IMG/VR virus record: IMGVR_UViG_3300042860_004240
Coordinates: 1-64,000 of that record
Length of the DNA: 64,000 bases
Source: a virus
Lineage: Duplodnaviria > Caudoviricetes
Reading direction: 5' to 3' (one strand)
Part shown: positions 1-64,000 of the stretch, in pieces
How positions within the stretch are numbered: position 1 is the first letter of the stretch
Layout of the letters: each line of letters starts with the position of its first letter
The notes under the pieces: model-generated
Database searches by the model: none
What the model was told of the DNA's origin: nothing
Seen by the model: only the letters and a program-made list of their open reading frames with translations
Translations under genes and position numbers: made by a program

Positions 1-170
1 GTTTCTGCCCTCTTTTTTTTGCAGACCACCCCGGAATGCCGTGTGATCGGATCCACGTTAACTGTCCGTGAACCTACCGTTGGCAACTCGGTAGCAAAAC
101 AAAGGCCACCAAGGCGGTACGTAGCCTCAGGTCATCCCGACCAACGTACACAACCGAAAGGAGAGCCGAA

Positions 171-596
171 ATGAGCTCACCAATCACAACCCCTGGAAAC
201 AGGCTGCATGTCCGGATCGTCACGATGCGGGAGCAGAATGGGCCTAACGGTCCGTTCGTCTCCTTGTCAGTGGCGGACGACTTTGACCCTGGGTTCAACC
301 GCATCAACGCCAACGAAGGTGATCTTGTCTCGTACACGATGACCCCTGAGGTGTGGGTAGAGTTGCTCAAGATCATCGTTGCCAAAACCGGTGCAAAGGC
401 ACAGACCAAGACGAGCAAAGGCAAGCGCCCTGCTCCCTACGTCTGCTTTGACAAAGTAGTCAAGCTCGTTATCGAGCAGACTGCTCCAATCAAGGTGACT
501 CGCAAGAGCCGTGTCGACGCCATCACCATCAGTGGTGACGTCAAGGCCGTGTCTTCACGTGACAAGCGTGCGGGCAACGGCATCAGCCTCGACTAG
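171..596 (+). CDS. Hypothetical protein, tandem paralogue 1 of 3
   Basis: RBS GAAAGGAG; shares FVSL.VAD, KVV and C-terminal RAGN(G/T)..D motifs with 791..1204 and 1542..1943. Confidence 0.85.
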   Translation: MSSPITTPGNRLHVRIVTMREQNGPNGPFVSLSVADDFDPGFNRINANEGDLVSYTMTPEVWVELLKIIVAKTGAKAQTKTSKGKRPAPYVCFDKVVKLVIEQTAPIKVTRKSRVDAITISGDVKAVSSRDKRAGNGISLD

Positions 597-624
597 CAAT
601 CGAGTTTCCGGGGAAAAGTAAATT

Positions 625-658
625 GAGGGTAGTTCCTAGCAAGGACTGCCCTCTTTTT
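625..658 (+). terminator. Intrinsic terminator, repeat copy A
   Basis: GAGGGTAGT..ACTGCCCTC stem then TTTTT; near-identical to 1377..1411. Confidence 0.8.
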
Positions 659-790
659 ATTGGAGTCCCACTCCGATGCTGGTCATCCGACTAGCAGGTG
701 GGGAGGCGAACTGTCTCGTAAGAGGCATTGCCCGGTTGGATACCGCTCTATTAGGGTGCTGCAATGCATCCAACCTGAAAGGAGGTTAAA

Positions 791-1204
791 ATGAACAACA
801 TCCCTTCGGGACGTGTACTTGTTCGTGTGAGCGTCGCTTACTCGAGGAAGAACACCGTCACCGGCGAGGTTTTCGTGTCGCTCAACGTAGCTGATTCGAT
901 GACCGCTGGGTACGAGCGTTTGCCACAAGCAGATCTCGTCACCTACGCCGTGGCCAAGGACGTGTGGACCATTCTCGTTCGCGAGATTGCAACACGCGGT
1001 GCCAAGGCTACCAAGGGTATTGACAAGAACAAGGAGTCCTACTCCAAGTTCTCGCCAAAGGTCGTTGAGTTGGTTATCCAGCTCACCGCTCCGATGGTGG
1101 TCAAGAATGTTGGTCGTAAGGGTTCGGCTCTCAGCATCGCTGGGAACGTATCCGCGATCAATGTTCGTGAGCGTCGTGCTGGCAACGGCATCGCTCTCGA
1201 CTAG
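791..1204 (+). CDS. Hypothetical protein, tandem paralogue 2 of 3
   Basis: RBS AAAGGAGG; ends RERRAGNGIALD. Confidence 0.85.
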   Translation: MNNIPSGRVLVRVSVAYSRKNTVTGEVFVSLNVADSMTAGYERLPQADLVTYAVAKDVWTILVREIATRGAKATKGIDKNKESYSKFSPKVVELVIQLTAPMVVKNVGRKGSALSIAGNVSAINVRERRAGNGIALD

Positions 1205-1376
1205 TCGATACACCTCGGTGTGACGGGTCTCGTACTGAACCAGCAGTGAACTGGGAAGCCGATAGCACGGCAAAGGTGGGCTCATGACCTACATGCTATA
1301 CATGGTTGTAAGAACCTAGTCAAGACGACCGATATGCACCGTTGCTGCGAAAGTAGGTCGAAATCAAACTTGATGG

Positions 1377-1411
1377 AGAGGGTAGTCCCTGGCAAGGACT
1401 GCCCTCTTTTT
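1377..1411 (+). terminator. Intrinsic terminator, repeat copy B
   Basis: AGAGGGTAGTCC/GGACTGCCCTCT stem then T-run. Confidence 0.8.
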
Positions 1412-1541
1412 ATTGCTTAATACCAAAGTCTGCTAGCTTACATAGATTACCGAAATGATATTCTAAACCGGCTAGCGCCCCCGTGGGGGGCTGGGGAGAA
1501 ACTCCCTGTATGTCAACTATAAATTACTGGGAGGTAATGAT

Positions 1542-1943
1542 ATGACACAGAAAGTCCAAGTACGGATCTCGACTGTTGCAATACGCGACGGGAAAGACTC
1601 CAAATTCGTAAGCCTCAATATCAGCGATGAGATGTCCCCTGGATATGATCGTCTTCCTGATGCTGAGTTGAAGTCCTACTCGCTCTCATTAGAGTTGTGG
1701 GACAAGTTCAAACTTCACTCTGAGAAATTGGGTGTGAAATGGACTTCGAAGAAGGACAAGAATGGCAAAGCGTATCTAACAAGTTCGCCGAAGGTGGTTA
1801 CATTTGATGTGGCTCTCACTCGGTCCTTGGTAGATTCCGTGAAAGACTTGGATCGTACTACACGTTCCTTGACCTTGAGCGGTACTGCTGGAAACATTCA
1901 AGTGCGTGAACAACGTGCGGGAAATACCGTCAATTTCGATTGA
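1542..1943 (+). CDS. Hypothetical protein, tandem paralogue 3 of 3
   Basis: RBS GGGAGGT; ends REQRAGNTVNFD. Confidence 0.85.
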   Translation: MTQKVQVRISTVAIRDGKDSKFVSLNISDEMSPGYDRLPDAELKSYSLSLELWDKFKLHSEKLGVKWTSKKDKNGKAYLTSSPKVVTFDVALTRSLVDSVKDLDRTTRSLTLSGTAGNIQVREQRAGNTVNFD

Positions 1944-1968
1944 TTCAAGTATTTCTTTACAAATAGTC

Positions 1969-2021
1969 GTGAGTGTCAGTATGTCTTCGGATGTGCTGAC
2001 ACTCATTACTCATATTTTTTT
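1969..2021 (+). terminator. Long cUUCGg hairpin / terminator
   Basis: GTGAGTGTCAGTATGTC-TTCG-GATGTGCTGACACTCAT then a nearby T-run. Confidence 0.65.
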
Positions 2022-2078
2022 GTGTGTAACTCAACTAGATATCCGAAAAATCCAATAAATTACTGGGAGGTAATTACA

Positions 2079-2531
2079 ATGACAAAAATATCCGCAATTC
2101 ATCCAAACACAATCCTACGTGGAACAAATTCAATTGAGCTATTAACTACATCAACAAATGTAAACTTCGTAAAGAAAACATTTGAGTGCAGATGGGATCT
2201 TGATTCTCTTTGGACTGACCACTTTACCCCTAACGATCAGATTCGTTCAGCATTTGTATACAAGCACGATAAGTTCAAAGATACATACAATGTACTTATT
2301 GTTTTCCTCACTCTTGCGGTTAACAATAGTGGTAAATATATTACAAAAGTTGAACGTAAGAAATATCGAATCAATTTAAATTCTAAAGCTATTTGTGTAG
2401 CATGGGGCAATAGAAAATCTTTTCCATTAGAATATAGTTTCAATGAAATCGATCTAAATGATTTGAAAGCACAACTGTTTGAGATAACATCTGAATCAGC
2501 TGTGTTGTTCAAACAGGTAGTTAACACCTGA
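2079..2531 (+). CDS. Hypothetical protein
   Basis: Start moved to ATG 2079, after the same AAATTACTGGGAGGTAAT leader as the gene at 1542. Confidence 0.75.
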   Translation: MTKISAIHPNTILRGTNSIELLTTSTNVNFVKKTFECRWDLDSLWTDHFTPNDQIRSAFVYKHDKFKDTYNVLIVFLTLAVNNSGKYITKVERKKYRINLNSKAICVAWGNRKSFPLEYSFNEIDLNDLKAQLFEITSESAVLFKQVVNT

Positions 2532-2627
2532 AAACCCCTCGGTCAGTCCTACCGGGATAAAGTTAATAATGGACAACACAAATTCTCTAAGAATAAAGAA
2601 ACTCATACAAAAGAAAGAAGATAACTT

Positions 2628-2825
2628 ATGTCTGGAATGATATACACAAAAGACGGAAAACTACACGATGTTTACGAGATGACTTTGCCTCAAGCAATTC
2701 AAGAATTCAGCTCAAGAACAATATCACTAACAGAAATTTGCGAAATGCAAGGTGAAATTATCCAGATTCTATCAGATAAAATCATTCACCTAGAAGATCG
2801 CCTAACCGCTCTAGAAAGGAGCTAA
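2628..2825 (+). CDS. Hypothetical coiled-coil protein
   Basis: ORF in co-directional run. Confidence 0.6.
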   Translation: MSGMIYTKDGKLHDVYEMTLPQAIQEFSSRTISLTEICEMQGEIIQILSDKIIHLEDRLTALERS

Positions 2826-2827
2826 TA

Positions 2828-3166
2828 ATGACAACTCTAAAAGAGCTCATTAACCATTACTGCGAAGATGAAGACGCAGTAATAATCGAAACACTTACAG
2901 AGGACATAGCAAACTTGTTATGCGATCCCAATGAAGATGATCTAGATGTCTGGAACGAACGAATTACAAAGTTCAGTAAAGATATCATTGAGATTCGTTG
3001 GAGAGGTTTAAGTGTTAGACGTGGAGTTATGTATGTAACCCGTTCCGAAGGTAATTGGATTGGATTTACAACAGCAGGAAATGGTACACCTGCCTACATA
3101 TTCCCAGTCAACGATATTTTCGCGGAAACCATTTATTGGGAAATTCTGTCGAGAACATTGTTGTAA
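2828..3166 (+). CDS. Hypothetical protein
   Basis: Abuts previous stop; RBS GAAAGGAG. Confidence 0.7.
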   Translation: MTTLKELINHYCEDEDAVIIETLTEDIANLLCDPNEDDLDVWNERITKFSKDIIEIRWRGLSVRRGVMYVTRSEGNWIGFTTAGNGTPAYIFPVNDIFAETIYWEILSRTLL

Positions 3167-3171
3167 AGATC

Positions 3172-3250
3172 CTACTTCCCCCAAGTAGAAGACGGAGTTG
3201 AGAGCCCCGTACTGTCCCCAACAGTAGAAAGCATTCGTTGCTAGCTCTCC
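3172..3250 (+). ncRNA. Candidate small RNA with C-rich loop hairpins
   Basis: CTACTT-CCCCC-AAGTAG and TACTGT-CCCCA-ACAGTA hairpins in intergenic DNA. Confidence 0.4.
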
Positions 3251-3455
3251 ATTTCTCTTATTAGGTAATAATAAAAAAAATATTAGAACCTGATATAGAG
3301 TACCACAAATAATATAATAAATCAACATTGATAACACCAAAGTAATAAATCAAATGCAACAATTATCAATCTTTCTATAACAAGGAAATAATTAATGTTT
3401 GAAGCATTTATTGAATGGGTATTATCAATCTTTATCGGTCCTGAAGGAGGAAACG

Positions 3456-3647
3456 ATGGATACTAATAACGAATATGACGAAGAAGAAACAAAAACACCA
3501 ATCGCTGGCAAAGCAGGCAAACTCACTAAAAGGTTTGTTAAGCTTGGATTAGCCGGCGTAAACAAAGCCAAAGAAGTTCCAGGTAAAACTGTAACTGCAA
3601 GCAAAAAGGGTGCTAGTAGCTTTAAAGAAGGCTACAAAAGCGCATAA
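3456..3647 (+). CDS. Small Lys-rich hypothetical protein
   Basis: ATG 3456 after AAGGAGG. Confidence 0.65.
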   Translation: MDTNNEYDEEETKTPIAGKAGKLTKRFVKLGLAGVNKAKEVPGKTVTASKKGASSFKEGYKSA

Positions 3648-3734
3648 CACATACAGAAGCGTTGATGATTGCAAAATCGTCAACACATCAAAAGTAATAA
3701 AACCAATAAATAACCTGAATAGGAGAACAATAAC

Positions 3735-4808
3735 ATGGCATTAGACTATGCTAAATTGGGTTCTACATTCGCCGGCTTGGAAGCATTTGCTGACAATCCA
3801 GAGGCAATGGAGCTCACACGTAATACTATCAACCTTCGGGTTGGTAAACAAACACCATTCAAAGGCACAATCGGCAACGAAAAGCTGAACGCCTTTGTAA
3901 CATTGAAGTCGGCAAAGTTGACTCGTCTCAGCTTGCTACGTCAATCCCGTAAGCAACCATCAACTTCAGGTAGTCCTGACTATTATATCGTAACTGGTGC
4001 ATTTTCGCCAGTCGATCTAGAAGTCATGATTGAATCTGATGGAGAACTCGTACCATTATATGATGTATGGCGCGAAATGACAAATGCTTTGGGTAAGACA
4101 AAATATGATTCAAACGCCTTCTTGGCTCACTTGACTCGTATTGGCCTCAACTATACCAATGGTGGATTCCCTATCTACTTCCAGCAAATGGGAGCAGATC
4201 CGGATAAAATTGAGTACACACTGAACATGTTCCGTGACCTCGGTGGTTATGATGATGTCGCTGCAATGCAGAAGGCAACACGTGACTCATCTAAGCCACA
4301 ACGCATGGAACGTACACTCAAGCATGACACTGGTATTCCAGTAACATTCTTTGAGCTCGGTCAAGTTGATCGTACCAAAGTCACTAGTGGACAAGGTTTC
4401 GTAGACCTTTGTGATTCAATGAGCGGTCAATTCAACCGTGTAACATCACAACGTCACGATGCTAACGTACTTGCTCGTGAATTGGAAACTAATACAAACC
4501 TTTCAGATAAGAGCATTAAGGAAATCAACGCTAAGATTAAATCTTTGCGCGATCAATCCGTACAATACTCAGCTGTATGGTCAGGTTCACAACAAATCAC
4601 TGTAACAAATCCTATCACTAAGGATGTAGAATACAGTGATCGTTTTGCACCAACAAATGCACCTTGTGGTCGCTTTGACCTACTCGTCGATGGAGAAACA
4701 ATCAACATTGACCTGTGGAAAAACAGCGTTCGCAACGATGGTAGTGCACCATCAACATCTGTTCCTGCTCTTAAAACAATTAGTGCAGATTCAAACCCAT
4801 TAGGTTAA
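3735..4808 (+). CDS. Hypothetical protein, 357 aa
   Basis: RBS AGGAGA; long ORF with frequent CGT/GGT/ATC codons; no motif recognised. Confidence 0.85.
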   Translation: MALDYAKLGSTFAGLEAFADNPEAMELTRNTINLRVGKQTPFKGTIGNEKLNAFVTLKSAKLTRLSLLRQSRKQPSTSGSPDYYIVTGAFSPVDLEVMIESDGELVPLYDVWREMTNALGKTKYDSNAFLAHLTRIGLNYTNGGFPIYFQQMGADPDKIEYTLNMFRDLGGYDDVAAMQKATRDSSKPQRMERTLKHDTGIPVTFFELGQVDRTKVTSGQGFVDLCDSMSGQFNRVTSQRHDANVLARELETNTNLSDKSIKEINAKIKSLRDQSVQYSAVWSGSQQITVTNPITKDVEYSDRFAPTNAPCGRFDLLVDGETINIDLWKNSVRNDGSAPSTSVPALKTISADSNPLG

Positions 4809-4826
4809 TTAACTTAATGTAAGAAC

Positions 4827-4913
4827 GTAAGCAAGTATTCCTTACACGCCAGACGAGAAGCGCTGGTAGTAAGGGATGCTTGTTTGCAAGTGTCAGGGAG
4901 CTCGTCTGTCCCC
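4827..4913 (+). ncRNA. Structured 3' RNA element (19-bp stem plus possible pseudoknot)
   Basis: Stem 4827-4845/4869-4887 with G-U pairs; CAGACGAG complementary to CTCGTCTG 4901-4908. Confidence 0.5.
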
Positions 4914-5018
4914 GTGATTGTAATAGATCAAAAATTGTACGCATTAACAGACCCACTCTCAAATTAAATTAATACACTAAAAAAAAATTATATTCATACA
5001 TAGACCAAAAGGAAACTA

Positions 5019-5264
5019 ATGGAACAATTGAAAGGACCTAACACACCTTGCATGATCTGTGAAAAAGCCATACTTTATCTATGGCCTCAACGTGATGCAA
5101 CTAACTTAAACAGTGCTGTCGATGTATCAATCGCCGGCTATTACGGATCTGACTTTGACACAATGAGATACACAGGTATCATTTGTGACCATTGTCTAGA
5201 TTCACTCATACAAAGAAATAAAATTGAATTCATAAAATCAATTTACCAAAACGAAAAGGATTAG
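5019..5264 (+). CDS. Small zinc-finger-like protein
   Basis: CMIC and CDHC pairs; RBS AAGGA. Confidence 0.7.
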   Translation: MEQLKGPNTPCMICEKAILYLWPQRDATNLNSAVDVSIAGYYGSDFDTMRYTGIICDHCLDSLIQRNKIEFIKSIYQNEKD

Positions 5265-5268
5265 AATA

Positions 5269-5589
5269 ATGAGAAACATTACTTTAATTAAAATGATCCC
5301 AACCACTGAAAATAAAAGTAATGCTTTATTCCGAATCTCTCCAGGTTTTGTAGAAAAGTATTATGCTAATTCAAACAACTTAAAAGCTGTTAATCACATA
5401 CTAGTTATTGTGATGCTCGAACTAAATGCCATACACGCTTATCCTTGCAACGAAAATGCAGAGATTAAAAACGTTGACTGGTATTTCGAAGAACCATATA
5501 CAGATGCAGAAGATTTCTTTAATGCATTCTACGAACTGGTAATCAAAATCAAAAATAAGAAAATTCATACACAACAAAGGAACATATAA
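5269..5589 (+). CDS. Hypothetical protein
   Basis: RBS AAAGGA, operon spacing. Confidence 0.65.
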   Translation: MRNITLIKMIPTTENKSNALFRISPGFVEKYYANSNNLKAVNHILVIVMLELNAIHAYPCNENAEIKNVDWYFEEPYTDAEDFFNAFYELVIKIKNKKIHTQQRNI

Positions 5590-5700
5590 TATGAATAAGA
5601 AAATAACAATAGGAACCTTGATCACTATGTTAGCGTTTACGTTTACATGGGTGTTCAAGAAAGACATCAAAATTGGATTCATGAAAGGGTGGAACCGGTC

Positions 5701-5922
5701 ATGAAAAAGTTCTGGCTATGGAACCTCAAGCTTACACCAGCATACCACTTCTCCAAAGGTAAATACGGCAAAGGACTACTCCTTCTAGCTGTTAACTTTA
5801 CAATTGGAGCTGCTATTGCAATGAAAGCTCAAGAAACAAAAAAGAACCCAATCAAATCAAAAACATCAAAAGAATTTGACGAAATCGTTAAATACTATGA
5901 ACAAAAGGCAAAGGTACAATAA
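5701..5922 (+). CDS. Small membrane protein
   Basis: Hydrophobic GLLLLAVNFTIGAAIA; start placed at ATG 5701. Confidence 0.55.
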   Translation: MKKFWLWNLKLTPAYHFSKGKYGKGLLLLAVNFTIGAAIAMKAQETKKNPIKSKTSKEFDEIVKYYEQKAKVQ

Positions 5923-6085
5923 TGGCTAACTTTCTAATAGGGGCTCTATTTACTTATGGCATATTTGCTACTCTAGCATTTATGGACAGTGAAAAAGACC
6001 TTAAAAAGTTAAACAGAACAATCAAAGCAAAAAAGAATCATCCATCATCTGGTGTGATTCCAATGAAAAGGAAAGTAGGTTAATA

Positions 6086-6373
6086 ATGTCATTGAACAGT
6101 ATAACCCATATGCAAGCTGCAGAACTCATAGATAGTGCTGCAATGGAGGATCGACTCTATCATTTCAATGGTGGACAATCCTATCTTAGAATCAGCAATG
6201 TATCAAATGTCCTCATGGTCATTGATACGAGCCGAGCAGATAAGGTAGAAGTAAGCCTACATGATGGTACAGAATACTTTAAAACTTACGCACAAAATTG
6301 CTTTTCTTATTCCGAAAGAATGAGAATGAATCCAATGCGTAATTTCTTTAAGCTACCTGTAGAAGCACAATAG
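6086..6373 (+). CDS. Hypothetical protein
   Basis: ORF in co-directional run. Confidence 0.65.
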   Translation: MSLNSITHMQAAELIDSAAMEDRLYHFNGGQSYLRISNVSNVLMVIDTSRADKVEVSLHDGTEYFKTYAQNCFSYSERMRMNPMRNFFKLPVEAQ

Positions 6374-6395
6374 ATCACCTCCAGTAATAATAATC

Positions 6396-6459
6396 TCTAG
6401 CACATAGGCATAGTATAGATACTCTCTATATTGTGTCTATGTGTTAGATTTTATTTTTT
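6396..6459 (+). terminator. 23-bp hairpin terminator
   Basis: TCTAGCACATAGGCATAGTATAG/CTATATTGTGTCTATGTGTTAGA then T-run. Confidence 0.7.
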
Positions 6460-6584
6460 ATTCACCACCGGCCGGAACGGCCCAACCCAAAACACTATTT
6501 TTAGCAAGCTTCTGGTAGTACTTTAAATTAATACTTTTATTTAAAAATACTACCTTATTAAAGCGCGCAAAAATACCCTACCAA

Positions 6585-6613
6585 TTGACAAAGGAAACAT
6601 AATGATATATACT
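6585..6613 (+). promoter_or_regulatory. Sigma70/SigA-type promoter
   Basis: TTGACA-N17-TATACT upstream of the HicA-like gene. Confidence 0.7.
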
Positions 6614-6660
6614 AGAAGCAATCCAGAAAATACAACTACATATTCAAGGAGTAACTAACA

Positions 6661-6873
6661 ATGCCTCGGCAGCATCAAAGCTCTAAAATGAAGAGCGTTC
6701 TTAAAGAACTAACACGGTTAGGATTCACCGTAGAACGTAACAAATCAGGTACCTACAAAATTGTGCCCCCTCCCAATATTGAAGGTCCTGTTTACACTAC
6801 GCACGGAACTGAATCAGCGTACCATCCAATGAGACGCGACTTTAAGAGGATGTATAATGTTAACATTGAATAA
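6661..6873 (+). CDS. HicA-like (dsRBD-fold) protein
   Basis: 70 aa, pattern L..L...GF.V.R.K.G.YK and later TTHGT, typical of HicA-like proteins. Confidence 0.6.
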   Translation: MPRQHQSSKMKSVLKELTRLGFTVERNKSGTYKIVPPPNIEGPVYTTHGTESAYHPMRRDFKRMYNVNIE

Positions 6874-6885
6874 CACTTGTATTAT

Positions 6886-6931
6886 GTGCGAGAGTGAGAA
6901 CACGTAGTGGTTGCGTGTTCCACTCTTGCGC
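6886..6931 (+). other. Long hairpin 3' of HicA-like gene
   Basis: GTGCGAGAGTG.GAACACGTAG/TTGCGTGTTC-CACTCTTGCGC; no U-tract. Confidence 0.6.
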
Positions 6932-6974
6932 CTGGTATTCCATTAACATAATTAAATCCAACTATAACTTTAAA

Positions 6975-6990
6975 TGTTCCACGTGAAACA
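6975..6990. promoter_or_regulatory. parS: parS centromere site
   Basis: TGTTCCACGTGAAACA matches consensus TGTTNCACGTGAAACA exactly; intergenic. Confidence 0.8.
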
Positions 6991-7361
6991 ATTACAGTAA
7001 TTTTGTTGAACAAATAAAGAAAAGGGTCCCTCGCAGGGGTAGACCCAAACAAAACTTATCTAAACGTATAACACCACTAAAAGGAAATATTATGAATCTA
7101 TTCATAGGTATCTACCTACTCATGAGTCTTTCGGTTCTTTTGTTCGCTAAGAACGTTAAAAGAAAGAAATAAGAACTCATACAAAGATTATGCCATAGGC
7201 TAACACCACGCTTCAATTAGCCTCTTAGAGGTTATATGATAATATAATGCTTAACACATCTAGGACTATATGAGAAAGCTCACTGTTCGCTCCTAAGCAT
7301 AATCCCCTCACCTTGGCTAAATCCAAAATAAAAAAAATCTCGATCAAAAAAGAGGACTATT

Positions 7362-8264
7362 GTGACTAACAATAAAGCCGATCTACCCTTACGGGTTAAA
7401 GAAGCATTAGTACTCTCCCTAGAAATGACTTATAAAGCATTATTACAGGAATACTATACAAAAAATGTTTTTACGGGCCGAACCCATACAGATAATGCGC
7501 AGCCATCTGATACGGCTCAAACATACGACCTTATTATATTAATAGAACATATGATTCAAGCTTTAGCTTACAAACCAAAGGAACAAACCATTATGAAAGC
7601 CACGTACAACAATTCCCAAATTGAAGGTACTCCAGAAGAAATAGCAGCATTCTTTGCTGCCATCTCGACTAAGAAACAAGACACTATTGAAGAAACCAAC
7701 CGGTTAATCAAGAAGACTCAAATCGACAAAACATACCCTCCTACAAAGCGTGATCCTAACTACTACGATAAGATTAAGCCAGCACAGACTTACACTGATA
7801 CCAAATCAAGTGTAAACTTTACTAATCAGCGCAATCTTATCCAAGCAGCTATTAACACGCAACCTCAACCAGAAACATTCTTTACCTATCCAGTAAATCC
7901 TACTACTGAATTCGAAATAGATCCTGCAGCTGAATTATTCCTAAATAATTTATTCTACTACGAGCCATCTAGAACCTCTAGCACTGGCCGAGGAGCATAT
8001 GTAGCTAAGATCCTATTAACCAATAGGGCTTACACAGTAAAAGATCTTAAAAGAATCAGTCTTGCTAAGACTCAATCTGTCCGCAAGACAATAGAAAGAA
8101 TGACACGAGCAGGATGCACATTTGACATTTCAGCTCCTAGAATGGGAGACAAAGTAATAGTAAAAATGACCTCTATGGGTACCATAGAACAAGCTATTGC
8201 AGTCTACCATGCTACAGGCAATAACAATACACCATTGCCTAATCTCTTTCAACAAGAGCAATAA
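7362..8264 (+). CDS. Hypothetical protein, possible C-terminal winged HTH
   Basis: YTVKDLKRIS..KTQSVRKTIERM pattern; internal ATG with RBS near 7593 could be the real start. Confidence 0.6.
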   Translation: MTNNKADLPLRVKEALVLSLEMTYKALLQEYYTKNVFTGRTHTDNAQPSDTAQTYDLIILIEHMIQALAYKPKEQTIMKATYNNSQIEGTPEEIAAFFAAISTKKQDTIEETNRLIKKTQIDKTYPPTKRDPNYYDKIKPAQTYTDTKSSVNFTNQRNLIQAAINTQPQPETFFTYPVNPTTEFEIDPAAELFLNNLFYYEPSRTSSTGRGAYVAKILLTNRAYTVKDLKRISLAKTQSVRKTIERMTRAGCTFDISAPRMGDKVIVKMTSMGTIEQAIAVYHATGNNNTPLPNLFQQEQ

Positions 8265-8273
8265 TATACATTT

Positions 8274-8418
8274 TAATGTATTGCTGCGAAGTCTACAGGA
8301 GATGCGTCCTTCCTCCTTTGTATAGACGCGTACCTCCCAGTTACATGAGCCCACGTTATTCTATGCCCCCCGTATAGAATGCTCATGGATCTCCTGTAGA
8401 CCTCGTGGCAATACATTA
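8274..8418 (+). ncRNA. Candidate anti-Shine-Dalgarno small RNA
   Basis: 30-nt closing stem (29/30 paired) enclosing two hairpins and exposed CTTCCTCCTTT and TACCTCCCAGT. Confidence 0.7.
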
Positions 8419-8438
8419 TCCAATAAACAAAGGAACCC

Positions 8439-8855
8439 ATGGCAACTATTAAAGTGTATCACGTACAGGCAATCGATAGACTTTTAGGCAATCTCGAAGC
8501 TTTAAACTCTAGCAGTTTATGCGATAGATTATCCTATTTGCCTACCGTAGAATTTACAAAGATATGCTCGTTTCCTCTCCAATGGAGAATGTCTGATGAA
8601 GACATCTTGGACGAAGCATTCGCTGTAACAAATTCTGCCTCCTCATTTGATCATTTAAATGAGTGGTACAAATCCCTACAAAAAACTCATCAATTTTATT
8701 CTGGTTCTGCCGGCGATATTTACATACTAGAAGAATTAGATTCTCCTCCTCGAGGATACCTCGCATTATTTTCAGGATGGCAATTAATTAACATTAATCC
8801 TATCGAAAAAATGCTATCACAATCCCTCGAATGTGATATACTTCTTCCATTGTAA
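8439..8855 (+). CDS. YodL-like domain protein
   Basis: S.S.GDI...YL...GW pattern. Confidence 0.5.
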   Translation: MATIKVYHVQAIDRLLGNLEALNSSSLCDRLSYLPTVEFTKICSFPLQWRMSDEDILDEAFAVTNSASSFDHLNEWYKSLQKTHQFYSGSAGDIYILEELDSPPRGYLALFSGWQLININPIEKMLSQSLECDILLPL

Positions 8856-8958
8856 AAACTCAAAAATTGTTGAACTACTTATTTTATATATGTTGCGATA
8901 ATTTTACTCTATTATATATATATGTTTGTAACGCATTATTTCAAAATACACACAAAAC

Positions 8959-8988
8959 TTGAAATAGTGACACAATCCATGCTATAAT
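8959..8988 (+). promoter_or_regulatory. Sigma70-type promoter, extended -10
   Basis: TTGAAA-N18-TATAAT with TG before -10. Confidence 0.55.
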
Positions 8989-9024
8989 ATATATACCCTT
9001 ATATAAGATAATAGGAGAAATAAA

Positions 9025-9273
9025 ATGGCTAGAACACCAAAAAAAACTCTAGTATTACACGATTATATTAATAATCATACTGGAGATAAAGTTACTGTAA
9101 AACAACTTTCAGAGATTGCAGATTGTACAATACAAAATGTGTACGTATATCTTCGTACAAATCCTGATCGTTTTGAATCAATGGGTAAAGGAATTTACCA
9201 AATATTGGCTTCAACAGATACTACATATAAAGTTAATAATATTGACATTAAAGAAATAGACGGTACTATTTAA
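9025..9273 (+). CDS. Winged-HTH DNA-binding protein
   Basis: VTVKQLSEIADCTIQNVYVYL...GKGIY. Confidence 0.65.
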   Translation: MARTPKKTLVLHDYINNHTGDKVTVKQLSEIADCTIQNVYVYLRTNPDRFESMGKGIYQILASTDTTYKVNNIDIKEIDGTI

Positions 9274-9521
9274 GGAACCATTTAGGAAATTTGTAATTTA
9301 TAAATGTTAAATGCCTTCATATAAGGCAGGGGTAAAACCTTACTAACAAAGTAAAAAGTGTTATCGACAAAAAAAAAGATAACACACTGAAACGTGAAAT
9401 TAGGATAGCAACTGCCAACCAGGCATCTTTGCAATATTCAATTTCGCACACCTGCACAAATGCTAATGACAATGATAGAAAACCATCATCGTCAAAACCG
9501 AGTACAAGGAGCGTAAAAAGA

Positions 9522-10394
9522 ATGATTACAAAATCATACTTAAAATTAATAGGAATAATAATAACGGCTACTTCAATAATACTTCCAACCTCACCAGCTT
9601 CGGCTCGTGAATCGGAGGTTCCTAGACGTAGCTTACCATCTGTTCAATTAACTGAAAGTCCTACTAAATGGACTAAAGTAGAATTTAAGATGGGTCCCTC
9701 TACAAAATATTGGGACAAAGTTGCCAAATGTGAAACTAATTCAGATTGGCAAGATGGTGGTAACTGGGGAGGTGGACTAGGCATAGCCTTATCTACATGG
9801 AAAGGTTATGGCGGTTTGGAGTTTGCTCCTAAACCTGGTCAAGCTACAAAGATTGAACAAATCGTTGTAGCTAACCGAATAGCAGTATTCGGATATCAAA
9901 CTAAAGATACTTATATTACTTTAGAAGATAGATTAGCCAACAAACCATTCTACAGACCACCTGTAAGTTTCTATGGATGGGGTTGTATTAAGAATAATAA
10001 TTATCTTAAACCACCTAAATCCACAACTTACTCAGTTAAACTCCCAGTAGGAGAACAATATTATTGTCCTCAATACGAACCAATATTCCAAAAATATGCT
10101 TTGCCAGCCAAAGTATTTTCCTACATTGCTTGGCGTGAATCTAGGTGTAATCCTGGAGCCGTCAATGCAGTATGGGAAAATGGACAACTCGTTTGGACAC
10201 TTAATAAAAACGGATCATATGATTCAGGTTTACTACAAATTAACTCTTCATGGTTTAAAACATTAAAAGTACAATTAGGACATACACCTGAAGATCTAAT
10301 GAACCCATCAGTTAATGCTTTATTTGCCAGCTGGATCTTACACTTCTCAAGTGGAAGACTATCTAATTGGAGTCTTAAAGCACTCCCTGCATAA
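9522..10394 (+). CDS. Secreted tandem lytic transglycosylase (Rpf domain plus SLT/lysozyme-like domain)
   Basis: Signal peptide; WDKVAKCE..GGL...STW..YGG..A..AT..EQI (Rpf); RESRCNP.A.N..D.GLLQIN (SLT); start set at ATG 9522 after AAGGAG. Confidence 0.85.
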   Translation: MITKSYLKLIGIIITATSIILPTSPASARESEVPRRSLPSVQLTESPTKWTKVEFKMGPSTKYWDKVAKCETNSDWQDGGNWGGGLGIALSTWKGYGGLEFAPKPGQATKIEQIVVANRIAVFGYQTKDTYITLEDRLANKPFYRPPVSFYGWGCIKNNNYLKPPKSTTYSVKLPVGEQYYCPQYEPIFQKYALPAKVFSYIAWRESRCNPGAVNAVWENGQLVWTLNKNGSYDSGLLQINSSWFKTLKVQLGHTPEDLMNPSVNALFASWILHFSSGRLSNWSLKALPA

Positions 10395-10414
10395 AAATAA
10401 TTACTTCGCTATCT

Positions 10415-10448
10415 AGCGCGTTAGGACTTCGGTCTTAACGCGCTTTTT
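10415..10448 (+). terminator. Intrinsic terminator
   Basis: AGCGCGTTAGGAC-TTCG-GTCTTAACGCGCT then TTTT. Confidence 0.85.
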
Positions 10449-10479
10449 AGTTTGTATAAACTCATACAAAGAACCTAGA

Positions 10480-10556
10480 TCCCAGGGACCCGTTTAATCG
10501 TATACGGGAAAAGAACCGACGCCAGCTCGGCTTCAGAAATACGATAGCTGGCTTTT
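10480..10556 (+). ncRNA. Candidate kissing-loop/pseudoknot RNA
   Basis: Hairpins CCCGT/ACGGG and GCCAGCT/AGCTGGC with complementary loops ATCGTAT/ATACGAT. Confidence 0.55.
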
Positions 10557-10588
10557 ACAATATTCATATTATAACAAAGGAAAACACA

Positions 10589-11029
10589 ATGCTCTTATCA
10601 ATGATGCTAATTTTAGCAGTCACTTCATGTGCACTAGAACTTATGCTTGCTGCTAAAATTCCAGCATGGCGTAGACTATCAGCCAAATCCCCACTATTCA
10701 ACCTAGTTAACTCTCTTGCCATCTCATTCGTAATGGGTATGGCATTCGGAGCTTCAGGCTTAGTTGCAATGGGTGCAGGCGTTATCTCTACTATCTTGTC
10801 AGTACCAGGCTATCAGTTCCTTAAATGGAACTATGATACACCTAAAGCTATGGCTTTGCCTGAAAAAACTCGCGTCAAACACGAAGCAGTTAAAGTAAAG
10901 AAACTAAGCAGTGATCTTTACACTTTAGGTAAAGGAACTGCTAAAGTAATTACCATACCCGTATGGTTGCCAAGAGATTATATTTATAATCCAAGCAAGA
11001 AAATATACAAAAAATTCAAATCACTATAA
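10589..11029 (+). CDS. Membrane protein
   Basis: About three hydrophobic segments. Confidence 0.75.
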   Translation: MLLSMMLILAVTSCALELMLAAKIPAWRRLSAKSPLFNLVNSLAISFVMGMAFGASGLVAMGAGVISTILSVPGYQFLKWNYDTPKAMALPEKTRVKHEAVKVKKLSSDLYTLGKGTAKVITIPVWLPRDYIYNPSKKIYKKFKSL

Positions 11030-11041
11030 GGAGAAATTATA

Positions 11042-11296
11042 ATGAACGTTATGTACAATCTAGGAAAAATCACTCGTAAATCCGGCAAGTGGGGACTAAT
11101 GCTTCCAGCAGTAGTACTCACAGGAACAGCTTATGGCATCGCAAGAGGCTCTAAGCGTCTTGTTAAAGGCACTACAGTAGCCAGCACAATCGTAGGTGTT
11201 ACAGCTTATAACTCAGTTAAAGATGTAATTAAAACACCTGTAGATAGTGCTAAGCTATTTATCGAAGATGCTCAAGACAATATCAATCAAGAATAA
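11042..11296 (+). CDS. Hypothetical membrane-associated protein
   Basis: RBS AAGGAGA; hydrophobic stretch. Confidence 0.65.
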   Translation: MNVMYNLGKITRKSGKWGLMLPAVVLTGTAYGIARGSKRLVKGTTVASTIVGVTAYNSVKDVIKTPVDSAKLFIEDAQDNINQE

Positions 11297-11304
11297 TAAA
11301 CATA

Positions 11305-11673
11305 ATGTTTAATAAGATATTACATTTTGTGAAAAAATTCTCTAAAAAATCAAAGTTTGTTAATTTTGACGATTTAGATTATTTCTATTCAATATGTTCT
11401 GAAACTTATTTCGAAAGATGTTTAATAGAAAACAAAAAACCCACAGTTAACCCTGTGCTATTTGAAACCATGGATAAATATGGTAGAACATGGGAAATCA
11501 ATGGCCCTGCCAGTGATGACAATGTCAATGTTTATATGTGGGTAATCTCTCTAAAAGATTACCCATTCCATGAAGATACAAATTCTTATCCACCTAACTT
11601 TATATTCAAAGACAATTTGGCATTACAGCCAAAAGGAACTTGCTTTAAAGTTAAAGTAGATACAATTGTATAG
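11305..11673 (+). CDS. Hypothetical protein
   Basis: ORF in operon. Confidence 0.6.
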   Translation: MFNKILHFVKKFSKKSKFVNFDDLDYFYSICSETYFERCLIENKKPTVNPVLFETMDKYGRTWEINGPASDDNVNVYMWVISLKDYPFHEDTNSYPPNFIFKDNLALQPKGTCFKVKVDTIV

Positions 11674-11745
11674 TAGTAATCTAATTAATTCTATATAATT
11701 CATACAAAGAAAAAAACTGCATTTACATCCATTAAGGAGGAAGTA

Positions 11746-14301
11746 ATGTTCGATGCATACGCACCCAAAACTCGTATGGTTGCCCATAAAGGGGGACCAC
11801 TACGAAGTGTAGAAAATTACCAATATGGTTTTTACGATATTGGTCCACTACGGGATCTTCTGAACTCAGACGATCCTGAAATTGACGATATTCAAATAGC
11901 GGCAATCCCTGTCCCTATGACTACTCACGAATATAACATAATCGAATCTATCGCACGACATCCACGTATTTCATACGCTGTTGTAGATAAAGATAAGATT
12001 ATGTTTGTTCGAGTTGGCCAGAAACGTGGATGGCTAACAGCCCTTAACGAAGCAGGCTTTAAAGTAAGTGGTGGTTCTAAAACACCTAAACGCGCTAAGC
12101 AGCTTCACCGTCCTACTTTGCTCAATGCTAAGTTTGACAACATTAATGTTTATATTGCCGACTCAACACAATTTAGTGATTATGATTTTGTTAATCCAAA
12201 TGAAGAAGTTCCTTCATGGATGCAAGATCCAGAAATCACATCTAGATTGTTAGATGGTGCCTTTGTTGTATCCTCTCGGTTACATTACAAAGCTATAAAC
12301 AATATACCTGTATATAATCCCAGCAATTCCACTGATCCATTAGACTATTATTATGATGGTCGCGTTCGTTCTGAAATGATCGAAGATCTAAAGAAACAAC
12401 GTGCCTATAATGGTCGTATCATTGGCTCTATCGGCACTATCAAAGGTAATTACTTTGTTGCCGATTTGCCAGAAGGAATTGATGTAATAACATCTAAAGA
12501 AAATATCAAGACAGAATTATCTAATTCTAAATCCTGGTATCTAATCGCAGAACCTCAATGGGCTAAACCCCATGCATCTACAGATATTCAAACTTTAATC
12601 AACTTTCCTAAGTTGTTTAGAAAGTCTGATTTGGAGATGTGGCTTCGAGAAGAATACAAGAAAATATTCAACGACGTTACCAATGGTAAAATCTTATCTG
12701 ATTACAAGCGAATTTACAAACGCTTGTGGCAAGAAGATGAAGAAATTGATGACCAAGAGCTTCATGCTCGTATGACCTATGTAGGTCATCGTTGGGTAAG
12801 TATGGGATTTAGTGTAACTAATTCACCTTGGCTATTTAAAACATTAGCAGTATCACATGCTAAGCCTTTACAGAAACGTATTCCTGTCCCTTGTGCCGTA
12901 TATGAGCAGATTATTTCAGAATCTATTGCTCATATGGCTGGATGGGATGGAACCGTACAACAAGGAACTATCCGTCGTTGCACTAGCCTTGGAGTTCATA
13001 TCGTTAACGACCTTGATTGGTTGGAAATGTATGAATCCCATGGTGGCCACGACGCTGACGATTTCTTCAAACTATATTACCGCGAAGTAGAAAGCGGTGA
13101 TTTAGATGGAGAAAAAGTTGTAATCACAAACCGTTGTCCTAATGGTTATGGTGAGTATTCTATATTTAAATATGTAGACAACGAACCTTATCCTACTTGG
13201 ACAATGGCTGATGGAACTGAAGTTTCATTTCCTAAAATCAATGGACGCAAATGGCCCACTCGTTTGAGTGAAGCTATTCGCGGAAACTACGTAGTATATA
13301 CTGGACTACCTAGCGACAATAAGGAAACTAAAATTGAATATTCAGATGAATATTCTGTTGAAGATTTCCTAATGAACGTTAGAAACACTATGACTACAGG
13401 TAACGTTGGTGGTTATGTTAATGCTGTTATGTTACACAGCTTAACAATAAACCAACATCGTCCTGTCCAAATGTGTAGTCTAGAATCTGCTATTGACGGT
13501 TGCACCCAAACGGATGTGCCGGAAGACCGTAGAGCAATCGATATTGAATCAGAACTAATTGTTAAAGAAGTTCTAGAATCAGGCAAACCGATTGACCAAT
13601 GGTATTGGGAAACTAGAGGCTTTGCTAATCGTTACCGTGATCAAGATGTTACACTCTATGAAGGTAAAACAACTCAAGTAGCTATGCTATGCAAGAAATA
13701 TTTTGCAGAGTATTGCAAGAAAGTTGCAGAATGGGCACAAGAAAATGCTCGTCCTGTTGACGCTGTTGCAGCTATTGGAGAACGTTTAGTACTACATGCA
13801 CAAGCAGACATTCGTCGTTTTCGTAAAGAAATCTATGAAGCAAACACTGCACCAACGTCTAGTACTGGCAATATCCAACGAGAAACTTGGGAAATTCTAT
13901 ATGATAAAATATCATTTCATATAGATTCGTTTGAACGTGATGAAGATAAGCATGATTACATTATTGCTTTACTTCATTCGTCAATCAAATTCCCTACAAC
14001 TGACGGAATTGTTACTGATCAAATTGTAATGAATAGAACTATTTATCCATATTTAGAGCGTGCTCTAATATTCTATGGACTTGGTTCTCTTCTGAAACTC
14101 CACAAATCTCCAACTGGTAAACTAACTGTTGAAGATGTTGCTGTCTCTATGTGGGAACACATAGACGAAGACAATAACATCCATACATTTAATGATCCTT
14201 TAGATTATCAAAAGTTTCATCAACAATTTTCAACAATTCGACACACCGCGCCTCGGTTAGATTCCATCAAATCTGACTTGCGTGTATTAAACATTAAATA
14301 A
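11746..14301 (+). CDS. Putative single-subunit two-barrel RNA polymerase (YonO/cellular RdRP-like)
   Basis: Ordered motifs LDGAFVVS, GR..G..KG, GGHDADD, NRCP, GNVGGYVN, ESAIDG. Confidence 0.65.
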   Translation: MFDAYAPKTRMVAHKGGPLRSVENYQYGFYDIGPLRDLLNSDDPEIDDIQIAAIPVPMTTHEYNIIESIARHPRISYAVVDKDKIMFVRVGQKRGWLTALNEAGFKVSGGSKTPKRAKQLHRPTLLNAKFDNINVYIADSTQFSDYDFVNPNEEVPSWMQDPEITSRLLDGAFVVSSRLHYKAINNIPVYNPSNSTDPLDYYYDGRVRSEMIEDLKKQRAYNGRIIGSIGTIKGNYFVADLPEGIDVITSKENIKTELSNSKSWYLIAEPQWAKPHASTDIQTLINFPKLFRKSDLEMWLREEYKKIFNDVTNGKILSDYKRIYKRLWQEDEEIDDQELHARMTYVGHRWVSMGFSVTNSPWLFKTLAVSHAKPLQKRIPVPCAVYEQIISESIAHMAGWDGTVQQGTIRRCTSLGVHIVNDLDWLEMYESHGGHDADDFFKLYYREVESGDLDGEKVVITNRCPNGYGEYSIFKYVDNEPYPTWTMADGTEVSFPKINGRKWPTRLSEAIRGNYVVYTGLPSDNKETKIEYSDEYSVEDFLMNVRNTMTTGNVGGYVNAVMLHSLTINQHRPVQMCSLESAIDGCTQTDVPEDRRAIDIESELIVKEVLESGKPIDQWYWETRGFANRYRDQDVTLYEGKTTQVAMLCKKYFAEYCKKVAEWAQENARPVDAVAAIGERLVLHAQADIRRFRKEIYEANTAPTSSTGNIQRETWEILYDKISFHIDSFERDEDKHDYIIALLHSSIKFPTTDGIVTDQIVMNRTIYPYLERALIFYGLGSLLKLHKSPTGKLTVEDVAVSMWEHIDEDNNIHTFNDPLDYQKFHQQFSTIRHTAPRLDSIKSDLRVLNIK

Positions 14302-14303
14302 AC

Positions 14304-14373
14304 AGACTAATTCATACATAGGGCCTGGTATCTAAGCAATTAGATATCAGGCTTTATGTTAGTCTTTTTTTTT
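14304..14373 (+). terminator. Intrinsic terminator after polymerase gene
   Basis: ACATAGGGCCTGGTATCTAA-GCAA-TTAGATATCAGGCTTTATGT then T-run. Confidence 0.8.
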
Positions 14374-14532
14374 ATTAGTTAGGATATATTAGATGACACA
14401 ATTTCTAATTCAATTTTTTATTATTAGCCCACTCTTTGTGCTTGGCGTTATCGCTTTAAGCGGATTAGCTGTTGGCTTATTCGCTGTTAACGCTCAAATG
14501 AGAGAAGAGATTAAAGAAAGTGAAGGCAAAGA

Positions 14533-14907
14533 GTGAACACAATTATTCTTGAAAAGAATCAATATAGCGTAGAAGAAGCTATTAGATACCTAAATGAAAA
14601 TAATTTAGATGTCTTCGATCTTGCTTATTATCAAAAGTCTTTTACTCAAAAAGCAATCTACAAAACTGGTAAACAATTTAAAACTATTAAGTCTTTTATT
14701 GCTAAACCAGAAGTTAAAGCTACTGTTCTTATAGCTAATTGGTCAGCTTCTGCTGCATTGTTAATTTTAACAATGATATTTACAGCCAGTCCTGCTGTAT
14801 TTGCAGCTGCTTTATTTATTTTTATAGTTGAAACATATGCTGTTCTTGGAACAGCAGAATATGCCATTTCTTATGGCATGGCTTTAAGAATGCAAAAGGG
14901 TATGTAA
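14533..14907 (+). CDS. Membrane protein
   Basis: Two C-terminal hydrophobic segments. Confidence 0.65.
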   Translation: MNTIILEKNQYSVEEAIRYLNENNLDVFDLAYYQKSFTQKAIYKTGKQFKTIKSFIAKPEVKATVLIANWSASAALLILTMIFTASPAVFAAALFIFIVETYAVLGTAEYAISYGMALRMQKGM

Positions 14908-15527
14908 TGGCTCTATCTTTAGAAGAAAAAATGAAAAAGATTGTTCCAAATTACAGTAATGAAATTATTTCTATTCAAACTGCTTTTGAAAACTTAATAG
15001 TTAATGATAAAATTGTAAAACCATTTTTACTTATTTATGATGAACAAGACAAAAAGCCTTTAGTATCTTTTACTAGGGCTTGGCTTACAGACAACCCTGC
15101 AGATTATTTTTCTGCTATAGCTGAAATTTTGTTTATCATCCCTGCTATAAACACTAAGTCTTATATGTTAGCTATACATCCTAAGACTAACCCATTCTTT
15201 AACGCTAATAAATCTTATCCATTAATTTACGAAAATTCAATAATTCTATTTTCCATTAGCGAAGATTTTGCAGCTGCCGTAGAAATAGAATATGAACTTA
15301 AAAATAATTCTGTTTCTTGGAAAGAATCTAATTATATTGAAATTGTAGACATTAAAGATATCTTAATAGAAATCTTGTTTGTCTATTCTCACATAGATAA
15401 TCCACCATTTGAATATCTTCAAACTTTAGAATACTTATCTTCTAATGGATTTTCTGTTATGATTAACGATGAAACTTCTAAAGTTAATCTAAAAAACAAT
15501 CTATCAAAAGGAATATTTACACTTTAG
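14907..15527 (+). CDS. Hypothetical protein
   Basis: TAATG stop/start overlap. Confidence 0.7.
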   Translation: MALSLEEKMKKIVPNYSNEIISIQTAFENLIVNDKIVKPFLLIYDEQDKKPLVSFTRAWLTDNPADYFSAIAEILFIIPAINTKSYMLAIHPKTNPFFNANKSYPLIYENSIILFSISEDFAAAVEIEYELKNNSVSWKESNYIEIVDIKDILIEILFVYSHIDNPPFEYLQTLEYLSSNGFSVMINDETSKVNLKNNLSKGIFTL

Positions 15528-15722
15528 TAAATTAACAAACATGAAACTTAAAACTGTTACACAAATTGAAAATAATAAACAACTTAAATCAAATTATTAT
15601 GCTTCTAAACATGGTAACACTATTGTTTATTACAAAAAAATTAAGTTAAAATCTTATGATGAAAGAATAAAAGATTCTATCTTAATTGAGAATACATCTA
15701 CAGAAGAGGTTTAAAGAATATT

Positions 15723-17411
15723 ATGATAGTTTTACGCCCATATCAAACCGAAGCATTAGAAGCAGTATTGTCTTCTGAAGCTAAAGGTATTAACAAGCAA
15801 CTTATTGTCTTGCCAACTGGTGCGGGAAAAACTGTTATCTTTAGCCATCTTCCAATAATTCGCAAAGAATCAACTCCTATGTTAGTGATTGCTCATAGAG
15901 CAGAACTATTACACCAAGCTAAAAACAAAATTCAACAAATGAATCCTAATTTAATTGTTGAAATTGAACAAGCCCAAAACATAGCTGGCAAAGTAGACGT
16001 AGTCGTTGCTTCTGTCCCAACTATGGGTAGAGCAAATTCTGATAGAATTGAGAAGTTTCCTAAAGATTACTTTAAAACTATTATTATTGACGAAGCTCAC
16101 CACGCAGCTGCTCCAACCTATAGAAGAATTGTTGATTATTTTCAACCTAATCTTATCCTTGGTGTTACTGCTACCCCTCAAAGATCTGACTCTACTAGAC
16201 TAATCGATGTCTTCCAAGAAATTGTTTATTATAAAACTATTGAAGACTTGATTAAACAAGGCTGGTTAACTAGACTTGTAGGGTATAGAATTAAAACTGA
16301 AACTGATCTTACAGAAATAGAGGTAAGCGATGGCGACTTTGTTCAATCGCAATTACAAGATGCTGTTAATAATCCTAACCGCAATGCTAGCATTGTGGCT
16401 GCTTATCAGCAAATATGTCAAGAAAGAAAAACCCTTGTCTTCGCTGCCGGCGTACAACACGCCAAAGACTTGGCCTTATCCTTTACGAAGAATTCAATAG
16501 TAACTGAAGTTATATTAGGCGAAACCCCTGATGAAGAACGATCAACTATATTACAAAAATTTCGTAACAATGAAATTAAAGTTCTTATAAATGTTGGAGT
16601 TCTTACTGAAGGCTTTGATGAACCATCTGTTCAAGCAATAATTCTTGCTAGACCAACTAAGTCTACATTGCTTTATACCCAAGTTGTAGGTCGTGGCACA
16701 CGCCTTGACGAAGGTAAAGACAATTGTCTTATTATAGATATATCTGATACTACTAAAGGTAAAAAGCCTATTGGCTTACCTACTCTTTTAGGCCTTCCTC
16801 CTGATTTTGACCTTAATGGTCAAGATCTTGTAGATGTAGCTGAAGAATACAAAGCACTTGAGTACTTGTCTCCTACTAGAGCAATGCAATGTCTTTCTTC
16901 TGAAGATATTAACCTTCAATACAAACAGGTTAATTTATTTATGCCTGTTCCTCCAAACAAAGTTGTACTTCAATATTCTAAACTTATTTGGTCAGAAATT
17001 TCTGATAACTTATATCGTTTAACTATTAACAATCATGAATCATTGTCTATTTATCAAGATACTCTTGGGAGATGGACTGTTGAATATTATGATGTTGATA
17101 AAAAATATAAACAAATATTAGGCTATCAAAATGATATGAGACAAGCCTTTGTATCATCTGATGTTTGGATCCAAGACAACAGATCTTCAGCTTTAGCGTT
17201 ACTTGATTCTAATGCTGCTTGGAGAGCTGATGGCCCCACCCCTGCTCAAACTAAGTTTTTAAAAAGCCGAGGCATTGCTATCACACCAGAAATGACTAAA
17301 GGCTTTGCTTCACAAATAATCTCTAATATCATTGAAAATGATCCTCAAGAAAAAAAGAAAGCCGAACAAAGAGCTTATTGGAAAAATAAAAATTCTAATA
17401 AGCGTTGGTAA
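15723..17411 (+). CDS. SF2 DEAH helicase (IRC3/YejH-like)
   Basis: LRPYQ, PTGAGKT, DEAHH, TATP, EGFDEP, QVVGRGTR. Confidence 0.95.
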   Translation: MIVLRPYQTEALEAVLSSEAKGINKQLIVLPTGAGKTVIFSHLPIIRKESTPMLVIAHRAELLHQAKNKIQQMNPNLIVEIEQAQNIAGKVDVVVASVPTMGRANSDRIEKFPKDYFKTIIIDEAHHAAAPTYRRIVDYFQPNLILGVTATPQRSDSTRLIDVFQEIVYYKTIEDLIKQGWLTRLVGYRIKTETDLTEIEVSDGDFVQSQLQDAVNNPNRNASIVAAYQQICQERKTLVFAAGVQHAKDLALSFTKNSIVTEVILGETPDEERSTILQKFRNNEIKVLINVGVLTEGFDEPSVQAIILARPTKSTLLYTQVVGRGTRLDEGKDNCLIIDISDTTKGKKPIGLPTLLGLPPDFDLNGQDLVDVAEEYKALEYLSPTRAMQCLSSEDINLQYKQVNLFMPVPPNKVVLQYSKLIWSEISDNLYRLTINNHESLSIYQDTLGRWTVEYYDVDKKYKQILGYQNDMRQAFVSSDVWIQDNRSSALALLDSNAAWRADGPTPAQTKFLKSRGIAITPEMTKGFASQIISNIIENDPQEKKKAEQRAYWKNKNSNKRW

Positions 17412-17427
17412 TAAAATACTATAATAT

Positions 17428-19092
17428 ATGATAGGATACATCATGACAACCAAATATAAAACATTTAAACTAGGACTAGCAGCTTCTGTTATTCCTACGT
17501 TTTTAATGTTAACTCCCCTTACTGTGCCTATTTCGTCTGCAGCACAAGACGATGGATCTTCTCAAATTGTTCAATACAATTCCAAAAAAGATTTCAACAA
17601 AAACACTCGTAAACGTTCTAGAACATTTACTTACAATGATGTACAATCAAAACCTGATCCACTAGTTGCTACTGCTACAGAACCTGTAAAGTTTAGCACT
17701 ACTTTAGATGTTTCTACTTCTAAAATATCTGCTAACATTCCTTACGACCTTGGATACCAAGGCGAAGATGTTTACGTTGCCGTCATCGACACAGGCGTTG
17801 AATCTGCTCATCCATTTCTTCAGAACAGAGTTGCTTTAGAAGCTTGCTTTTCTGATCAATGTCCTGATGGAACCGAAGAACAATATGGTCCTGGTTCAGC
17901 TAGACCAGTTCACTGGCATGGTACCCATGTTGCCGGCATTGTTGCTGGTTACAATTCCACATTTCGTGGTGTTGCACCAAAAGTAAAAATCATTGCTATT
18001 AATGTTTTTGATCCTTATGGTGGAGCTTACGATGAAAGCATTATTAAAGCTTTAGAATATGTTTATTCAATAGCTGATACTTATAATATTGCTTCTGTTA
18101 ATATGTCACTTGGCAGTTCAAGAATATTTAAAGCTACTTGCGACGATTATATTCCTGCTATGACTACAGCTATTAAAAACTTAAAATCTAAAAACATTGC
18201 TACTGTTGTAGCTAGTGGTAATTCTTATGCTGTTGGTATGAGCGCTCCTGCTTGTATCAGCGATTCTGTAAGTGTTGCTGCTACTTCAAGCTGGACTGAC
18301 AAAGTTACTGAGTTCTCTAATGTATCTCAGTATACAACTTTGTCTGCCCCAGGATTAACTATCAAATCCTCTAAGCTTATGGGAGCTTATGCCACTGCTT
18401 CTGGGACATCTATGGCTGCTCCACACGTTGCTGGAGCTTACGCCGTATATCGTTCTAAGTTTGGACTTCAAACAGTTTCTAAAGTAACTTCTGATTTCCA
18501 ATCTGCTTCTGTACCAGCACTCGATGAGTACAGCAGTATCATTACTAAAAGAATTGATTTTAAAAAAATATTTGATCCAAATTATGTTGCACCTCCTGTA
18601 ACTACTACAATTCCTCAAACCACTACTACCACTACACCACCTGTTGTTACAACCTCTACGACTGTTGCACCTAGCCCTACAACTACTATTCCATCACAAT
18701 CAACAACTACTACTAGCTTACCTGTAACTAGTACAACATCTCCAGTAGTCACTACAACAACAGTACCATCTCCAACTACTACAGTTGTTACAACCTATAT
18801 CAATCCTCCTTCTATTAATAGAATTGTTCAAATCAATTCTTCTACCTTTGGAATAACTTTAAGATATTATACTTATAATAACGCTAAACCATCATCTATT
18901 AATGTATACTGTTACGCTTACGACGATTCAACTGATATAACTTATCAAGTTTCGTTTCCATATACTTCAGGAAATTTGTTAAACTATCAATTCATTTCTG
19001 ATTCTACTATGGTAAAATATTGTAGAGCAAACGCAGTTTCTTCTAACAATGTCATGAGTAGATATACCCAATATATTGGAGTAACAAAATGA
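17428..19092 (+). CDS. Secreted S8 subtilase with Thr/Pro-rich linker
   Basis: VAVIDTG, HGTHVAG, SGN, SGTSMAAPHVAG; N-terminal signal. Confidence 0.95.
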   Translation: MIGYIMTTKYKTFKLGLAASVIPTFLMLTPLTVPISSAAQDDGSSQIVQYNSKKDFNKNTRKRSRTFTYNDVQSKPDPLVATATEPVKFSTTLDVSTSKISANIPYDLGYQGEDVYVAVIDTGVESAHPFLQNRVALEACFSDQCPDGTEEQYGPGSARPVHWHGTHVAGIVAGYNSTFRGVAPKVKIIAINVFDPYGGAYDESIIKALEYVYSIADTYNIASVNMSLGSSRIFKATCDDYIPAMTTAIKNLKSKNIATVVASGNSYAVGMSAPACISDSVSVAATSSWTDKVTEFSNVSQYTTLSAPGLTIKSSKLMGAYATASGTSMAAPHVAGAYAVYRSKFGLQTVSKVTSDFQSASVPALDEYSSIITKRIDFKKIFDPNYVAPPVTTTIPQTTTTTTPPVVTTSTTVAPSPTTTIPSQSTTTTSLPVTSTTSPVVTTTTVPSPTTTVVTTYINPPSINRIVQINSSTFGITLRYYTYNNAKPSSINVYCYAYDDSTDITYQVSFPYTSGNLLNYQFISDSTMVKYCRANAVSSNNVMSRYTQYIGVTK

Positions 19093-19212
19093 ATAATATA
19101 GATGTTTCAGATCCTCGATATATGATACATCCAACTTTAACTCCTGATTTATATCGGAACCCTTACAAAAACTAGAACACTGTACATCCCTGCAGGCACT
19201 ACGCCTGAAGTT

Positions 19213-19539
19213 ATGTACAATAGTCCAGATCAACTTATCTCATATGTTTTTAAAGAAGGTCTTTACGAATATATACAATTAGATAAATACGCCCATGCTT
19301 TAGTTGATGCTAAAGCATTTGACAAATCTTTGCCAATAAACTATTTAGCTTCTTATTATTTTAGAAATAATTTTAAAATATATGAAATTAATGCCCGTGT
19401 TCTTGGCCCTGTTTTATTGTTTGGTTCACTTGACCACAATAAAAAAATAGACTATAAACATCATTCAATACCAATTGATTACATCACTTATGTATTGAAA
19501 ATACCATATCTGCCTTATACAAATGCAGAAAAACCATAA
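19213..19539 (+). CDS. Hypothetical protein
   Basis: ORF in run; start uncertain. Confidence 0.5.
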   Translation: MYNSPDQLISYVFKEGLYEYIQLDKYAHALVDAKAFDKSLPINYLASYYFRNNFKIYEINARVLGPVLLFGSLDHNKKIDYKHHSIPIDYITYVLKIPYLPYTNAEKP

Positions 19540-19556
19540 CAACGAAAGGTTATACT

Positions 19557-19766
19557 ATGATAGGAATTATCATTGGAGACAAAGTTGAACATACCGTTTA
19601 CTTAAACAATATTCAACGCGCTCTCAAAACTAACAACTTACAAGAAACTAAATTATCAGAACAGGAAATTAGCAGCATGTCTGCTTGGGTTTCTGAAATG
19701 CTAGAAACTATCAATATGATACAATTGAATGATACTGTAAATCATTCAGAAAATGTGGGTGCTTAA
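19557..19766 (+). CDS. Hypothetical protein
   Basis: RBS GAAAGG. Confidence 0.6.
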   Translation: MIGIIIGDKVEHTVYLNNIQRALKTNNLQETKLSEQEISSMSAWVSEMLETINMIQLNDTVNHSENVGA

Positions 19767-19776
19767 CTATTCCTAT

Positions 19777-19867
19777 GCCCAAGTGGCGGAATAGGTAGAC
19801 GCAAGGGGCTTAAACCCCCTCGATTAGTCAAACAATCGTACCGGTTCGAGTCCGGTCTTGGGCACCA
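19777..19867 (+). tRNA. tRNA-Leu(UAA)
   Basis: GCCCAAG/CTTGGGC acceptor, AGGGG-CTTAAAC-CCCCT anticodon arm, long variable arm, GGTTCGAGTCC, encoded CCA. Confidence 0.95.
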
Positions 19868-19927
19868 CATACTATAATATAAATCTAAATTTGTTATTCT
19901 TATATAAAGGAAGATTTATGGATTCAA

Positions 19928-20239
19928 ATGACTATAGATAAAAACCCTGAATTTATGAATTTATCTTGGCAAGATCGAGCAATTTGTAAAAACAAATCTG
20001 ATCTTTTTTTTGGTTCGTACAACGAAAGAACTACTGCTAAAATAAAAAGAGAACAAGAAGCTAAAAAGCTTTGCGATGTTTGCCCTGTCTTAACTCAATG
20101 TAGAACGCATGCTCGTACCCATTCAGAATATGGGTTTTGGGGTGGAGAATCTGAAGAAGAACGATATACTTCTGGATATAAGATATCCAACCCAACAGTC
20201 CGTAGAAGAATCAATAAACTTAATTCATCTAAGGATTAA
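19928..20239 (+). CDS. whiB: WhiB-family Fe-S transcription regulator
   Basis: WQDRAIC..FF..AK.LC.VCPV..QC..GFWGG.SE.ER. Confidence 0.92.
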   Translation: MTIDKNPEFMNLSWQDRAICKNKSDLFFGSYNERTTAKIKREQEAKKLCDVCPVLTQCRTHARTHSEYGFWGGESEEERYTSGYKISNPTVRRRINKLNSSKD

Positions 20240-20573
20240 CATGAAAAAGCTTGTCTTATTTCTAATAACTACTGTATCTGCATTTATGCTTTATTTAAAA
20301 TATAAAGCTATATCAGATCACCCTTATGATATAGATATGTACGAATAAAAACTATCAAAATTTTTTAATGAAAGAAATTCCATGCTCCTTTACGTAATCA
20401 TTTTTATCGGTGCCCTATGGGGTACTTTTACTCTTATCGGAATAAACGAAGAAGATAAAGAAATTCAAGAAATGGTTCAATCTGCTCGCAAAGCAACTAT
20501 GCCATCTCATGGCTCAGAATGATTTAACTCTAATATATAATACAAAAAACAACACAGAAAAGAACAACCAAAC

Positions 20574-20774
20574 ATGAATTATGGTACAGTAAAATTTTTT
20601 AACGACGAAAAAGGCTTTGGCTTTATTGCCGTTGAAAATGGCGAAGATATCTTTGTCCACTTCTCAAATATTGAAGGAACCGGCAGACGCTCACTGGCTG
20701 CTGGTCAAGAAGTAGAATTTGAGATTGGTCAAGGCCAAAAAGGTCTTGAAGCTAAAAACGTTAAACCAGTATAA
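20574..20774 (+). CDS. cspA: Cold-shock protein
   Basis: [24 protein letters not shown]. Confidence 0.95.
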
Positions 20775-21035
20775 GCTTTACTATAAGTACTAAAGGGGAA
20801 TAATAACATGCAAAAGAATCATTTATCTATAGCTACTTCTTTAGTCGACAAAGCAATTTCTGAAATTTCTTCAAGAAACCTTGTTTCTTCTTCTGAAATG
20901 ACGGATCTATTATTAGATATCCGTTTAGAAATTATGCTATTCCAAGAAACTAATTTATCTAAAGTTTAGTTTTTGTCCGATAATGTCATACAGTGATATG
21001 CCTCGGATAGAAACTATTACTAAAAAGGAAACACA

Positions 21036-21236
21036 ATGAAAGTTAAATTTACTATTGAAATCCACGCTGACATTCCAGGTGAATTTCAAAACGATGCTTT
21101 AGCAGTTACTTTACTGCAAGAAGAAATTGATGAATTACTGTCAATTGGTGCTGAATACGAAAAAGAAGATCAACCTTCAGTTATGTTTGAATCAGCTAAG
21201 ATTAAAACTTACTTTCCTGGAGCAGGAAAACTTTAA
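21036..21236 (+). CDS. Hypothetical protein
   Basis: RBS AAAGGA. Confidence 0.65.
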   Translation: MKVKFTIEIHADIPGEFQNDALAVTLLQEEIDELLSIGAEYEKEDQPSVMFESAKIKTYFPGAGKL

Positions 21237-21241
21237 CTTTT

Positions 21242-21517
21242 ATGCAACATTTACCTAGTGATTTTACAGCAAACGTATTAATGACTTACGACCAAATGCT
21301 TGAAGTCCACAAAGCAATTAGCGCTAAAATTATGAACATAATTACTACAGGATTTGAAAACGAAATTGATGATCCTTATTCTCAACTTCGCATTAGCACG
21401 TTAATGAATTTTCAAATTAAATTAGATGCTCTTATTACTCAAGCAGTAGATGAGTGGGAACAAAAAGTTGCAAAAGCTGAAATACAAGATCTCAATTATT
21501 TTGATTTTGAAGAATAA
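21242..21517 (+). CDS. Hypothetical protein
   Basis: ORF in run. Confidence 0.65.
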   Translation: MQHLPSDFTANVLMTYDQMLEVHKAISAKIMNIITTGFENEIDDPYSQLRISTLMNFQIKLDALITQAVDEWEQKVAKAEIQDLNYFDFEE

Positions 21518-21541
21518 CTATAAAATTAATTAAGGATTAAG

Positions 21542-22306
21542 ATGAATGAGTTATCAATTCAAATAAAAAACTTAACAAAAAAATTTGCTCCAGGCTATTA
21601 TCAATCTATAGATGTTGATGAAGGCTGGTATCAAATTGTTTTAGATTGTGATAAAGAATTATCATCTATCGATCCAGATTATATTATTCTTCAAGTTAAA
21701 CAAAAGTTTGGTGGATTGCGCTATTATTGTCAATCATCACAACCAGACAACCCTGAATTGTTTGCACAAATTAATTCAGTAATTAAAAAGTATGAAAACA
21801 TTGCAGCAGTTACTTGCGAAGTTACTGGCAATCCTGGTGTCTTAATGAAATCCGAAACTGGATGGCATAAGACGCTTGACCCCTTATGGGCTGAAAGTGC
21901 ATTATTCCATAAGAACTATACTGTAGTTGATAAAACTCCGTTAGCCAATCTTCAGCCAGACTTTGATATTCAAAAATTCAAAAAAATTGCCGATAACTGG
22001 AGAAAAACAGCTATCGCACTTGCTACAGATTTAGGCAACCCCGATATTGCTATAGATCTTTATGAAGATATCCAAAGCGGATTGTATGACACAATTCGCG
22101 AAAGAATGATACCTAATACTAATGTATCAAATGCTTTTGATGGTTTGCATGATTATGCAATGTTATTATCTACAAAAGCAGGCGAAGCTCAAGAACTTAG
22201 AGTAGCAGCAGAAGATTCCAGCGATGCTGAAAACACTTATTATTGGGAAGGCTATGAAGCAGCATTAGACTTTGCTATAGACTCATTGCCCAATTACAAT
22301 AACTAA
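21542..22306 (+). CDS. Conserved phage hypothetical protein
   Basis: GW...QVKQKFGGLRYY...TCEVTG.PG, a common phage family pattern. Confidence 0.75.
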   Translation: MNELSIQIKNLTKKFAPGYYQSIDVDEGWYQIVLDCDKELSSIDPDYIILQVKQKFGGLRYYCQSSQPDNPELFAQINSVIKKYENIAAVTCEVTGNPGVLMKSETGWHKTLDPLWAESALFHKNYTVVDKTPLANLQPDFDIQKFKKIADNWRKTAIALATDLGNPDIAIDLYEDIQSGLYDTIRERMIPNTNVSNAFDGLHDYAMLLSTKAGEAQELRVAAEDSSDAENTYYWEGYEAALDFAIDSLPNYNN

Positions 22307-22311
22307 TCTAA

Positions 22312-22384
22312 GGGCCGGTAGCTCAGTGGTTAGAGCAGGGGACTCATAATCCCTTGGCCGTGGGTTCGATCCCCACTCGGCCCA
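22312..22384 (+). tRNA. tRNA(CAU), probably Ile2 (lysidine type)
   Basis: TAGCTCAGTGGTTAGAGCAG.GACTCATAATC body resembles bacterial ileX-type tRNAs; no initiator C1:A72 mismatch; no CCA. Confidence 0.88.
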
Positions 22385-22414
22385 CTACACCTATTGCATA
22401 AAGGAGAAAAAATA

Positions 22415-22603
22415 ATGACTCAACCAAAATGGAACGACAAAGATGAAAATGGTGGTTATACTTATTTTTATATGCACCACGAAGTAAATGATCATGGCGA
22501 AACTGAAGAAGACGCTGTAGCTATTCTTACTAAATACTTTGGTCCTGAACCAACTATAGAAGATTCTGATCTTGAAGATAGATGGTGGCAGGCCATAAGA
22601 TGA
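22415..22603 (+). CDS. Hypothetical protein
   Basis: ATG after AAAGGAG. Confidence 0.6.
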   Translation: MTQPKWNDKDENGGYTYFYMHHEVNDHGETEEDAVAILTKYFGPEPTIEDSDLEDRWWQAIR

Positions 22604-22773
22604 ACACAGCCCAACCTGAACAACAACCTTATATCAAACAGATGCCTAAAGGGGAATGCACTTATTGTGATTTAGAATACGATAAGCCTACTGGCTTTTT
22701 CCCCTCTCACACAGCTTCCCCTAACTGCCGATCAGGCAATCATAACCATTGCACTTGTGATACTTGCTTTTAA
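22600..22773 (+). CDS. Small Cys/His-rich protein
   Basis: CTYC...PSH..S..C.SG..NHCTCDTCF; ATGA overlap with previous gene. Confidence 0.65.
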   Translation: MNTAQPEQQPYIKQMPKGECTYCDLEYDKPTGFFPSHTASPNCRSGNHNHCTCDTCF

Positions 22774-22791
22774 AAACTACTAAAGGAAACC

Positions 22792-23043
22792 ATGAAACTT
22801 CAAACCATAGAACTTCCTCTTAATCCTGAAAACTATTATGGACATTCTATAGCTATAAATAATCTTAAAGTAAACGATGTAATTTATTTAGGTAATAACA
22901 AAAATGCTACTTTGCATTTAGTTACTGATATTACTTGGAATGAATCCGGTTGGTACGAAGTATTAGCAGATCCTAATATTAAAATAATTGCTCCACCTAA
23001 CACTCGTGTTAATTTAGCTAGAAATGTAATTAATGCTCTCTAA
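22792..23043 (+). CDS. Hypothetical protein
   Basis: RBS AAAGGA. Confidence 0.6.
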   Translation: MKLQTIELPLNPENYYGHSIAINNLKVNDVIYLGNNKNATLHLVTDITWNESGWYEVLADPNIKIIAPPNTRVNLARNVINAL

Positions 23044-23151
23044 TTATTTTGACTTAATATCTATTGCTCTTAAAGAATCTTATTTTATGAGAATCTTTTT
23101 TGTAGCTATTATTTCTTATTTTTACTTCTCCTTTAAAGGTGCTAAAAAAAT

Positions 23152-23379
23152 ATGATAACTAAAGTAATATACTTTTTTAAATCTTTATTTAATAAACCTT
23201 CTAACTTGCTTGATTGTTCTAAACAATATTGTGCTGACCCAGATAACCCAGATGCCTTATATTGGGAAGACGAAGATTCTAGAGGTTTAACTTGCGGTCG
23301 TTGTAATCAAATTATTAGTTTTGAAACTTATAATCAAAACGGCTCAACTGAATATTATATGAAAGAATTTAAAAATTAG
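23152..23379 (+). CDS. Hypothetical protein with Cys motifs
   Basis: CSKQYC, CGRC. Confidence 0.55.
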   Translation: MITKVIYFFKSLFNKPSNLLDCSKQYCADPDNPDALYWEDEDSRGLTCGRCNQIISFETYNQNGSTEYYMKEFKN

Positions 23380-23390
23380 GAGATAACATT

Positions 23391-23876
23391 ATGGGTATGG
23401 ACGTATATGGACGTAATCCTGAAAACGAAAAAGGCGAATACTTTAGAAACAATGTTTGGTGGTGGCGACCACTTTGGATGTATGTTGAAGACACTTTCCC
23501 TGAAATAGCTAAACTTGTTCCAAACGCTCATACCAATGATGGCGATGGACTTGGCAAAAAGCATTCTGTTATGTTAGCTAAAAAAATAAAAGCTAATATT
23601 AAATCTGGTCAAGTCAAACAATACGAAAAAGAATACACAGAAGCTATTGAAGCACTCCCTATGGAAGACTGTGAATATTGTTCTACCACTGGTCAAAGAA
23701 CTTGGGAAGCAAACTCCTCTAATAATCCTACTGATGAACCCATTCAAAAAGTATGCAATGCTTGTAATGGTTTAGGTAAGACAAAAACTTGGGCTGCTAA
23801 TTATCCATTTAGCGAAGAAAATGTAATTGAATTTGCAGAGTTTCTATTATACTCTGGCGGTTTTAGAATATGTTAG
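23391..23876 (+). CDS. Conserved phage protein with DnaJ-like zinc ribbon
   Basis: MGMDVYG..YFRNNVWWWRPLW; CEYC..TG, CNACNG.G; SGGFRIC. Confidence 0.8.
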   Translation: MGMDVYGRNPENEKGEYFRNNVWWWRPLWMYVEDTFPEIAKLVPNAHTNDGDGLGKKHSVMLAKKIKANIKSGQVKQYEKEYTEAIEALPMEDCEYCSTTGQRTWEANSSNNPTDEPIQKVCNACNGLGKTKTWAANYPFSEENVIEFAEFLLYSGGFRIC

Positions 23877-23910
23877 TATACTTTTATAATTCAATATAGA
23901 AAGGCTTTTT

Positions 23911-24276
23911 ATGCCACCTCTTAAAAACCAAAACAAAGTAGCGGTTAAAGATAACCGTACACCAGAAGAAATTGCTATTCAATCAGCAATTACTTCTCAT
24001 TACAATATTCTTACTCCTATGTACAAAGCTCAAAACATTCGCATTACTAGTCCTCTAACAAAAAAAGATCATCTTTTCAGCGTTACAGATACAAAGTTTT
24101 TCGAAATGTTTTATGAACTTTCTCAACTAGGTTTAAAAGATAAGCTCTTTGATGAACTTGAAACTTTTATAGTTAAGATAGATCCTGATTGGCAATCAGT
24201 TTATTCTGATATGGTTCAATACTTTGAATCAATGGACGGAACTAATGAAATTGCTCAAGACTCTAGTATATCGTAA
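23911..24276 (+). CDS. Hypothetical protein
   Basis: RBS GAAAGG. Confidence 0.65.
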   Translation: MPPLKNQNKVAVKDNRTPEEIAIQSAITSHYNILTPMYKAQNIRITSPLTKKDHLFSVTDTKFFEMFYELSQLGLKDKLFDELETFIVKIDPDWQSVYSDMVQYFESMDGTNEIAQDSSIS

Positions 24277-24368
24277 TATAGAACACGCTGAGCAACGTCA
24301 AAAAGAAGTTCCTGAAAATGATGAACATTCCTATAGATATTGGGATGGTTATATCAGCGCTTTAAAAT

Positions 24369-24545
24369 CTATCGTCCATGTTTTACCAGATGATCAGGAT
24401 CTTTAATTCTGTCCCAATACATTACAGCGTGCATTTGCTTGTACTCTATATTGTCGTATCCATATTCATATGATTCTACTGCTTTCATCAAGCCCTTGTG
24501 AATCAAAATTATTATTGTTGTTAAAATTATAAGTGCTATTATCAT
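24369..24545 (-). CDS. Small membrane peptide (58 aa), below ORF-track cutoff
   Basis: MIIALIILTTIIILIHKG..; TGATACTAT extended -10 just upstream on - strand. Confidence 0.4.
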   Translation of the reverse strand: MIIALIILTTIIILIHKGLMKAVESYEYGYDNIEYKQMHAVMYWDRIKDPDHLVKHGR

Positions 24546-24648
24546 GCCTGTATAGTATCACACTATCTTATTAAGTGAACAGCTTAACTACTAGTATCTT
24601 TAAATTAGATACCACCTATCTACAATCCAAATATGGAGTTTAAATCAA

Positions 24649-25101
24649 ATGAAATCTACAAGAAATAAAACTACCAATATAGCATTTCCTTCTAACTGGG
24701 AAAATTCTTATTTAATATTTTACAATTTTAATTCAGAATCTGTAAAGGAAGTTTTATACTTTAAATCAATTACAGAAGCAACAAATAAATCAGGAACTGC
24801 TTTAGGCTTCTATGGTGTCAAAGCTTCCGCATACGGCATCAGGGTGCCCGCTAACGCCACTCATTGGTGTTTAGCTATCTTGGGTGGTTCTGCCCCAATT
24901 ATAATTATGGAGCATCCTATTGCTGACAGTATGACTCAAAATGAATATCCTTTAAATCAAGACGTTTCTGTATTCTTTAATAGGTATTCTAAAAATGTTA
25001 AATTTATGATTGGTTCTAGCAATTATTCTAGATCAAAAACTAAAATACAAAATCTTCCAAATTATGATATAATAAACGATCTTCTTAATCAAGAAAGTTA
25101 A
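24649..25101 (+). CDS. Hypothetical protein
   Basis: RBS GGAG. Confidence 0.65.
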   Translation: MKSTRNKTTNIAFPSNWENSYLIFYNFNSESVKEVLYFKSITEATNKSGTALGFYGVKASAYGIRVPANATHWCLAILGGSAPIIIMEHPIADSMTQNEYPLNQDVSVFFNRYSKNVKFMIGSSNYSRSKTKIQNLPNYDIINDLLNQES

Positions 25102-25156
25102 CAATCATGTTATTATTTTCCAGCCTTTCAACTCGAATACCTACCCTGTAACATAC

Positions 25157-25232
25157 AGGGCGGTATACCCTCACTCTTATAAAGTGTTGAAAGGTTAGTC
25201 GGTCCACGTGGGTTCAATCCCCACCCGCCCTA
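25157..25232 (+). tRNA. Non-canonical tRNA-Ile(UAU) with displaced D-loop
   Basis: AGGGCGG/CCGCCCT acceptor, A discriminator, GTGGG-TTCAATC-CCCAC T arm, CACT-CTTATAA-AGTG anticodon arm; only 7 nt between acceptor and anticodon arms. Confidence 0.75.
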
Positions 25233-25254
25233 CTAACAAAATTAAGGAGCTTCT

Positions 25255-25605
25255 ATGAAAAATTATAGCCAACTTATTAAACAAATAAATGAGTCTATAA
25301 AAGAAGAAAAAAACAATATAGAATCTACTTCTGAATCTATATCTAGTTTAGTCCAAACTTCTATTAATACTTACGAACAGATTAAACTTCTTCCTAAAAG
25401 TTCTATCTCTGATCTTACTAGTATTTTTGTATTAATTGAATCTTTTTCTCAATCTATAGTTGATATATGCAACAAGTACATTGCTTCCAATGTATCTAAT
25501 CCTGACTTTGTCGATTTATTATTAAAACTTAGGAATCTTCAAAACGATCTTCTTGCTTCTTTGATTATACTAAGAAGCAATTCGGAAGAATTTAATAAGT
25601 TTTAA
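25255..25605 (+). CDS. Hypothetical helical protein
   Basis: RBS AAGGAG. Confidence 0.65.
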   Translation: MKNYSQLIKQINESIKEEKNNIESTSESISSLVQTSINTYEQIKLLPKSSISDLTSIFVLIESFSQSIVDICNKYIASNVSNPDFVDLLLKLRNLQNDLLASLIILRSNSEEFNKF

Positions 25606-25701
25606 CTCTTAAGCTGTTTTTTTTCTAAACTATTAAAAACAAAACCGTAAATCATACAAAAGTTTTGGTCACTTCTATACTAATTTTAAAGGAATATAAA
25701 C

Positions 25702-26385
25702 ATGTCATACGACGATTATCTTTTGAATAATAATGACGATGATATTTTTAATGATGATTCTAACCAATCAGACAACGAGCATATTGCTAACACGTTCACT
25801 AACCATATGCGGAATGAACACAATATAGATCTCGACGCTAAAGATTTTATCACAGATGTTAAAACAGATAATGTAAGAGCTAAGATAGCTATTTCATTGT
25901 TTGAAGCTACCGGTAACTGGTTAGACACTGCTAAGGTTTCAGCTTTTACTAAAGCTACTCATGTTACTCTAGATAAATTAACTGATGGTCTTTATTCTAA
26001 GACTTTCTATTTTTATCAATTAGAGTCTCAACTTTCTCAAAGACACACAATCATCCAAGTTGTAACAGCTATGTCTGACATCGACAACAATGATTTTAAG
26101 GAACTTAGCAAATTTATAAACGTTGAAATTGATACTATGTACATTCATGTTTTCTTTAAGACAATGCTTAATATTTTATTAAACGTTAATGCTAAAGAAC
26201 GACTCGTTTATGCTGCACTAGGGAAAGAAATCAATTTGCCTGTTAATCCTAATTTAATTAATCCAGCACCAGACATGGATGATGATGGTTACATGGGACA
26301 CGAGGACTTTATGCAGGCTCAAATTAAATCTTATGTTACAAGAGATTATGTTAAAAGCATCATATCAAAAAATATTTCAAACTAA
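25702..26385 (+). CDS. Hypothetical protein
   Basis: RBS AAAGGA; acidic N-terminus. Confidence 0.75.
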   Translation: MSYDDYLLNNNDDDIFNDDSNQSDNEHIANTFTNHMRNEHNIDLDAKDFITDVKTDNVRAKIAISLFEATGNWLDTAKVSAFTKATHVTLDKLTDGLYSKTFYFYQLESQLSQRHTIIQVVTAMSDIDNNDFKELSKFINVEIDTMYIHVFFKTMLNILLNVNAKERLVYAALGKEINLPVNPNLINPAPDMDDDGYMGHEDFMQAQIKSYVTRDYVKSIISKNISN

Positions 26386-26848
26386 AGCTAATGTTTTTAA
26401 TAATTATTTTTTATTAAAGACAGATTCTAGATCACAACTTAATTTAATATACACTATTATCACTGCTGTTGCTGCTGCTCAAGTCAATTATCTTTTCTTT
26501 GGAATAGATATAGTACTTTTAGTTATATTCTCAGTTTTGTCTCATGAGTTTGCCCATTATATATATTCCAAATCTTCTGGAGCAAAAACTTCTTTTCCTT
26601 TATTTATACCACTACCATTCTTTATTATAGGAATGGTAAGATCCCAAAATCTTTCTGATGAATACAGATCTTCTGTTGCTATATCTGGAATGATTGCTGG
26701 TTCTTTTACTTTATTTATAATGTTATTGTTAAATATATATTTTAATTATTTTAATCCATCAACAATAATTTTTATGATTCTTTTTGAGATTCTTATAAAT
26801 TACTTTGGTTCTGATGGCAAAAAATATAGACTGTTTAAGAAAGGTTAA
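26279..26848 (+). CDS. Membrane metallopeptidase-like protein (M50/site-2 type)
   Basis: HEFAH in a TM segment, FIPLPF, VAISG; true start probably near 26390. Confidence 0.55.
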   Translation: MMMVTWDTRTLCRLKLNLMLQEIMLKASYQKIFQTKANVFNNYFLLKTDSRSQLNLIYTIITAVAAAQVNYLFFGIDIVLLVIFSVLSHEFAHYIYSKSSGAKTSFPLFIPLPFFIIGMVRSQNLSDEYRSSVAISGMIAGSFTLFIMLLLNIYFNYFNPSTIIFMILFEILINYFGSDGKKYRLFKKG

Positions 26849-27003
26849 CGTAATGCCTTTAATAATATTTTTGTCTGTTTTAGGAATATTCTCTAAAATT
26901 CAATCTTCTAAGTTAAGCAAAATAAACCAAAGCTATGATGAACAAAATAATGTTGATTATATATTTGCTTCTATTGTTAATCAATTAAATTTAGGGGATA
27001 ACA

Positions 27004-27225
27004 TTGAAGAAACAAAATAACGACATAAAACAAAAAATTGAACTCTTTATTTCTGAAACACATTTTGATATACATGGCATCTCTGCCACTCCATCATTTG
27101 ATCAATCTTATGTTGTAAAGCTAATCACAAGAATAACAGTTAGCGCAACAACTGCTTTTTGGTCTTTTTTAGAACTAAAAGATTATTTAAACCAATTGAA
27201 AAAAACAAAATCTAGGAGAAATTAA
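27004..27225 (+). CDS. Hypothetical protein
   Basis: TTG start after AGGGGA. Confidence 0.5.
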   Translation: MKKQNNDIKQKIELFISETHFDIHGISATPSFDQSYVVKLITRITVSATTAFWSFLELKDYLNQLKKTKSRRN

Positions 27226-27227
27226 TA

Positions 27228-27596
27228 ATGGCTGACGAATATGATAAAGACATGACGTCTTTTACTTTCTCTTTGAAACTTGCTTTAGAAGCTAAGAAAG
27301 ATATTTCTGAAAAAGTTGATATGTTATCAGAAAGAATTGATCGGATTGTCGAGCACTTTACAATAGAAGACATTCCTATTATCAAACCAATTCTGAACAT
27401 TACTCATTCCCGTAAAGAGTTGAAGAAACTTGCTAAAGCACTAGATAGAGTTGCCGATATTATCGAGCACCACGATGCTTTAACACAAAAGCTTAAAGTT
27501 ATAGAACTTGCTGAGAAAGAACCAAATTGGTTCGCTGCTGCTTTTGGAGATTTTCAAGGCGATATTGATTCTACAATATCAAACTTATTGTCATAG
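27228..27596 (+). CDS. Hypothetical coiled-coil protein
   Basis: Leader TAGGAGAAATTAATAATG identical to that of the next gene. Confidence 0.75.
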   Translation: MADEYDKDMTSFTFSLKLALEAKKDISEKVDMLSERIDRIVEHFTIEDIPIIKPILNITHSRKELKKLAKALDRVADIIEHHDALTQKLKVIELAEKEPNWFAAAFGDFQGDIDSTISNLLS

Positions 27597-27608
27597 GAGA
27601 AATTAATA

Positions 27609-29453
27609 ATGATAGAATATTCCTTAATCCAAGATCAAGATAAATATGTTGCAGTTCGCAGCACTGTAAAATCTATGAATCTTGACCATGTTACTGATAA
27701 AGATCTTTCATCTTTTTTCACTAATTTTTCAAAATATGCTCACTTTGATACTGGCTTGTTGCCTCTTGACGGAACTGGCCTTTTGGCTTACCGGCAAGCG
27801 GGTAACCACGCACAAATTGTAGTTCAAACAGCTCCTGCCGTTTCTAGAATCTTATGGGGTGAATCAGAAGGTGGCAGAGTCCAAACATACTTTTTGGCTC
27901 AACCTTACAAGATATATATTGGAGATATACTAGACGGTAACTTTTATGGTGCTAGAATATTTTATTCTTACAATCCTATAACATCTCCTTCTCAAGAACT
28001 TTATCATACTAATCTTCCAAACATGAACTGTAGAGGCTACAGGGGCAACGCAGTTGGCTGGGTGTGCTTGTATCATACTTCTGATTGGAGCAATATTCCT
28101 CTTGGAGAAAAAGTTGCAAGATTAATTGAAAGATGTTCTGGTGATGAAGCTTACAATGATCGCAATATGAGCGAAACAGATGGACCTCGCTTTTATGCTA
28201 TGAATAAAAAGCCTAGCTATTTGTCTAACCCAGTTGAATGGGAACAGAAAACTACTGAAGAAGGATTTTTGTGGACTTTGAATGAAGGAACTTGGATACC
28301 AGTTCTAGTTCAAGATCAAGATCATCAAGATAAACATTACGAAGATGGCATTCCTTTAACTTTGGGAATGGCTTTGACTGGTGACTATCAAGCTTATTAC
28401 ACAGATAACATTAAAACTAAGCCAGTAAACAAAATAGCTCGAAAAGATAAAACATTTGATGAAGATTATGTTTTTACTTTAGTTAAAAAGTCTTATGAAC
28501 TTTCTAGATTAAAAGAACCAAAACCTGATAATCTAGATCCATATACTTATGTCCAAAAAGTTCGTGATACTCATGCTCTTTCATCTAATCCTAATGGTAA
28601 CGGTAACAGCGATAACGAAGAACACGATGAAGATGAGCAATTCTTATGCATCCATTGTGAAGAGTATTTTAGTTACAACGATGATAACCACACCGTTGTT
28701 GATGATGGCGTTCTTTGCCAAGATTGTTATAATGAAGAATATGTTTACTGCGAAAATGTTGGTAAAGATATTTCTATGCAAACAGGGAATGCTGTATATC
28801 TAGAAGAAATAGATATGTGGGTTGATGGTAATGGTCCTAACATAATTCATTGCACAGGATGTGGTCAAGTTCATTACAGCAAAAACGCTACTAATACCTT
28901 TATGGTATTTTTGAATTCTGAAACCCAAGAGTATGATTCTTGTACACAATGCTATGAATATTCTGCACAGCTTATTCAAGCAGATTGTGCAGTTTGCACT
29001 AAACCACTTCCAATGGGAAGCCAATATAGCTCTTATGTAAACTCTATATCTTTTATTGATCAAGACACTTCTCAAGTCAAAACAGCTCACATGCACAACG
29101 ATTGCTCTGTTAAAGCAGCTTCAATTGTTTGTCCTTGTGGAAAATTAAGACATGGTGAACCTTTTGGTTATGAACAAATTGTTTCTCCTGAATCCATTAA
29201 AGATATAGATTCATTTACAATGATAACTCTTAAAGATCCTTTTGATCCTTTAGCTTTAATTGCAAATTATAATAATGTCGAAAAGACTCTCAATACTGTT
29301 CCATCCTGTCAAAACGTTTGCGCTTCGTGCGTATGCTTTGATCAAGAATCTATGTCTTACAATTATGATCCTAGTAAGTTTGATTTTCAACATTATGAAT
29401 CTCTTACTAGTTTAATTTCAAAAGCCCTTAATCAAGAACAAACACAATTATAA
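27609..29453 (+). CDS. Prokaryotic E2-like protein (Prok-E2 family D/PRTRC-B-like) with C-terminal Cys-rich zinc ribbons
   Basis: LAQPYKIY...IFY...LYHTNLPN...GWVC; many CxxC motifs in C-terminal half; adjacent to JAB/E1/Ubl. Confidence 0.7.
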   Translation: MIEYSLIQDQDKYVAVRSTVKSMNLDHVTDKDLSSFFTNFSKYAHFDTGLLPLDGTGLLAYRQAGNHAQIVVQTAPAVSRILWGESEGGRVQTYFLAQPYKIYIGDILDGNFYGARIFYSYNPITSPSQELYHTNLPNMNCRGYRGNAVGWVCLYHTSDWSNIPLGEKVARLIERCSGDEAYNDRNMSETDGPRFYAMNKKPSYLSNPVEWEQKTTEEGFLWTLNEGTWIPVLVQDQDHQDKHYEDGIPLTLGMALTGDYQAYYTDNIKTKPVNKIARKDKTFDEDYVFTLVKKSYELSRLKEPKPDNLDPYTYVQKVRDTHALSSNPNGNGNSDNEEHDEDEQFLCIHCEEYFSYNDDNHTVVDDGVLCQDCYNEEYVYCENVGKDISMQTGNAVYLEEIDMWVDGNGPNIIHCTGCGQVHYSKNATNTFMVFLNSETQEYDSCTQCYEYSAQLIQADCAVCTKPLPMGSQYSSYVNSISFIDQDTSQVKTAHMHNDCSVKAASIVCPCGKLRHGEPFGYEQIVSPESIKDIDSFTMITLKDPFDPLALIANYNNVEKTLNTVPSCQNVCASCVCFDQESMSYNYDPSKFDFQHYESLTSLISKALNQEQTQL

Positions 29454-29464
29454 AGAAGGATATT

Positions 29465-31156
29465 ATGTCCAAAAAAAATGAAATAACAGAAGAAAAAGTA
29501 TATACTTTAGAAGATTTAGATTATTTCTGGCTTCCAAATGGTTCTCCTTGTTTCCTTGGGAACAAAGAAAACATTTGTGATATTATAGAAAATTTAGGTA
29601 TTAATATTTATTATTTAATATCTGATAAATCTACTTTTAAAGAATATACTCAAACTAAGCCAGCTACTTGGACCAATGGTACTCAAGTCCCTGCTACAAC
29701 AACTAAATACACTGAAGAATCTCGTGAAGCAGTTATATTTAAAGTTGTTAAAAATATGATCGGAAGAACTATTTCAGTTTCTAAAGATTCATTAGATGGG
29801 ACTTATGTTGGCTTAGAGCCGCAAGCTATATATTCTCTTCCTCCAATTCCTATGAGTATCGTCAACAAACTTGATGAATTCTTTAGATTAGTAGAAGCTC
29901 AGCTCGGCACTGAATCAATTGTCCTTTTGACTTTTGATTCTGCTAATCCAGATTCATCTGATTCTTGGGGTATTTTAGTTCCAGAACAAGAGAATACTTC
30001 AGTTCACTGCAAGTATGACCCAGATTCTATTGTAGCTATAAAGCCATATCATCTTTCTATTGTTGGATCAGTTCATTCTCATCCTGGAATGGCAGCTTAT
30101 GCTTCTGGTACAGACCATGAAGATCAAGCAGACTTTGATGGTATCCATATTACTTATGGATGGCAAAAGAATGTTAATAATGGTGCTACTCAATATTACG
30201 CAGAAATGCAAATGGCAGGAACTGCTTTTGTTCTAGACATTGAAGATGTTTTTGATCTAGATCGAACAGTAAAAGATCCTGATCCTGAAGTAATAGAATG
30301 GGCTCAAAATGTCTCAAAAAAAGCACTGCCCCCGTATTCGGCTACGGGGGTTACCAAGGGACAGCAGTACCAGCCTCTAACTCAGCCAACTATAGCAAGT
30401 TCTCCAACTATGGCGACGACTACAGCTGGTGGGGTAACTAGAAAGATCACAGATCTTGATATCCCCAAAGATGCTGTTCTTGTTGTAGAAGTAGATGATA
30501 AATCTATAGATCCTAAATGTCCACTTTGTGATTGGGAAGTATCAAATGTTGATCTTTCTAATTGCGTTTGCGGGGGATGCAACAATTATATAGCTACTCC
30601 TGGTGACACAGTACAAGAAATTATCGAACTAGTTACCTACGCTTATGAAATAAACAATGAAACTACTTACAAAACCTATGGTGCACGTCCTGCATTTACC
30701 GATATTTATTACATGTGCAAAGATGTTAACATGGAGTTTATGTTTCTTCATATTTATGGAGAAAAAGTTACAGAAGAAAGTATTGCAAAACAAATTACAG
30801 CAAGCGCTTTAAATGATGATTATGATAACCCTTGGAACGCTTATGCTGAATATACTCTTTGTTGCAATACTCATATAGATTCAATAGCTGAAAGTTGCCC
30901 TTGCAATCCGACAGTTACTGTTGACGACATGTATGATTTTGAACTTAAGTTTCCTCAATTATTTGTGTATGACGACAGCTCTAACTGTAGTGCTTGTCAA
31001 AATTATTTACAACCTACATGTACTCCATATAGGAATTTAATAATTGATTGGGCTAAAACTGGAGAAGATCCATCTAGTCCTTTTATTGAAACATGCAAAG
31101 ACTTCGTTGCGTATGATTCTCTTTATGCGTACGATAACGATAGATATCTAGATTAA
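29465..31156 (+). CDS. JAB/MPN metallopeptidase with Cys-rich C-terminus
   Basis: TESIV..VPEQ..GSVHSHPGMAAYASGTDHED (E-HxH-S-D). Confidence 0.9.
   Translation: MSKKNEITEEKVYTLEDLDYFWLPNGSPCFLGNKENICDIIENLGINIYYLISDKSTFKEYTQTKPATWTNGTQVPATTTKYTEESREAVIFKVVKNMIGRTISVSKDSLDGTYVGLEPQAIYSLPPIPMSIVNKLDEFFRLVEAQLGTESIVLLTFDSANPDSSDSWGILVPEQENTSVHCKYDPDSIVAIKPYHLSIVGSVHSHPGMAAYASGTDHEDQADFDGIHITYGWQKNVNNGATQYYAEMQMAGTAFVLDIEDVFDLDRTVKDPDPEVIEWAQNVSKKALPPYSATGVTKGQQYQPLTQPTIASSPTMATTTAGGVTRKITDLDIPKDAVLVVEVDDKSIDPKCPLCDWEVSNVDLSNCVCGGCNNYIATPGDTVQEIIELVTYAYEINNETTYKTYGARPAFTDIYYMCKDVNMEFMFLHIYGEKVTEESIAKQITASALNDDYDNPWNAYAEYTLCCNTHIDSIAESCPCNPTVTVDDMYDFELKFPQLFVYDDSSNCSACQNYLQPTCTPYRNLIIDWAKTGEDPSSPFIETCKDFVAYDSLYAYDNDRYLD
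30316..30351 (+). other. Putative -1 programmed ribosomal frameshift signal
   Basis: In-frame A_AAA_AAA, 6-nt spacer, CCCCCGTA-TTCGGC-TACGGGGG hairpin. Confidence 0.65.
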
Positions 31157-31175
31157 ATTAAAAGATTGGAAAAAA

Positions 31176-31943
31176 ATGTCAGATCAAAATGAAACAAAAC
31201 AACATCGGTTTATACTCATCGGTGCTGGTGGAATTGGTACTTGGTTAGCTGCTGGTTTAGTGCGGCTACTAGAGTGGAAGTTCCCCGGCTCTGCATTGAT
31301 TATAGTCGATGGTGACACCTATGAAGAAAAGAACAAAGAACGTCAAGACTTTACAAAAATTGGCAATAAAGCCAGTGTTAAAGCATATGAGCTTTCTGTT
31401 CAATTTAACAACACCACTATTATCCCTGTACCAAAGTGGATAGTAGGCGAAAACTATGAAGGCGTTGCAGATAGCGATTCTCCTAAAATTAAAGCTTCAG
31501 ATTTAATTGCTGAAGGAGACGTTGTTTTTGCTGTAGTAGATAACTTTGCTGCTAGGAAAATTATTTTTGACGCAGCAACTTCTATAGCAAACATAGACAT
31601 TTTTACTGGCGGAAACGATGATGATTTGTTTGGCAGCATTTATCATTATCAGCGTAGGAATGGAGAAGACGTTACTGAACATCCAGTTAACTTCCATCCT
31701 GAATACGAAAATCCACCAGATAAAAACCCAGGAGAATTATCCTGTCAAGAAAGATCAGAGATAGAAGGAGGAACGCAATTGCTTGCAACAAACATGGCAG
31801 TTGCTTCGTTCTTGCTCGGTCGTGTACAGAAAACGATAGTTAATTCAGAAAGCCCTACAGAAGCAGAGATATACTTTGACTTAGGTGTAGGTAAAGCTGA
31901 ACCATATGATCGTTCACCTGTAAAAGTTAATGCCAATATATAA
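31176..31943 (+). CDS. ThiF/E1-like ubiquitin-activating enzyme
   Basis: LIGAGGIG, VDGD..E.KN..RQ.F, NKA, VDN..AR, ELSC (candidate thioester Cys). Confidence 0.92.
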   Translation: MSDQNETKQHRFILIGAGGIGTWLAAGLVRLLEWKFPGSALIIVDGDTYEEKNKERQDFTKIGNKASVKAYELSVQFNNTTIIPVPKWIVGENYEGVADSDSPKIKASDLIAEGDVVFAVVDNFAARKIIFDAATSIANIDIFTGGNDDDLFGSIYHYQRRNGEDVTEHPVNFHPEYENPPDKNPGELSCQERSEIEGGTQLLATNMAVASFLLGRVQKTIVNSESPTEAEIYFDLGVGKAEPYDRSPVKVNANI

Positions 31944-31967
31944 ATAATCCCAACAAGGAGAATAACA

Positions 31968-32222
31968 ATGCAAATTAATAGCAACAACAATGAAAACGCA
32001 TCAGGGGGTGTAGCAAACGTCCGTTTTGGCGTTTACTCACAAGCTAGCCCTGTTGCTGGAAAGAGCATCAAAGAAATTCGTGAACAGTTTTCTAAACTGT
32101 GGGGAATTCCTTCTGACGCTACAGCTTACAAGGGTAAGGACAAGATGGACGAAGACTACGTTGTCCAGCAGAATGACAACCTTGAGTTCCACCGCCGTGC
32201 TGGTGAAAAAGGTAGTCTCTAA
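31968..32222 (+). CDS. Ubiquitin-like beta-grasp protein
   Basis: 84 aa, GKSI.EIR...DYVV..ND.LEF.RRAGEKG-SL; directly after E1. Confidence 0.8.
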   Translation: MQINSNNNENASGGVANVRFGVYSQASPVAGKSIKEIREQFSKLWGIPSDATAYKGKDKMDEDYVVQQNDNLEFHRRAGEKGSL

Positions 32223-32305
32223 ATTTAAAAGATCGTGGGGGGATTTTAAAGATAACAATGCTTTATTAAATCCTCTGGATGTCCCCCCACTTATACCCTT
32301 TATGA

Positions 32306-33934
32306 ATGGAATATATGATACTCGAACAAATTAAATTAGGAACTCCACTATTGTGGATTAAAACAGAAGATATTGACAGGATTAATGACTTTGTAATTAA
32401 TTCTAAAATTAGAGATTTTTATAGCATTATTCCAAATTTAGGTTTTTCCAAATTAGTAGATAAAACCTGGAAACCAGTATTAGTAGATTTTCCTAATCCA
32501 GACGATGGAAGCATTACTCAAGACACAACATACGATTTTGTTGTTGCTTACCAGCACTTGAAGAAGACCAACGAAAGTATGTCTTCAATTGCTTTTATTC
32601 ATAGCTTTTATACTGATCCAAAAAGCTTTCTTGAAGCATACGGCCCAGTTATGTCTTCATTCAACCACTTTTATAGGAACTCTTTCTTTGCAGATGATGT
32701 AACCCTTCTGCCAATGCAAAATATATTTATTTCAAGTTTTGATTGCCCGGAAGAGTATGCTTCTATTTTTAGTATCAATAATTCTGAGCCTTTATCTATA
32801 GGAGAAATGCTTGAAATTTTGAACCACTTTGCTACCATAAGCGACAATTTGTTTGTAGAAGATGGTACCGCACAAGATATTGCTCGCAGTGCATTAGGTT
32901 TATCTGAGTCTGTTTTTATTAATCTTTGTTTACTTTCTATTATTAAAAACAAAGTAATATCTTCTAAGTATATTTATGACACTAAAATGTCTAAAATAAA
33001 ACAGAGTGGAATTTTAGAAATCATTAAACCTAAAATGACATTTGATAATATCGGTGGATTAGATAATGCTAAAGATATTATCAAGAAGAATGTATGGTTG
33101 TGGAATAACCCAGAAGAAGCTAAGAAATTTGGTGTTCAGCCTATTAGAAGAATACTAATGGTTGGAGTTCCAGGTACTGGCAAGTCTGCTATTTGTGAAG
33201 CTACTGCTCATGAATTAGGTCTTGATTTGGCTAGAACTGGAGTCAGCCAAGTTATGAATTCTTTTGTTGGTCAATCAGAAGCCAACATGAGAGCTGTCTT
33301 TAACCAGATTAAAGTTATGGCTCCTTTGTGTGTTTGGATCGATGAGTTTGGTCGTGATATGTCAGGCGGTCAAAGTTCTTCCCATGTAGATGGTGGTACT
33401 ACCGACAGAGTTCACGGTGAATTTCTAACTGGTCTTCAAGAACTTCCTGAAAATGTTTTTCTTATTTGTGCAGCAAACCAGATTGAAAATCTAAAACCAG
33501 AAATGCTTAGAGCAGAACGTTTTGACAAGATTATATTTGTTGGTTTACCTTCACAATCAGAGCGTAAAGAAATAATTAAAATACATCTTTCTAATATTCA
33601 AACTGATCACAATTGGGATCTTGACGCTCTTGCTGAATCTACTACTGGATTTACCGGTGCAGAAATAAAGTCTTTAATTAAAGAAACTAACTTCTATGTT
33701 GTTTCTTCTGAATTGCGAACTTTAAATACTAATGATATACTTATAAAAGCACCAAAGATGCGTAATATACTTTGGAATAAGAATAGAGATTCTATTATAG
33801 GATTGTACAAGTCCGCTATTGAACAATGGGACTTTGCTTCATCTTCTCAACTAGAAGATGCCTCTAAAGTTATTTCTGGTAATTACACTTCTAGAGGTAC
33901 AGCTAAACCTACGCCTCAAAAATCTAGTTGGTAA
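32306..33934 (+). CDS. AAA+ ATPase (Ycf46/CDC48-like)
   Basis: FDNIGGL, GVPGTGKS, WIDE, AAN..L.PEMLR..RFD, GFTGAEI. Confidence 0.92.
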   Translation: MEYMILEQIKLGTPLLWIKTEDIDRINDFVINSKIRDFYSIIPNLGFSKLVDKTWKPVLVDFPNPDDGSITQDTTYDFVVAYQHLKKTNESMSSIAFIHSFYTDPKSFLEAYGPVMSSFNHFYRNSFFADDVTLLPMQNIFISSFDCPEEYASIFSINNSEPLSIGEMLEILNHFATISDNLFVEDGTAQDIARSALGLSESVFINLCLLSIIKNKVISSKYIYDTKMSKIKQSGILEIIKPKMTFDNIGGLDNAKDIIKKNVWLWNNPEEAKKFGVQPIRRILMVGVPGTGKSAICEATAHELGLDLARTGVSQVMNSFVGQSEANMRAVFNQIKVMAPLCVWIDEFGRDMSGGQSSSHVDGGTTDRVHGEFLTGLQELPENVFLICAANQIENLKPEMLRAERFDKIIFVGLPSQSERKEIIKIHLSNIQTDHNWDLDALAESTTGFTGAEIKSLIKETNFYVVSSELRTLNTNDILIKAPKMRNILWNKNRDSIIGLYKSAIEQWDFASSSQLEDASKVISGNYTSRGTAKPTPQKSSW

Positions 33935-33946
33935 CAGGAGAAACAA

Positions 33947-34573
33947 ATGTCTAATTTTGATGTAAAAGAATTTTTAAATGGAATTGATCAAGAAGGTTCA
34001 GATGAACTTAATCCAATTCCACCAAAGCAGTTTACCACTGAACTCTACAAAAAATGGTTTCGTTCAAAAACGAGCAGTGGCTTCTTAGCTATTAAGCCTT
34101 GGTTTGAAGGAATGAAATTTAAAATTGATATTGGTAAAACTGCTCCAGAAGGCAAGTTAATTAGTTCTACTAATGTTTATCTTGACGCTTTTGATTTTGC
34201 AGCTTATCTAAAGTCAATAGCAAACGGAACTGCAATTACCAATTATCCAGCCAATGAAAGAACTGGTATTCCTTCTCCTGAAGGATTCTCTTCTTACGGT
34301 GGTTCTGAGATTAATGGTAAGCCTGTTAGTAGAATCTTTAAGTCCCACTATTGGCAAAATGGTGATTCTTTTGATCCTAACGCTTTTGCTTGGAAGTGTG
34401 GCCATTTTGCAGCACGCAAGTCTGAAAGTGGAGCTTTCATACCAGATTTAAAATCACCTATATCTGTTGATTTTATTAAAGTTACAAGACAAGATATATG
34501 TTCTATATCATATCTTTTAGATTTATCTTTAGCAGCTTACGTAGCAAACAACTCAGATTGGTATGAACAATGA
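33947..34573 (+). CDS. Hypothetical protein
   Basis: RBS AGGAGA. Confidence 0.8.
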   Translation: MSNFDVKEFLNGIDQEGSDELNPIPPKQFTTELYKKWFRSKTSSGFLAIKPWFEGMKFKIDIGKTAPEGKLISSTNVYLDAFDFAAYLKSIANGTAITNYPANERTGIPSPEGFSSYGGSEINGKPVSRIFKSHYWQNGDSFDPNAFAWKCGHFAARKSESGAFIPDLKSPISVDFIKVTRQDICSISYLLDLSLAAYVANNSDWYEQ

Positions 34574-34989
34574 CCGAATACGAAGAACTAGGCGATGCCT
34601 ACTCTCTTGACGAAGACTTGCTTAACAAGCACATTCAAGACATTGATTACAAAGACCAAGTAGAACAGGTTTTGATGACTTTGGCTTCTACTTTAGAAGG
34701 TAGATTGCAAGAGTTTGAAAAGTACTTGGAAAATTTTGAAAAACAAATTGCTACTCTTGTAATTGGTTTTGGCGAACAAGCTGTTTTTATGGATGCATTG
34801 ATAGCGCAAATGGCTTTTTCTTCTGAAGAATCTAAGAAGGCATTTCACGATACTATAAACAAGTCTCGCAAACAAATGCTAGAGATAATGAAAGAAGGAG
34901 CTAATGACCTCTTGGGCTCAAGTGATCCAGGAATTTCGTCAGCCATTGAGAGCTTGGCTAGCGAACAGCTATCTAACTTTACCGAATAA
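34570..34989 (+). CDS. Hypothetical coiled-coil protein
   Basis: ATGA overlap. Confidence 0.75.
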   Translation: MTEYEELGDAYSLDEDLLNKHIQDIDYKDQVEQVLMTLASTLEGRLQEFEKYLENFEKQIATLVIGFGEQAVFMDALIAQMAFSSEESKKAFHDTINKSRKQMLEIMKEGANDLLGSSDPGISSAIESLASEQLSNFTE

Positions 34990-35200
34990 TGGTATATCGA
35001 TATTGTTTTTAAATGACAACAGTCATAAAATGATATCTAATAATTTGTATTATATTAATCAAATATACCCTTTAGTCCAAAAAGTTAGTCCAGATATATT
35101 TTCTTTGTTTTTTATTTCTGATGATTCTTTAATAAACCATTTAAAAAATGATGCTATTTCTTTTAGCCATTTTGAAAAACAATCTTTAAGTTAGGAACAC

Positions 35201-35890
35201 ATGTCTTCTCAAGTTATATTACCTTTAAGTAAATTTAATAAAAAACATATTGACACAATAGTAAATCATAATCAACTTGTAAAGATTAATCAATCTACTT
35301 TTGATTCTTTAAAGTTAAATGATTTTGATTCTCTTAAGTCAATATATTTATCGCCAAATATACAACAAAATAATATTACTGTAGGTTATTATTTCAGCGA
35401 TGAACTACGTCAATATTTTCAACAAGTTATCACTGATAATACAACTACTAAAAATAACTTACCAGTTTTATCAACAGATTTAACTAGAACTTACATTTAT
35501 CCTTTTTCTGCTGATGAATATAAAGCTCAACATCTTGCTGGATATTCTCCATATGAACAAGATTTTTTATTTAATATCTTTTTGAATAAAGATGATCTTC
35601 CTATATTTAATAGGATAATAGACTGTAATTCTTATCTGATAATCATGGCTATTCCTTTAACTGTTGAAGAACATAAAATATTTTCCTATCAGTGGAAATC
35701 TGTTTATTCTATTAATGCAATACTCCCTAATCTTGCGACTATTGAAAAAGTTTATAAGTCTTATATAAAAGAATTAGATTATTATTATGGACAAAATGAA
35801 CAACTTTTAGAAGAAAACAACAATTTGAAACAACAACTTAACTTTTTAACTGAAGAGCTTATTAAGAGCAATAAAGTTACTTGGAATTAA
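35201..35890 (+). CDS. Hypothetical protein, C-terminal coiled coil
   Basis: RBS AGGA. Confidence 0.7.
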   Translation: MSSQVILPLSKFNKKHIDTIVNHNQLVKINQSTFDSLKLNDFDSLKSIYLSPNIQQNNITVGYYFSDELRQYFQQVITDNTTTKNNLPVLSTDLTRTYIYPFSADEYKAQHLAGYSPYEQDFLFNIFLNKDDLPIFNRIIDCNSYLIIMAIPLTVEEHKIFSYQWKSVYSINAILPNLATIEKVYKSYIKELDYYYGQNEQLLEENNNLKQQLNFLTEELIKSNKVTWN

Positions 35891-35917
35891 AAATTACAAC
35901 TATTTAAGGACTATTAT

Positions 35918-36829
35918 ATGGATAACAAAATTTCTCTTGATGATTCAACTCAATTTATTCAAAGAGACCGGGTTTTTAACATTTGCGATTACAAACAAGC
36001 AAATAAAAAGAATGGTTCTAATATAGATATCCCTTCTGGGTATTCTTATATTTATTATCATTCCCGTGAAAGCGAAGCTATTGATGTCTTTTATAATAAT
36101 GAAAATTTGAATCAGGATTATTCTTATCAAATTTCTTCAATAAAAGAAGATAATTTTTCTACAATCATGAAAGATATCGTCCAGCATTACGAAAAGGCAT
36201 CCCCTAATTCTTTAACTGCTGAGCAAAAGCAGCGGATTCCTTTTACTTTAAGCGTTTTGAATTTCTTGTATAATGAATACACTAATCAGTATGTTTACAT
36301 TATAGACACTAATTTAATAGCTAGTTTTTCTAAAAAAGTTGCTGTTTATTCTGTTTGTAAGTCTTTTAGCAATCCTCAAAATAAGCAATATTCTGATACT
36401 TATCAATACGCTAACGACACCTACGCTAACAATTGTTCTAATAAAAATGTTGTTAAATTGAGCGTTACTGCTGTCGTTCCTTGCGTTTTTGCTAACCAAA
36501 CACAATGTAATTTTTACGAAAAAAATCTTACAGTATTAAAAACTGAATTAATAATTGACAAAATAAACCAAACAGATTCTATATTGTACACTCTTCAAAA
36601 AGAGTACTTTTCAGATAGATCTTTAGTTTATACTATAAAATCAGAACACTCTACTGCTTTGGTGTTTACCCACGATTCTGTATCAACATCAGATTTTGAG
36701 CTGTACGATCAAGAAGCAATAATTGTATTTGATAATTTTATATCAGAAACTGCAAATGCTATTCTTGAATCTTCTCATCTTGCTAATGCTACCGAAACAA
36801 AAAATAGCTATTTGATGAGCTTAATTTAA
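35918..36829 (+). CDS. Hypothetical protein
   Basis: RBS AAGGA; C..C..C motifs. Confidence 0.7.
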   Translation: MDNKISLDDSTQFIQRDRVFNICDYKQANKKNGSNIDIPSGYSYIYYHSRESEAIDVFYNNENLNQDYSYQISSIKEDNFSTIMKDIVQHYEKASPNSLTAEQKQRIPFTLSVLNFLYNEYTNQYVYIIDTNLIASFSKKVAVYSVCKSFSNPQNKQYSDTYQYANDTYANNCSNKNVVKLSVTAVVPCVFANQTQCNFYEKNLTVLKTELIIDKINQTDSILYTLQKEYFSDRSLVYTIKSEHSTALVFTHDSVSTSDFELYDQEAIIVFDNFISETANAILESSHLANATETKNSYLMSLI

Positions 36830-36843
36830 GGAGCTTTATTAAA

Positions 36844-38070
36844 ATGAACAATAAGATTTATCCAAAAATTCCAGTTAACTTTTATCCTGAAAAAGAAACT
36901 AACGAAGAAAACCCTGCTTATGTGAATTCTACTTTGTTGATTAAAAACAAAGAAGTTCATTTACTAAAAGTTCTTAGCTTTTACAGTAAATCTTCTGACC
37001 AACCTCTTGAATTTGAATATGCTAAGTACGCGCTTGCTGATTTCTTTGAAACTGTTCAACAATCTGAATCTATACAAAAGTCATTAAATAACAATGACCG
37101 GTCAGTTCTAAAGAAAATATTTCCAACAGCTACCAGATTTATTACAGAAGATGGTTCTGTTCTTATAGAGCGTCCTCCTTTTCGCCACACTATAGATTTT
37201 ACACCTGTAAAAGCTTCTAAAGTTAACAGAAAATCATCTAAAAAGATTGAGCCTATTACTGTTTGGGTTCCTTGGACTGTTTATAAAATGAACATTAATA
37301 AACAAGGCCATTTTAATATAACAATTCATTTTAATGATTCTTCTATATCTTCATTAAATGATCATATCTTTCCTTCTCTTTTCCCAAATGTTTTTAGCGG
37401 TGGACTAATATGTTTTGGAAGTGAGTCTTCATACAATAGTGAGTTTGTTCAAAACGCTATTAAAGACGACACTTATTCTTACAAAGAATTATTTAATTAT
37501 TTAATTTCCAATTATTACAATGGTGGCTGGAATACTGACATATTGCCAAGTAGTTCTGACATTCCTATGTTTATGATGTTTCAATCTTATGACCGCATTA
37601 AAGCCTTGAATGATCCTAAAGCTTTAGAAATATATTCTAACGCTATGGCAAAGTGTACCCCAGTCAAGCACAAAGATAGCTATATTGCAATGTATCTTAA
37701 CGCTTTAAATATATGGTCTGTTTACTCATTAGAAGATCTTCTTTATTTATACAAGCATTGTGTTGATGCTCACTCTTTGCGACAAATGGTTTCTTTATCT
37801 TCTTTAGTCACTGTCGATATTAACCCACGTGCTTTCCGTTACAACTCAACCGACCTAGACGAGCATTTGCGCAAAATGATGGTAAAGCCCAACTACCATG
37901 CTTACAAACAAGGCGTTACAATTTTGCGTTATGACAGAGACCCAATAACTGGTGAACAGTATCCTTCTTGTGGCAATATACTTCAAGAAAATATGTATAA
38001 AATGTTAGATAATATAATCACGCATGAAGATTCTAAAAAATCATCTGCTACTTTTGAGGAAAAATTATGA
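36844..38070 (+). CDS. Prokaryotic E2-like protein, paralogue 2
   Basis: IERPP..VWVPWTVY..FPNVFSGGLICFG..YYNGGWNTDI. Confidence 0.7.
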   Translation: MNNKIYPKIPVNFYPEKETNEENPAYVNSTLLIKNKEVHLLKVLSFYSKSSDQPLEFEYAKYALADFFETVQQSESIQKSLNNNDRSVLKKIFPTATRFITEDGSVLIERPPFRHTIDFTPVKASKVNRKSSKKIEPITVWVPWTVYKMNINKQGHFNITIHFNDSSISSLNDHIFPSLFPNVFSGGLICFGSESSYNSEFVQNAIKDDTYSYKELFNYLISNYYNGGWNTDILPSSSDIPMFMMFQSYDRIKALNDPKALEIYSNAMAKCTPVKHKDSYIAMYLNALNIWSVYSLEDLLYLYKHCVDAHSLRQMVSLSSLVTVDINPRAFRYNSTDLDEHLRKMMVKPNYHAYKQGVTILRYDRDPITGEQYPSCGNILQENMYKMLDNIITHEDSKKSSATFEEKL

Positions 38071-39326
38071 CAAACAGTGCTTTTGAAATTATGGCAACTT
38101 GCTTTTCTGGTAATAGTTATTTTGAATATAATCAAGAACAACGAAACCAAATTTTTAATACTTTTGTAGGAAACATGGGTCGTTCTAATTCTTTGGATTG
38201 CATTAGCTTTGCTCAGAATTCTATTTACGGACACGCTCAAACTGAAACATTATATTTTGAATCTAGCGAAAACAAAAAGATAATAAATAGTATTATTGGA
38301 GTTGAATCATACAACTCTAGTGGCCTTATCCCTCCTGGTTTAGTTTCTTTGGGAAAAAATATTGTAATCTTTGAGAATCCTCCAACTAGTAAATTGATTA
38401 GCCACCATCCAACTGACCGTGATTCTATAAGCGATGATGATGAACCTGACAGCTACTATATCCCTGTGCCTTGGCAAGTATATGTTTGTGTATTTAATAA
38501 CGAATATAATTTATTAGATACTTATATGTTTTATACCCGCGATGCCATTTCTAAAACAGGTTTTGATCAACAAGTTTATGCTCCTGTTCTTCCTAACTTC
38601 TTTGGCAATGGTCAATTGTGTAGGCCTTTCTATCCTACCCTTGATGATGTCGATAGGTATTCAAAAGATATTTCTGGGGTAATAGCTTCGGCATATGACT
38701 CTATTTGGAATAGCGGTTGGAACTTAGATTTATACGAAACTTTAAACGAATACTTTATTCTATTTAAAGACACTCGTTTAATAAATACTGATACTGGAAT
38801 TACAGATTCTTTTAAAAGAAATTTAAATCCTATTCTTAAAAATTCTTTAGAACTTTTTGAATCTGAACAACAGCAATCTGTTTATGTAGATATCCATCAA
38901 CAAACAAAAACTTTATTTGCAACTCGAGCTAGAAATAACCTTTTGGATACTTATTGCTCTGTAGTTAAAGACCTTACGCTTAATCAAATTTGTTTAGCTC
39001 CTTTTCCATCTCCTTCTTTTGAAAGATATGCAGACAGTGATTCTTTAGACCGTGATGAGTTGCACGAAGAATACATGAATTCTTGCGATGAAGACGAGTA
39101 TTCAGACCAAGGTTGGGAAGAGTATTATTACGAACACAGAAATGCTATGCGTTTTTCTAATAAGCCTTTTGAAGCAGTGCTCAATAAACTTTTGAGTAAT
39201 CTTGATGGGATACTAGGTAGGCAACGAATAGACAATATGCAGACTATGGTTAAAGAAATTAACAATCAAGATATGCATCGTGTAGAAAATGTTCCTGTAT
39301 CTCAAGTTTCTCAAGATCCTTTTTAA
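38067..39326 (+). CDS. Prokaryotic E2-like protein, paralogue 3
   Basis: FENPP..IPVPWQVY..MFY..LPNFFGNGQLC..WNSGWNLDL. Confidence 0.72.
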   Translation: MTNSAFEIMATCFSGNSYFEYNQEQRNQIFNTFVGNMGRSNSLDCISFAQNSIYGHAQTETLYFESSENKKIINSIIGVESYNSSGLIPPGLVSLGKNIVIFENPPTSKLISHHPTDRDSISDDDEPDSYYIPVPWQVYVCVFNNEYNLLDTYMFYTRDAISKTGFDQQVYAPVLPNFFGNGQLCRPFYPTLDDVDRYSKDISGVIASAYDSIWNSGWNLDLYETLNEYFILFKDTRLINTDTGITDSFKRNLNPILKNSLELFESEQQQSVYVDIHQQTKTLFATRARNNLLDTYCSVVKDLTLNQICLAPFPSPSFERYADSDSLDRDELHEEYMNSCDEDEYSDQGWEEYYYEHRNAMRFSNKPFEAVLNKLLSNLDGILGRQRIDNMQTMVKEINNQDMHRVENVPVSQVSQDPF

Positions 39327-39328
39327 AC

Positions 39329-39357
39329 TTGATTTTACTATCTTTTTATGATACTAT
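39329..39357 (+). promoter_or_regulatory. Sigma70-type promoter
   Basis: TTGATT-N17-TACTAT with TG extension. Confidence 0.55.
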
Positions 39358-39392
39358 ATATACTTAGATAAAGTTATCAAAAGGTACTTAAA

Positions 39393-39701
39393 ATGGCAAA
39401 GTTTAATAAAATTAATAAACACCCTTCTTTTTCAAGGTTAGACGTATCTAATATTTTAAATGTTTCTACTTTAACAATTGCTAACAGGGAAAAAAATAAA
39501 AAATACCCTCCATCTAAAAGAGATTTAAATAATTATAGAATTTACTCTTTGAATGATGTTTTCAATTTACAGCTGATAACATATAATCACATAGATCCAA
39601 AACCAATAATATCAATTCTTTACGATAAAGGATATAAAGATCCTAAGATTGTATCTGAAATGATAGACCAAGTCTTATCGAGAAGGAATTCTAATGCCTG
39701 A
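39393..39701 (+). CDS. MerR-family HTH protein
   Basis: DVSNILNVS.LTI.N.E..K.P..KRD.NNYRIYS.NDV. Confidence 0.8.
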   Translation: MAKFNKINKHPSFSRLDVSNILNVSTLTIANREKNKKYPPSKRDLNNYRIYSLNDVFNLQLITYNHIDPKPIISILYDKGYKDPKIVSEMIDQVLSRRNSNA

Positions 39702-39942
39702 CCAAAACAATCAATATGATGACAGCAACTATGCTGATCTAGTAGACCCAATAAATGAATACGTTCATACGGATTCAGTTACTGATTTAAAGTCAGGTAT
39801 CTTTAATTTGTTTAATAATTTATTTCAAACCTTATCTGTTACTAACGGTCCAGTAAAAGCTTTAGAAATATCTTTGCGATACCTTCAAGATATAATAGAT
39901 CATTTTCAAACCGTTTTAACGGAAAATGATAATAATAAATAA
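39694..39942 (+). CDS. Hypothetical protein
   Basis: Overlapping start, RBS AAGGA. Confidence 0.6.
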   Translation: MPDQNNQYDDSNYADLVDPINEYVHTDSVTDLKSGIFNLFNNLFQTLSVTNGPVKALEISLRYLQDIIDHFQTVLTENDNNK

Positions 39943-39973
39943 TAACATACCAAACTAACAGGAGACAAATAAA

Positions 39974-40390
39974 ATGATAGATCCAAGAAACGTAGTTTCA
40001 ATCACAGCTGGTGTCGTAGCTGACCCAGAACTAATCAACGATAAAATAGCAAAGCTTCGCGTAGCAATAGATTATGCTGGCTCAGAAAAAGGTGCTAGCG
40101 CTAGCTCTGGCTATTTTGACATAGTTTACTACCTCAAAGATGGAGACAACTTTAGTTCAAAGAATGCTAAGTTTGTTCACACTCAAATAGTAGACAAGAA
40201 GATGAAGAAAGGTTCGCAGATCCAGCTTATTGGCCGTTTGGTCCAAGAACGTTGGCAGCAAGAAGATGTCAATCGTTCACGCGTTGTCATCGTTGCAGAA
40301 TCAGTATCTTATGTAGGTTCAGCTGCCCCTAAAACAGCAGAAAAATCAGATTCTTCTGCAGAATCAAAGTTCATCCCTGATTCGTTTTAA
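39974..40390 (+). CDS. ssb: Single-stranded DNA-binding protein
   Basis: N.V.I...DPEL..KKGSQIQLIGRLVQERWQ..RSRVVIVAE; tail IPDSF. Confidence 0.88.
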   Translation: MIDPRNVVSITAGVVADPELINDKIAKLRVAIDYAGSEKGASASSGYFDIVYYLKDGDNFSSKNAKFVHTQIVDKKMKKGSQIQLIGRLVQERWQQEDVNRSRVVIVAESVSYVGSAAPKTAEKSDSSAESKFIPDSF

Positions 40391-40420
40391 CGAACTCTAT
40401 AGTGTAAACTAAGCACTATT

Positions 40421-41164
40421 ATGAACGTTGAAGATTATTCCGAACAAGAAATAACGGATTTAATCGCATCTGCTTTATCACTTGACGGGAGTAATAAACT
40501 ATTCCCGTCAAGTGGAATGCATTTGGGGTTTGCTGAAAGTTCTTTGTTTGAACTTTTGGCTAACAAGCTAGAGAACAAGTTTGCTCACTCTGAGTTAAAT
40601 TCTTTTTTGCAAGAGCTACGAGATGATTTGCTTTCTAACAAAGTTCCTTATGATATTAAGAATTTACATACTCAAGTAATTAATTGCAGAAAATGTAAAA
40701 ACTTTACCCCTAATCCAGTTCTTCCTATGTGGAACAATCAAAATCCAGATATAGTATTTGTATTAGATTACCCTATCTACAACAAAGAAGTTGCCGAGTT
40801 CTTTTTAGATACTTTAAAGTCTTCTAATTTTTCTTCGGAAAAGATTTGCTTAACCTATGTTAATAGGTGTTCTTATCCTAAAAGAAAATTTGAGAGTCAA
40901 GAAATATTTAATTGCTCACCGTATTTACATACTGAAATTCAATTGCTAAATCCAAAAGCTATAGTTTGCCTTGGGTCAGTTGCTGCTTCAGCTGTATTTG
41001 GTTTAGAAGTTACAATTAAAGATTATAGATCAAAACCTAATTGGCTTGGTTCTTGGCCAATTTTTGTTACCTATTCACCACTGCATATATCAAAATCAAG
41101 CTCTCATTTAGAAGACAGCTTTGCATCTGATATGATGTATGTTCATGATTATATTTATAAATAG
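40421..41164 (+). CDS. Uracil-DNA glycosylase family 4-like (degenerate)
   Basis: C..C, TYVNRC, CSPYL..EI.LLNPK.IVCLG..A, TYSP. Confidence 0.8.
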   Translation: MNVEDYSEQEITDLIASALSLDGSNKLFPSSGMHLGFAESSLFELLANKLENKFAHSELNSFLQELRDDLLSNKVPYDIKNLHTQVINCRKCKNFTPNPVLPMWNNQNPDIVFVLDYPIYNKEVAEFFLDTLKSSNFSSEKICLTYVNRCSYPKRKFESQEIFNCSPYLHTEIQLLNPKAIVCLGSVAASAVFGLEVTIKDYRSKPNWLGSWPIFVTYSPLHISKSSSHLEDSFASDMMYVHDYIYK

Positions 41165-41175
41165 AAAAGGACATT

Positions 41176-41565
41176 ATGTCTAACGAAAACTACATTCAAC
41201 AAATTAATGAAAATGATCCTAACTTTGAAGCTTTTAAGCAGATTGTTTTAAAAGACGTTAGAAATGAATCTTCCGAAGAGGAAAAACAGTATCTATCAGA
41301 AAACTTAGACATTTGGTTATACTTTTTGCAAATCACAAAAAAAGATGTTGAATTTCAACTTGCTTCTCAAAAAGCAAAAGATAAGATTTCTTTTAAAGAA
41401 ATTAAATTACACAATCCTGAAGAGTCTGTTATAATAGGACTCATGCAAAAACAAGATAAGTGGAGAATGGGTGCTTTAAGATTCCTCACTGCTATAGAAA
41501 AAAAGATGCTGTTTGTAAAAATGCAGCTCAAGAATATACAACTTTTTGAAAGTGGAGCTGAATAA
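41176..41565 (+). CDS. Hypothetical protein
   Basis: RBS AAAGGA. Confidence 0.75.
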   Translation: MSNENYIQQINENDPNFEAFKQIVLKDVRNESSEEEKQYLSENLDIWLYFLQITKKDVEFQLASQKAKDKISFKEIKLHNPEESVIIGLMQKQDKWRMGALRFLTAIEKKMLFVKMQLKNIQLFESGAE

Positions 41566-41570
41566 AGCAA

Positions 41571-42065
41571 ATGTTTGGGTGTACTTCTAAATCAATAACT
41601 GCTTTAAAAACTGAATGGAACGAAGAAAAATCTTATTCTTTTTTAAACTTTTTTATCACTTATCAAAACTGGTGCACTTACTCTACTAAAAAACTTTCTC
41701 ATTCTGAAGTTCTTGTTCTATCTGACTTGTTTTGTTTGTCTCATGGTAAGGTAGCCCCAAAACAAGATTCTGAACTTTCTTTTTGGTCAGTTCATCCTAT
41801 GAATATATTTAGATTTAAACTGTTAGATAACTTAGATTTTTCTGTTCTAAATTATCCAGACCCAGCTTATGACAAGCCCGGCTATATTGTAGAAGGCTGT
41901 TATTGGGTTAATGGTTTTATGTATCAAGTTTTAGAAGAAGACTCTAAAAACATCCTAGAATTAAATTTACTAATTGACAAACCGACTCAACAGATATATG
42001 ATTACCCTAATACCTTTATTTTAATCAACGATTTAATCAACGAATATATTACACTGCCTTCGTAG
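41571..42065 (+). CDS. Hypothetical protein
   Basis: ORF; last 10 nt overlap tRNA-Arg. Confidence 0.65.
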   Translation: MFGCTSKSITALKTEWNEEKSYSFLNFFITYQNWCTYSTKKLSHSEVLVLSDLFCLSHGKVAPKQDSELSFWSVHPMNIFRFKLLDNLDFSVLNYPDPAYDKPGYIVEGCYWVNGFMYQVLEEDSKNILELNLLIDKPTQQIYDYPNTFILINDLINEYITLPS

Positions 42066-42129
42066 CTCAGTTGGATAGAGCAACGGACTTCTAATCCGCA
42101 GGTCGTATGTTCGAATCATACCGAAGGCG
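42056..42129 (+). tRNA. tRNA-Arg(UCU)
   Basis: GCCTTCG/CGAAGGC acceptor, TAGCTCAGTTGGATAGAGC D arm, CGGA-CTTCTAA-TCCG, GTTCGAATC. Confidence 0.93.
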
Positions 42130-42321
42130 CTATGAACATAGAAAACATAGAAAATCCAGAAGAAATTCCAGAAACACCAGAACAAACATTTACAGAACGC
42201 CTAGAAGAATCTCTAGACTTTGTAGTAAATATGATGAATTCTGGGCAGCTAAATCCCGAAGATGTTTACCCTCCCGGTAGATACTCTGGGGATTAATTGC
42301 TAGATTTTATTTTAACAAGTT

Positions 42322-42383
42322 TGTCACAAGGGACCAGGTCTTTTTCGGGACTCCTTTCAACTGGTCTCTTGTGACATTTTTTT
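42322..42383 (+). ncRNA. Hairpin/terminator with anti-SD-like loop
   Basis: 16-bp stem, inner GTCTT/GGGAC hairpin, exposed TCCTTTC, then T-run. Confidence 0.5.
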
Positions 42384-42539
42384 ATAGAAAGATATTATGG
42401 AAAACTCAATAGATCATTTTATATTAATCTTTCTATCGTGCTATATTTTGCTGATAGACAAAACGCCAGTTGCTTACGCAATTGGTTTGCTCGCATTACG
42501 TAGCACTTACATATTGTATCAAGACAGAAAGAAGCAGAA

Positions 42540-42863
42540 GTGAAAGATAAAATTACAAAAGACAATACAATTACTTATACCTCAGTTGACGCTAGTTCTT
42601 TTATCACGCATGCTACCTATAGCGTCAAAGATTCCATTTTAATAGTTAACTTTAAATCTAATTCTGCTTGGGCTTATGACAAAGTCCCACAATTAGAGTT
42701 TGTAAAAATGGTTGCTGCTAAGTCTGTTGGTTCTTATTTTAATAAGAATATAAGAAACAAATACCATGGTGTCCAATTACTTGCTTCTACAGATGATGGT
42801 TTGGTTGTTAAGTCCGACGCGCACTCTGACTTATTGAAACTTAAAGAAATTAAAGCAACATGA
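42540..42863 (+). CDS. KTSC domain protein
   Basis: V..SSFI....Y...L.V.F....Y..VP....A.SVGSYFNKNIRNKY. Confidence 0.85.
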   Translation: MKDKITKDNTITYTSVDASSFITHATYSVKDSILIVNFKSNSAWAYDKVPQLEFVKMVAAKSVGSYFNKNIRNKYHGVQLLASTDDGLVVKSDAHSDLLKLKEIKAT

Positions 42864-43020
42864 GTAAAAAGAAAAATAAAAAGAATCGATATAACAACAA
42901 TTACAACTACTACAGTGCCCCTAAAAAAAACACTAGCTTTTCTACTTCTACAGCTAAAGAAGTTAACGATCTTGCTTTAAATGTTTTTGGCTCATTACAA
43001 ATTTCAGCTAAGGAGATATC

Positions 43021-43551
43021 ATGAACGATGATGTTGATATTGACATTATAAAATTAATTGACAAAGAAATAGCAAAACTATCTTTAACAGATAAGTACTG
43101 TTACGCACTCGGCGCTGATTTGAACAAGCTAGAAGGTGAAATTCAATCTATCGAATTATATGAGATAGAAAAAAGTGAAGATGTTTATGGTCTTCTAGAA
43201 GGTGCTAAGCTAAGAACTTCTACTGAATTTTACGATGTTATTATTGTCATCACTTCTGGTTGGGCTGCTCCAATAGAAGACGATTCTCTTAGCGAAGACA
43301 ATGTGCCTCCAAGCAAGCATCCTGGTAGAAGACGAGTTGAGCTTCATATAGCTTTAGACAAAAATTCTTCTATGGCTTGTTCTATCCTTTTTATGGAAGA
43401 AGGCAAAGTGGTTAACACTGAGTACGATACTACCGGCACCGGACCTTTAGCCGATGCGGTTAGAAGTATTCACCCCAATAATTTAAAATCTGATAAAACT
43501 TTACTTACCAAAGGGACTGATAAAATTGTTGACTTTAAAGACCCTTTTTAA
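43021..43551 (+). CDS. Hypothetical protein
   Basis: RBS AAGGAG; GWAAP..PPSKHP.RRRV..G.LADA. Confidence 0.75.
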   Translation: MNDDVDIDIIKLIDKEIAKLSLTDKYCYALGADLNKLEGEIQSIELYEIEKSEDVYGLLEGAKLRTSTEFYDVIIVITSGWAAPIEDDSLSEDNVPPSKHPGRRRVELHIALDKNSSMACSILFMEEGKVVNTEYDTTGTGPLADAVRSIHPNNLKSDKTLLTKGTDKIVDFKDPF

Positions 43552-43765
43552 AAAAAAGAATAAAGTTATAAAAGATGAAAAAAAGCCTGACGTATACTTT
43601 GTTCAATACGCTAGATATGGAGCTCCTAACGTCCAGTGGGGACCCTTTTACGACCTTCAGGACGCTATAGCATGGTGCTCGTATAACCTAGTAGTTCACG
43701 GTATTAACGCAGATATTCTTTTTGCTAAACATCCTGAATCCGACCCAAAGTATTGGTTTATTTAA
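43526..43765 (+). CDS. Hypothetical protein
   Basis: ORF in run. Confidence 0.5.
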   Translation: MLTLKTLFKKKNKVIKDEKKPDVYFVQYARYGAPNVQWGPFYDLQDAIAWCSYNLVVHGINADILFAKHPESDPKYWFI

Positions 43766-43832
43766 TATTCTAAAACTTACCTTTTCTAGCTCTAATCTGT
43801 TATAATATTTCTTGGTTCTAAGGAGAAATGTT

Positions 43833-44447
43833 ATGACAACCATAGTTGCAATACAAGGTGACAGTTTTGCTGTAGTAGCAGTTGATTCTAGAATTTCAGC
43901 CATGGAATCAGACGGCTTTGCTACGATATCTACTTTAGGGGAAAACAGCGGTAAAGTAGCTGTAAATGGTAAATACCTTTTAGGTGCAGCTGGGGATGTA
44001 AGAGCTATAAATATTTTACATCATGCTTTTATTCCTCCTACTCCTCCTTCTGGATTAAAGGGTAAAAAGTTAGACCAATTTTTTACTGTTAAATTTATTC
44101 CTGCTTTGCGCGATTGCTTTGAAAAGCAAGGATATGCTTCTCCTGACAATAATGAAGACAAGCAGCACATTGCAGAACAGGCTTCTACTATTTTAGCTGT
44201 TGTATCTGGCACTGTTTACGTAGTCGATTCAGACTATGCTTGGTCTTCTGATAGCAACGGAATATATGCTTTGGGTTCCGGCAGTGCTTATGCCCTTGGT
44301 GCACTTACTGCCTTAACTGCAGGGAAGAAAATACAAACAGTTTCACAAGCTAAGTCTTTGGCTTTGAAAGCTTTGGCTGTGTCTGCTAAATTTGATCCTT
44401 ACACTGGCCCTCCATTTAGGACTCATGTTCAAGATTTTTCTAAGTAA
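43833..44447 (+). CDS. Proteasome-beta/HslV-like Ntn threonine hydrolase
   Basis: M-TTIVAI..VAVDSR..KV..LGAAG..ALGSGS.YALGAL..D.YTG; ATG 43833 after AAGGAG. Confidence 0.88.
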   Translation: MTTIVAIQGDSFAVVAVDSRISAMESDGFATISTLGENSGKVAVNGKYLLGAAGDVRAINILHHAFIPPTPPSGLKGKKLDQFFTVKFIPALRDCFEKQGYASPDNNEDKQHIAEQASTILAVVSGTVYVVDSDYAWSSDSNGIYALGSGSAYALGALTALTAGKKIQTVSQAKSLALKALAVSAKFDPYTGPPFRTHVQDFSK

Positions 44448-44517
44448 TCTTTATTTAGACTAAAAAAAATTTTAAAGCTATCAGATAATTTTTATTAACC
44501 ACAAAATTTGGAGAACA

Positions 44518-45087
44518 ATGCGCGCTAAACAAAAGACTACTTATTCTATGAAAAATCCTACGCCTCAATTGTCTGGAGACGTAAACAAATGGTTTAAAGA
44601 AGAATATCAACACCTTGCAGACACTCTTTGTGGTGGAGACAAGTTTGCTGTTACCAAAATAGCTAAAGAAGAACAGCTTTATTTATCAGAATACTTAAGA
44701 GCTATCTATGTTTTACAGACAACTAATAGCTTTGCTGAGTTGTCTAAGTACTCTATAAGTTACAATGTATATAAAGATATTTTGGTAAATTATAAACAAG
44801 TTGATTTATCTTCTTCTACAGAAGAAGATATTGTTTTAAATTTAAAGCCAAAGTTTAAATCTAAGCGCCAAGATAAATACGAAGAAGTTATCCAATGGTG
44901 CAAAGACAACGCAGGTAAGAAAGTTAAAGTAAAAGATGTATCCGATTTAGTAGAATGGTCTTATCCTACTGCTAACACTTTTGTCCAATCACGCCCAGAT
45001 CTTTTCTCAAAGTTTTCTCATGGGGTTTATTTGTTAAAGAACCCAGATGAAGAAAGAATGAAAGAAAAAAAAAGCTTAAAGAATTAG
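44518..45087 (+). CDS. Protein with C-terminal winged HTH
   Basis: KVKVKDVSDLVEWSYPTA..RPDLF....GVY; resembles 9025..9273. Confidence 0.65.
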   Translation: MRAKQKTTYSMKNPTPQLSGDVNKWFKEEYQHLADTLCGGDKFAVTKIAKEEQLYLSEYLRAIYVLQTTNSFAELSKYSISYNVYKDILVNYKQVDLSSSTEEDIVLNLKPKFKSKRQDKYEEVIQWCKDNAGKKVKVKDVSDLVEWSYPTANTFVQSRPDLFSKFSHGVYLLKNPDEERMKEKKSLKN

Positions 45088-45097
45088 GAGATTAAAA

Positions 45098-45541
45098 ATG
45101 ATTTTTGAAAACGAACAAACAACAATTTTTTCTGTTTTGATAGAAAACAATGACCAATATTACGATGTAGCAGACTTAGAAGAAAATCCATATATTTATA
45201 AGATTTTAAGATCTTACGACAATGGATTAACTTGGAGCCATTTAGCTACAATGAAAGCTTCTGATTTAGAAGAAGCTCATGATACTGTCGATTTGCTCAA
45301 CGCTGGAGCACGAAAAAATAATTCTTTTAAAGATAACACTCCAACAAACATTTTTGGCAATGAGGTTAAACAATCAGACAAAAAATATCCCCATAACCAT
45401 AGAACAAGTAATGGTTATGATGTTTTTATAGAAGCAGCACAGAAGTTTAAGAACGATTCTAATTATTATATTAAATATAAGAATGAAATAGATTCTGTTA
45501 TAAACCAATCTATAGACCCTGAAGACGACGACATAAGATGA
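45098..45541 (+). CDS. Hypothetical protein
   Basis: RBS AGGAG. Confidence 0.65.
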   Translation: MIFENEQTTIFSVLIENNDQYYDVADLEENPYIYKILRSYDNGLTWSHLATMKASDLEEAHDTVDLLNAGARKNNSFKDNTPTNIFGNEVKQSDKKYPHNHRTSNGYDVFIEAAQKFKNDSNYYIKYKNEIDSVINQSIDPEDDDIR

Positions 45542-45617
45542 ACCCAGATAAGTTTTTTTTATATAGTATTTTTGGTTTAATATCTGTTTCTTTTATTTTA
45601 GGAGTTTTGAGTTTATT

Positions 45618-46388
45618 GTGATAGTTTTAATTGTAGGATTGCCGGGCGCAGGTAAAACATCACTAGCACAAGAGCTAGTTAGTCGCACTGGAGCTATTCA
45701 TTTAAACGCAGATGCTGTACGCGCAGATCTTAACAGTGATCTTGGATTCACAACTACAGACCGTTTGGAGCAAGCCCGCAGAATGGGTTCAATGGCTAGA
45801 CTTTTATCTGCTCAAGGTTTTTTAGTTATAGTTGATTTTGTTTGTCCGACAAAAGAAACTCGTAAAATGTTTGGTAAAGCTGACTTTACTTTTTGGGTGA
45901 GTAGGATTGAAGAAGGTCGTTACGAAAATACAAATCGTATGTGGGAAGATCTTTCTGAAGATGAATACGATTTAAAGATTAATAAAGGTCTTACTGTCAA
46001 GCAAGAGGGCGATGCCTGCTTTGGCAAGATGAAAATACCTTGTTGGAAGACACCAACAACGCTCATGCTTGGCCGTTATCAACCATGGCATTCTGGCCAC
46101 AAAGCTTTATACGAAGAAGCAAAAAAGCGTGGCAATCCTGTTGTTATTGGAGTACGAGATACTGGCGGGATGTCTAATAAAGATCCATTTGAGTACGCTA
46201 CAGTAAAAGAACTAATATTAAAAGATGTGCCAGATGCTTTTGTCACAATGATGCCAAACATAACCAAGATTATTTACGGAAGAGATGTTGGATATAGTAT
46301 CGAAGAAATTGATTTACCTGACCACATAAAAGCTATATCTGCAACCCAGAAACGAAAAGAGCTAGAAGATGAACAACGTAATGCCTGA
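45618..46388 (+). CDS. APS-kinase-like P-loop kinase fused to HxGH nucleotidyltransferase
   Basis: GLPGAGKTSLA, LNADAVR..LGF..DR; MLGRYQPWHSGH; YGRDVGY; ISAT. Confidence 0.85.
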   Translation: MIVLIVGLPGAGKTSLAQELVSRTGAIHLNADAVRADLNSDLGFTTTDRLEQARRMGSMARLLSAQGFLVIVDFVCPTKETRKMFGKADFTFWVSRIEEGRYENTNRMWEDLSEDEYDLKINKGLTVKQEGDACFGKMKIPCWKTPTTLMLGRYQPWHSGHKALYEEAKKRGNPVVIGVRDTGGMSNKDPFEYATVKELILKDVPDAFVTMMPNITKIIYGRDVGYSIEEIDLPDHIKAISATQKRKELEDEQRNA

Positions 46389-46755
46389 TTGGGGCCAAGA
46401 TGATTTATTGCCATCTGATAAAAAAGAAGCTACTAAAGAAAACACTGAAAAAATATTTCCAATAACATTTTCTGATTCTACTTCTTTTATTGATTTTAAA
46501 CAAAACATGGAAAATTTAATTTCCTTTTTTACTAAACATAGCCCACCAAAACTAGGTGGTTTTGATTTAGATGATGCTTATTCTCAAAAAGGCGAGATCC
46601 CATTTCCTAAACAAAAAGACCTTCCTTACGATGAAGTTGTTGGCTTGTGCGGTGAATACGGTATAAACCCTCTTAACGTTACTTCTATCAAAGTTGCTGA
46701 CCATGACACTGACAAATGTTTAAAAGTTATAACAATTGAGAAACTTGTTTTTTAA
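46369..46755 (+). CDS. Hypothetical protein
   Basis: ORF in run; start may be 46381. Confidence 0.6.
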   Translation: MNNVMPDWGQDDLLPSDKKEATKENTEKIFPITFSDSTSFIDFKQNMENLISFFTKHSPPKLGGFDLDDAYSQKGEIPFPKQKDLPYDEVVGLCGEYGINPLNVTSIKVADHDTDKCLKVITIEKLVF

Positions 46756-46757
46756 TT

Positions 46758-46952
46758 ATGTTTACAAAAAAAGTAAAGATAAAATTTGTTTCTTCTAAAA
46801 ACAAAAAAATATGTACTATTAAAATAACAAAAAAAGAATTTGACAACTACGAAAAAATAGCTTATTATTCAGGTCAAACTTTAGAGCAATTTGTTAATAA
46901 AGCTATTATTGATTATTTAAACAAACTAAAAAAGGAAGTTAAAAATGGATAA
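46758..46952 (+). CDS. Small RHH-like protein
   Basis: IKIT..EF....A...[10 protein letters not shown]. Confidence 0.5.
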
Positions 46953-47187
46953 CGAAGAAGTTTTTGCAAAATTTAAGACAAGCTTAGCTAAGATTGAACC
47001 TAAGTTTGATGTTGAAACAATTACTTTAAGCTCATCTCTTAAAGATGATTTAGGTCTTGATTCTTTAGACGTTATAGAATTGCTTATGATTCTTGAAGAA
47101 GACTTTCAGTTAGAAATTAATATAGAAGATATAATTGATATTGAAACCGTTAAAGACGCTTGCAATATCCTACAAGATTTGTCGTAG
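46945..47187 (+). CDS. acpP: Acyl carrier protein
   Basis: [21 protein letters not shown]...TV.D; acidic 80 aa. Confidence 0.92.
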
Positions 47188-47195
47188 TACTTGAT

Positions 47196-47396
47196 ATGGC
47201 TAAAAAATGTTCTCTTGTTGGTTCTAAAGTACAGCTAATAAGTACAGATGATCCTTATACTAAACTAAAGTCTGGCGATATCGGCGTCATAACTCATATT
47301 GATGACAATGGTACTGTTTTTGCAGATTGGGAAAACGGTTCTTCTTTAGGCCTTATTCCTAACATTGATAATTTTAAAATACTATCAGGGATGTGA
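47196..47396 (+). CDS. DUF4314-like protein
   Basis: G.KV.L....DPY..L..G..G.I..IDD.G.V...W.NGSSL.LIP..D. Confidence 0.75.
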   Translation: MAKKCSLVGSKVQLISTDDPYTKLKSGDIGVITHIDDNGTVFADWENGSSLGLIPNIDNFKILSGM

Positions 47397-47397
47397 T

Positions 47398-47679
47398 ATG
47401 GGTGATAACCACGAAACTCGCAAAGCAATACTAGCTTCTTTATTTAATAAGATTACTTTTGATGAATGGCTAGAAATAGGTATGAATCAGAACTGGTGCG
47501 GTCCAGCAGTATGCTACACCCATGATAGTTTTCCTATGAACGAAGAAGAAGATAATGAATTTGCTGATGGCAGCGATCCATGCATGCATATGATAAGATT
47601 GTACGAAGATAACGAGCACAAAGAATTAATAGAAGAAGCTCATTCTCCTTCTCAATGGAGAAAGCCATACAAGCAATAG
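47398..47679 (+). CDS. Hypothetical protein
   Basis: FDEWL.IG...WCGP.VC.THD..P..DPC. Confidence 0.7.
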   Translation: MGDNHETRKAILASLFNKITFDEWLEIGMNQNWCGPAVCYTHDSFPMNEEEDNEFADGSDPCMHMIRLYEDNEHKELIEEAHSPSQWRKPYKQ

Positions 47680-47691
47680 TTAGGAAAAACA

Positions 47692-47940
47692 ATGCCCTAT
47701 ATACACAAGTTAGACAGAGAACAAATAGTTAACGGAAGAGACATTGAAACTGCTGGTGAGTTAAACTTTGTTATCTCTACCCTTATCAACCAGTACCTTG
47801 TCAATAAAGGTAAAAACTATAGCAATATCAATGAAGCCATTGGTGTTCTTGAATGCGCTAAACTCGAGCTCTATCGTAGGGTAGCCTTACCATACGAAGA
47901 TATTAAAATTGAAGCTAATGGTGATGTCTACACTATATAA
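47692..47940 (+). CDS. Conserved phage hypothetical protein
   Basis: MPYI..GELNF..NE.IGVLECAKLELYRR..PYE..K...NGDVY. Confidence 0.8.
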   Translation: MPYIHKLDREQIVNGRDIETAGELNFVISTLINQYLVNKGKNYSNINEAIGVLECAKLELYRRVALPYEDIKIEANGDVYTI

Positions 47941-48112
47941 TACTCCTCAAGCACTTACTTGCGTGGATTGCAAGACTAAATCTGTACAAGTATCTAAAAA
48001 CAAGAAGTTTAAAGTAAATCTTTGCGTCCCTTGTTTTATAGATAGAATGCTTCAAGAAAGTACTTCATAATTTTTTTTTTAAACATACGATATTAGATTA
48101 CCGTTTTTTAGC

Positions 48113-48142
48113 TTGCAGTGCTGATTATTTGCATGGTATGAT
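48113..48142 (+). promoter_or_regulatory. Sigma70-type promoter of oxygenase cluster
   Basis: TTGCAG-N18-TATGAT with TG extension. Confidence 0.5.
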
Positions 48143-48172
48143 ATAGGGTGACGCTATAGAGAGGGCACCGCC

Positions 48173-49114
48173 GTGATTACTTTTAATGACCTTGAATTGA
48201 TCCATGAGGAAATATACCCACATATTGTTGTGTATAAAAACTTAATAAGAGATGTTGGTGCAATCAGCGATAGCCTAAAATTTTCTTCTCTTGTTACAGG
48301 GGAAGAAAAGCCTGGCATTTTGCCAATTTGGGGTAGATGGTTTGGTTTTGGAACATATGTTTCGGTGAGCGGCGATGCTTTGTCTCAAGATAGGCAAGCA
48401 GCAGATTTAGACGATGGTAATAGCTTGTATGAAAGAGAAAGAAGAGCTATTCATGCAGCCTACAACGCTAGACTAGCTGCCATTTGCCATTATATGGGCA
48501 AGTACAATATGGGTGGCGGAAAATATCCAGAAGATGTTAAGACTTATATTCAGCCTTCTATTAACTTTGCTAAATACGATCCAGATATTAAAGGTCTTGG
48601 AGCTATGGGCGAAGAAGAGCCGGAACTGACCATGCAATACCACACTGATTTTCATTTAGATAAAATACTTAGACCATGTGAGAACTTTATGCTTACTTGT
48701 AATATCTATTGGAATGACGACTATGACGGTGGAGAAGTAACATTTTTGGTTCATGGTAAAGTTGTTGACTATAAACCTGTTGCAGGGGATGTGGTAGTTT
48801 TCCCTTCCGGTTCGTATCTTTTTCCTGGCGATGAGCCATACTTCCATGGTGTTCGTACTGTAAAGAACGGTAATAAATTTATTTCTAGAAACTATTTAAT
48901 GTATTCTCAGCCAGCTAGCCAAAATTGGATTGACGGAGTAGCAAAATATGGAGAAGAAGAATGGTTGAAAATGGAGAAAGAACGTCAAGCAAAAGATAAG
49001 ATTGCTCCTAACGTTGTTGTGTTAGACTACCATAACCCACCGCCAGGTAAGGATTTCGATTTATTATATAACCCTGTAGTAAAAGAATACTATTGGAAAA
49101 AGGACAAAAAATAA
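48173..49114 (+). CDS. 2OG-Fe(II) oxygenase (P4H-like)
   Basis: HTD, YWNDDYDGGE, YKP.AG.VV.FPS, HGV, K. Confidence 0.9.
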   Translation: MITFNDLELIHEEIYPHIVVYKNLIRDVGAISDSLKFSSLVTGEEKPGILPIWGRWFGFGTYVSVSGDALSQDRQAADLDDGNSLYERERRAIHAAYNARLAAICHYMGKYNMGGGKYPEDVKTYIQPSINFAKYDPDIKGLGAMGEEEPELTMQYHTDFHLDKILRPCENFMLTCNIYWNDDYDGGEVTFLVHGKVVDYKPVAGDVVVFPSGSYLFPGDEPYFHGVRTVKNGNKFISRNYLMYSQPASQNWIDGVAKYGEEEWLKMEKERQAKDKIAPNVVVLDYHNPPPGKDFDLLYNPVVKEYYWKKDKK

Positions 49115-49115
49115 T

Positions 49116-49700
49116 ATGTACAAAGGAAATAGCCAACAAGAGAAGTTTGTAGTAGACCTCCTAAAAGGAAAAAGAAATGGGTACTACGTAGAGTTAGGTG
49201 GCTTTAATTCTACTATGGGGAGCAACACGTATCATCTTGAAAATGACTATGATTGGAACGGTGTTTCTTTTGAAATAGTAGATGAACGTAGAGAAGAGTT
49301 TCTTTCTAACAGAAAAAATCCCTGTTTTGGAGATGCGCTAAAGTTTGATTATATCTCATATTTTGAAGCCAACCATTTCCCAAAACAAATAGATTATTTA
49401 CAGGTTGATATAGACGCAGGCTATGACCTATCTTTGAGACCCCTAGGCAATGCCTATACAACCCTACATGGCCTGATAACCGTGCCACTGACCCAGTACA
49501 GATTTTCTGTTATAACTTTTGAGCATGACGCTAATATGTACTTTAGGAATCGTGGTATGCGTGAAGCCCAAAGAGAGATTCTTGATTCATTAGGTTATAC
49601 TTTAGTTGTGAGAGATATCCACGAAGATTGGTGGGTCGATCCTCTAGAAGTTAGCCCTGAAGAATATAGGAAATATTTAAGATGGCAAACCCTAACTTAG
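49116..49700 (+). CDS. FkbM-like methyltransferase
   Basis: SQQE.FV..GYYVELG..SNTY.LE..W.G; IDYLQVDID; VITFEH. Confidence 0.8.
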   Translation: MYKGNSQQEKFVVDLLKGKRNGYYVELGGFNSTMGSNTYHLENDYDWNGVSFEIVDERREEFLSNRKNPCFGDALKFDYISYFEANHFPKQIDYLQVDIDAGYDLSLRPLGNAYTTLHGLITVPLTQYRFSVITFEHDANMYFRNRGMREAQREILDSLGYTLVVRDIHEDWWVDPLEVSPEEYRKYLRWQTLT

Positions 49701-49710
49701 GATTTTATTT

Positions 49711-50319
49711 ATGAGCGCATTGTACCCAACTATAATAGTAGAAAAGTTTTTTTCTGATGAAGAATGCAATCTTTTGTTAGACAATATAAAAAATTCAGGT
49801 AAAGAATTTGACGTTATAGACTACGGTGGTGGAGACAAAGGCAAAAGTTACTTTAATGTTTCAGATCTTCCTATGAAAAGTTATTACGACGCTTTAAACA
49901 AGTTCATAGAAAAAAATTACAATTGCTCTATCGTTTCATCACGCGGGAAAAGCGTTGCAAGATACACTAAAGATCAAAACATTAATTTGCATCAGGATTG
50001 GGATCCTAAGTCCCCGGATGTAGTTGAGCACAGCAAGCCCCAGGTGCATATATCTAGTATTACCTATCTTAACGAAGATTTTATTGGTGGAGAAATTGTA
50101 ATTGCAGAAACTAGTAAAAATATAGATAAGTCGAGTGATGAACAAAGACAATTGGTGTTGGAGCAGATTGCAAATAACTCTACCCTAATGACTGTTACGC
50201 CAAAAACTGGTTTAACTATTTTTTTTGATGCGCTGTGCTGGCATATAACTAATCCGATAAGTTCAGGCATAAAATACTGCTATACTGATTTTTACTCAAT
50301 AGAGAAAGTAGAAAGCTAA
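49711..50319 (+). CDS. 2OG-Fe(II) oxygenase
   Basis: HQD, YLNEDF.GGE, H..NPI.SG.KY. Confidence 0.88.
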   Translation: MSALYPTIIVEKFFSDEECNLLLDNIKNSGKEFDVIDYGGGDKGKSYFNVSDLPMKSYYDALNKFIEKNYNCSIVSSRGKSVARYTKDQNINLHQDWDPKSPDVVEHSKPQVHISSITYLNEDFIGGEIVIAETSKNIDKSSDEQRQLVLEQIANNSTLMTVTPKTGLTIFFDALCWHITNPISSGIKYCYTDFYSIEKVES

Positions 50320-51107
50320 TGATAGTTAAGCACTTGGGTGGGGGCATTGTCCTCATAGAAGATCTTCTAAGTAAAGAAGAGCTAGATTCCATTAATCTTG
50401 ATTTAGTTGTAGAGAAGTGCCCAGTCCAAGGATTCAAGGCTGTTGGGGAAAAACTATTCCTAGAAGGGGGTTACGAAATAAAAGACCAACAAGAAGATAT
50501 ACCCAGCTTTGCTAGTAGGTATTCGGAAAATATTGAATCACTTCCCTTTTACCCAACTGTAGATGAAGCTATGTATCGTGGGGTTGTTGAGTATTGTAAA
50601 ATTTTTCCTGTCGCTGTTGAATCTATAACTAATTGCGTTGGTCGTCATTTTATCAAATATGTTTCTGGTAACTTTATGGGCCCACATTCTGATTCCTCAT
50701 TGTCTTACAAGCAAGGGACCGTTGAACCAACCTCCGCTATTGCTCTAGGTAACACTATCACTGTATCAATTATATTAAACGACCAGTTTGAAGGTGGTTC
50801 TATATTATTTAATACATGGGGACTCAAAGTAGAGCCAAAACCTGGTTCAGCCTTATACTATCCCTCTAATTATATTGGGTCTCATGAGGTCAAAGAAGTT
50901 ACCTCTGGAGTTCGTTGGGCTTATCTTGCTTTTTATGCCCACGGTGATAGAACTTTTACTTCTAACGCATCTTTAGAAAAATACCCAGAAAGATACCAAT
51001 GGACAATGAAGTTGAGAGAAGACATAAAAAAAGCCTGCGAAGAAGACGGCTTAATTGGCGAAGATGTTGATATACTTAACTTAAATCGTCTTCAAAGAAA
51101 AGTATAA
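50319..51107 (+). CDS. 2OG-Fe(II) oxygenase
   Basis: HSD, LNDQFEGG, PSNYIGSHEV..VTSG.R. Confidence 0.9.
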   Translation: MIVKHLGGGIVLIEDLLSKEELDSINLDLVVEKCPVQGFKAVGEKLFLEGGYEIKDQQEDIPSFASRYSENIESLPFYPTVDEAMYRGVVEYCKIFPVAVESITNCVGRHFIKYVSGNFMGPHSDSSLSYKQGTVEPTSAIALGNTITVSIILNDQFEGGSILFNTWGLKVEPKPGSALYYPSNYIGSHEVKEVTSGVRWAYLAFYAHGDRTFTSNASLEKYPERYQWTMKLREDIKKACEEDGLIGEDVDILNLNRLQRKV

Positions 51108-51108
51108 A

Positions 51109-52362
51109 ATGATTGACAATGGACCAAAAAAAGTTACGGATTGGGCAACTGATTTTGATCATGGCTCCCAAGAATGGGCAGATGACCCATATGCTATTAT
51201 AAACGAATTAAAAAACGCTGGTTGCCCAATAGCACACACAGAGCGTTACGGGGGGATGTGGGTTCCTACAACTTATGACATGATTAAGCAAATATTCCTT
51301 GATACAAAGAATTTTAGTAGCGAGGGCACTATTATCCGAGAAGAAAGGCCGTACCAGCAGGCTATTTTTTTAAAAGAAACTGCATCTCCTATAGGCATTA
51401 TGCCTCCAATAACTTCTGACCCGCCATTCCATAAAATAGCTAGGAATTTGTTATCTCCTATTTTTTCTCCAGATGTAATTGCATTGTGGCATGATGAAAT
51501 AGGGACGACGTGTAATAGGCTTATAAGATCAATGGAAAATCAAAAAAGCTCTGAGCTTATGCACTCTTACTGTAATAGAATCCCATCTATAATAATAGCA
51601 AAAATGCTAGGTGTCCCAGAACAGGATATTGATAAATTTGATGATTGGGTAACTTTTTTTATGCACGATATAAATGAGCCACCAAGTAGAGATCGTTTTA
51701 TAAAATACTTAAAATATAAAAAATACATGGAGAATCATGTTGATGATCACATAAAAAATCCAAAAAAAGATATTATTAGTTATTTATTGAGCTGCAATAT
51801 TGAAGATAAAACATTATCAATACCTTACTTAATTGGGATAATTACTTTAATACTAGTGGCAGGGGTGCATACCGTGTCTAGCGTTATGGGTTCATCATTA
51901 TGGCACCTTGCAACCAACCCAGTAGACCGTCGTCGTTTGGTAGAAAACCCAGACATGATTCCTACAGCTGTTGAAGAGTTCCTTCGTGCATATGCGCCTG
52001 TGACTATAGCCCGCCTTTTGAAAGAAGACATAGAATTCCATGGCGTACAGATGAAGAAAGAAGATTGGGTACTTCTCTCTCTTCCCGCAGCTAACCGTGA
52101 CGAAAAGCAATTTGCAAACGCGCATGAGGTTATAATTGACCGTGAAGACAATCGCCATGCTGCCTTTGGCCTTGGGGTCCACAGCTGCCTTGGATCAAGT
52201 CTTGCTCGTCTAGAGCTTAAGGTTGCAATATCAACTTTTCTTGAAAATTTTCCAAATTTTTGGGTTGATCCGCATACTGAAGTTAAGTGGAGTACAGGGC
52301 AAGTTAGGGGTCCGTTAAATTTATCACTTATATTTGGAGACGATAAAAAGCCCGGTAATTAG
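51109..52362 (+). CDS. Cytochrome P450
   Basis: DPP.H, I-helix AGVHTV, EEFLR, ANRD, heme motif FGLGVHSCLG. Confidence 0.95.
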   Translation: MIDNGPKKVTDWATDFDHGSQEWADDPYAIINELKNAGCPIAHTERYGGMWVPTTYDMIKQIFLDTKNFSSEGTIIREERPYQQAIFLKETASPIGIMPPITSDPPFHKIARNLLSPIFSPDVIALWHDEIGTTCNRLIRSMENQKSSELMHSYCNRIPSIIIAKMLGVPEQDIDKFDDWVTFFMHDINEPPSRDRFIKYLKYKKYMENHVDDHIKNPKKDIISYLLSCNIEDKTLSIPYLIGIITLILVAGVHTVSSVMGSSLWHLATNPVDRRRLVENPDMIPTAVEEFLRAYAPVTIARLLKEDIEFHGVQMKKEDWVLLSLPAANRDEKQFANAHEVIIDREDNRHAAFGLGVHSCLGSSLARLELKVAISTFLENFPNFWVDPHTEVKWSTGQVRGPLNLSLIFGDDKKPGN

Positions 52363-52418
52363 AGGTTGCTAAATAATTCTTTATATGGTAATCTTAACAA
52401 AAGAATGTGAGGATATAA

Positions 52419-52982
52419 ATGAATTTTCCTACCTTAATAGCAGACAAATTAATCTCCAACGAAGACTGCAACTTTTTATTAGATGGGATTTCTGAATGTA
52501 AGTTTCAGCAGTACAACAACGCTGAGTCCTATAGGCCAGAAGATGATGACGATATGTTTAATGGTAATGTATCTAAATACAATAAATTTAAAGATATTAT
52601 TTTAGGACTATCATCTTTTGTTGAAAAACATTACGCCGTGCGCGTTCTTAATATTTATGGTAATGTTTTTATGAAATATGAAAATACCCAAAACATAAGA
52701 TTACATAAAGATTATGATATGGACGATCCGTATCAAGCTGCTAAAGAACCATTTAATATTAGCAGTGTTTTTTATCTTAACGATGATTACCAAGGTGGAA
52801 AACTTATCTTTCCAAATGAATCTGACAAACCTATTACCGAAAGAGAAAATAGACTTGAGTTTATCCCAAAACAAGGTTCTGTAATATTTTTTGACTCAAT
52901 CTCGATACATTATACTGACCTGGTAACTTACGGTACTAAGTATGTTCTCACTAACTTTTATGACGTGTTAGAAAATAACTAG
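52419..52982 (+). CDS. 2OG-Fe(II) oxygenase
   Basis: HKD, YLNDDYQGG, H...V..G.KY; own promoter TTGCTA-N17-TAATCT. Confidence 0.88.
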   Translation: MNFPTLIADKLISNEDCNFLLDGISECKFQQYNNAESYRPEDDDDMFNGNVSKYNKFKDIILGLSSFVEKHYAVRVLNIYGNVFMKYENTQNIRLHKDYDMDDPYQAAKEPFNISSVFYLNDDYQGGKLIFPNESDKPITERENRLEFIPKQGSVIFFDSISIHYTDLVTYGTKYVLTNFYDVLENN

Positions 52983-52996
52983 AAAGAAGTCAACAA

Positions 52997-53713
52997 ATGA
53001 AAAATTTTTGGAATGAAGAAGTAATGGATATTCCAATATGTCAAGATTTATGCGAAAACTGGGAAGAGATCAGGGATGAAGCCTTACTTTACTTAGGAAA
53101 GCCGCATCCTTATTCTAGAGATAAATCACCAATACTTAAATACCCGACCTATACCAAACCAAGTATTGATAACCCAGAGGTCAAACAGAGAATATATGAT
53201 GGGGACTGGGGAATAGCACCTTTGGGTATAAAAACCCCAAAAGAAGATAAGAACGACAAAAATTTTGGACATAACCGTTTATTCGGTACGAGCGAAAAAT
53301 TCTTAGAAAAATACACTAAATGGAACACAGGAAAGACCGTTGATGAAAACTTAGAATTTCAATCAACTCAATTTCCCTTTTTCCATAACATATTACAAAA
53401 ACATGACGCAGGGTGTTTAATGAGCGCTGCTCTCAGTTTACTTACCCCAGGTTCGGTAATCAACCCACATACTGGAGGAGAAGGTTTTATCAGATGCCAT
53501 TTATGCTTAGTTAACGATCAAGGTTGTTCAATGACAGTTAACGGCGAAACACAAAAATGGGAAAATGGTAAAATAACAGCTTTTGAAGACAGATTAACGC
53601 ATTCTGTAATTCACGCAGGAACTCAAAATAGATTAGTTTTATTATTTGATATTAGCCTTGAGTATGCAAAAAGATATATTAAAGATGAAGATTTTCAAGG
53701 GCTAGGTAATTAA
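52997..53713 (+). CDS. Aspartyl/asparaginyl beta-hydroxylase family protein
   Basis: S.L.PG..I.PH.G....RCHL.L, W..GK..AF.D...HSV...G..R.VL.FD. Confidence 0.88.
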   Translation: MKNFWNEEVMDIPICQDLCENWEEIRDEALLYLGKPHPYSRDKSPILKYPTYTKPSIDNPEVKQRIYDGDWGIAPLGIKTPKEDKNDKNFGHNRLFGTSEKFLEKYTKWNTGKTVDENLEFQSTQFPFFHNILQKHDAGCLMSAALSLLTPGSVINPHTGGEGFIRCHLCLVNDQGCSMTVNGETQKWENGKITAFEDRLTHSVIHAGTQNRLVLLFDISLEYAKRYIKDEDFQGLGN

Positions 53714-53714
53714 T

Positions 53715-54419
53715 ATGGAACAAGCTTTTTGGGATGAAGAAGTAATGGCGATACCAGTTTGTCAAGAAATAGTTAAAAACTGGGAAAAAATTAAAGAAGA
53801 AGCTTTATCTTTTATTAACACAAAAAATCCAAATACAAAAAATAAAAAATCCACAACTTTGCTTACTTCAAAATTTATGAAAATACCTAAAATAAAAAAC
53901 GATAAAATAACAGAAGAATTCGTAACGGTTTCTGACAAAGGTTCTTGGGAAGTAGTATATGTTGGAAAAAATAAAATTAGATCAAACTCAGGTGAATTTA
54001 GTAAATTAAATGATTTTTATCAAAGAATTACATTAAAAAATACTGGAAAAACTATAGAAGAGAATGCAGAATACGCAATCAAGTTTTTTAAGACTTATAA
54101 TGAAATAGTTGAATTTTTTGCTCCAGGCGAATGCTCGGCATCTACCTTAAGTATAGTCTCCCCTGGCACTTCTATATCCCCTCATTTTGGGGCACCGGGG
54201 TTTCTTAGGTGCCACCTATGCCTTGTGAATGATAGTGGTTGCACTATAACAATTGGCGAAGAACAAAGACAATGGCACGAGGGTAAATTGCTAGCTTTTA
54301 AAGATGGTGGCCCATACGCTCACTCAGTAAATCACACTGGCACCAGAGATAGAATTGTGTTAATATTTGATATTAGCCTTGATTACGCAAGAAAATATAT
54401 TAAAAACACGGATTTCTAA
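53715..54419 (+). CDS. Aspartyl/asparaginyl beta-hydroxylase family protein, paralogue
   Basis: Same motifs; tandem duplicate (FW.EEVM.IP.CQ). Confidence 0.88.
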   Translation: MEQAFWDEEVMAIPVCQEIVKNWEKIKEEALSFINTKNPNTKNKKSTTLLTSKFMKIPKIKNDKITEEFVTVSDKGSWEVVYVGKNKIRSNSGEFSKLNDFYQRITLKNTGKTIEENAEYAIKFFKTYNEIVEFFAPGECSASTLSIVSPGTSISPHFGAPGFLRCHLCLVNDSGCTITIGEEQRQWHEGKLLAFKDGGPYAHSVNHTGTRDRIVLIFDISLDYARKYIKNTDF

Positions 54420-54432
54420 AGATTGGAAAAAA

Positions 54433-55614
54433 ATGCAGCCTGTACATGTAGTAGGTTATGGGATAATTGATGGGTTGGGCAATAACCCTAGTGATTGTTT
54501 TTTAAATTCCCTAAATGATAAAGATTTTACTGTTGATCTTGATTTTATGATTCAACAAAAGCTTCAAATCACCAGAGGAATACGTGTCGATGATTCTGGT
54601 ATATCGCTTCCTAAATCATTAGATGAAAAATCATTAAGACACATGACAAGAACACAGAAAATTGCCATACATGCGGTTGAACAAGCAATGAATATGTCCG
54701 GGTTGCCTATGTCCTCTAACGTTGCCGTTATTTATTCTAGCGTGTCTAACGACAGCGAATCTATAGAATATATGTCTGACAAATTCCTAAATAACAAAAG
54801 AGCACATCCGCTCATTGTTCTTAATAGAATACCAGACATAATAGCTTCTCACATATGTGGCCATTACGGATTTATGGGCACTTCTTTTGCCCTCATGGCA
54901 TCGTGCGCAACTGGTTTGCTTTCGATAGACTATGCAATGAGATTATGTGACGAATATGATTATGTTATAGTTGGTGGCAGCGACGCCCCTGTGCATGGCA
55001 TGGCGATGAAGTACTTCAGTGCCCTCGGTGCCTTAGGTAACCGCAATGCTCCATTCGACGATAGTAGAGAAGGGTTTATTATGGCCGATGGTGCTGGAGT
55101 ATTGATACTGCAAAGCTCAGAAAAAGTTAAAGAATTTGGTTCAAGAGATTACGCAAAATTATACCCAGTAGGGTCAGCTTCTGATGCCCTTAGCTTAACA
55201 TCGCCTGCCGAAGATGGCAGAGGGTCAAAAATTGCCATGAAAAAAGCACTGCGATACGTAGAAAATATAGATGTCATTTCTGCTCATGCAACCTCTACAG
55301 TAGTAGGCGATCCTATAGAATATTCAGTAGTTTCAGAAATGCTACCAAACACACCGATATATGCTCCAAAAAGTAAAACTGGTCATACTCTAGCTGCTTC
55401 CGGTATTATAGAAACTATTTACGCAATAGAATCTTCAAAAAACGGAATAATACCGCACTGCCAAAATCTTAAAAATTGTTCATTTGATACTAACAAGACC
55501 CTAACAAGAGAGCCTATTACTATTAATAAAGAAGTAATAAGAACTTTAAACAATTCTTTTGGATTCGGCGGGAAGTCAGCCAGCCAAGTGATAGAGGTAA
55601 CAAAAAATGATTGA
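54433..55614 (+). CDS. fabF: Beta-ketoacyl-ACP synthase II-like
   Basis: ASCATG, PFD.SREGF..ADGAG, AHATST, KSKTGHTL.ASG, NSFGFGG; start at ATG 54433. Confidence 0.92.
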   Translation: MQPVHVVGYGIIDGLGNNPSDCFLNSLNDKDFTVDLDFMIQQKLQITRGIRVDDSGISLPKSLDEKSLRHMTRTQKIAIHAVEQAMNMSGLPMSSNVAVIYSSVSNDSESIEYMSDKFLNNKRAHPLIVLNRIPDIIASHICGHYGFMGTSFALMASCATGLLSIDYAMRLCDEYDYVIVGGSDAPVHGMAMKYFSALGALGNRNAPFDDSREGFIMADGAGVLILQSSEKVKEFGSRDYAKLYPVGSASDALSLTSPAEDGRGSKIAMKKALRYVENIDVISAHATSTVVGDPIEYSVVSEMLPNTPIYAPKSKTGHTLAASGIIETIYAIESSKNGIIPHCQNLKNCSFDTNKTLTREPITINKEVIRTLNNSFGFGGKSASQVIEVTKND

Positions 55615-56539
55615 ATCTGAAAAACAACTAATAAACGAGTTAAACCCAGCTATAGAATTTTTGCTAGACAGGCATATCTCTGCTACAAAAAAATGGAACC
55701 CGCATGAATACATACCATGGGAAAGAGGTTCACGCTTAACCAACGAAGGTTTTCTTTACGGGGAAGATTCAATATCAAATAATCTAAGATCAGCTTTTAT
55801 AGTTACTTTGTTAACTGAAGATAGTCTACCCTGGTACGCTAGAACACTTTCGGAGGTGTTTGGAAGAGAATCTGTTGTAGGGGAATGGATTCATAGATGG
55901 ACAGCAGAAGAAGCAAGGCACTCATACGTTCTTCGTTCTTATATAACTTTGTCTGGGATAATGGACCCAGTAAAATTAGAGCAAGATAGAATTGCATTTG
56001 TTAGTACAGGCAGGGTCCCAGAACTAGGTAGAGATAAAATTACTAATGACTACTTAGACGGTTATGGTGTTTGTCAATCATTTGCTTACACCACTATACA
56101 GGAATTAAGTGCTAGGTCTTCCTATTTTAACATGGCTCAACAGCTTGATGATAAAGCTGGGTATGAGATTTTGAAACGTATTCTAACCGATGAAAATCAC
56201 CACTTTATTTTTTACAGAGACGCAGTAAAAGAAATATTAAAAATTGATCCATCATCCATGATGACAAGTTTATCAAAAGTAATAATGCAGTTTGAAATGC
56301 CGGGAGTTGGTGCCCCAGGATACGCGCAGCACGCGAGAAATATTTCCGATGGTGGTATCTACAGTATAAGGTCGTACTACGAAGATGTGCTAATGCCAAT
56401 ATTGAAGTACTGGAATATTTTTAATATCACCGGACTAAACAGTGCGGCTGAACAATCTAGGGATGACCTTATTAAATTTCTTAGTAGATTAAAAAAGATA
56501 ATTCAAAGAAAATATGGAATAATATATAATGACTTTTAA
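55607..56539 (+). CDS. desA: Acyl-ACP desaturase (DesA-like diiron)
   Basis: W.PHEYIPW, LLTED.LPWY, W...WTAEEARH, YTTIQE, DENHH..FY, F.MPG. Confidence 0.92.
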   Translation: MIESEKQLINELNPAIEFLLDRHISATKKWNPHEYIPWERGSRLTNEGFLYGEDSISNNLRSAFIVTLLTEDSLPWYARTLSEVFGRESVVGEWIHRWTAEEARHSYVLRSYITLSGIMDPVKLEQDRIAFVSTGRVPELGRDKITNDYLDGYGVCQSFAYTTIQELSARSSYFNMAQQLDDKAGYEILKRILTDENHHFIFYRDAVKEILKIDPSSMMTSLSKVIMQFEMPGVGAPGYAQHARNISDGGIYSIRSYYEDVLMPILKYWNIFNITGLNSAAEQSRDDLIKFLSRLKKIIQRKYGIIYNDF

Positions 56540-57233
56540 AAAACAATGGCAAGATGAAGGTTACTTTATAGTAGAGAACCTTATACCAGAAGAGTCAATA
56601 GAAGCTTACTCTAAGCTGTGGATAGAAAATCACGGAGAAATTGTAGATGGAAAACTATCTTTAGTTAACCCTAATGGCTGGGAAGGGTATCATACCTATC
56701 TAGAGCATGTTTCTATACTGGAGATTTTTTGTGGATCCGATATTCCAACAATTATCGAAGAAGCTATTGGGTCTCCGGCTGGTCTTCATCTTAATTTTAC
56801 GGGATGGATTTCTACTAGAAAGACATGGCATCAAGATATAACTTACGGTGACAAAGACCATGCCGATAACCACATAGGGGTTTGGGTAGCCTTAGAAGAT
56901 ATCGATTATAGATCTGGTCCATTCCAGCTTATACCAAAATCTCACAAATGGGATATTGATTTTAAAGAAATTTATCCAAATCATTTAAGCGAAAAAGCAT
57001 CCGAGTACTTTGCAGAAAAGCTGCTAGAAGAATCTCCACCAGGCGTCACGTTTACCGCAAAGAAGGGTGACGTTATCTTCTGGCATGGTCACACTGTGCA
57101 TAGAGGCGATATGCCAATAGATGAGTCCATTACTCGCAAGAGTATCATAGGGCACTTTGCTTCTCTAAATGTTGGTATGTTGGCGCAACAAAAAAGCTTG
57201 CCGTATAAAAATGGACATTACTTTAATCTTTAA
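56529..57233 (+). CDS. PhyH-family 2OG dioxygenase
   Basis: W.DEGY...ENLI, WHQD, WVALED....SGP....PKSH, KKGDV.FWHG..VHRG. Confidence 0.9.
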   Translation: MTFKKQWQDEGYFIVENLIPEESIEAYSKLWIENHGEIVDGKLSLVNPNGWEGYHTYLEHVSILEIFCGSDIPTIIEEAIGSPAGLHLNFTGWISTRKTWHQDITYGDKDHADNHIGVWVALEDIDYRSGPFQLIPKSHKWDIDFKEIYPNHLSEKASEYFAEKLLEESPPGVTFTAKKGDVIFWHGHTVHRGDMPIDESITRKSIIGHFASLNVGMLAQQKSLPYKNGHYFNL

Positions 57234-57267
57234 ATTCTTTTAGCTAAAAAAGGGTTACTATATCCTT

Positions 57268-59103
57268 ATGTCATCTAATAGACCAGTAATAGATATACGC
57301 CAAAGTTTTAGCTCTATTTACGATGCATTCTATTTTTCTAACGACCCAGAAAAGATGTTAAGGCCAAAAAGGATCCCGGGCAGCAAACATGGACCTTATC
57401 AAATTGAGTTAAGCGACTTTGGTGCTCAAGCTGGCTCAGTTTCTGGCATGGACTTGTCTCAAGCCCAAAGGATAGCCTTAGAACTAACTGGCGGTCAAGA
57501 CAGGCAGCTTACAACTAGAACTGTGAATAGCTTTCTTACAGAGGCTATGTCTGGCATTGAAAGAGAAACTCAAGGCGGTGCACTATCGGCAATGGTTGGT
57601 TTTCGGACGCGCCAAGGGGCATATAAGCGCCATTGATTACAGCAAAAAGACTCGTCCTCTTTCTCTCGTTTTTGGTAATCCTGGTGATGATCCTGGTGGG
57701 AACGCTGGTGGTCACTGGCAATCTGGTAACTTTAAAGTTTGGATAAAAAACCAAAGAGATGCTGCCTACTCAAGGTCTGATCTAGCACGAACTTTAAGAC
57801 ACGAAACAGGACACGTTGTTTCTGACGCTATCGAGCAAAGCGTAAGAACGCTAGAGTCTGAGATAGGTAGAGGAAAAGCTGGCCCAGATTTTACTTTTTT
57901 TGATTCTTCTGGAAAAAAGATTGCACCACCGATTGAAGACGAGACATTAAGATATTTTTGGATGAGACAACAAGTATTGTCAACCTATAGAAGAGAAGCA
58001 ACAATGCCAACGCATATAAGCGAAATGATGCTAAGGGCAATGGAGCAAAATGCTCGGCCTGAGCGACCCGGGAGCTCGACATCTAGCGCAACGATTGCCG
58101 AATCAACACAGTAATCTTAGAACTCTAACAGATAATTTATTAGATTTTAAATATTTTGGAGATATAAAAACTTTAAACACTAACCAACAAGCTAACGTGC
58201 AAAATGTTTTTAGAGTTTTAAGCGAAACAGGCGAAGGAAGCAAAGTCGAAGCATTATTGGCGTCTGTAAGGGAAGAGGCTTTTGCAGACGACTTTGCCGT
58301 TATAACCGCTCCTAAAATGGATTTACCATTAGTAGCTAATCAAGCTGGTATGCACCTATCTGGAGAAGTAATAGACGGCCCTAATGGCCCACTGTGGAAC
58401 CCAACTGGAGTAGGAAAATTAGGCAGAAACACCGAAGTAGACAACCTTGCTAGAATGTTTATAAACAGTGAAGTAAGGGGCTACGCTGCTGAAACACGGA
58501 TCGCAATGGCATCATTATGCTAGATCCCACTTAGGCGACCAAACATTTGATTTGTTAGGAGAAGAACACCAGGCTTCATTAACATCACTTCTAACGGAAC
58601 ACTACCAAAATAATAGAACAACAGCTTTATCTACAAGAACACTAGATGCAGATACCCTGCATCTTCCTTCTGTAAGAAAAATACTACAGGCTCAAGGTTA
58701 TGATTCAACAGAAATAGAAAGAGTTATAGGCGGGATGCGTGATATAGCTACCTTCCACAACCAAGAATTTGATGCCGGAAGAATTCCTGTTGGGACAGGT
58801 AGAAGAATGATTCTTTCTGAAGCTGAAAAAGCTGATACTTTGACAAAAAATCCTATGACAAGATTAGCTGCAGGCATACACAGCAGAGGGGCTGGACAAC
58901 GTCCTATTATTTCTGTAGGTTCATCAGCCAAGCCCTCTGCTATAGTTTCAGAAACCGCTCAGTCTGCAAAGGTTGCAACTAGAGCAATTGGAGATTCAAC
59001 TGCCGGAAGGTCATTTCTTTCTGGAGTAGCTAGCTCGGCAAGTGGTGCAAAAGTTCTACAGCTTGCAAGAAGTGGTAGAAAAATGCTTCAAAGCTTTGCC
59101 TAA
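57268..59103 (+). pseudogene. Large HExxH metallopeptidase-like gene split into four ORF pieces
   Basis: Successive ORFs 57268-57636, 57557-58114 (HETGH), 58050-58523 (EEAFAD), 58552-59103; frameshifts or sequence errors. Confidence 0.55.
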
Positions 59104-59109
59104 ATACTT

Positions 59110-60123
59110 TTAGGGAATCTCTCTCCAAAGCCATTCTGGATTATTCTTTGTCCACTCTACAGTAGACTGAAGAGAAGACTCTAAAGACATTGGTGGCTTC
59201 CAACCTGCTTCTTGCAGTTTACGCCCATCTAATGCGTATCTTGAATCATGGCCTGGTCTTGTTGTATGGAAATCTTCAAACTCAAATTGTAGTTCTTTGC
59301 CCCAATACTTTGCCACCAGCTTTGCCATTTCTAGATTATTAATTTCCTTTTCCCCAACTACATTATACTTATCTGGTCTATCAGAATTAGGATATGGAGT
59401 TGGCTCTAAATAATCGAGTATATAGAGTAGCGCATCTGCTTGGTTTCGTGCATGTAGGTAGAATCTAGATCCAATATTGTCTTCTGTCCCGTGGATTGTC
59501 ATTGGGATATTCTTTTCTAAACAATACATAATCTTTGGAATAAACTTTTCCGGATCTTGTCTTTCCCCAATTATATTCATAGTATTTGTTATAATTACCG
59601 GAACCCCAAATGTTCTCCAGTAAGACACGCACACAGCTTCCTGCGCTGCCTTAGAAGCTGAATATGGGTTTGATGGCAGAATGGTATCCCATTCTTTATG
59701 GGCATAACCCTTTGGAGCCGGCCCGTAAACTTCGTCTGTTGAAACCTGCAAAAATACTGTAGGCTTAAGCTTTCTTGCAAGCTCTAGCATATTAACTATC
59801 AAAGCAACATTATTTGTTATAAATGGAGCTGGGTCAGTGATTGATCTATCAACATGTGAATCTGAAGCCATTGAAATAATATAATCAATATCACCAATCT
59901 CTTTCACCATTACATCTGAAAATGGCACAGTCAAATCATGGGTGATCAACTTTACGCGGTGCTTTTCTGATTCCCAGCATCCTATAGATGTAATTCTATC
60001 AGTTACACCTCTGTGTCTAAAAGAATCGGTTATTACTATTTCCCAATTTGTAAGCTTTAATAAATGTTCTAAAGTGTGGTGGCCAACGAAACCACCAGCA
60101 CCAGTTAATAATACTTTCTTCAT
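59110..60123 (-). CDS. rfbB: dTDP-glucose 4,6-dehydratase-like SDR
   Basis: GAGGFVG, SHVDRSI..P, STDEVYG, PYSASK, RPGHD.RY. Confidence 0.92.
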   Translation of the reverse strand: MKKVLLTGAGGFVGHHTLEHLLKLTNWEIVITDSFRHRGVTDRITSIGCWESEKHRVKLITHDLTVPFSDVMVKEIGDIDYIISMASDSHVDRSITDPAPFITNNVALIVNMLELARKLKPTVFLQVSTDEVYGPAPKGYAHKEWDTILPSNPYSASKAAQEAVCVSYWRTFGVPVIITNTMNIIGERQDPEKFIPKIMYCLEKNIPMTIHGTEDNIGSRFYLHARNQADALLYILDYLEPTPYPNSDRPDKYNVVGEKEINNLEMAKLVAKYWGKELQFEFEDFHTTRPGHDSRYALDGRKLQEAGWKPPMSLESSLQSTVEWTKNNPEWLWREIP

Positions 60124-60175
60124 TCTTTCCTTTTTTTAAATTCAAAAAATATGCTCTACAACATACCATTTGAGA

Positions 60176-60250
<75 letters not shown>

Positions 60251-60256
60251 AGATTA

Positions 60257-60451
60257 TTAATTTGTGTGAGTTTTTTTGATAAAATCTATAGCAATCTTTG
60301 CTACTTTTTTATCCTTGCCTTCTATTAAAAGAGATAAGTCAACAATTGCATCGGTGATTTTGTTAGATATTCTATGCGCAATTTCGTGCTCAATGCCGTC
60401 TGATTTTACGGCCTTATATATTTCTCTATATGTTTTTGTGTAGTCCATCAA
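60257..60451 (-). CDS. Hypothetical protein
   Basis: ORF in - strand run. Confidence 0.6.
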   Translation of the reverse strand: MMDYTKTYREIYKAVKSDGIEHEIAHRISNKITDAIVDLSLLIEGKDKKVAKIAIDFIKKTHTN

Positions 60452-60830
60452 TTTCCTCTTTAGTCGGACGAATCATCTTCGCCTCCACTAGTATACCATC
60501 AGTGAACTTCAAATCGTATTCTAACCAGATAGTTTTTTGTTTTTCAACATTGTCTTCTAATAGTATTAAATTGTATACTCTTAGATGCCCGTGATAATAC
60601 ATCTTTACTTTTAATGGCTCAACATCGTTAGAGCTTTCCCATATATTGTTGCCGTTTTTGTATAAAAAACCATTATTATCTATAAAATAATTGTCCATCA
60701 GGCACTCTAGGTCTTTGCATTGAAAGCCGTCTGCATAGATAGCTTGTGATACATATGACTTTATCGGATGCTCTATATATAACGCTATCGGTAGTGGAAA
60801 ATCTATTTCTATCGTGTCAAACATTCCCAT
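60426..60830 (-). CDS. Conserved phage hypothetical protein
   Basis: MGMFD..FQ.KDL...M..Y.I..HG..KF.DG. Confidence 0.75.
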   Translation of the reverse strand: MGMFDTIEIDFPLPIALYIEHPIKSYVSQAIYADGFQCKDLECLMDNYFIDNNGFLYKNGNNIWESSNDVEPLKVKMYYHGHLRVYNLILLEDNVEKQKTIWLEYDLKFTDGILVEAKMIRPTKEEIDGLHKNI

Positions 60831-60860
60831 GCAATACTATATCACATTTCGGGGAAAAGC

Positions 60861-61238
60861 CTAGTATCTTCTTTCTTCTTCTTCTTTCCTGTTAAGACTT
60901 CGCTTACTGATAGCCACAGAAGTAGCTAACCCAATTGCTGCTACTCCAGTAGCTGGATGTCTCATCTTTTTAAGAACACTGTTGCCAGATGCTGCTTTTA
61001 CTCCACTTTTTAAGAAATTTTTTACTGCTGATGATGCGCCAGCAGAAGTCGCTGCACTCGCTGCTGAAGTGGTCGCTGCTGATACAACAGCAGTAGCTAC
61101 GCTAGGTGGAGCTACGCTTAGCGTAGCCGTTGGTAGTGGCCTAAGTGTATTTAGCTTTTTAGTTTCTTCCATAAAACCTATATCTCTACCAAGTGGAGAA
61201 AAAGGTCTAGGACCAACAGGTTTTGGCGGTCCAATCAT
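60861..61238 (-). CDS. Ala/Ser/Pro-rich hypothetical protein
   Basis: Low-complexity ORF with C-terminal hydrophobic segment. Confidence 0.55.
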   Translation of the reverse strand: MIGPPKPVGPRPFSPLGRDIGFMEETKKLNTLRPLPTATLSVAPPSVATAVVSAATTSAASAATSAGASSAVKNFLKSGVKAASGNSVLKKMRHPATGVAAIGLATSVAISKRSLNRKEEEERRY

Positions 61239-61353
61239 CTTTCCGCGCTAAAGACCCTGGGCCCTTACGAGGGATGACTCTACCTGCCATCTTTGGCATT
61301 GCAACTGCACCAATTGAACCCGGAGCTTTAGCCATTTTTTTACCAGACTTTCT

Positions 61354-61845
61354 TTATTTTAAAATACCTGTTATTTCGCAAGATCTATTAAGTATTTTTC
61401 CGTCTGCACTTTCTGGGTCTATACCAGGATAAGGAGATGTATCACCAAGCGATGTGACTTTAATATCTTCAAAAGCTATACCTTTTTCAAGCAAAGAAAA
61501 CTGCAAAGCCTTTGCTCTCTTGCCGGAAAGATCATTTCTATTAACTGTTTTACCATCACTAGAAGACCTACAAACGACGTTAAGAGCTGAATAATAGGCA
61601 CGTGTGTATTTAGTCACGTAAATCTCTACGCATGCCATACCTTCTTCGAAGACTGGTATATCTTTATCTTTTTGGTAGAAAACAAGACATGGTGGATCTG
61701 CGACTATTGGTTGCGCAATTGTCGTAGAAGGGTCTACTGTAATTTCTACTGGTTCTGACTTTGGCCAAAAAATGTAAGCTAGAATCATAGACAATACTAA
61801 ACCTACTGAAGTTCTAACTATTATCTTTTTAAAATCAATTTTCAT
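61354..61845 (-). CDS. Membrane-anchored OmpA-C/MotB-like peptidoglycan-binding protein
   Basis: N-terminal TM; N.DLS.KRA.A...L...GI....I...SLG...P...LNR..EI. Confidence 0.75.
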   Translation of the reverse strand: MKIDFKKIIVRTSVGLVLSMILAYIFWPKSEPVEITVDPSTTIAQPIVADPPCLVFYQKDKDIPVFEEGMACVEIYVTKYTRAYYSALNVVCRSSSDGKTVNRNDLSGKRAKALQFSLLEKGIAFEDIKVTSLGDTSPYPGIDPESADGKILNRSCEITGILK

Positions 61846-62668
61846 ATTTGTTTTCCTTAATCTGTTTGTTTAAAATATAAAAGTTTTTTCTTGCCTTATC
61901 TTCTTTTTTCTTTGCTGCCTTAATAAAATGGTCGTAAACATCGGTGTACCAATAGGCTATAGCAGATATAACAAGGCCGATGCTGACAGATGCCAAAGAA
62001 AGAATAAATTTATCAGTCATATCTAGACCTTCTTCAGCATACCTCGCTGAGGTAGACAAGACAGTCAATAGACCAAAAAGGAGTACGTTTATACCTAGGG
62101 AGTTTTTTGCAGTAGATTTGTTGTATATTTCTATTTCTTTTGGATTTGTAGAATTTTTTCGCTTACTGCTTAAAGTCTTGATAGCATAGGATGCCCCCAA
62201 TTGGGCGCAGACAAAGGCATAAGAAAACGAGAGTATTATAGCCGATGCCCTTTCGGCTCTTTCAGCCCAAGAATCAGATCCAAACTTGCCGGCGAAAATA
62301 TCTTTCCATAATAAGAAATCAAAAACAAGTCCAATCACCACTGAAAACCATATTATCTCTGTGCCATATTCTGACATAGAAGAAGATTGCTTGGACAGCT
62401 CTTTTTCTGTTTCTTCACTATCCGCTTGTGCATCGAGATAATCTTTATGAGCTTTGTCGTATTCCGATAAGATCTCTTTTTTTTCGATTAACTCTACGGA
62501 ATTAATTGATTGTATTTGATCTTTTAAAGTCTCGGTATTATTTCTTAAAGCGGCGTTCTGTTGCTCTAAATCAATAATTTTTTTGTCTAGGCCAGCAACT
62601 AGCTTATCAAACCTTTTTTTATTACGCCTCGAAAGAACAACTTCTTCCGTAGGCTCATCATTCGGCAT
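61835..62668 (-). CDS. Coiled-coil plus 4-TM membrane protein
   Basis: Start set at MPNDE; overlaps OmpA-like gene. Confidence 0.7.
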   Translation of the reverse strand: MPNDEPTEEVVLSRRNKKRFDKLVAGLDKKIIDLEQQNAALRNNTETLKDQIQSINSVELIEKKEILSEYDKAHKDYLDAQADSEETEKELSKQSSSMSEYGTEIIWFSVVIGLVFDFLLWKDIFAGKFGSDSWAERAERASAIILSFSYAFVCAQLGASYAIKTLSSKRKNSTNPKEIEIYNKSTAKNSLGINVLLFGLLTVLSTSARYAEEGLDMTDKFILSLASVSIGLVISAIAYWYTDVYDHFIKAAKKKEDKARKNFYILNKQIKENKYEN

Positions 62669-63011
62669 CTGAATCATCATCTGAGCTATCATCTGCCTGT
62701 TTGCCGACGACGCCATCCGGTATAGCTGCTAATCTGCAGTAACCGCCTGGCTCAATTCTTCTTTTAACAATTTTACAAACGTAGTCTGATTCATGTAGCA
62801 CGCAGTTTTCGCAGCGTACTCCAATCTCATAATTTTCATTTTCTTCTCTTGGGACATAACCAACCCAAATACCATTTTTGTCTTTATCAGCTAATTTTCC
62901 ATATTTTTTGGCGATACCCAAAAGAGCGTCAGCAAAGTCTTTTTCTGCTGGGCTTAAAGCCGGAAGCTTATCTTCCATTTCTGATAAAAATTTATACATC
63001 TGATACTCCAT
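62658..63011 (-). CDS. Protein with HiPIP-like four-Cys domain
   Basis: Y.......RCENC.......CKIV...I.PGGYC. Confidence 0.6.
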   Translation of the reverse strand: MEYQMYKFLSEMEDKLPALSPAEKDFADALLGIAKKYGKLADKDKNGIWVGYVPREENENYEIGVRCENCVLHESDYVCKIVKRRIEPGGYCRLAAIPDGVVGKQADDSSDDDSDAE

Positions 63012-63065
63012 TTTGATAGTTTTATTTTGTTTATAGTAACGGGTTTACCGCTATTTTGCGTTGGA

Positions 63066-63860
63066 TTATTGTTCTAAGCCATTAATTGGCTTAGAGTGTC
63101 CAGCTTCTACCTTAGTAAATTTTATTTGCCCAGCATTAAAGCCACCCATTGAGCTATATGCGGTACATCTGTTGTCCCATATCACTAGATCTTTTTGTTC
63201 CCAAGTTAAGCTAAATATATTTAACTTATCCTCAAAAAACGTGTCGCGAAGCTTATATATGTGCTTTTGCCATTTATCGTTATCTTTTCCTAAGGTATTT
63301 AACCCGCCGTAAAATATGCTTGGCTTTCCTGTCTCTGGATGTATTCTCCAAGAAGGGTGGCTATCTTGCTGCCCTATATCTTTTCTTTGAAGTGGGAATT
63401 TTGCAAGTCCTTCATCAAGCCATCTAAACTTGATTTTAAGGATAAAGCTCATATCTTCTTCGCTGATCATATTATATACATTCTCAAGATTGACCCATTT
63501 TGTTTCACTCAACCCAGCTGAGTCACCAACGGAATTCATATAAATGCAGCTAATATTGCTGGGCTCTACATCTGAACAATTGTCCGTTTGCCATCTAACT
63601 AAGTAATCATCTTTTGATGGCAGTTTTCCATTTTTTTCTGTAAAATACTCAAAATTATCATCAAAGTTTTTATCGTATATTTTGACATCTTCTTCTTTTG
63701 AGAATAAAGAGCCAAGAGACTGCGATACAGATTTATCGCCAAAATCAATGTTTTTGAAAACTAGAACTTTATGATTTAAAAGGTCATTATAATAAGAATC
63801 GTATTTTTCTAAAATATCAGAAAAACTTACGTTATTGTATGTCTTGCCAAAACTGTTCAT
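63066..63860 (-). CDS. TauD-family dioxygenase-like protein, iron ligands degenerate
   Basis: HKVLVFKN, WQTD, HP..RIHPETGKP, W...DLVIWDNR. Confidence 0.85.
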   Translation of the reverse strand: MNSFGKTYNNVSFSDILEKYDSYYNDLLNHKVLVFKNIDFGDKSVSQSLGSLFSKEEDVKIYDKNFDDNFEYFTEKNGKLPSKDDYLVRWQTDNCSDVEPSNISCIYMNSVGDSAGLSETKWVNLENVYNMISEEDMSFILKIKFRWLDEGLAKFPLQRKDIGQQDSHPSWRIHPETGKPSIFYGGLNTLGKDNDKWQKHIYKLRDTFFEDKLNIFSLTWEQKDLVIWDNRCTAYSSMGGFNAGQIKFTKVEAGHSKPINGLEQ

Positions 63861-64000
63861 TCTACCAATTCTTTCTGTGCGAAATAATTACTTTAAAACC
63901 TATACAGACAAAAAAAGTGGAAAAAATTTTTTAGCCCAAAAGCAAATTTGAGTAAAACTTAAATTTACGAAATAGTTTTAAGACTTATATTATATCACGA

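What the first reader, a model, noticed from the sequence alone, without database searches (positions are those of the whole stretch)
8274..8418. Highly structured sRNA whose exposed segments match RBSs of the phage's own early genes and polymerase
Seen: a 30-nt closing stem (29 pairs, two G-U) encloses hairpin GCGTC/GACGC with loop CTTCCTCCTTTGTATA, a linker TACCTCCCAGT, and a hairpin with a C6 loop. TACCTCCCAGT (8331-8341) is the perfect 11-nt complement of ACTGGGAGGTA at 1526-1536 and 2062-2072 (two RBSs). CTTCCTCCTT (8309-8318) is the perfect complement of AAGGAGGAAG at 11734-11743, the RBS of the putative RNA polymerase. The same loop's CTTTGTAT matches the ATACAAAG motif at 11702-11709 in the correct antiparallel order. 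Inference: a multivalent anti-SD RNA that switches off early genes and/or host mRNAs with strong SDs. With the elements at 3172, 6373 and 42322 it may form an undescribed RNA-based translation control layer.
Basis: partly seen in the sequence, partly recalled or inferred. Interest (0 to 1): 0.85.

Follow-up and report, generated by a model that had tools for sequence, protein, structure and literature searches.

The report
Conserved phage RNA displaying anti-Shine-Dalgarno tract
A group of uncultured lake giant phages keeps a tightly folded RNA between two early genes; it exposes a copy of the ribosome's mRNA-selecting sequence, so it probably dampens translation start sites, though nothing has been tested at the bench.

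Summary
The structure is real. Window 8274-8418 folds at -67.7 kcal/mol (z -10) exactly as described. It recurs at the same gene junction in all 12 related metagenome loci that hold the upstream DNA.

Across 9 distinct sequences, 23 of 35 pairs show compensatory changes. There are 31 G-U cells against 4 A-C cells, which marks a + strand RNA.

Three features are shared by all clades:
- a ~30-bp closing helix;
- a predicted-unpaired UCCUCCUUU tract (UCCUUU in the farthest clade);
- an apical oligo-C loop.

The hairpin around the tract and the linker UACCUCCCAGU are additions of the window's own clade. There, 8304-8352 has 0 of 49 variable sites.

The linker's 11-nt match to two leftmost-gene leaders is modestly beyond chance (P about 0.01-0.015). 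The match to the polymerase RBS is not (P 0.06-0.13).

No Rfam family fits. My best reading is a processed anti-SD regulatory RNA, a phage variant of the 6C/Cuckoo type of sRNA. A purely cis processing element remains a serious rival.

This scan has already noted comparable phage anti-SD RNAs on other DNA.

The parts
7362..8264 (+). Upstream gene, 300 aa. Its stop codon lies 9 nt before the element. Distant homologues give only sub-threshold HTH/MarR_2 hits.
   Evidence: ORF list. No Pfam or PHROG family. P0038 matches MarR_2 at E 0.0085, below the curated cut-off. Syntenic homologues lie upstream of the element in the 12 loci with upstream DNA (L010, L011, L013-L022).
8274..8418 (+). The whole structured RNA element, 145 nt.
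   Evidence: MFE -67.7 kcal/mol, z -10. Model R1 matches the + strand in the window and 12 loci. Single copy in the 81-kb record.
8274..8303 (+). 5' arm of the closing helix. It holds the conserved box GUCUACAGG at 8291-8299.
   Evidence: 21 of its 31 pairs show compensatory changes. The 5' strand box is nearly invariant, while the 3' strand varies through G-U pairs.
8389..8418 (+). 3' arm of the closing helix.
8304..8329 (+). Hairpin 1 (5-bp stem, found only in the window's clade). Its 16-nt loop at 8309-8324 holds the conserved tract UCCUCCUUU at 8311-8319.
   Evidence: The tract's unpaired probability is 0.86. The tract is present in all clades; it is UCCUUU in L021/L022.
8330..8343 (+). 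Single-stranded linker carrying a second anti-SD segment, UACCUCCCAGU, at 8331-8341. It occurs only in the window's clade.
   Evidence: Identical in 5 of 5 close-clade sequences. Absent from L015-L022.
8344..8387 (+). Hairpin 2: lower stem, internal loop at 8351-8357, upper stem, and the oligo-C loop at 8366-8371.
   Evidence: The upper stem covaries within the close clade, where the loop reads CCCCCC, UCCCC or CCCUUC. CCCCCC is kept in L015-L022.
8427..8434 (+). SD region (ACAAAGGA) of the downstream gene. It is complementary to 8 nt of the tract.
   Evidence: AAAGGA is kept in front of this gene in all four clades.
8439..8855 (+). Downstream gene, 138 aa, no known family. It co-occurs with the element.
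   Evidence: Both the gene and the element are absent from G001-G004.
1521..1538 (+). Candidate target 1: an 18-nt leader forming a weak SD hairpin in front of gene 1542-1943.
2057..2074 (+). Candidate target 2: the identical 18-nt leader in front of the ATG at 2080.

Best explanation
This is a conserved RNA module of 100-145 nt. It is transcribed on the + strand as part of an early/middle operon, between a 300-aa gene and a 138-aa gene, in one lineage of uncultured lake giant phages.

A helix of 30 bp closes the module; in one clade a further outer helix is predicted below it. Directly above that helix the RNA displays two things:
- a single-stranded pyrimidine tract that, from memory, repeats the anti-Shine-Dalgarno part of the 16S rRNA tail (UCCUCCUUU);
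- an apical hairpin with an oligo-C loop.

The window's clade has placed the tract in a hairpin loop and added a second anti-SD segment.

Most likely mechanism: the long helix acts as a processing and stabilising module of the RNase III substrate type. It releases or protects the core. The exposed tracts then base-pair in trans with Shine-Dalgarno regions of mRNAs and lower translation initiation. In the window's clade the added segment is tuned to the SD-hairpin leader shared by two leftmost genes.

Shown: the fold, the strand, conservation, predicted accessibility and the complementarities.
Inferred: processing, pairing in vivo, and repression.
For: Fold: z = -10.

Occurrence: the element is found at the same junction in the window and in all 12 loci that hold the upstream DNA. 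These span four clades in which the neighbouring protein is 53-99% identical.

Covariation:
- In 9 distinct sequences, 23 of 35 pairs carry compensatory changes.
- On the 5-sequence alignment A4, 96.6% of cells are paired against 85.8 +/- 1.7 in shuffles. 13 pairs changed on both sides, 0 of 500 shuffles reach this, and slid controls give 0-2 such pairs.

Strand: 31 G-U cells against 4 A-C cells. Model scores are 99-109 bits on the + strand against 46-52 on the - strand.

Tract:
- It is predicted unpaired in 9 of 9 homologues.
- The whole stretch 8304-8352 is invariant in 5 close relatives: 0 of 49 sites vary, against 168 of 838 in the upstream ORF and 32 of 139 third codon positions downstream.

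Target match: the linker fits the two leaders with 11 of 11 nt and -20.5 kcal/mol, P about 0.01-0.015. L030 keeps the leader at both sites. The two complete distant relatives lack both the element and the leader.

Analogue: at the syntenic spot of G003 there is a structured RNA unrelated in sequence (L008 2881-3031, z -4.7). It also combines a 23-bp closing helix, a C5-loop hairpin and a loop with ACCUCCU.

Weak hint of processing: in lake metatranscriptome contigs from two studies, a contig covering the upstream gene stops inside the 5' arm, at 8293 and at 8278. Each then runs on into letters that I recognise from memory as sequencing adapter. Downstream contigs start at 8422 and 8424.

Precedents for the mode of action:
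- CcsR/Cuckoo sRNAs carry anti-SD loops and are cut from a 3' UTR (PMC8034643, passages read).
- The 6C sRNA acts through C-rich loops (PMC6486639, title and start of abstract seen).
- Fully paired stems are cut on both strands by RNase III, and rRNA flanking stems are RNase III sites (PMC8708148, passages read).
Against: - No transcript end, abundance or strand is actually shown. The RNA data are assembled contigs from libraries that may contain DNA. The two stops are 15 nt apart, and calling the loose letters adapter rests on my recall.
- A general anti-SD RNA would also hit the phage's own genes, which use AGGAG/AAAGGA sites throughout.
- The farthest clade has lost CCUCC and keeps only UCCUUU. 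That fits pairing with the AAAGGA site of the next gene at least as well as it fits a general decoy.
- The oligo-C loop varies within the close clade.
- The linker-leader match carries a post hoc P of about 0.01 and could not be tested for co-variation.
- No own promoter or terminator was found.
- No RNase III gene lies in the 81-kb fragment, so the enzyme would have to be the host's.
Confidence: 0.4

Rival explanations
1. Purely cis-acting intercistronic element. The long helix is an RNase III-type processing or mRNA-stabilising site that uncouples the 300-aa and 138-aa cistrons. The UCCUUU tract acts only on the AAAGGA ribosome-binding site of the 138-aa gene just downstream, either on the same molecule or on its precursor, and so sets that gene's translation.
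For: - The element always sits a few nucleotides after the upstream gene's stop, as read from the sequences, and directly before the 138-aa gene.
- The element and that gene are present together and absent together.
- The only part of the tract kept in all four clades is UCCUUU. The downstream gene keeps AAAGGA, without GGAGG, in all four.
- Complementarity runs 7-9 nt, with one swapped pair between clades: window CCUUUGU with ACAAAGG, L015 CCUUUCUA with UAGAAAGG.
- Contig ends lie inside the 5' arm, and one low-depth contig runs from 8349 into the downstream gene.
- Intercistronic RNase III cleavage is well known (PMC8708148, passages read).
Against: - In the window and in L021 the SD lies only about 10-14 nt after a 30-bp helix. 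By my geometric estimate it cannot reach the tract at the top of that helix without opening it; this is inference, not a computed result.
- The helix forms before the SD is transcribed.
- ACAAAGGA is not private to this gene. Two other sites within 6 kb carry it.
- This reading does not explain the invariant second anti-SD linker, its 11-nt match to distant leaders, or the oligo-C loop.
Confidence: 0.27
2. Protein decoy. The RNA imitates the single-stranded 3' tail of 16S rRNA, or simply offers pyrimidine-rich single strands. It thereby titrates a protein that binds such RNA, for example a ribosomal protein, an assembly factor, a ribonuclease or a defence nuclease. It does not pair with mRNAs.
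For: - The L015 tract, CCUCCUUUCUA, equals what I recall as the usual bacterial 16S 3' end. This is recalled, not tested here.
- Unpaired parts are invariant in the close clade.
- The box GUCUACAGG on one strand of the helix is conserved beyond what pairing requires, which suggests recognition by a protein.
Against: - No candidate partner was identified. The neighbouring proteins have no family. No S21 gene lies in the fragment.
- The tract degenerates to UCCUUUCC in one clade.
- The host's 16S sequence is unknown.
Confidence: 0.13
3. Transcription-level signal for the phage's own RNA polymerase or the host's: a terminator, pause site or antiterminator RNA acting in cis on the operon.
For: - The hairpin is very stable and sits inside an operon that likely starts at the promoter-like motif at 7177.
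- The phage carries an unusual 851-aa protein that a first-stage note reads as a polymerase. That note is unchecked, and no Pfam or PHROG family matches the protein.
Against: - No U-tract follows the helix, and the scan found no terminator-like site there.
- The contig stops lie in the 5' arm, not after the 3' arm.
- This reading does not explain the conserved anti-SD tract.
Confidence: 0.08
4. Not an RNA device at all: a mobile inverted-repeat element, a DNA cruciform or binding site, a small ORF, or chance.
For: 30-nt inverted repeats flank an 85-nt core. Two short ORFs overlap it.
Against: - It is a single copy in a fixed syntenic position.
- Compensatory changes and 31 G-U against 4 A-C cells point to selection on + strand RNA.
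- Length differences (100-145 nt) and a 1-nt indel in L010 break any ORF.
Confidence: 0.02

Closest known systems
CcsR / Cuckoo (alpha-r14) sRNAs of Alphaproteobacteria
   Same: Hairpin loops display an anti-Shine-Dalgarno sequence, and the RNAs are cut out of the 3' UTR of the upstream mRNA (PMC8034643, passages read). Here an anti-SD tract is displayed just after a stop codon, inside an operon.
   Different: No Rfam family matched the element at any threshold, and it lacks the CCUCCUCCC motif. It is phage-borne, enclosed by a 30-bp helix, and present as one unit rather than tandem copies. Processing by RNase E is not indicated. Targets are untested.
6C sRNA of high-GC Gram-positive bacteria
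   Same: C-rich hairpin loops serve as the pairing surface, without a chaperone (PMC6486639, title and start of abstract seen). The element carries an oligo-C apical loop. The phage has an Rpf-type transglycosylase domain, which fits an actinobacterial host; that link comes from recall and an unchecked scan note.
   Different: No Rfam family matched at any threshold. There is only one oligo-C loop, and it varies in the close clade. The dominant conserved feature is a CCUCC/UCCUUU tract, not C runs.
RNase III processing sites of phage early polycistronic mRNAs (T7 R1.1 type) and rRNA flanking stems
   Same: Intergenic and on the same strand as the genes, with a long double-stranded stem. A fully paired stem is expected to be cut on both strands, as in the stems that flank 16S and 23S rRNA (PMC8708148, passages read).
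   Different: As I recall, T7 sites are simple hairpins with an internal bubble and carry no conserved functional core. Here the helix encloses conserved single-stranded anti-SD and oligo-C elements. Cleavage is only hinted at.
Other phage anti-SD structured RNAs noted earlier by this scan (AI notes, unchecked)
   Same: Folded phage RNAs with exposed CCUCC-type loops, some read as 16S-tail mimics and some matched to private RBS tags of early genes (e1-5656689, e1-5785799, e1-5405250 and others).
   Different: No sequence look-alike of this element exists in the scan's index. The architecture here, a long closing helix with a bulged tract inside an operon, is its own.

Membership tests
Any Rfam 15 family (including 6C, ar14/Cuckoo, 6S, Y RNA-like, ribozymes, riboswitches) | Covariance-model match at the gathering score, or any match with E up to 10 | tested here: not met
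   At the gathering score the window gives only 4 tRNA hits. In E-value mode on 8240-8450 the only row is a snoRNA model at 15 bits, E 7.7.
tRNA / tmRNA | ARAGORN or RF00005 hit | tested here: not met
   The 4 tRNAs lie elsewhere in the window; none is at 8274-8418.
Anti-SD / C-rich-loop base-pairing sRNAs (functional class) | Pyrimidine-rich anti-SD motif exposed in a loop or single strand, and conserved | tested here: met
   The tract is predicted unpaired (0.71-0.99) in 9 of 9 distinct homologues and is kept in all four clades.
Anti-SD / C-rich-loop base-pairing sRNAs (functional class) | A discrete small transcript (own promoter and terminator, or processing) that represses targets by pairing at the RBS | not testable with these tools
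   Only assembled RNA contigs were available. No promoter or terminator flanks the element.
Anti-SD / C-rich-loop base-pairing sRNAs (functional class) | Co-variation of seed and target across relatives | tested here: inconclusive
   The leader is kept in L030 and the linker in 5 of 5 close relatives, but never seen in the same second genome. One swapped pair links the tract and the downstream SD between clades. The left ends of the other clades could not be reached.
RNase III substrate | About two helical turns or more of near-perfect double-stranded RNA | tested here: met
   29-31 pairs, maintained by covariation.
RNase III substrate | Staggered cleavage of both strands in vivo or in vitro | tested here: inconclusive
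   Contigs from two studies end at 8293 and 8278, followed by letters I recall as adapter. Downstream contigs start at 8422 and 8424. No raw reads or mapped ends were available.
Intrinsic (rho-independent) terminator | GC-rich hairpin followed directly by a U-tract | tested here: not met
   No terminator-like site is reported at 8418. The sequence after the helix has no T run.
MITE / small mobile inverted-repeat element | Several dispersed copies; insertion polymorphism | tested here: not met
   One copy in the 81-kb record. Fixed synteny in 12 loci.

The most novel reading that the evidence does not exclude
The phage makes an RNA copy of the ribosome's mRNA-selecting tail. The module is cut out of an early operon through its rRNA-like flanking helix. 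The stable core then competes with 30S subunits for Shine-Dalgarno sites. In the window's clade it would specifically shut off the immediate-early genes at the left end, whose leaders present the SD in a small hairpin. That would be an RNA counterpart of protein-based early-gene shut-off such as T4 RegB (recalled). Together with the scan's earlier notes, it would mark anti-SD decoy RNAs as a widespread, undescribed layer of phage translation control.
Probability: 0.25. Interest if true: 0.8.

Novelty: new variant of a known kind. Interest (0 to 1): 0.6.

Why it matters
Phages are known to take over translation with proteins and tRNAs. My two full-text searches found no paper describing a phage-encoded structured RNA that displays the ribosome's anti-SD sequence.

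This element has real evolutionary support: four clades, compensatory pairs, and invariant loops. It also offers a concrete, testable pairing, an 11-nt match to two early leaders.

If it works as proposed, it would show how a giant phage times early gene expression at the level of ribosome binding. It would extend the 6C/Cuckoo type of chaperone-independent regulation to viruses.

It also supplies a clean model substrate: a 30-bp helix enclosing a functional core, comparable to rRNA processing stalks.

Tried and rejected
- Close relatives by DNA. Megablast and blastn against GenBank phage records found nothing. An 18-nt piece of the stem found two viral contigs, but the alignment showed chance matches.

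- Single-protein scans of viral contigs with either neighbour found nothing. Neither did the alignment A2. The metagenome scan with A2 gave the 13 useful loci.

The many contigs listed for P0001-P0038, including ones up to 221 kb long, could therefore not be read.

- The genome search on metagenome loci: none is held. I could not test whether the leader, the polymerase RBS or other RBSs co-vary with the tract in other clades.

- Polymerase relatives L006-L009. R1 gave no credible hit; the best was 12.5 bits at E 0.67. The 138-aa protein is absent. G002 has tRNAs at the syntenic spot.

- Relatives of the L008 analogue. Only identical copies were found, so its conservation could not be tested.

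- Function of the neighbours. Pfam and PHROGs gave nothing above threshold. The PDB profile search gave nothing. The AlphaFold model of the 138-aa protein reached only pLDDT 60, so I did not search folds with it. The Atlas offered a YodL lead at 0.91, found in 16-29% of members, which I treat as unverified.

- RNA-seq cover. The interior 8305-8371 has next to no contig cover in the four RNA runs.

- A genome-wide anti-SD layer. Motif counts show no intergenic excess of CCTCC.

- MAFFT alignment of all clades (A3) was misaligned by the 45-nt insertion. I used the model-based alignment A5, + rows only, dropping its 8 - strand rows and 4 duplicate rows.

- Supplementary files of papers were not consulted.

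Full report
**What is there.** Window 8274-8418 lies between two + strand ORFs: 7362-8264 (300 aa) and 8439-8855 (138 aa). As RNA it folds at -67.7 kcal/mol, against -29.3 +/- 3.8 for 200 shuffles (z -10.0; 0 of 200 shuffles as good).

- closing helix 8274-8303/8389-8418, with 29 pairs, two of them G-U, and one A.C mismatch;
- hairpin 8304-8329 with a 16-nt loop;
- single-stranded linker 8330-8343;
- hairpin 8344-8387 with an internal loop and a C6 apical loop.

The quoted complementarities are all present.

**What the genome is.** The window is the first 64 kb of an 81-kb IMG/VR virus record estimated at 38% complete. Earlier scan notes call it a lake giant phage with unusual decoding (unchecked). 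Genes on the + strand use ordinary AGGAG/AAAGGA ribosome-binding sites throughout. The element is a single copy in the record.

It matches no Rfam family. The gathering-score search returned only 4 tRNAs, and the E-value search of 8240-8450 returned one 15-bit chance row. It is not a tRNA, and no GenBank phage record resembles it.

**Relatives.** That gave 13 loci, of which 12 hold DNA upstream of the gene; L012 starts at the gene itself.

All 12 carry a homologous structure at the same place, with conserved gene order around it. A covariance model built from the three distant clades (A4, R1) finds the window and all 12 loci on the + strand at 37-109 bits. The - strand of the training clades scores 46-52 against 99-109 bits.

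The model finds nothing credible in four records that share the 851-aa protein, two of them complete genomes. Those records also lack the 138-aa gene.

**Structure is under selection, on the + strand.** On the model-based alignment I kept the 9 distinct + strand rows, dropping the 8 - strand rows and 4 duplicates.
- 23 of 35 pairs show compensatory changes, 21 of them in the 31-bp closing helix.
- Cells are 256 Watson-Crick, 31 G-U, 4 A-C, 8 other and 16 gapped.

On a - strand or DNA reading, the 31 wobble cells would be mismatches. The counting tool on A4 (5 sequences) gives 96.6% of cells paired against 85.8 +/- 1.7 in shuffles. 13 pairs changed on both sides, 0 of 500 shuffles reach this, and slid registers give 0-2.

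**What is conserved besides the helix.** In all four clades a 9-10-nt pyrimidine tract lies unpaired directly above the 5' strand of the helix. It reads UCCUCCUUU in three clades and AUCCUUUCC in L021/L022. Its mean unpaired probability is 0.71-0.99 in 9 of 9 distinct sequences.

All clades also have an apical small stem with an oligo-C loop. Within the window's clade that loop reads CCCCCC, UCCCC or CCCUUC.

The hairpin that encloses the tract in the window, and the linker UACCUCCCAGU, exist only in the window's clade. The other clades are 100-110 nt long and have a simple bulged-hairpin design.

Variable sites among five sequences of the window's clade:
- 8304-8352 (loop, linker, lower stem and part of the internal loop of hairpin 2): 0 of 49;
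- upstream ORF: 168 of 838;
- downstream ORF: 47 of 417, including 32 of 139 third codon positions;
- upper hairpin 2: 10 of 36, and these changes are compensatory.

Unpaired sequence is therefore constrained as sequence.

**Targets.** The linker's 11-mer complement sits in an 18-nt leader that is identical in front of genes 1542 and 2080. The leader folds into a weak hairpin presenting the SD.

Keeping a CCTCC core and randomising the flanks gave these results:
- An 11-nt match to any of 94 RBS windows has P 0.0148. The loop's 10-nt match to the RBS at 11734 has P 0.0588.
- By duplex energy the linker's two hits, at -20.5 kcal/mol, stand apart from the next best (-14.0) and the median (-5.8). 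P = 3 of 300.
- The loop's best hit is not unusual: 40 of 300 shuffles reach it.

L030, a relative of the window's left end, keeps the core of the leader at both sites. The two complete distant relatives lack both the leader and the element.

The loop's 8-nt match at 11702 falls in a repeated, promoter-like motif with four exact + strand copies, placed in intergenic DNA and sometimes just after a terminator. The tracts of the other clades do not follow that motif. I count it as coincidental or clade-specific.

The tract also matches the SD of the gene immediately downstream by 7-9 nt in every clade, with one swapped pair between clades. But the same 8-mer serves two other sites within 6 kb.

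**Expression.** The stretch 7300-9300 is found in 18 lake-water DNA runs and, in part, in 6 metatranscriptome runs. Contigs from four RNA runs, laid at 90% likeness, cover both neighbouring genes.

In two studies a contig over the upstream gene stops at 8293 and at 8278, inside the 5' arm. Each continues into letters that I recognise from memory as sequencing adapter. Downstream contigs start at 8422 and 8424, and one low-depth contig spans 8349-8577.

These are assemblies from libraries that may contain DNA, so I take them as a weak hint of discrete ends in the helix and nothing more.

**Transcription signals.** No sigma-70-like promoter or intrinsic terminator flanks the element. A strong promoter-like site lies at 6585-6613, the repeated motif at 7177, and another promoter-like site at 8959-8988. 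The element is therefore most simply part of the 7362-8855 transcript.

**An analogue.** In G003, between the same conserved flanking genes, the two ORFs and the element are replaced by unrelated ORFs. There is also a 151-nt structured RNA (L008 2881-3031, z -4.7). It has a 23-bp closing helix with three G-U pairs, a hairpin with a C5-containing loop, and a hairpin loop containing ACCUCCU. Only identical copies of it were found, so this is one observation. Still, it repeats the same set of parts.

**Reading.** A long, covarying, perfectly paired helix is what RNase III cuts on both strands. It resembles the stalks that flank rRNAs (PMC8708148, passages read). Exposed anti-SD or C-rich loops are the working surface of CcsR/Cuckoo and 6C sRNAs (PMC8034643, passages read; PMC6486639, title and start of abstract seen).

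I therefore rate the readings as follows:
- A processed anti-SD RNA acting in trans: 0.40.
- A purely cis processing and translation-setting element for the 138-aa gene: 0.27.
- A protein decoy: 0.13.
- A transcription signal: 0.08.
- A non-RNA explanation: 0.02.

The cis pairing is hindered by geometry in two clades, because the SD lies 10-14 nt after a 30-bp helix. This is my estimate, not a computed result.

**Novelty.** Two full-text searches found no phage-encoded anti-SD structured RNA in print. This scan's own notes list several comparable phage RNAs on other DNA but no sequence look-alike of this one.

I class it as a new variant of a known kind of regulator. It has good evolutionary support and an untested mechanism.

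Noticed in passing
window 5206-5215, 7177-7186, 10462-10471, 11700-11709 (exact); 4994, 14312, 25652, 2603 (one mismatch): The repeated + strand motif TCATACAAAG lies in intergenic DNA upstream of genes, in some cases right after a terminator hairpin. 16 matches with up to one mismatch, against 8.0 +/- 2.7 in shuffles. It is probably a phage promoter or operator. A diverged copy sits at the same place in the L011, L015, L020 and L021 loci.
   Followed up: partly
window 1521-1538 and 2057-2074; L024-L030: The 18-nt SD-hairpin leader is found letter for letter in front of start codons in 7 viral contigs (8 sites) with GC from 23 to 45%. Only one of them (L030) is related to this phage by the proteins tested. 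An identical RBS cassette in otherwise unrelated phages is unexplained.
   Followed up: partly
window 6373-6450: Directly after the stop of gene 6086-6373 comes a single-stranded AUCACCUCCAGUAAU, followed by a 24-bp hairpin and a U-tract (z -7.6). This is the only other intergenic CCTCC on the + strand. It is near-complementary to the same early leader with one bulge. The motif is kept in the 4 close-clade loci but not in L015, L020, L021 or L022.
   Followed up: partly
window 3166-3262: A structured stretch after gene 2828-3166 holds two hairpins with CCCCC and CCCCA loops (z -4.4). It is another candidate C-rich-loop RNA.
   Followed up: partly
window 6886-6931 and 6975-6990: A hairpin just after the highly conserved 70-aa gene 6661-6873 shows compensatory stem changes across clades.
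   Followed up: partly
window 7092-7172: A small ORF of 26 codons encodes a hydrophobic peptide with a basic tail, preceded by an AAAGGA site. A similar ORF is present in L011.
   Followed up: no
L008 2881-3031 (record G003): A structured RNA unrelated in sequence sits at the syntenic position. It has a long closing helix, a C-rich loop and an ACCUCCU loop, and lies upstream of an unrelated 136-aa ORF.
   Followed up: partly
window 1-2000: The leftmost 2 kb has 51% G+C against about 35% elsewhere. It holds a tandem array of paralogous 133-141-aa genes. L030 carries at least four such copies.
   Followed up: partly
window 9429-10394: An early-region protein has an Rpf-type transglycosylase domain and an SLT domain. 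This hints at an actinobacterial host.
   Followed up: no

What the first reader, a model, noticed from the sequence alone, without database searches (positions are those of the whole stretch)
25157..25232. Topologically rearranged ('inside-out') tRNA with UAU anticodon
Seen: a perfect 7-bp acceptor, A discriminator, canonical T arm and a 7-nt anticodon loop CTTATAA, but only TATACCC between acceptor and anticodon stems. A 20-nt segment 3' of the anticodon arm (TGAAAGGTTAGTCGGTCCAC) contains GGT, able to pair with the 5' ACC, followed by a D-loop-like AGTCGGT. The D-loop therefore appears moved into the variable region. UAU anticodons are themselves rare in bacteria. I recall a reported class of inside-out phage tRNAs but cannot verify it, so novelty is uncertain. 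Standard tRNA finders may miss this gene.
Basis: partly seen in the sequence, partly recalled or inferred. Interest (0 to 1): 0.8.

Follow-up and report, generated by a model that had tools for sequence, protein, structure and literature searches.

The report
Rewired phage isoleucine tRNA (UAU)
This 76-base phage gene is very probably a working isoleucine tRNA for the AUA codon in which half of the D-arm lies after the anticodon arm instead of before it, a non-cloverleaf layout that many unrelated phages share.

Summary
The element has a 7-bp acceptor stem, discriminator A, a canonical T-arm and the loop CTTATAA (anticodon UAU). It has no D hairpin.

The proposed ACC/GGT pairing is real. In 102 distinct relatives, almost all from viral contigs, it covaries through eight Watson-Crick combinations and is 99.7% paired.

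- RNAalifold predicts the same helix independently.
- The best non-helical covariation is a Levitt-like 15:48 pair.
- The T-loop residues that contact the D-loop are invariant.
- The family holds only Ile-type anticodons (UAU, GAU, CAU) and Arg-type anticodons (ACG, CCG, UCG, CCU, UCU).
- Arg-type members have A after the GG in 25 of 25 cases; Ile-type members have it in 0 of 80.

In the 81-kb record held for this phage (35% GC), the element is the only Ile tRNA. AUA makes up 37% of Ile codons in the window. ARAGORN misses the gene, and Rfam's tRNA model scores it at the borderline.

Function in translation is inferred, not shown. The RNA evidence is weak.

Ten literature searches found no description. 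Earlier reports of this scan reached the same reading on other DNA. One carries a note that part of that claim fell in a check; which part is not visible to me.

The parts
25157..25163 (+). Acceptor stem, 5' strand (AGGGCGG)
   Evidence: Pairs 7 of 7 with 25225-25231. All seven pairs show changes on both sides across 101 distinct relatives.
25164..25166 (+). Connector TAT (U8, A9 and a U that may face U at 25196)
   Evidence: Sequence. It was fixed in my search pattern, so its invariance in A2 is by construction. It is also TAT in the four phage-isolate genes found by blastn.
25167..25169 (+). 5' strand of the D-stem-like helix (ACC). By inference it is equivalent to the canonical 3' D-stem strand 23-25.
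   Evidence: Pairs with 25193-25195. Columns 11-39 and 12-38 covary (CG, AU, GC, UA). The helix is 99.7% paired. RNAalifold predicts it independently.
25170..25170 (+). C between the D-stem-like helix and the anticodon stem (position-26-like)
   Evidence: Sequence. It was fixed in the search pattern. It could pair with G 25189; untested.
25171..25175 (+). Anticodon stem, 5' strand (T + CACT)
   Evidence: CACT pairs with AGTG (25183-25186). Three of the four pairs covary. T 25171 faces T 25187 as a U-U.
25176..25182 (+). 7-nt anticodon loop CTTATAA; anticodon UAU at 25178-25180 (reads AUA)
   Evidence: In relatives the same loop frame carries GAU, UAU, CAU, ACG, CCU, UCU, UCG and CCG.
25183..25187 (+). 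Anticodon stem, 3' strand (AGTG + T)
25188..25192 (+). Linker TGAAA joining the anticodon stem to the relocated D-stem strand
   Evidence: GAAA was fixed in the pattern. Divergent members with the same topology use other linkers, so the topology does not depend on this sequence.
25193..25195 (+). 3' strand of the D-stem-like helix (GGT). By inference it is equivalent to canonical positions 10-12.
   Evidence: Covaries with 25167-25169.
25196..25204 (+). D-loop-like segment TAGTCGGTC. By inference: U13, A14, G15, U16, C17, G18, G19, U20, C.
   Evidence: G at 25198 covaries with the base before the T stem (A-T 63, G-C 24 of 105). That is the top non-helical MI pair. The base after GG is T or C in 80 of 80 Ile-type members and A in 25 of 25 Arg-type members.
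25205..25207 (+). CAC leading into the T stem; its last C is the partner of G 25198 (48-like)
   Evidence: CA is invariant in A2 although it lies outside the search pattern. For the pair.
25208..25224 (+). T-arm: stem GTGGG/CCCAC, loop TTCAATC
   Evidence: 5 bp, with four pairs covarying. The residues equivalent to G53, T54, T55, C56, A58 and C61 are invariant in 102 sequences and lie outside the search pattern.
25225..25232 (+). Acceptor stem 3' strand (CCGCCCT) and discriminator A. No CCA is encoded (CTA follows).
   Evidence: The discriminator is A in 80 of 80 Ile-type members.

Best explanation
The element is a phage gene for an elongator tRNA-Ile with anticodon UAU. It supplies decoding of AUA, a codon this AT-rich phage uses heavily.

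Its strand order differs from the cloverleaf. After the acceptor strand and U8-A9 comes what is normally the 3' strand of the D stem. Then follow the complete anticodon arm, a short GAAA linker, the normal 5' strand of the D stem, and directly after it the D-loop sequence (A14, R15, G18, G19). A CAY segment then leads into an ordinary T-arm.

In effect the D/anticodon domain is circularly permuted: 22-45, then 10-21. The three helices and the tertiary contacts that build the L-shape (15:48, and G18/G19 with the T-loop) can therefore still form.

- **Shown:** the gene is conserved. The helices, including the unusual one, are kept by compensatory changes. A 15:48-like pair covaries. Isotype-specific bases track the anticodon.
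- **Inferred:** excision from a polycistronic transcript by RNase P and 3' trimming, CCA addition by the host, charging by host IleRS, delivery by EF-Tu, and use on the ribosome.
- **Unknown:** why phages keep this layout, and why only for Ile and Arg.
For: 1. **Anatomy.** The sequence shows it as described.
2. **Family size.** The search found 128 instances and 105 distinct full elements. Isolates include 82 Streptomyces phages, Rhodococcus phage Peregrin, Microbacterium phages and the crAss-like Kehishuvirus tikkala.
3. **Covariation.**
   - 98.2% of cells are paired, against 64.0% in shuffles (0 of 500 shuffles reach it).
   - The covariation score is 0.880 against 0.214.
   - The helix at columns 11-13/37-39 is 99.7% paired, with four pair types at each of two positions.
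   - It is compatible in 104 of 105 elements, with eight Watson-Crick combinations.
   - RNAalifold gives the same structure unprompted.
   - In an unbiased MI scan every top pair is one of these helix pairs.
4. **Tertiary signature.** The 15-like and 48-like bases are A-T in 63 and G-C in 24 of 105 elements. This is the best non-helical MI pair. T54, T55, C56, A58 and G53-C61 are invariant although they lie outside the search pattern.
5. **Identity signals.**
   - The discriminator is A in 80 of 80 Ile-type members.
   - The base after GG is A in 25 of 25 Arg-type and 0 of 80 Ile-type members.
   - A20 is the ArgRS determinant in E. coli (my own knowledge).
   - CCA is encoded in 19 of 25 Arg-type genes.
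6. **Need in this phage.**
   - The window is 35.5% GC.
   - AUA is 468 of 1267 Ile codons, or 27.6 per 1000 codons.
   - The other tRNAs of the window read UUA, AGA, GGA and AUG.
   - RF00005 and my model R1 find no other Ile tRNA in the 81-kb record.
7. **Genomic setting.** Members sit inside tRNA arrays.
8. **Plausibility.** E. coli EF-Tu, ribosome and HisRS accept a synthetic D-arm-less tRNA without adaptation (PMC11551756; abstract and passages read).
9. **Weak RNA hint.** Contigs of 4 of 4 metatranscriptome runs laid (3 studies) cover the element.
Against: - No charging, processing or decoding was observed.
- The RNA runs are contigs. They cannot show ends, and such libraries may hold DNA.
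- The single sequence folds no better than shuffles (z -1.22; 26 of 200 shuffles fold as well). Its minimum-energy fold lacks the ACC/GGT helix.
- The anticodon stem has only 4 Watson-Crick pairs plus a U-U.
- In several phages the rewired gene duplicates an ordinary tRNA with the same anticodon, which fits a role other than plain decoding:
  - Targaryen Ile-GAU
  - A3Wally Arg-ACG
  - L072 and L034 Ile-GAU
- Anticodon type does not track locus GC (UAU against GAU, p 0.14).
- Positions fixed in my search pattern are invariant by construction.
Which part is not visible.
Confidence: 0.72

Rival explanations
1. It is a tRNA mimic rather than a decoder. The RNA keeps tRNA-Ile or tRNA-Arg recognition features so that it can bind, distract or resist a host factor. 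That factor could be a tRNA-targeting defence nuclease, a toxin acting on these tRNAs, or a modification enzyme. The ribosome would use it little or not at all.
For: - It often coexists with an ordinary tRNA of the same anticodon in the same phage.
- Carriers such as Targaryen also encode RNA ligase, polynucleotide kinase, a Ro-like protein and a tmRNA.
- tRNA cleavage is a widespread anti-phage strategy, and phage tRNAs are known to escape it (PMC10264068, title and abstract from the listing; PMC13056530, passages read).
- The restriction to two isotypes is easier to explain by a specific antagonist than by codon supply.
Against: - In this phage's 81-kb record it is the only Ile tRNA, while AUA is a major codon.
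- All parts needed for EF-Tu binding and charging are kept under selection: a covarying 7/5 acceptor-T helix, A73, and the A20-like base in Arg types.
- The family covers the full anticodon sets of both amino acids, as a decoding set would.
- No candidate antagonist of tRNA-Ile or tRNA-Arg was identified here.
Confidence: 0.2
2. It is a decayed or fragmentary tRNA gene: a pseudogene or a relic of integration, with a chance resemblance in the remaining parts.
For: ARAGORN does not call it. Rfam at gathering threshold does not list it. Single-sequence folding is unremarkable.
Against: - Over a hundred distinct copies in unrelated phages keep the same unusual layout with compensatory changes in every helix.
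- The nearest relative, L063, differs at 3 positions, none of which breaks a pair.
- The element lies between genes in a gene-dense region, with intact acceptor ends.
Confidence: 0.02
3. It is a precursor that is cut and re-ligated at the RNA level into an ordinary cloverleaf order, for instance by phage RNA repair enzymes.
For: Some carriers encode RNA ligase and polynucleotide kinase. Gene-level permuted tRNAs that are repaired through circular intermediates exist in a red alga (PMC3728597, abstract seen in the listing).
Against: - The termini are already the normal acceptor ends, so circularisation would not restore the order. Several cuts and joins would be needed.
- The covarying helix and the 15:48-like pair show selection on the permuted form itself.
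- PHROG searches covered ten ORFs of the window, the two flanking ORFs among them. No RNA ligase was seen; three matched a helicase, a protease and an ATPase family.
- The metatranscriptome contigs show no joints (table 5).
Confidence: 0.03

Closest known systems
Ordinary class I elongator tRNA-Ile, including the UAU form. Examples are the cloverleaf tRNA-Ile(tat) genes of Streptomyces phage Targaryen gene 109 and Kehishuvirus tikkala. A bacterial example, recalled, is Mycoplasma mobile.
   Same: 7-bp acceptor stem, A73, a 5-bp T stem with the T54-T55-C56-A58 loop, the anticodon loop C-U-NNN-A-A, a length of 76 nt, and a location among phage tRNA genes.
   Different: There is no D hairpin before the anticodon arm. 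The D-stem strands enclose the anticodon arm, and the D-loop sequence follows the anticodon arm. The anticodon stem is 4 bp plus a U-U.
D-arm-lacking mitochondrial tRNAs, such as mammalian mt-tRNA-Ser(AGY) and nematode mt-tRNA-Ser (PMC7609411, passages read; PMC4013460, abstract in the listing)
   Same: A three-way junction, a short connector between the acceptor and anticodon helices, and no D hairpin.
   Different: Those tRNAs have lost the D-loop/T-loop contact and occur only in mitochondria, with co-evolved partners. This family keeps GG, a canonical T-loop and a 15:48-like pair. It must work with unadapted bacterial machinery.
Synthetic 'mini HisT', a D-arm-less suppressor tRNA used by E. 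coli (PMC11551756, abstract and passages read)
   Same: It shows that bacterial EF-Tu, the ribosome and a synthetase tolerate a tRNA without a D hairpin.
   Different: It is man-made, Y-shaped and lacks D-loop mimicry. That paper states that all known bacterial tRNAs are cloverleaf and that natural armless tRNAs exist only in mitochondria.
Circularly permuted tRNA genes of the red alga Cyanidioschyzon merolae (PMC3728597, abstract in the listing)
   Same: The order of tRNA segments in the gene departs from the cloverleaf order.
   Different: There the whole gene is permuted and processing restores a normal mature tRNA. Here the ends are normal and the permutation is internal. By the covariation, it is kept in the functional form.
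allo-tRNAs and 8/4 or 9/3 tRNAs of bacteria and phages (PMC5389517, abstract and passages read)
   Same: Non-standard tRNA architectures found by metagenome mining, some in phage tRNA clusters, some with UAU anticodons.
   Different: Those keep all four arms in the normal order and differ in acceptor and T stem lengths. This family has the standard 7/5 branch and a re-ordered D/anticodon domain.

Membership tests
Canonical cloverleaf tRNA (Rfam RF00005) | 7-bp acceptor stem with a discriminator base | tested here: met
   7 of 7 pairs plus A. All seven pairs covary.
Canonical cloverleaf tRNA (Rfam RF00005) | 5-bp T stem and 7-nt T loop with conserved T54, T55, C56, A58 and G53-C61 | tested here: met
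   GTGGG/TTCAATC/CCCAC. These residues are invariant in 102 sequences.
Canonical cloverleaf tRNA (Rfam RF00005) | 7-nt anticodon loop with U33 and a purine at 37, on a 5-bp stem | tested here: inconclusive
   The loop CTTATAA fits. The stem has 4 Watson-Crick pairs plus a U-U.
Canonical cloverleaf tRNA (Rfam RF00005) | D hairpin (stem 10-13/22-25 closing the D loop) between the acceptor and anticodon arms | tested here: not met
   Only 7 nt (TATACCC) lie there. The D-loop-like sequence lies 3' of the anticodon arm.
Canonical cloverleaf tRNA (Rfam RF00005) | Score at or above the curated threshold, and detection by a standard finder | tested here: inconclusive
   30.9 bits against a cut-off of 29 through the genome search. 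Not listed by cmscan at gathering. At E up to 10 the best hit of the clan is tmRNA at 17.8 bits. ARAGORN reports nothing.
Bacterial tRNA-Ile identity (IleRS substrate) | Anticodon-loop bases N34-A35-U36-A37-A38 and discriminator A73 (determinants recalled from the E. coli literature, not from a call) | tested here: met
   The loop C-T-T-A-T-A-A and A at 25232. A73 is present in 80 of 80 Ile-type members.
Bacterial tRNA-Ile identity (IleRS substrate) | Actual aminoacylation with isoleucine | not testable with these tools
   Needs an in-vitro charging assay or acid-gel Northern blots.
Rewired (D/anticodon-domain-permuted) phage tRNA family defined here | A 3-bp helix enclosing the anticodon arm, followed by T-A-R-N-N-G-G and CAY before the T stem | tested here: met
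   The window matches the pattern. It aligns without internal gaps, apart from a 1-2 nt length difference in the D-loop-like segment. Model R1 scores it at 88.3 bits, against 19.9 for the best ordinary tRNA of the window. The window was in the model's training set. Independent support comes from blastn: 79-87% identity to unannotated genes of Streptomyces and Rhodococcus phages.
D-arm-lacking mitochondrial tRNAs | Loss of D-loop/T-loop contact elements and a mitochondrial setting | tested here: not met
   GG, a canonical T-loop and a covarying 15:48-like pair are kept. The gene lies in a virus record.
tmRNA tRNA-like domain (RF00023) | Acceptor/T-arm module joined to a tag reading frame and pseudoknots | tested here: not met
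   17.8 bits against a gathering score of 47. Only the acceptor and T-arm align, with 328 model positions skipped. The element is 76 nt.

The most novel reading that the evidence does not exclude
Phages have evolved, and spread among unrelated lineages, a second natural solution to the tRNA fold. It is an internal circular permutation of the D/anticodon domain that unmodified bacterial synthetases, EF-Tu and ribosomes accept. They keep it only for isoleucine and arginine because the new strand order makes these tRNAs invisible or resistant to a host factor that recognises the ordinary D-arm of those two isotypes. That factor, not yet identified, could be a nuclease, a toxin or a modification enzyme. 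The layout would then be a structural counter-defence rather than a codon-supply device.
Probability: 0.2. Interest if true: 0.92.

Novelty: new variant of a known kind. Interest (0 to 1): 0.8.

Why it matters
A 2024 paper (PMC11551756, passages read) states that all known bacterial tRNAs are cloverleaf and that natural armless tRNAs exist only in mitochondria. A widespread natural family of re-threaded tRNAs working with ordinary bacterial machinery would overturn that view.

It would give structural biologists a natural test of which connections in the L-shape are dispensable. It would offer new scaffolds for orthogonal tRNA engineering.

It would also add a missing Ile or Arg tRNA to hundreds of phage annotations. 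That changes estimates of phage codon autonomy.

If the layout proves to be a counter-defence, it would point to unknown host factors that act on tRNA-Ile and tRNA-Arg. Cultured carriers exist on Streptomyces, Rhodococcus, Microbacterium and Bacteroides hosts, so all of this is directly testable.

Tried and rejected
- **Single-sequence folding.** It gives only the acceptor stem, the T-arm and a 4-bp anticodon stem, with z -1.22. It is not informative for a 3-bp helix that needs tertiary support.
- **Weak Rfam hits at E up to 10.** Plastid-ycf2, RAGATH-7, mir-44 and SNORA12 are all far below their thresholds and are treated as chance.
- **Promoter and terminator scan, 24500-25700.** It found 11 promoter-like sites against 6.7 +/- 2.9 expected, none directly upstream on the + strand, and 0 terminators. 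The element shows no sign of its own transcription unit.
- **PHROG search of ten window ORFs, including both neighbours.** The two flanking ORFs have no family. Only a helicase, a protease and an ATPase family were seen, and no host or lineage could be named.
- **Anticodon type against locus GC.** Not significant, so it lends no support to codon tracking across the family.
- **Generic descriptor scan for the same topology with other anticodons, in 1.32 Mb of held DNA.** Among 119 distinct sequences it found only Ile and Arg anticodons, plus one TGC parse that I judge spurious. The sample is biased towards loci already known to hold Ile or Arg members.
- **Tree of 102 members with the anticodon loop and the position-20 column removed.** The Arg/Ile label needs 3 changes, and the AU test does not reject one Arg clade (p 0.249). 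With about 70 columns the test has low power.
- **Cellular genomes.**
  - There were 19 hits in one genome for each of 185,579 species. Eighteen are in MAGs or uncultured assemblies, and one is in an Achromobacter anxifer isolate contig.
  - I did not establish whether these are prophages. ORF lists for L136 and L140 were too noisy to use.
- **RNA runs.** Parts of the 1-kb stretch without cover, and the places where contigs stop (25250 in two runs of one study; 25271 and 25233 in the others), are not evidence of transcript ends.
- **Literature.**
  - Ten searches found no description of this layout.
  - One search was wasted because 'armless' matched 'harmless'.
  - Supplementary files were not opened. 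Supplements of tRNA surveys such as PMC5389517 could hold such genes unseen.
- **Earlier notes of this scan.** Several follow-up reports on other DNA give the same reading.

Full report
**What is in the sequence.** The stretch 25157-25232 (+) lies between two small + strand ORFs, 24649-25101 and 25255-25605. It reads as follows:

- acceptor strand AGGGCGG
- TAT
- ACC, then C
- anticodon stem T-CACT, loop CTTATAA, stem AGTG-T
- TGAAA
- GGT
- TAGTCGGTC
- CAC
- T-arm GTGGG-TTCAATC-CCCAC
- acceptor strand CCGCCCT, then A

The one correction is that the anticodon stem has four Watson-Crick pairs plus a U-U.

ARAGORN finds four ordinary tRNAs in the window (Leu-UAA, Met-CAU, Arg-UCU, Gly-UCC) but not this element. 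Rfam's tRNA model is at the borderline. It scores 30.9 bits against a cut-off of 29 through the genome search. The element is not listed by cmscan at gathering threshold. At E up to 10 the best hit of the clan is the tmRNA model, matching acceptor and T-arm only, at 17.8 bits. On its own the RNA folds no better than shuffled sequence, z -1.22.

**Relatives.**

- *Isolated phages.* The flanking genes have no match in isolated phages, but the 77-nt element alone does. It matches 82 Streptomyces phages at 79-87% identity, Rhodococcus phage Peregrin, Microbacterium phages and the crAss-like Kehishuvirus tikkala. In the 60 rows listed, a tRNA annotation covers the element only in EGole. There it is called tRNA-Leu reading UUA, which is a mis-typing. 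In Kehishuvirus and A3Wally the element sits in unannotated gaps of tRNA arrays.
- *Cellular genomes.* The same pattern hit only 19 contigs in one genome for each of 185,579 prokaryote species. Eighteen are MAG or uncultured assemblies, and one is an Achromobacter anxifer isolate contig, where it lies in a tRNA array.
- *Count.* In all I parsed 105 distinct full elements.

**Structure.** I aligned 102 of the 105 elements. Three were dropped for weak T or acceptor pairing: L049, L052 and L084.

- On this alignment my pairing scheme is 98.2% paired. Column shuffles give 64.0% (0 of 500 reach the observed value), and slid controls give 35-45%.
- The unusual helix at columns 11-13/37-39 is 99.7% paired. 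Four pair types occur at each of two positions. Across the 105 elements there are eight Watson-Crick combinations and one true mismatch. These two positions were N in the search pattern, so the covariation is not an artefact of ascertainment.
- RNAalifold predicts exactly the same 19 pairs unprompted.
- In a mutual-information scan of all column pairs, every top pair is one of these helix pairs.

**Tertiary and identity signatures.**

- The strongest non-helical covariation links the base two after the relocated strand (15-like) to the base just before the T stem (48-like). It is A-T in 63 and G-C in 24 of 105 elements, and it also holds within the Ile-type subset. That is the pattern of the canonical Levitt pair (my own knowledge).
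- The T-arm residues equivalent to G53, T54, T55, C56, A58 and C61 are invariant in 102 sequences, although they lie outside the pattern.
- Anticodons are UAU 40, GAU 34, ACG 20, CAU 6, UCU 2, CCU 2 and UCG 1. CCG and further UCU, UCG and CAU members come from model and descriptor searches. Only isoleucine-type and arginine-type anticodons occur.
- The base after GG is A in 25 of 25 Arg-type members, and T (78) or C (2) in Ile-type members. The discriminator is A in 80 of 80 Ile-type members. CCA is encoded in 19 of 25 Arg-type genes and 12 of 80 Ile-type genes. A20 is the D-loop determinant for ArgRS in E. coli (my own knowledge). Its strict coupling to the anticodon suggests that the relocated segment is read as a D-loop by the synthetase.

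**Reading of the architecture (inference).** I map the element on canonical numbering as follows.

- TA is U8-A9.
- The next four bases stand for 22-25, ending in the conserved C25.
- Then come a 26-like C, the anticodon arm 27-43, and a linker.
- Then G10-N11-N12-U13, A14, R15, G18, G19 and position 20.
- Finally CAY, with Y as 48.

This is a circular permutation of the D/anticodon domain, not a loss of the D-arm. Divergent members keep the topology with other linkers, so the layout is what is conserved, not the GAAA sequence.

**Function in this phage.**

- The window is 35.5% GC. AUA is 468 of 1267 Ile codons, or 27.6 per 1000 codons.
- The phage's other tRNAs read UUA, AGA, GGA and AUG. 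An AUA reader completes a typical set for an AT-rich phage.
- Neither RF00005 nor my model R1 finds another Ile tRNA in the 81-kb record, which CheckV puts at 38% complete.
- No promoter or terminator of its own is evident. A ribosome-binding site for the next ORF follows 10 nt after the element. Excision from a polycistronic transcript is therefore the likely route (inference).
- The phage occurs in lake-water metagenomes.
- Contigs from 4 of 4 metatranscriptome runs laid (3 studies) cover the element: 25049-25250, 25066-25250, 25097-25233 and 25092-25271. Two further contigs match only the conserved core and continue as another family member. Contigs cannot show ends, and RNA libraries can hold DNA, so this is only a weak hint of expression.

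**Points against, and open questions.**

- Charging and decoding are not shown.
- In several phages the rewired gene duplicates an ordinary tRNA with the same anticodon. That leaves room for a mimic or counter-defence role.
- Anticodon type does not follow locus GC.
- Why only Ile and Arg is unexplained.
- A low-power tree needs three Arg/Ile switches and does not reject a single Arg clade.

**Comparison with what is known.** The family passes the acceptor, T-arm and anticodon-loop tests of a tRNA and fails the D-hairpin test.

- It differs from D-arm-less mitochondrial tRNAs by keeping the D-loop/T-loop contact elements.
- It differs from permuted algal tRNA genes by having normal ends.
- It differs from allo-tRNAs by having a standard 7/5 branch.
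- A 2024 paper states that all known bacterial tRNAs are cloverleaf and that natural armless tRNAs are confined to mitochondria. It also shows that E. coli tolerates a synthetic D-arm-less tRNA (PMC11551756, passages read).
- Ten full-text searches found no description of this layout. Supplements were closed.

**Earlier work in this scan.** Several follow-up reports describe the same family on other DNA and agree with this reading. One carries a note that part of the same claim fell in a later check, without saying which part. For that reason I keep apart what is shown (conservation, pairing, covariation, isotype coupling) and what is inferred (charging, decoding, L-shape, absence from print).

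**Verdict.** The gene is real and conserved. It is very probably a working tRNA-Ile(UAU) with a re-threaded D/anticodon domain. It is a new variant of a known kind and of high interest to tRNA and phage biologists. Cultured carrier phages make it directly testable.

Noticed in passing
L150 (Streptomyces phage Mildred21) and L151 (Targaryen, 60000-105000 of the record): These phages carry many tRNAs as same-anticodon pairs: Met-Met, Pro-Pro, Asp-Asp, Asn-Asn and Leu-UAG twice. Mildred21 has two Tyr genes of 83 and 75 nt. They also carry a tmRNA, a Ro-like RNA-binding protein, RNA ligase and polynucleotide kinase. The second copies may be structural variants in general.
   Followed up: no
L093 4663-4739, L070 5795-5871, L043 2645-2721: Full family members (84-88 bits) whose anticodon loop is CTTATAC, with C instead of A at position 38. 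My first pattern missed them.
   Followed up: partly
L061 14212-14288, L085 2702-2781, L114 near 3300, L115 1185-1260, L022 872-950: The same re-threaded topology with different junction sequences (no GAAA linker). Most are Arg-UCU and one is Ile-UAU. This points to an old or repeated origin of the layout.
   Followed up: partly
L136 (Achromobacter anxifer isolate contig) 1-8000: An 8-kb array with 14 ARAGORN tRNA calls (one left untyped) and a two-piece tmRNA, plus a rewired Arg-CCG gene at 6534-6610. This is the only hit in a cultured bacterium. Whether it is a prophage was not established.
   Followed up: partly
L140 3170-3320 (Actinomycetota MAG contig): A rewired Ile-UAU gene starts one base after an ordinary tRNA-Ile(GAU), inside a run of 23 tRNA genes in 3 kb.
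   Followed up: no
L022 872-1125 (same as L034 and L088): Three Ile genes stand in a row on one strand: an ordinary GAU, a rewired GAU, and a divergent rewired UAU.
   Followed up: partly
L149 299-375 (Streptomyces phage EGole gene 108): This is the only listed isolate record that annotates a family member. It is named tRNA-Leu reading UUA, although the loop reads GAU (Ile). ARAGORN finds nothing there.
   Followed up: yes
window 25163-25203, in RNA runs X15 and X18: Two metatranscriptome contigs match only the conserved core and continue with the 3' part of a different family member. Other rewired tRNAs are therefore also present in freshwater RNA libraries (tables 7 and 8).
   Followed up: no

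Follow-up and report, generated by a model that had tools for sequence, protein, structure and literature searches.

The question raised by this locus is whether a single gene of a giant phage from lake water codes for one protein or for two. The gene lies at 29465-31156 of the window, a term that refers here to the whole 64,000-nucleotide stretch of DNA analysed, and sequence comparison points, with a probability of about 0.8, to a programmed -1 ribosomal frameshift site within it, yielding two forms of a JAB protease. Most likely, the slip site gives two versions of the enzyme, one finished by a G/Y/W-rich tail and the other by cysteine-rich domains. On the comparative evidence presented below, the slip site appears to be real, its geometry being that of dnaX and its gene family a new one, and from this evidence we infer the ribosomal nature of the shift, the manufacture of both products and their ratio, while the substrate of the protease is suggested by the genes around it.

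The JAB protein and its candidate slip site

The features of the gene, given in window coordinates, are the following.

29465-31156, + strand: 0-frame gene (predicted long isoform), 563 aa, with a JAB/MPN domain, a disordered linker and a Cys-rich C-terminal region (ORF list)
29465-30322, + strand: N-terminal part common to both predicted isoforms, residues 1-286, with the JAB/MPN+ metalloprotease domain (Pfam, Foldseek)
30074-30115, + strand: JAMM motif H204-S-H206-x7-S214-x2-D217, with its upstream Glu, E150, at 29912-29914
30316-30322, + strand: slippery heptamer A_AAA_AAA in X_XXY_YYZ register (TCA AAA AAA G) (sequence)
30323-30328, + strand: spacer GCACTG, 6 nt, or 5 nt with a G-U pair counted (sequence, RNAfold)
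30329-30350, + strand: candidate stimulatory hairpin, arms CCCCCGTA (30329-30336) and TACGGGGG (30343-30350), 6-nt loop TTCGGC
30322-30441, + strand: -1 frame tail of the predicted short isoform, 39 codons (STAPVFGYGGYQGTAVPASNSANYSKFSNYGDDYSWWGN) and stop codon TAG at 30439-30441
30323-30445, + strand: 0-frame linker, residues 287-327, T/P/A/Q-rich, overlapping the -1 tail (gapped and variable in the alignment)
30446-31156, + strand: Cys-rich C-terminal region, long isoform only, with CxxC...CxxC pairs (invariant Cys)

The Pfam family Prok-JAB (PF14464) matches the window protein with E=2.2e-4 and 21.5 bits, under the cut-off of 25, and a precomputed PF14464 match is present on many of its homologues. 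A Foldseek search of the PDB gave 17 matches with E<=0.001. At their head stands 6fnn_B, the Caldiarchaeum Rpn11 homologue (3.2e-5), followed by 8tyx_B, from a bacterial Ubl-deubiquitinase complex (8.8e-5). Sixteen of these matches are JAMM/MPN deubiquitinases or MPN-domain partner subunits (6fnn, 8tyx, AMSH, CSN, Rpn11, BRCC36) and the other one is the MPN domain of Prp8. None of E150, H204, H206, S214 and D217 varies across 81 aligned sequences, and the gene product is, as judged by motif and predicted fold, a JAMM/MPN protease; the same motif and fold match suggest the label of deconjugase that it had received in a preliminary description of the locus. No family was found for this protein in PHROGs or PADLOC, and a PDB sequence search gave only 6fjv_A, at E=0.97. 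Homologues number 430 at E<=0.001, and the best 120 of these 430 are all 534-610 aa long, with "hypothetical protein" as the sole name given. The family as a whole numbers 1238 matches at E<=0.001.

In the AlphaFold model of the 563-aa form (mean pLDDT 81, mostly >90 over residues 11-280), the folded JAB region ends with a helix (residues 274-283) and residues 285-327 have pLDDT <50, in agreement with the earlier placement of the site at the boundary of the JAB domain. The 0-frame linker is composed of T (19%), P (13%), A (11%) and Q (11%) as its main residues. In the 81 sequences the conserved 0-frame residues are K285, K286 and G322, which are invariant, and P289 and P290, which are nearly so. 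The Cys-rich region is modelled as folded, with pLDDT of 86-96 in most 10-residue blocks, and C352, C355, C369, C372, C508, C511, C519 and C544 are invariant in the same 81 sequences; it is from these conserved Cys pairs only that the region may be called zinc-binding.

The codons at the site are TCA (30314-16), AAA (30317-19), AAA (30320-22) and GCA, which places the A7 run in the X_XXY_YYZ register. The stem of the hairpin has 8 bp by sequence and 9 bp by RNAfold, which adds a G-U pair, and the 42 nt 3' of the heptamer fold with -16.5 kcal/mol. Heptamer, spacer, hairpin, -1 frame and stop were all confirmed on the sequence at the positions where the preliminary description had put them, and its comparison to the dnaX and insertion-sequence type of geometry also stands, with an in-register heptamer followed after 5-6 nt by a stem of 8-9 bp. 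GC content is 0.48-0.51 across 30280-30459, versus 0.24-0.39 for most of the gene. A7 itself occurs in the window at chance frequency (83 matches versus 88.7 expected) and the fold of 91 nt at the site is unexceptional (z = -0.47; 66 of 200 shuffles fold equally well or better). The composite pattern (A7, 3-8 nt, C5, 3-20 nt, G5) has a single occurrence in the window, and none of 100 shuffles contains it. The evidence from the single sequence for a non-chance frameshift site is only partial, and it is the comparative evidence that is decisive.

According to the proposed mechanism, the C/G hairpin would hold back ribosomes positioned 5-6 nt before it at AAA-AAA (K285-K286) and, in a fraction of them, both lysine tRNAs would slip back one base on A_AAA_AAA. 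The slipped ribosomes would append a 39-residue G/S/Y-rich tail ending in SWWGN and terminate at 30439-30441, giving a JAB+tail protein of 325 aa (286 + 39), whereas those that do not slip would cross the unconstrained T/P/A/Q-rich linker into the Cys-rich region and give the 563-aa protein. The choice between slipping and not slipping at one site would keep two forms of the same JAMM/MPN protease at a fixed ratio. Gene callers list the 563-aa form only and, therefore, the predicted 325-aa isoform is missing from protein databases.

Conservation of the heptamer, the hairpin and the -1 frame

The comparison set is composed of 124 sequences (123 loci and the window), which include 95 distinct contexts of 440 nt and 85 distinct site sequences. 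A run of exactly seven A, in phase and 239 or 242 nt 3' of the HxHP motif, is present in 124 of the 124, and an in-phase A7 is additionally present in loci L130, L147, L167 and L180. The three synonymous positions within the heptamer show no variation in the set, and the median third-position identity of 79 upstream codons is 0.47 across all pairs. Gene-wide, AAA accounts for 68% of Lys, GTA for 24% of Val and TCA for 18% of Ser codons, and only 3 of the 81 KK dipeptides elsewhere in these genes are written AAAAAA with a preceding A.

A covariance model of heptamer plus hairpin matches 85 of 85 sources of the slip-site type and 0 of 4 sources from a sister clade; its alignment took in 13 matches that read the palindromic stem on the minus strand and a further, stray one (L124:620-645, E=0.52), and the register of its G-run is unreliable, the stem pairs being counted by separate scripts. 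Conservation of both elements in homologues, which the preliminary description had named as a check on the site, is borne out by these data. A strict search for C-run/G-run helices in the 85 distinct sequences identified 41 distinct helices with stems of 5-11 bp and spacers of mostly 4-6 nt, a compact and naturally varied heptamer and hairpin set for the study of bacterial frameshift stimulators. In the inner stem, 79 Watson-Crick pairs were observed versus a permutation mean of 31.3 (max 49; 0 of 2000 permutations reach 79), counts that carry no correction for shared ancestry, the 95 contexts forming three clusters at 70% amino-acid identity. The inner pairs differ by lineage (GTA/TAC 14, A/T 12, GC/GC 8, G/C 6, T/A 3), and the hairpin is conserved, as far as the alignment indicates, through compensatory changes between lineages. 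The extension of the outer stem does not covary (22 pairs versus a permutation mean of 19.9, reached by 710 of 2000 permutations). Codons that are rare gene-wide, CCC (14% of Pro) and GGG (9% of Gly), are both used at the site, and C-run and G-run specify PP and GG whichever of the two frames is read; peptide constraint could therefore account for part of the hairpin conservation. No conserved Shine-Dalgarno-like element was found upstream: 51 of the 95 contexts lack any such word in the interval -22 to -5, and the GGAG seen in 42 of the 95 comes from E-W codons that are conserved about 17-22 nt 5' of the heptamer.

The -1 frame, described beforehand as open for 39 codons in the window, is so indeed, and remains open for 27-48 codons (median 38) in 95 of 95 distinct contexts, versus a background median of 5 codons, with 27 codons or more at 2.9% of 40,335 positions. 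The tail is rich in S (19%), G (16%) and Y (12%), its conservation starts directly at the heptamer (S-x-P-P..G-G), and a W is located within its last six residues in 83 of the 95 contexts and within the last eight in 92. Differences between 38 close pairs are distributed over 0-frame codon positions 1, 2 and 3 as 110, 244 and 160 in the overlap, and as 111, 56 and 764 in the upstream JAB region. Codon position 2 of the 0 frame coincides with the wobble position in the -1 reading. The same pairs carry 210 amino-acid changes in the -1 frame versus 292 in the 0 frame of the overlap; the -1 frame has the smaller number in 30 pairs, the same number in 4 and the larger in 4. This pattern of substitutions by codon phase marks the -1 frame as the more constrained one within the overlap, and on this evidence it is under selection as coding sequence, the overlap of about 40 codons being dual-coding.

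Support for the site comes from more than 120 independent assemblies. A tblastn search against 50,697 reference phage records gave no match.

Other explanations of the conserved site

The selection acting on the tail fits equally well a route in which RNA polymerase stutters on A7/T7 and adds one A to some transcripts, leading to an identical JAB+tail protein. A homopolymer run suffices for it, one extra A gives exactly the -1 reading, and some bacterial dnaX genes reportedly use transcriptional slippage. Efficient transcriptional slippage needs, however, a run of about nine or more, and the run at this site is never longer than seven in any of the 124 sequences. In addition, the conserved hairpin 5-6 nt 3' is typical of ribosomal sites, and it cannot act on the polymerase because it is not yet transcribed when the enzyme meets A7. 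The window DNA is present whole in 19 lake-water metagenome runs, each a possible source of it, and five RNA-library runs hold small shares of its sequence, all as contigs, in which minor A8 transcripts, strand and expression level are not visible. One of these contigs, X21 (30217-30367, 151 nt, 11 mismatches), bridges heptamer and hairpin with no letter inserted or missing, an observation of little weight for or against slippage of the polymerase, since contigs drop minor variants. Taken together, stuttering of the polymerase is unlikely. It is very unlikely that there is no recoding at all, that is, that A7, C-run and G-run are kept by the 0-frame peptide K-K-x-x-P-P...G-G and that linker composition alone leaves the -1 frame open. 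KK, PP and the Gly after the C and G runs are indeed conserved in the 0 frame and the single-sequence fold is unexceptional, but the invariance of the synonymous positions of the heptamer despite the codon shares of AAA and GTA, and the rare CCC and GGG codons at the site, would be left unexplained. The peak of substitutions at 0-frame position 2 (244 of 514) implies that the 0 frame cannot be the sole coding frame, and in every context the -1 frame reaches a stop after 27-48 codons, its end being conserved and W-containing. Moreover, a sister clade (L124, L125 and L127; ORFs of 420-429 aa), which has neither the in-phase A7 nor the hairpin, carries a similar G/Y/S-rich segment at the same place in the 0 frame.

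The tail could also belong to an independent small overlapping gene with its own start, which in the window would be the ATG at 30298 (47 aa); this -1-frame ATG stands six codons 5' of the heptamer in the window and in locus L001. In 64 of the 95 distinct contexts, however, the -1 frame is closed by a stop one codon 5' of the heptamer, so that the tail can be entered there only by shifting; the upstream -1 stretch has no ATG, GTG or TTG in 69 and an ATG in only 13, and tail conservation begins at the heptamer itself, which makes a separate gene highly improbable. Hardly more credible is a function on the opposite strand, where hairpin and T7 would form an intrinsic terminator of antisense transcription. 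A consensus scan flags the minus-strand stem 30350-30329, followed by CAGTGCTTTT, as terminator-like, but the T run starts 6 nt past the stem and not at 0-2 nt, every ORF of at least 120 aa in the 27-59 kb interval is read from the + strand, leaving nothing for such a terminator to terminate, and the terminator would account for neither the register of the reading frame nor the selection seen in the -1 frame.

Known systems and the surrounding module

The -1 ribosomal frameshift proposed for the JAB gene can be compared with several recoding systems. In Escherichia coli dnaX, a -1 frameshift produces tau and gamma by means of an A_AAA_AAG heptamer and a stem-loop a few nucleotides downstream, and in known bacterial -1 sites such as this one the hairpin is placed 5-6 nt downstream. 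The JAB site shares with dnaX an A-rich X_XXY_YYZ heptamer read by lysine tRNAs and the nearby stem-loop, and in both genes the shifted ribosome would soon stop, the shorter predicted product being devoid of the C-terminal domains. In contrast to dnaX, the heptamer is A_AAA_AAA, which is less slippery than A_AAA_AAG in E. coli; a conserved upstream Shine-Dalgarno-like stimulator is lacking, although this element, present in dnaX, is not required of every -1 site; the -1 extension has 27-48 codons under selection instead of about one codon; and the gene is an unrelated one, coding for a JAB protease. Heptamers A_AAA_AAA or A_AAA_AAG with downstream structures are also used in bacteria by the OrfAB of the IS1 and IS3 families, which the JAB site resembles in its A-rich heptamer and downstream structure, but the shift in those elements joins two ORFs to give a longer transposase, whereas in the JAB gene it would end the protein early. 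The tau/gamma frameshift of E. coli dnaX is cited (as reference 37) in PMC10885494, where, in the portions of the text available, the tail assembly chaperone type accounts for 2397 of the 2476 joined frameshift genes from SEA-PHAGES genomes. The JAB gene has in common with these chaperones (lambda G/GT type) a conserved -1 shift in a tailed phage, a ratio of two proteins and a common N-terminus; in the chaperones, however, the shifted product is longer and the gene structural, whereas here the shifted product would be shorter and the gene codes for an enzyme of a Ubl/E1/AAA+ module. JAB does not occur in those portions of PMC10885494, whose supplementary lists of non-chaperone predictions could hold related cases. 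As far as that partial text goes, almost all annotated phage frameshifts sit in tail assembly chaperones, and the JAB gene would be a phage enzyme gene with a conserved -1 frameshift.

Prokaryotic JAB/MPN+ deconjugases include Cap3 of CBASS. The phage protein resembles this group, exemplified by the Bil-type 8tyx and the archaeal Rpn11 homologue 6fnn, in its JAMM motif (E...HxHx7Sx2D) and MPN fold, and differs in being phage-encoded, in an N-terminal extension of about 120 residues and a Cys-rich C-terminal region, and in having no PADLOC or PHROG family match. Bacterial JAB neighbourhoods with an E1-like enzyme and a Ubl-like protein are described in the available portions of PMC1779556, and the phage gene has the same kind of neighbours. 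The word frameshift does not occur in PMC1779556 or in PMC7824862. The neighbouring genes are listed below.

27609-29453, + strand: conserved 614-aa protein, with an N-domain of unknown fold and a Cys-rich C-terminal part, upstream of the JAB gene
31176-31943, + strand: ThiF/E1-like adenylating enzyme, 255 aa (Pfam ThiF, E=6.1e-12)
31968-32222, + strand: predicted Ubl-like small protein, 84 aa, C-terminus ...GEKG-SL
32306-33934, + strand: AAA+ ATPase, 542 aa (Pfam AAA 2.7e-25, AAA_lid_3 1.9e-7)

The protease belongs to a jumbo phage module together with the E1-like enzyme, the Ubl-like protein and the AAA+ ATPase. The ThiF/E1-like protein also gives weak matches to PADLOC "E1-E2" (best E=1.7e-4). 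The Ubl-like protein has no Pfam match, and 44 of 52 distinct small ORFs located after the E1 gene across loci end in ...GEKG*. The adjacent E1-like gene and this small Gly-ending protein suggest that the JAB protease most likely trims or removes the Ubl, and control of the isoform ratio could provide a handle on the role of the Ubl/E1/JAB/AAA+ module during infection.

For the 614-aa protein no Pfam, PHROG or PADLOC family was found, and the model of its N-domain (pLDDT 88) has no PDB match at E<=0.001. It had been considered as an E2 on account of a motif resemblance, which the fold search did not support, E2 chains matching the model only at E=0.34-0.84 with a probability <=0.08.

A more far-reaching proposal, and a doubtful one, is that the phage builds its own counterpart of the proteasome lid, whose stoichiometry the frameshift would set. 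In the short isoform, the G/S/Y-rich tail, which has a W motif at its end, would act as a docking peptide seating the Rpn11-like JAB protease on the AAA+ unfoldase of the module or on a shared partner, and the Cys-rich region of the long isoform would locate Ubl-tagged targets. If this were true, the jumbo phage would possess a self-contained machine able to tag, unfold and detag, with its subunit ratio encoded by an RNA hairpin.

The AAA+ ATPase also matches phrog_8638 (3e-71) and PADLOC IetA (3.4e-30), and its C-terminus ends with a W/F motif. A single-protein query for its relatives gave one locus only, and a genome search gave five complete relatives.

The slip site and its gene

On the window sequence by itself, the case for a frameshift is weak. 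Runs of seven A occur in the window at chance frequency (83 observed, 88.7 expected) and the 91-nt fold at the site is ordinary (z = -0.47, 66 of 200 shuffles folding equally well or better); the sole unique single-sequence signal is the composite A7-hairpin pattern, matched once in the window and in none of 100 shuffles. The site lies in the JAB gene (29465-31156, + strand, 563 aa), where the codons read ...GTC TCA AAA AAA GCA CTG CCC CCG TAT TCG GCT ACG GGG GTT....

Features of the slip site, from the sequence
30316-30322, +, slippery A7 in the X_XXY_YYZ register
between A7 and hairpin, +, 6-nt spacer GCACTG
30329-30336 and 30343-30350, +, hairpin arms CCCCCGTA and TACGGGGG, to which RNAfold adds a G-U pair
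30439-30441, +, TAG closing the -1 frame after 39 open codons

This -1 frame is as the preliminary description had given it, and the predicted shifted product has 286 + 39 = 325 residues. GC content is 0.48-0.51 over 30280-30459 and mostly 0.24-0.39 in the rest of the gene. The protein's JAMM motif (E150, H204-x-H206-x7-S214-x2-D217) does not vary among 81 sequences; its Pfam Prok-JAB match falls under threshold (21.5 bits vs 25). Foldseek returned 17 PDB matches at E<=0.001, the best being 6fnn_B (an archaeal Rpn11 homologue bound to ubiquitin, 3.2e-5) and 8tyx_B (a bacterial Ubl-deubiquitinase complex, 8.8e-5). The AlphaFold model (mean pLDDT 81) is folded at 6-284 and 328-551, with the connecting 285-327 at pLDDT below 50, which would place the slip site (K285-K286) after the last helix of the modelled JAB part, in agreement with the domain boundary proposed earlier, and suggests that the overlap, the region read in both frames, is a disordered linker. 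For the best 120 of 430 homologues, databases list only the long form, and the sole name given is "hypothetical protein".

Conservation of the heptamer, the hairpin and the -1 frame

Scans of viral and metagenome contigs (one of which kept the best 80 of 136 relatives) provided 123 loci that, together with the window, make 124 sequences and collapse to 95 distinct 440-nt contexts. Conservation in homologues had been named beforehand as a check on both elements, and it was found for both. Exactly A7, in the slippery register and 239 or 242 nt past the HxHP motif, is present in 124/124 sequences, window included, and the slip site also occurs in four later-found loci (L130, L147, L167 and L180). 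The codon ahead of the two Lys codons is GTA or TCA, hence always A-ending; gene-wide, AAA accounts for 68% of Lys, GTA for 24% of Val and TCA for 18% of Ser codons, and these genes contain 81 other KK dipeptides, of which 31 are written AAAAAA and just 3 of those follow an A. Over the 79 codons upstream, the median third-position identity for all pairs is 0.47, so that synonymous sites have widely diverged, yet never within the heptamer. A second in-phase A7 lies farther 3', in the C-terminal region, at three loci (L010 and L011, offset 995; L081, offset 941) and is not conserved beyond them.

A covariance model of heptamer plus hairpin, built from 16 sequences, matches the element on the + strand in 85/85 sources of the frameshift type and has no match at the equivalent site in 4 sister-clade sources (0/4); the remaining 14 matches, out of 99, comprise 13 to the minus strand of the palindromic stem and a stray one. 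Folding the 42 nt past the heptamer with RNAfold yields energies from -10.3 to -21.3 kcal/mol over the 95 contexts. Among 85 sequences there are 41 distinct helices of 5-11 bp, with a core of 4-7 C:G pairs and, directly inside it, pairs that vary by lineage (GTA/TAC, GC/GC, A/T, G/C, T/A). Inner-stem pairs number 79 vs a permutation mean of 31.3 (3' arms dealt among sequences; maximum 49; 0/2000 reach 79), in a test that ignores shared ancestry, the contexts forming just 3 clusters at 70% amino-acid identity; outer-stem extensions gave no covariation signal (22 pairs vs 19.9). A caveat on hairpin conservation is that the C and G runs also code PP and GG in both frames and might be kept purely for the encoded peptide, although these genes use CCC for only 14% of Pro and GGG for only 9% of Gly codons. 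A consensus scan flagged the stem as terminator-like on the minus strand, but a 6-nt gap precedes the T run and there are no minus-strand genes nearby.

Judging from sequence comparison, the -1 frame at the overlap is protein-coding. In 95/95 contexts it runs 27-48 codons before a stop (median 38); starting instead at other codon boundaries in these genes, the background median is 5 codons, and only 2.9% of 40,335 positions reach 27. Among the residues of the 85 distinct tails, S (19%), G (16%) and Y (12%) are abundant, and W stands within the last 6 residues in 83/95 contexts (typical ends are SWWGN, SWYS, SWYD, GWGI and YWY). In 38 close-relative pairs with equal tail length (overlapping and not independent), differences in the overlap at 0-frame codon positions 1/2/3 are 110/244/160, vs 111/56/764 in the 237 nt upstream; the peak at position 2, which in the -1 frame is the wobble position, indicates that constraint there is stronger on the -1 frame. 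Amino-acid changes in the overlap amount to 210 in the -1 frame vs 292 in the 0 frame, being fewer in the -1 frame in 30 pairs, equal in 4 and more in 4 (3 vs 11 between the window and its relative L006). The 0 frame is likewise open throughout, coding a T/P/A/Q-rich linker.

Entry into the tail and proposed mechanism

A -1-frame stop lies one codon ahead of the heptamer in 64/95 contexts, and ATG, GTG and TTG are all absent from the upstream -1 stretch in 69/95, implying that access to the tail must come from the 0 frame, at A7. These sequences are best read as a -1 ribosomal frameshift with the geometry of dnaX: two lysine tRNAs would slip in tandem on A_AAA_AAA, promoted by the hairpin lying 5-6 nt downstream, to give a 325-aa JAB-plus-tail protein beside the 563-aa full-length form. 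Insertion of one base on A7 by RNA polymerase would yield an identical protein; this route is rated lower because the A run is never longer than 7 and the conserved structure sits downstream. Unlike dnaX, the JAB site has no conserved upstream Shine-Dalgarno-like element. In the full-text literature searched on frameshifts with JAB, JAMM, ThiF or phages, nothing on this case came up. Annotated phage frameshifts are nearly all in tail chaperones (PMC10885494), JAB goes unmentioned in the available portion of that article, and "frameshift" is absent from the accessible parts of PMC7824862 and PMC1779556. The mechanism is of a known kind; what is new is the gene family, the predicted long selected trans-frame tail and the phage Ubl module setting.

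Sister clade, module and host virus

The JAB part alone as query matches 1238 proteins at E<=0.001. In a sister group of proteins some 410-480 aa long, the same K-K position is followed in the 0 frame by a G/Y/S-rich stretch and then by a zinc-ribbon-like CxxC...CxxC domain, so that the frameshift-clade tail matches an ordinarily coded segment in place and composition. Three sister-clade loci (L124, L125 and L127, with JAB proteins of about 420-430 aa) have neither in-phase A7 nor hairpin in their DNA. Locus L126 has an A8 coding KKK (GTC AAA AAA AAG), with a 24-codon -1 frame and no hairpin, whose in-phase A_AAA_AAG is probably chance. A database homologue of 284 aa (P0122) stops 14 residues past the K-K position (...KVKKVLPRNICWRGSSRV); this may reflect the end of its contig, an error or true variation. 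Searching the prokaryote genome collection gave one match, L180, a contig of 22,349 bases from a MAG labelled Cyclobacteriaceae. It has the heptamer as GTA AAA AAA G, CCCCCAC/GTGGGGG as its stem, and NYSNWYS at the end of the tail; the contig could be phage DNA binned with the MAG, or could hint at the host.

Neighbours of the JAB gene and tRNA genes in the window
27609-29453, +, 614-aa protein, upstream of the JAB gene
directly 3' of the JAB gene, ThiF/E1-like protein (Pfam 6.1e-12)
31968-32222, +, Ubl-like small protein, 84 aa, ending ...HRRAGEKG-SL, after the E1-like gene
32306-33934, +, AAA+ ATPase, after the Ubl-like gene
19777-19867, +, tRNA Leu-taa
22312-22385, +, tRNA Met-cat
42056-42130, +, tRNA Arg-tct
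60177-60250, -, tRNA Gly-tcc

The window has these four tRNA genes and none for lysine. In the conserved 614-aa protein, C141 and C153 are invariant and fall within an H-x-N-x-P-N...G-W-x-C-L-Y stretch, and the C-terminal half is rich in Cys; the protein belongs to no family found and its confidently modelled N-domain (pLDDT 88) matches no PDB structure at E<=0.001, leaving an E2 in the module unsupported. Counterparts of the small protein end at Gly (...GEKG*) in 44 of 52 distinct small ORFs script-picked after the E1 gene, the remaining 8 being 2 with two extra residues and 6 mis-picked (the window's own among these); L006 (GSL) and L053 (GNI) carry two residues past Gly, as in the window. 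From its sequence, the protein looks like a Ubl whose precursor requires trimming in some phages.

The virus record of the window is linear (81,065 bases, rated 38% complete), and five relatives have complete records (205,907-267,766 bases), three with terminal repeats. The largest, a jumbo phage (G005, 267,766 bases), holds the whole module twice (L010 and L130; L174 and L179), both JAB genes having slip site and hairpin, with two AAA+ genes. The AAA+ ATPases finish in a short tail that has W or F among its last three residues in 6/6 sequences read (window, L173-L179), with the ends KSSW, KSNW, GFKW, AWKI, TWKI and PVFK, a resemblance to the JAB -1 tail with its aromatic end.
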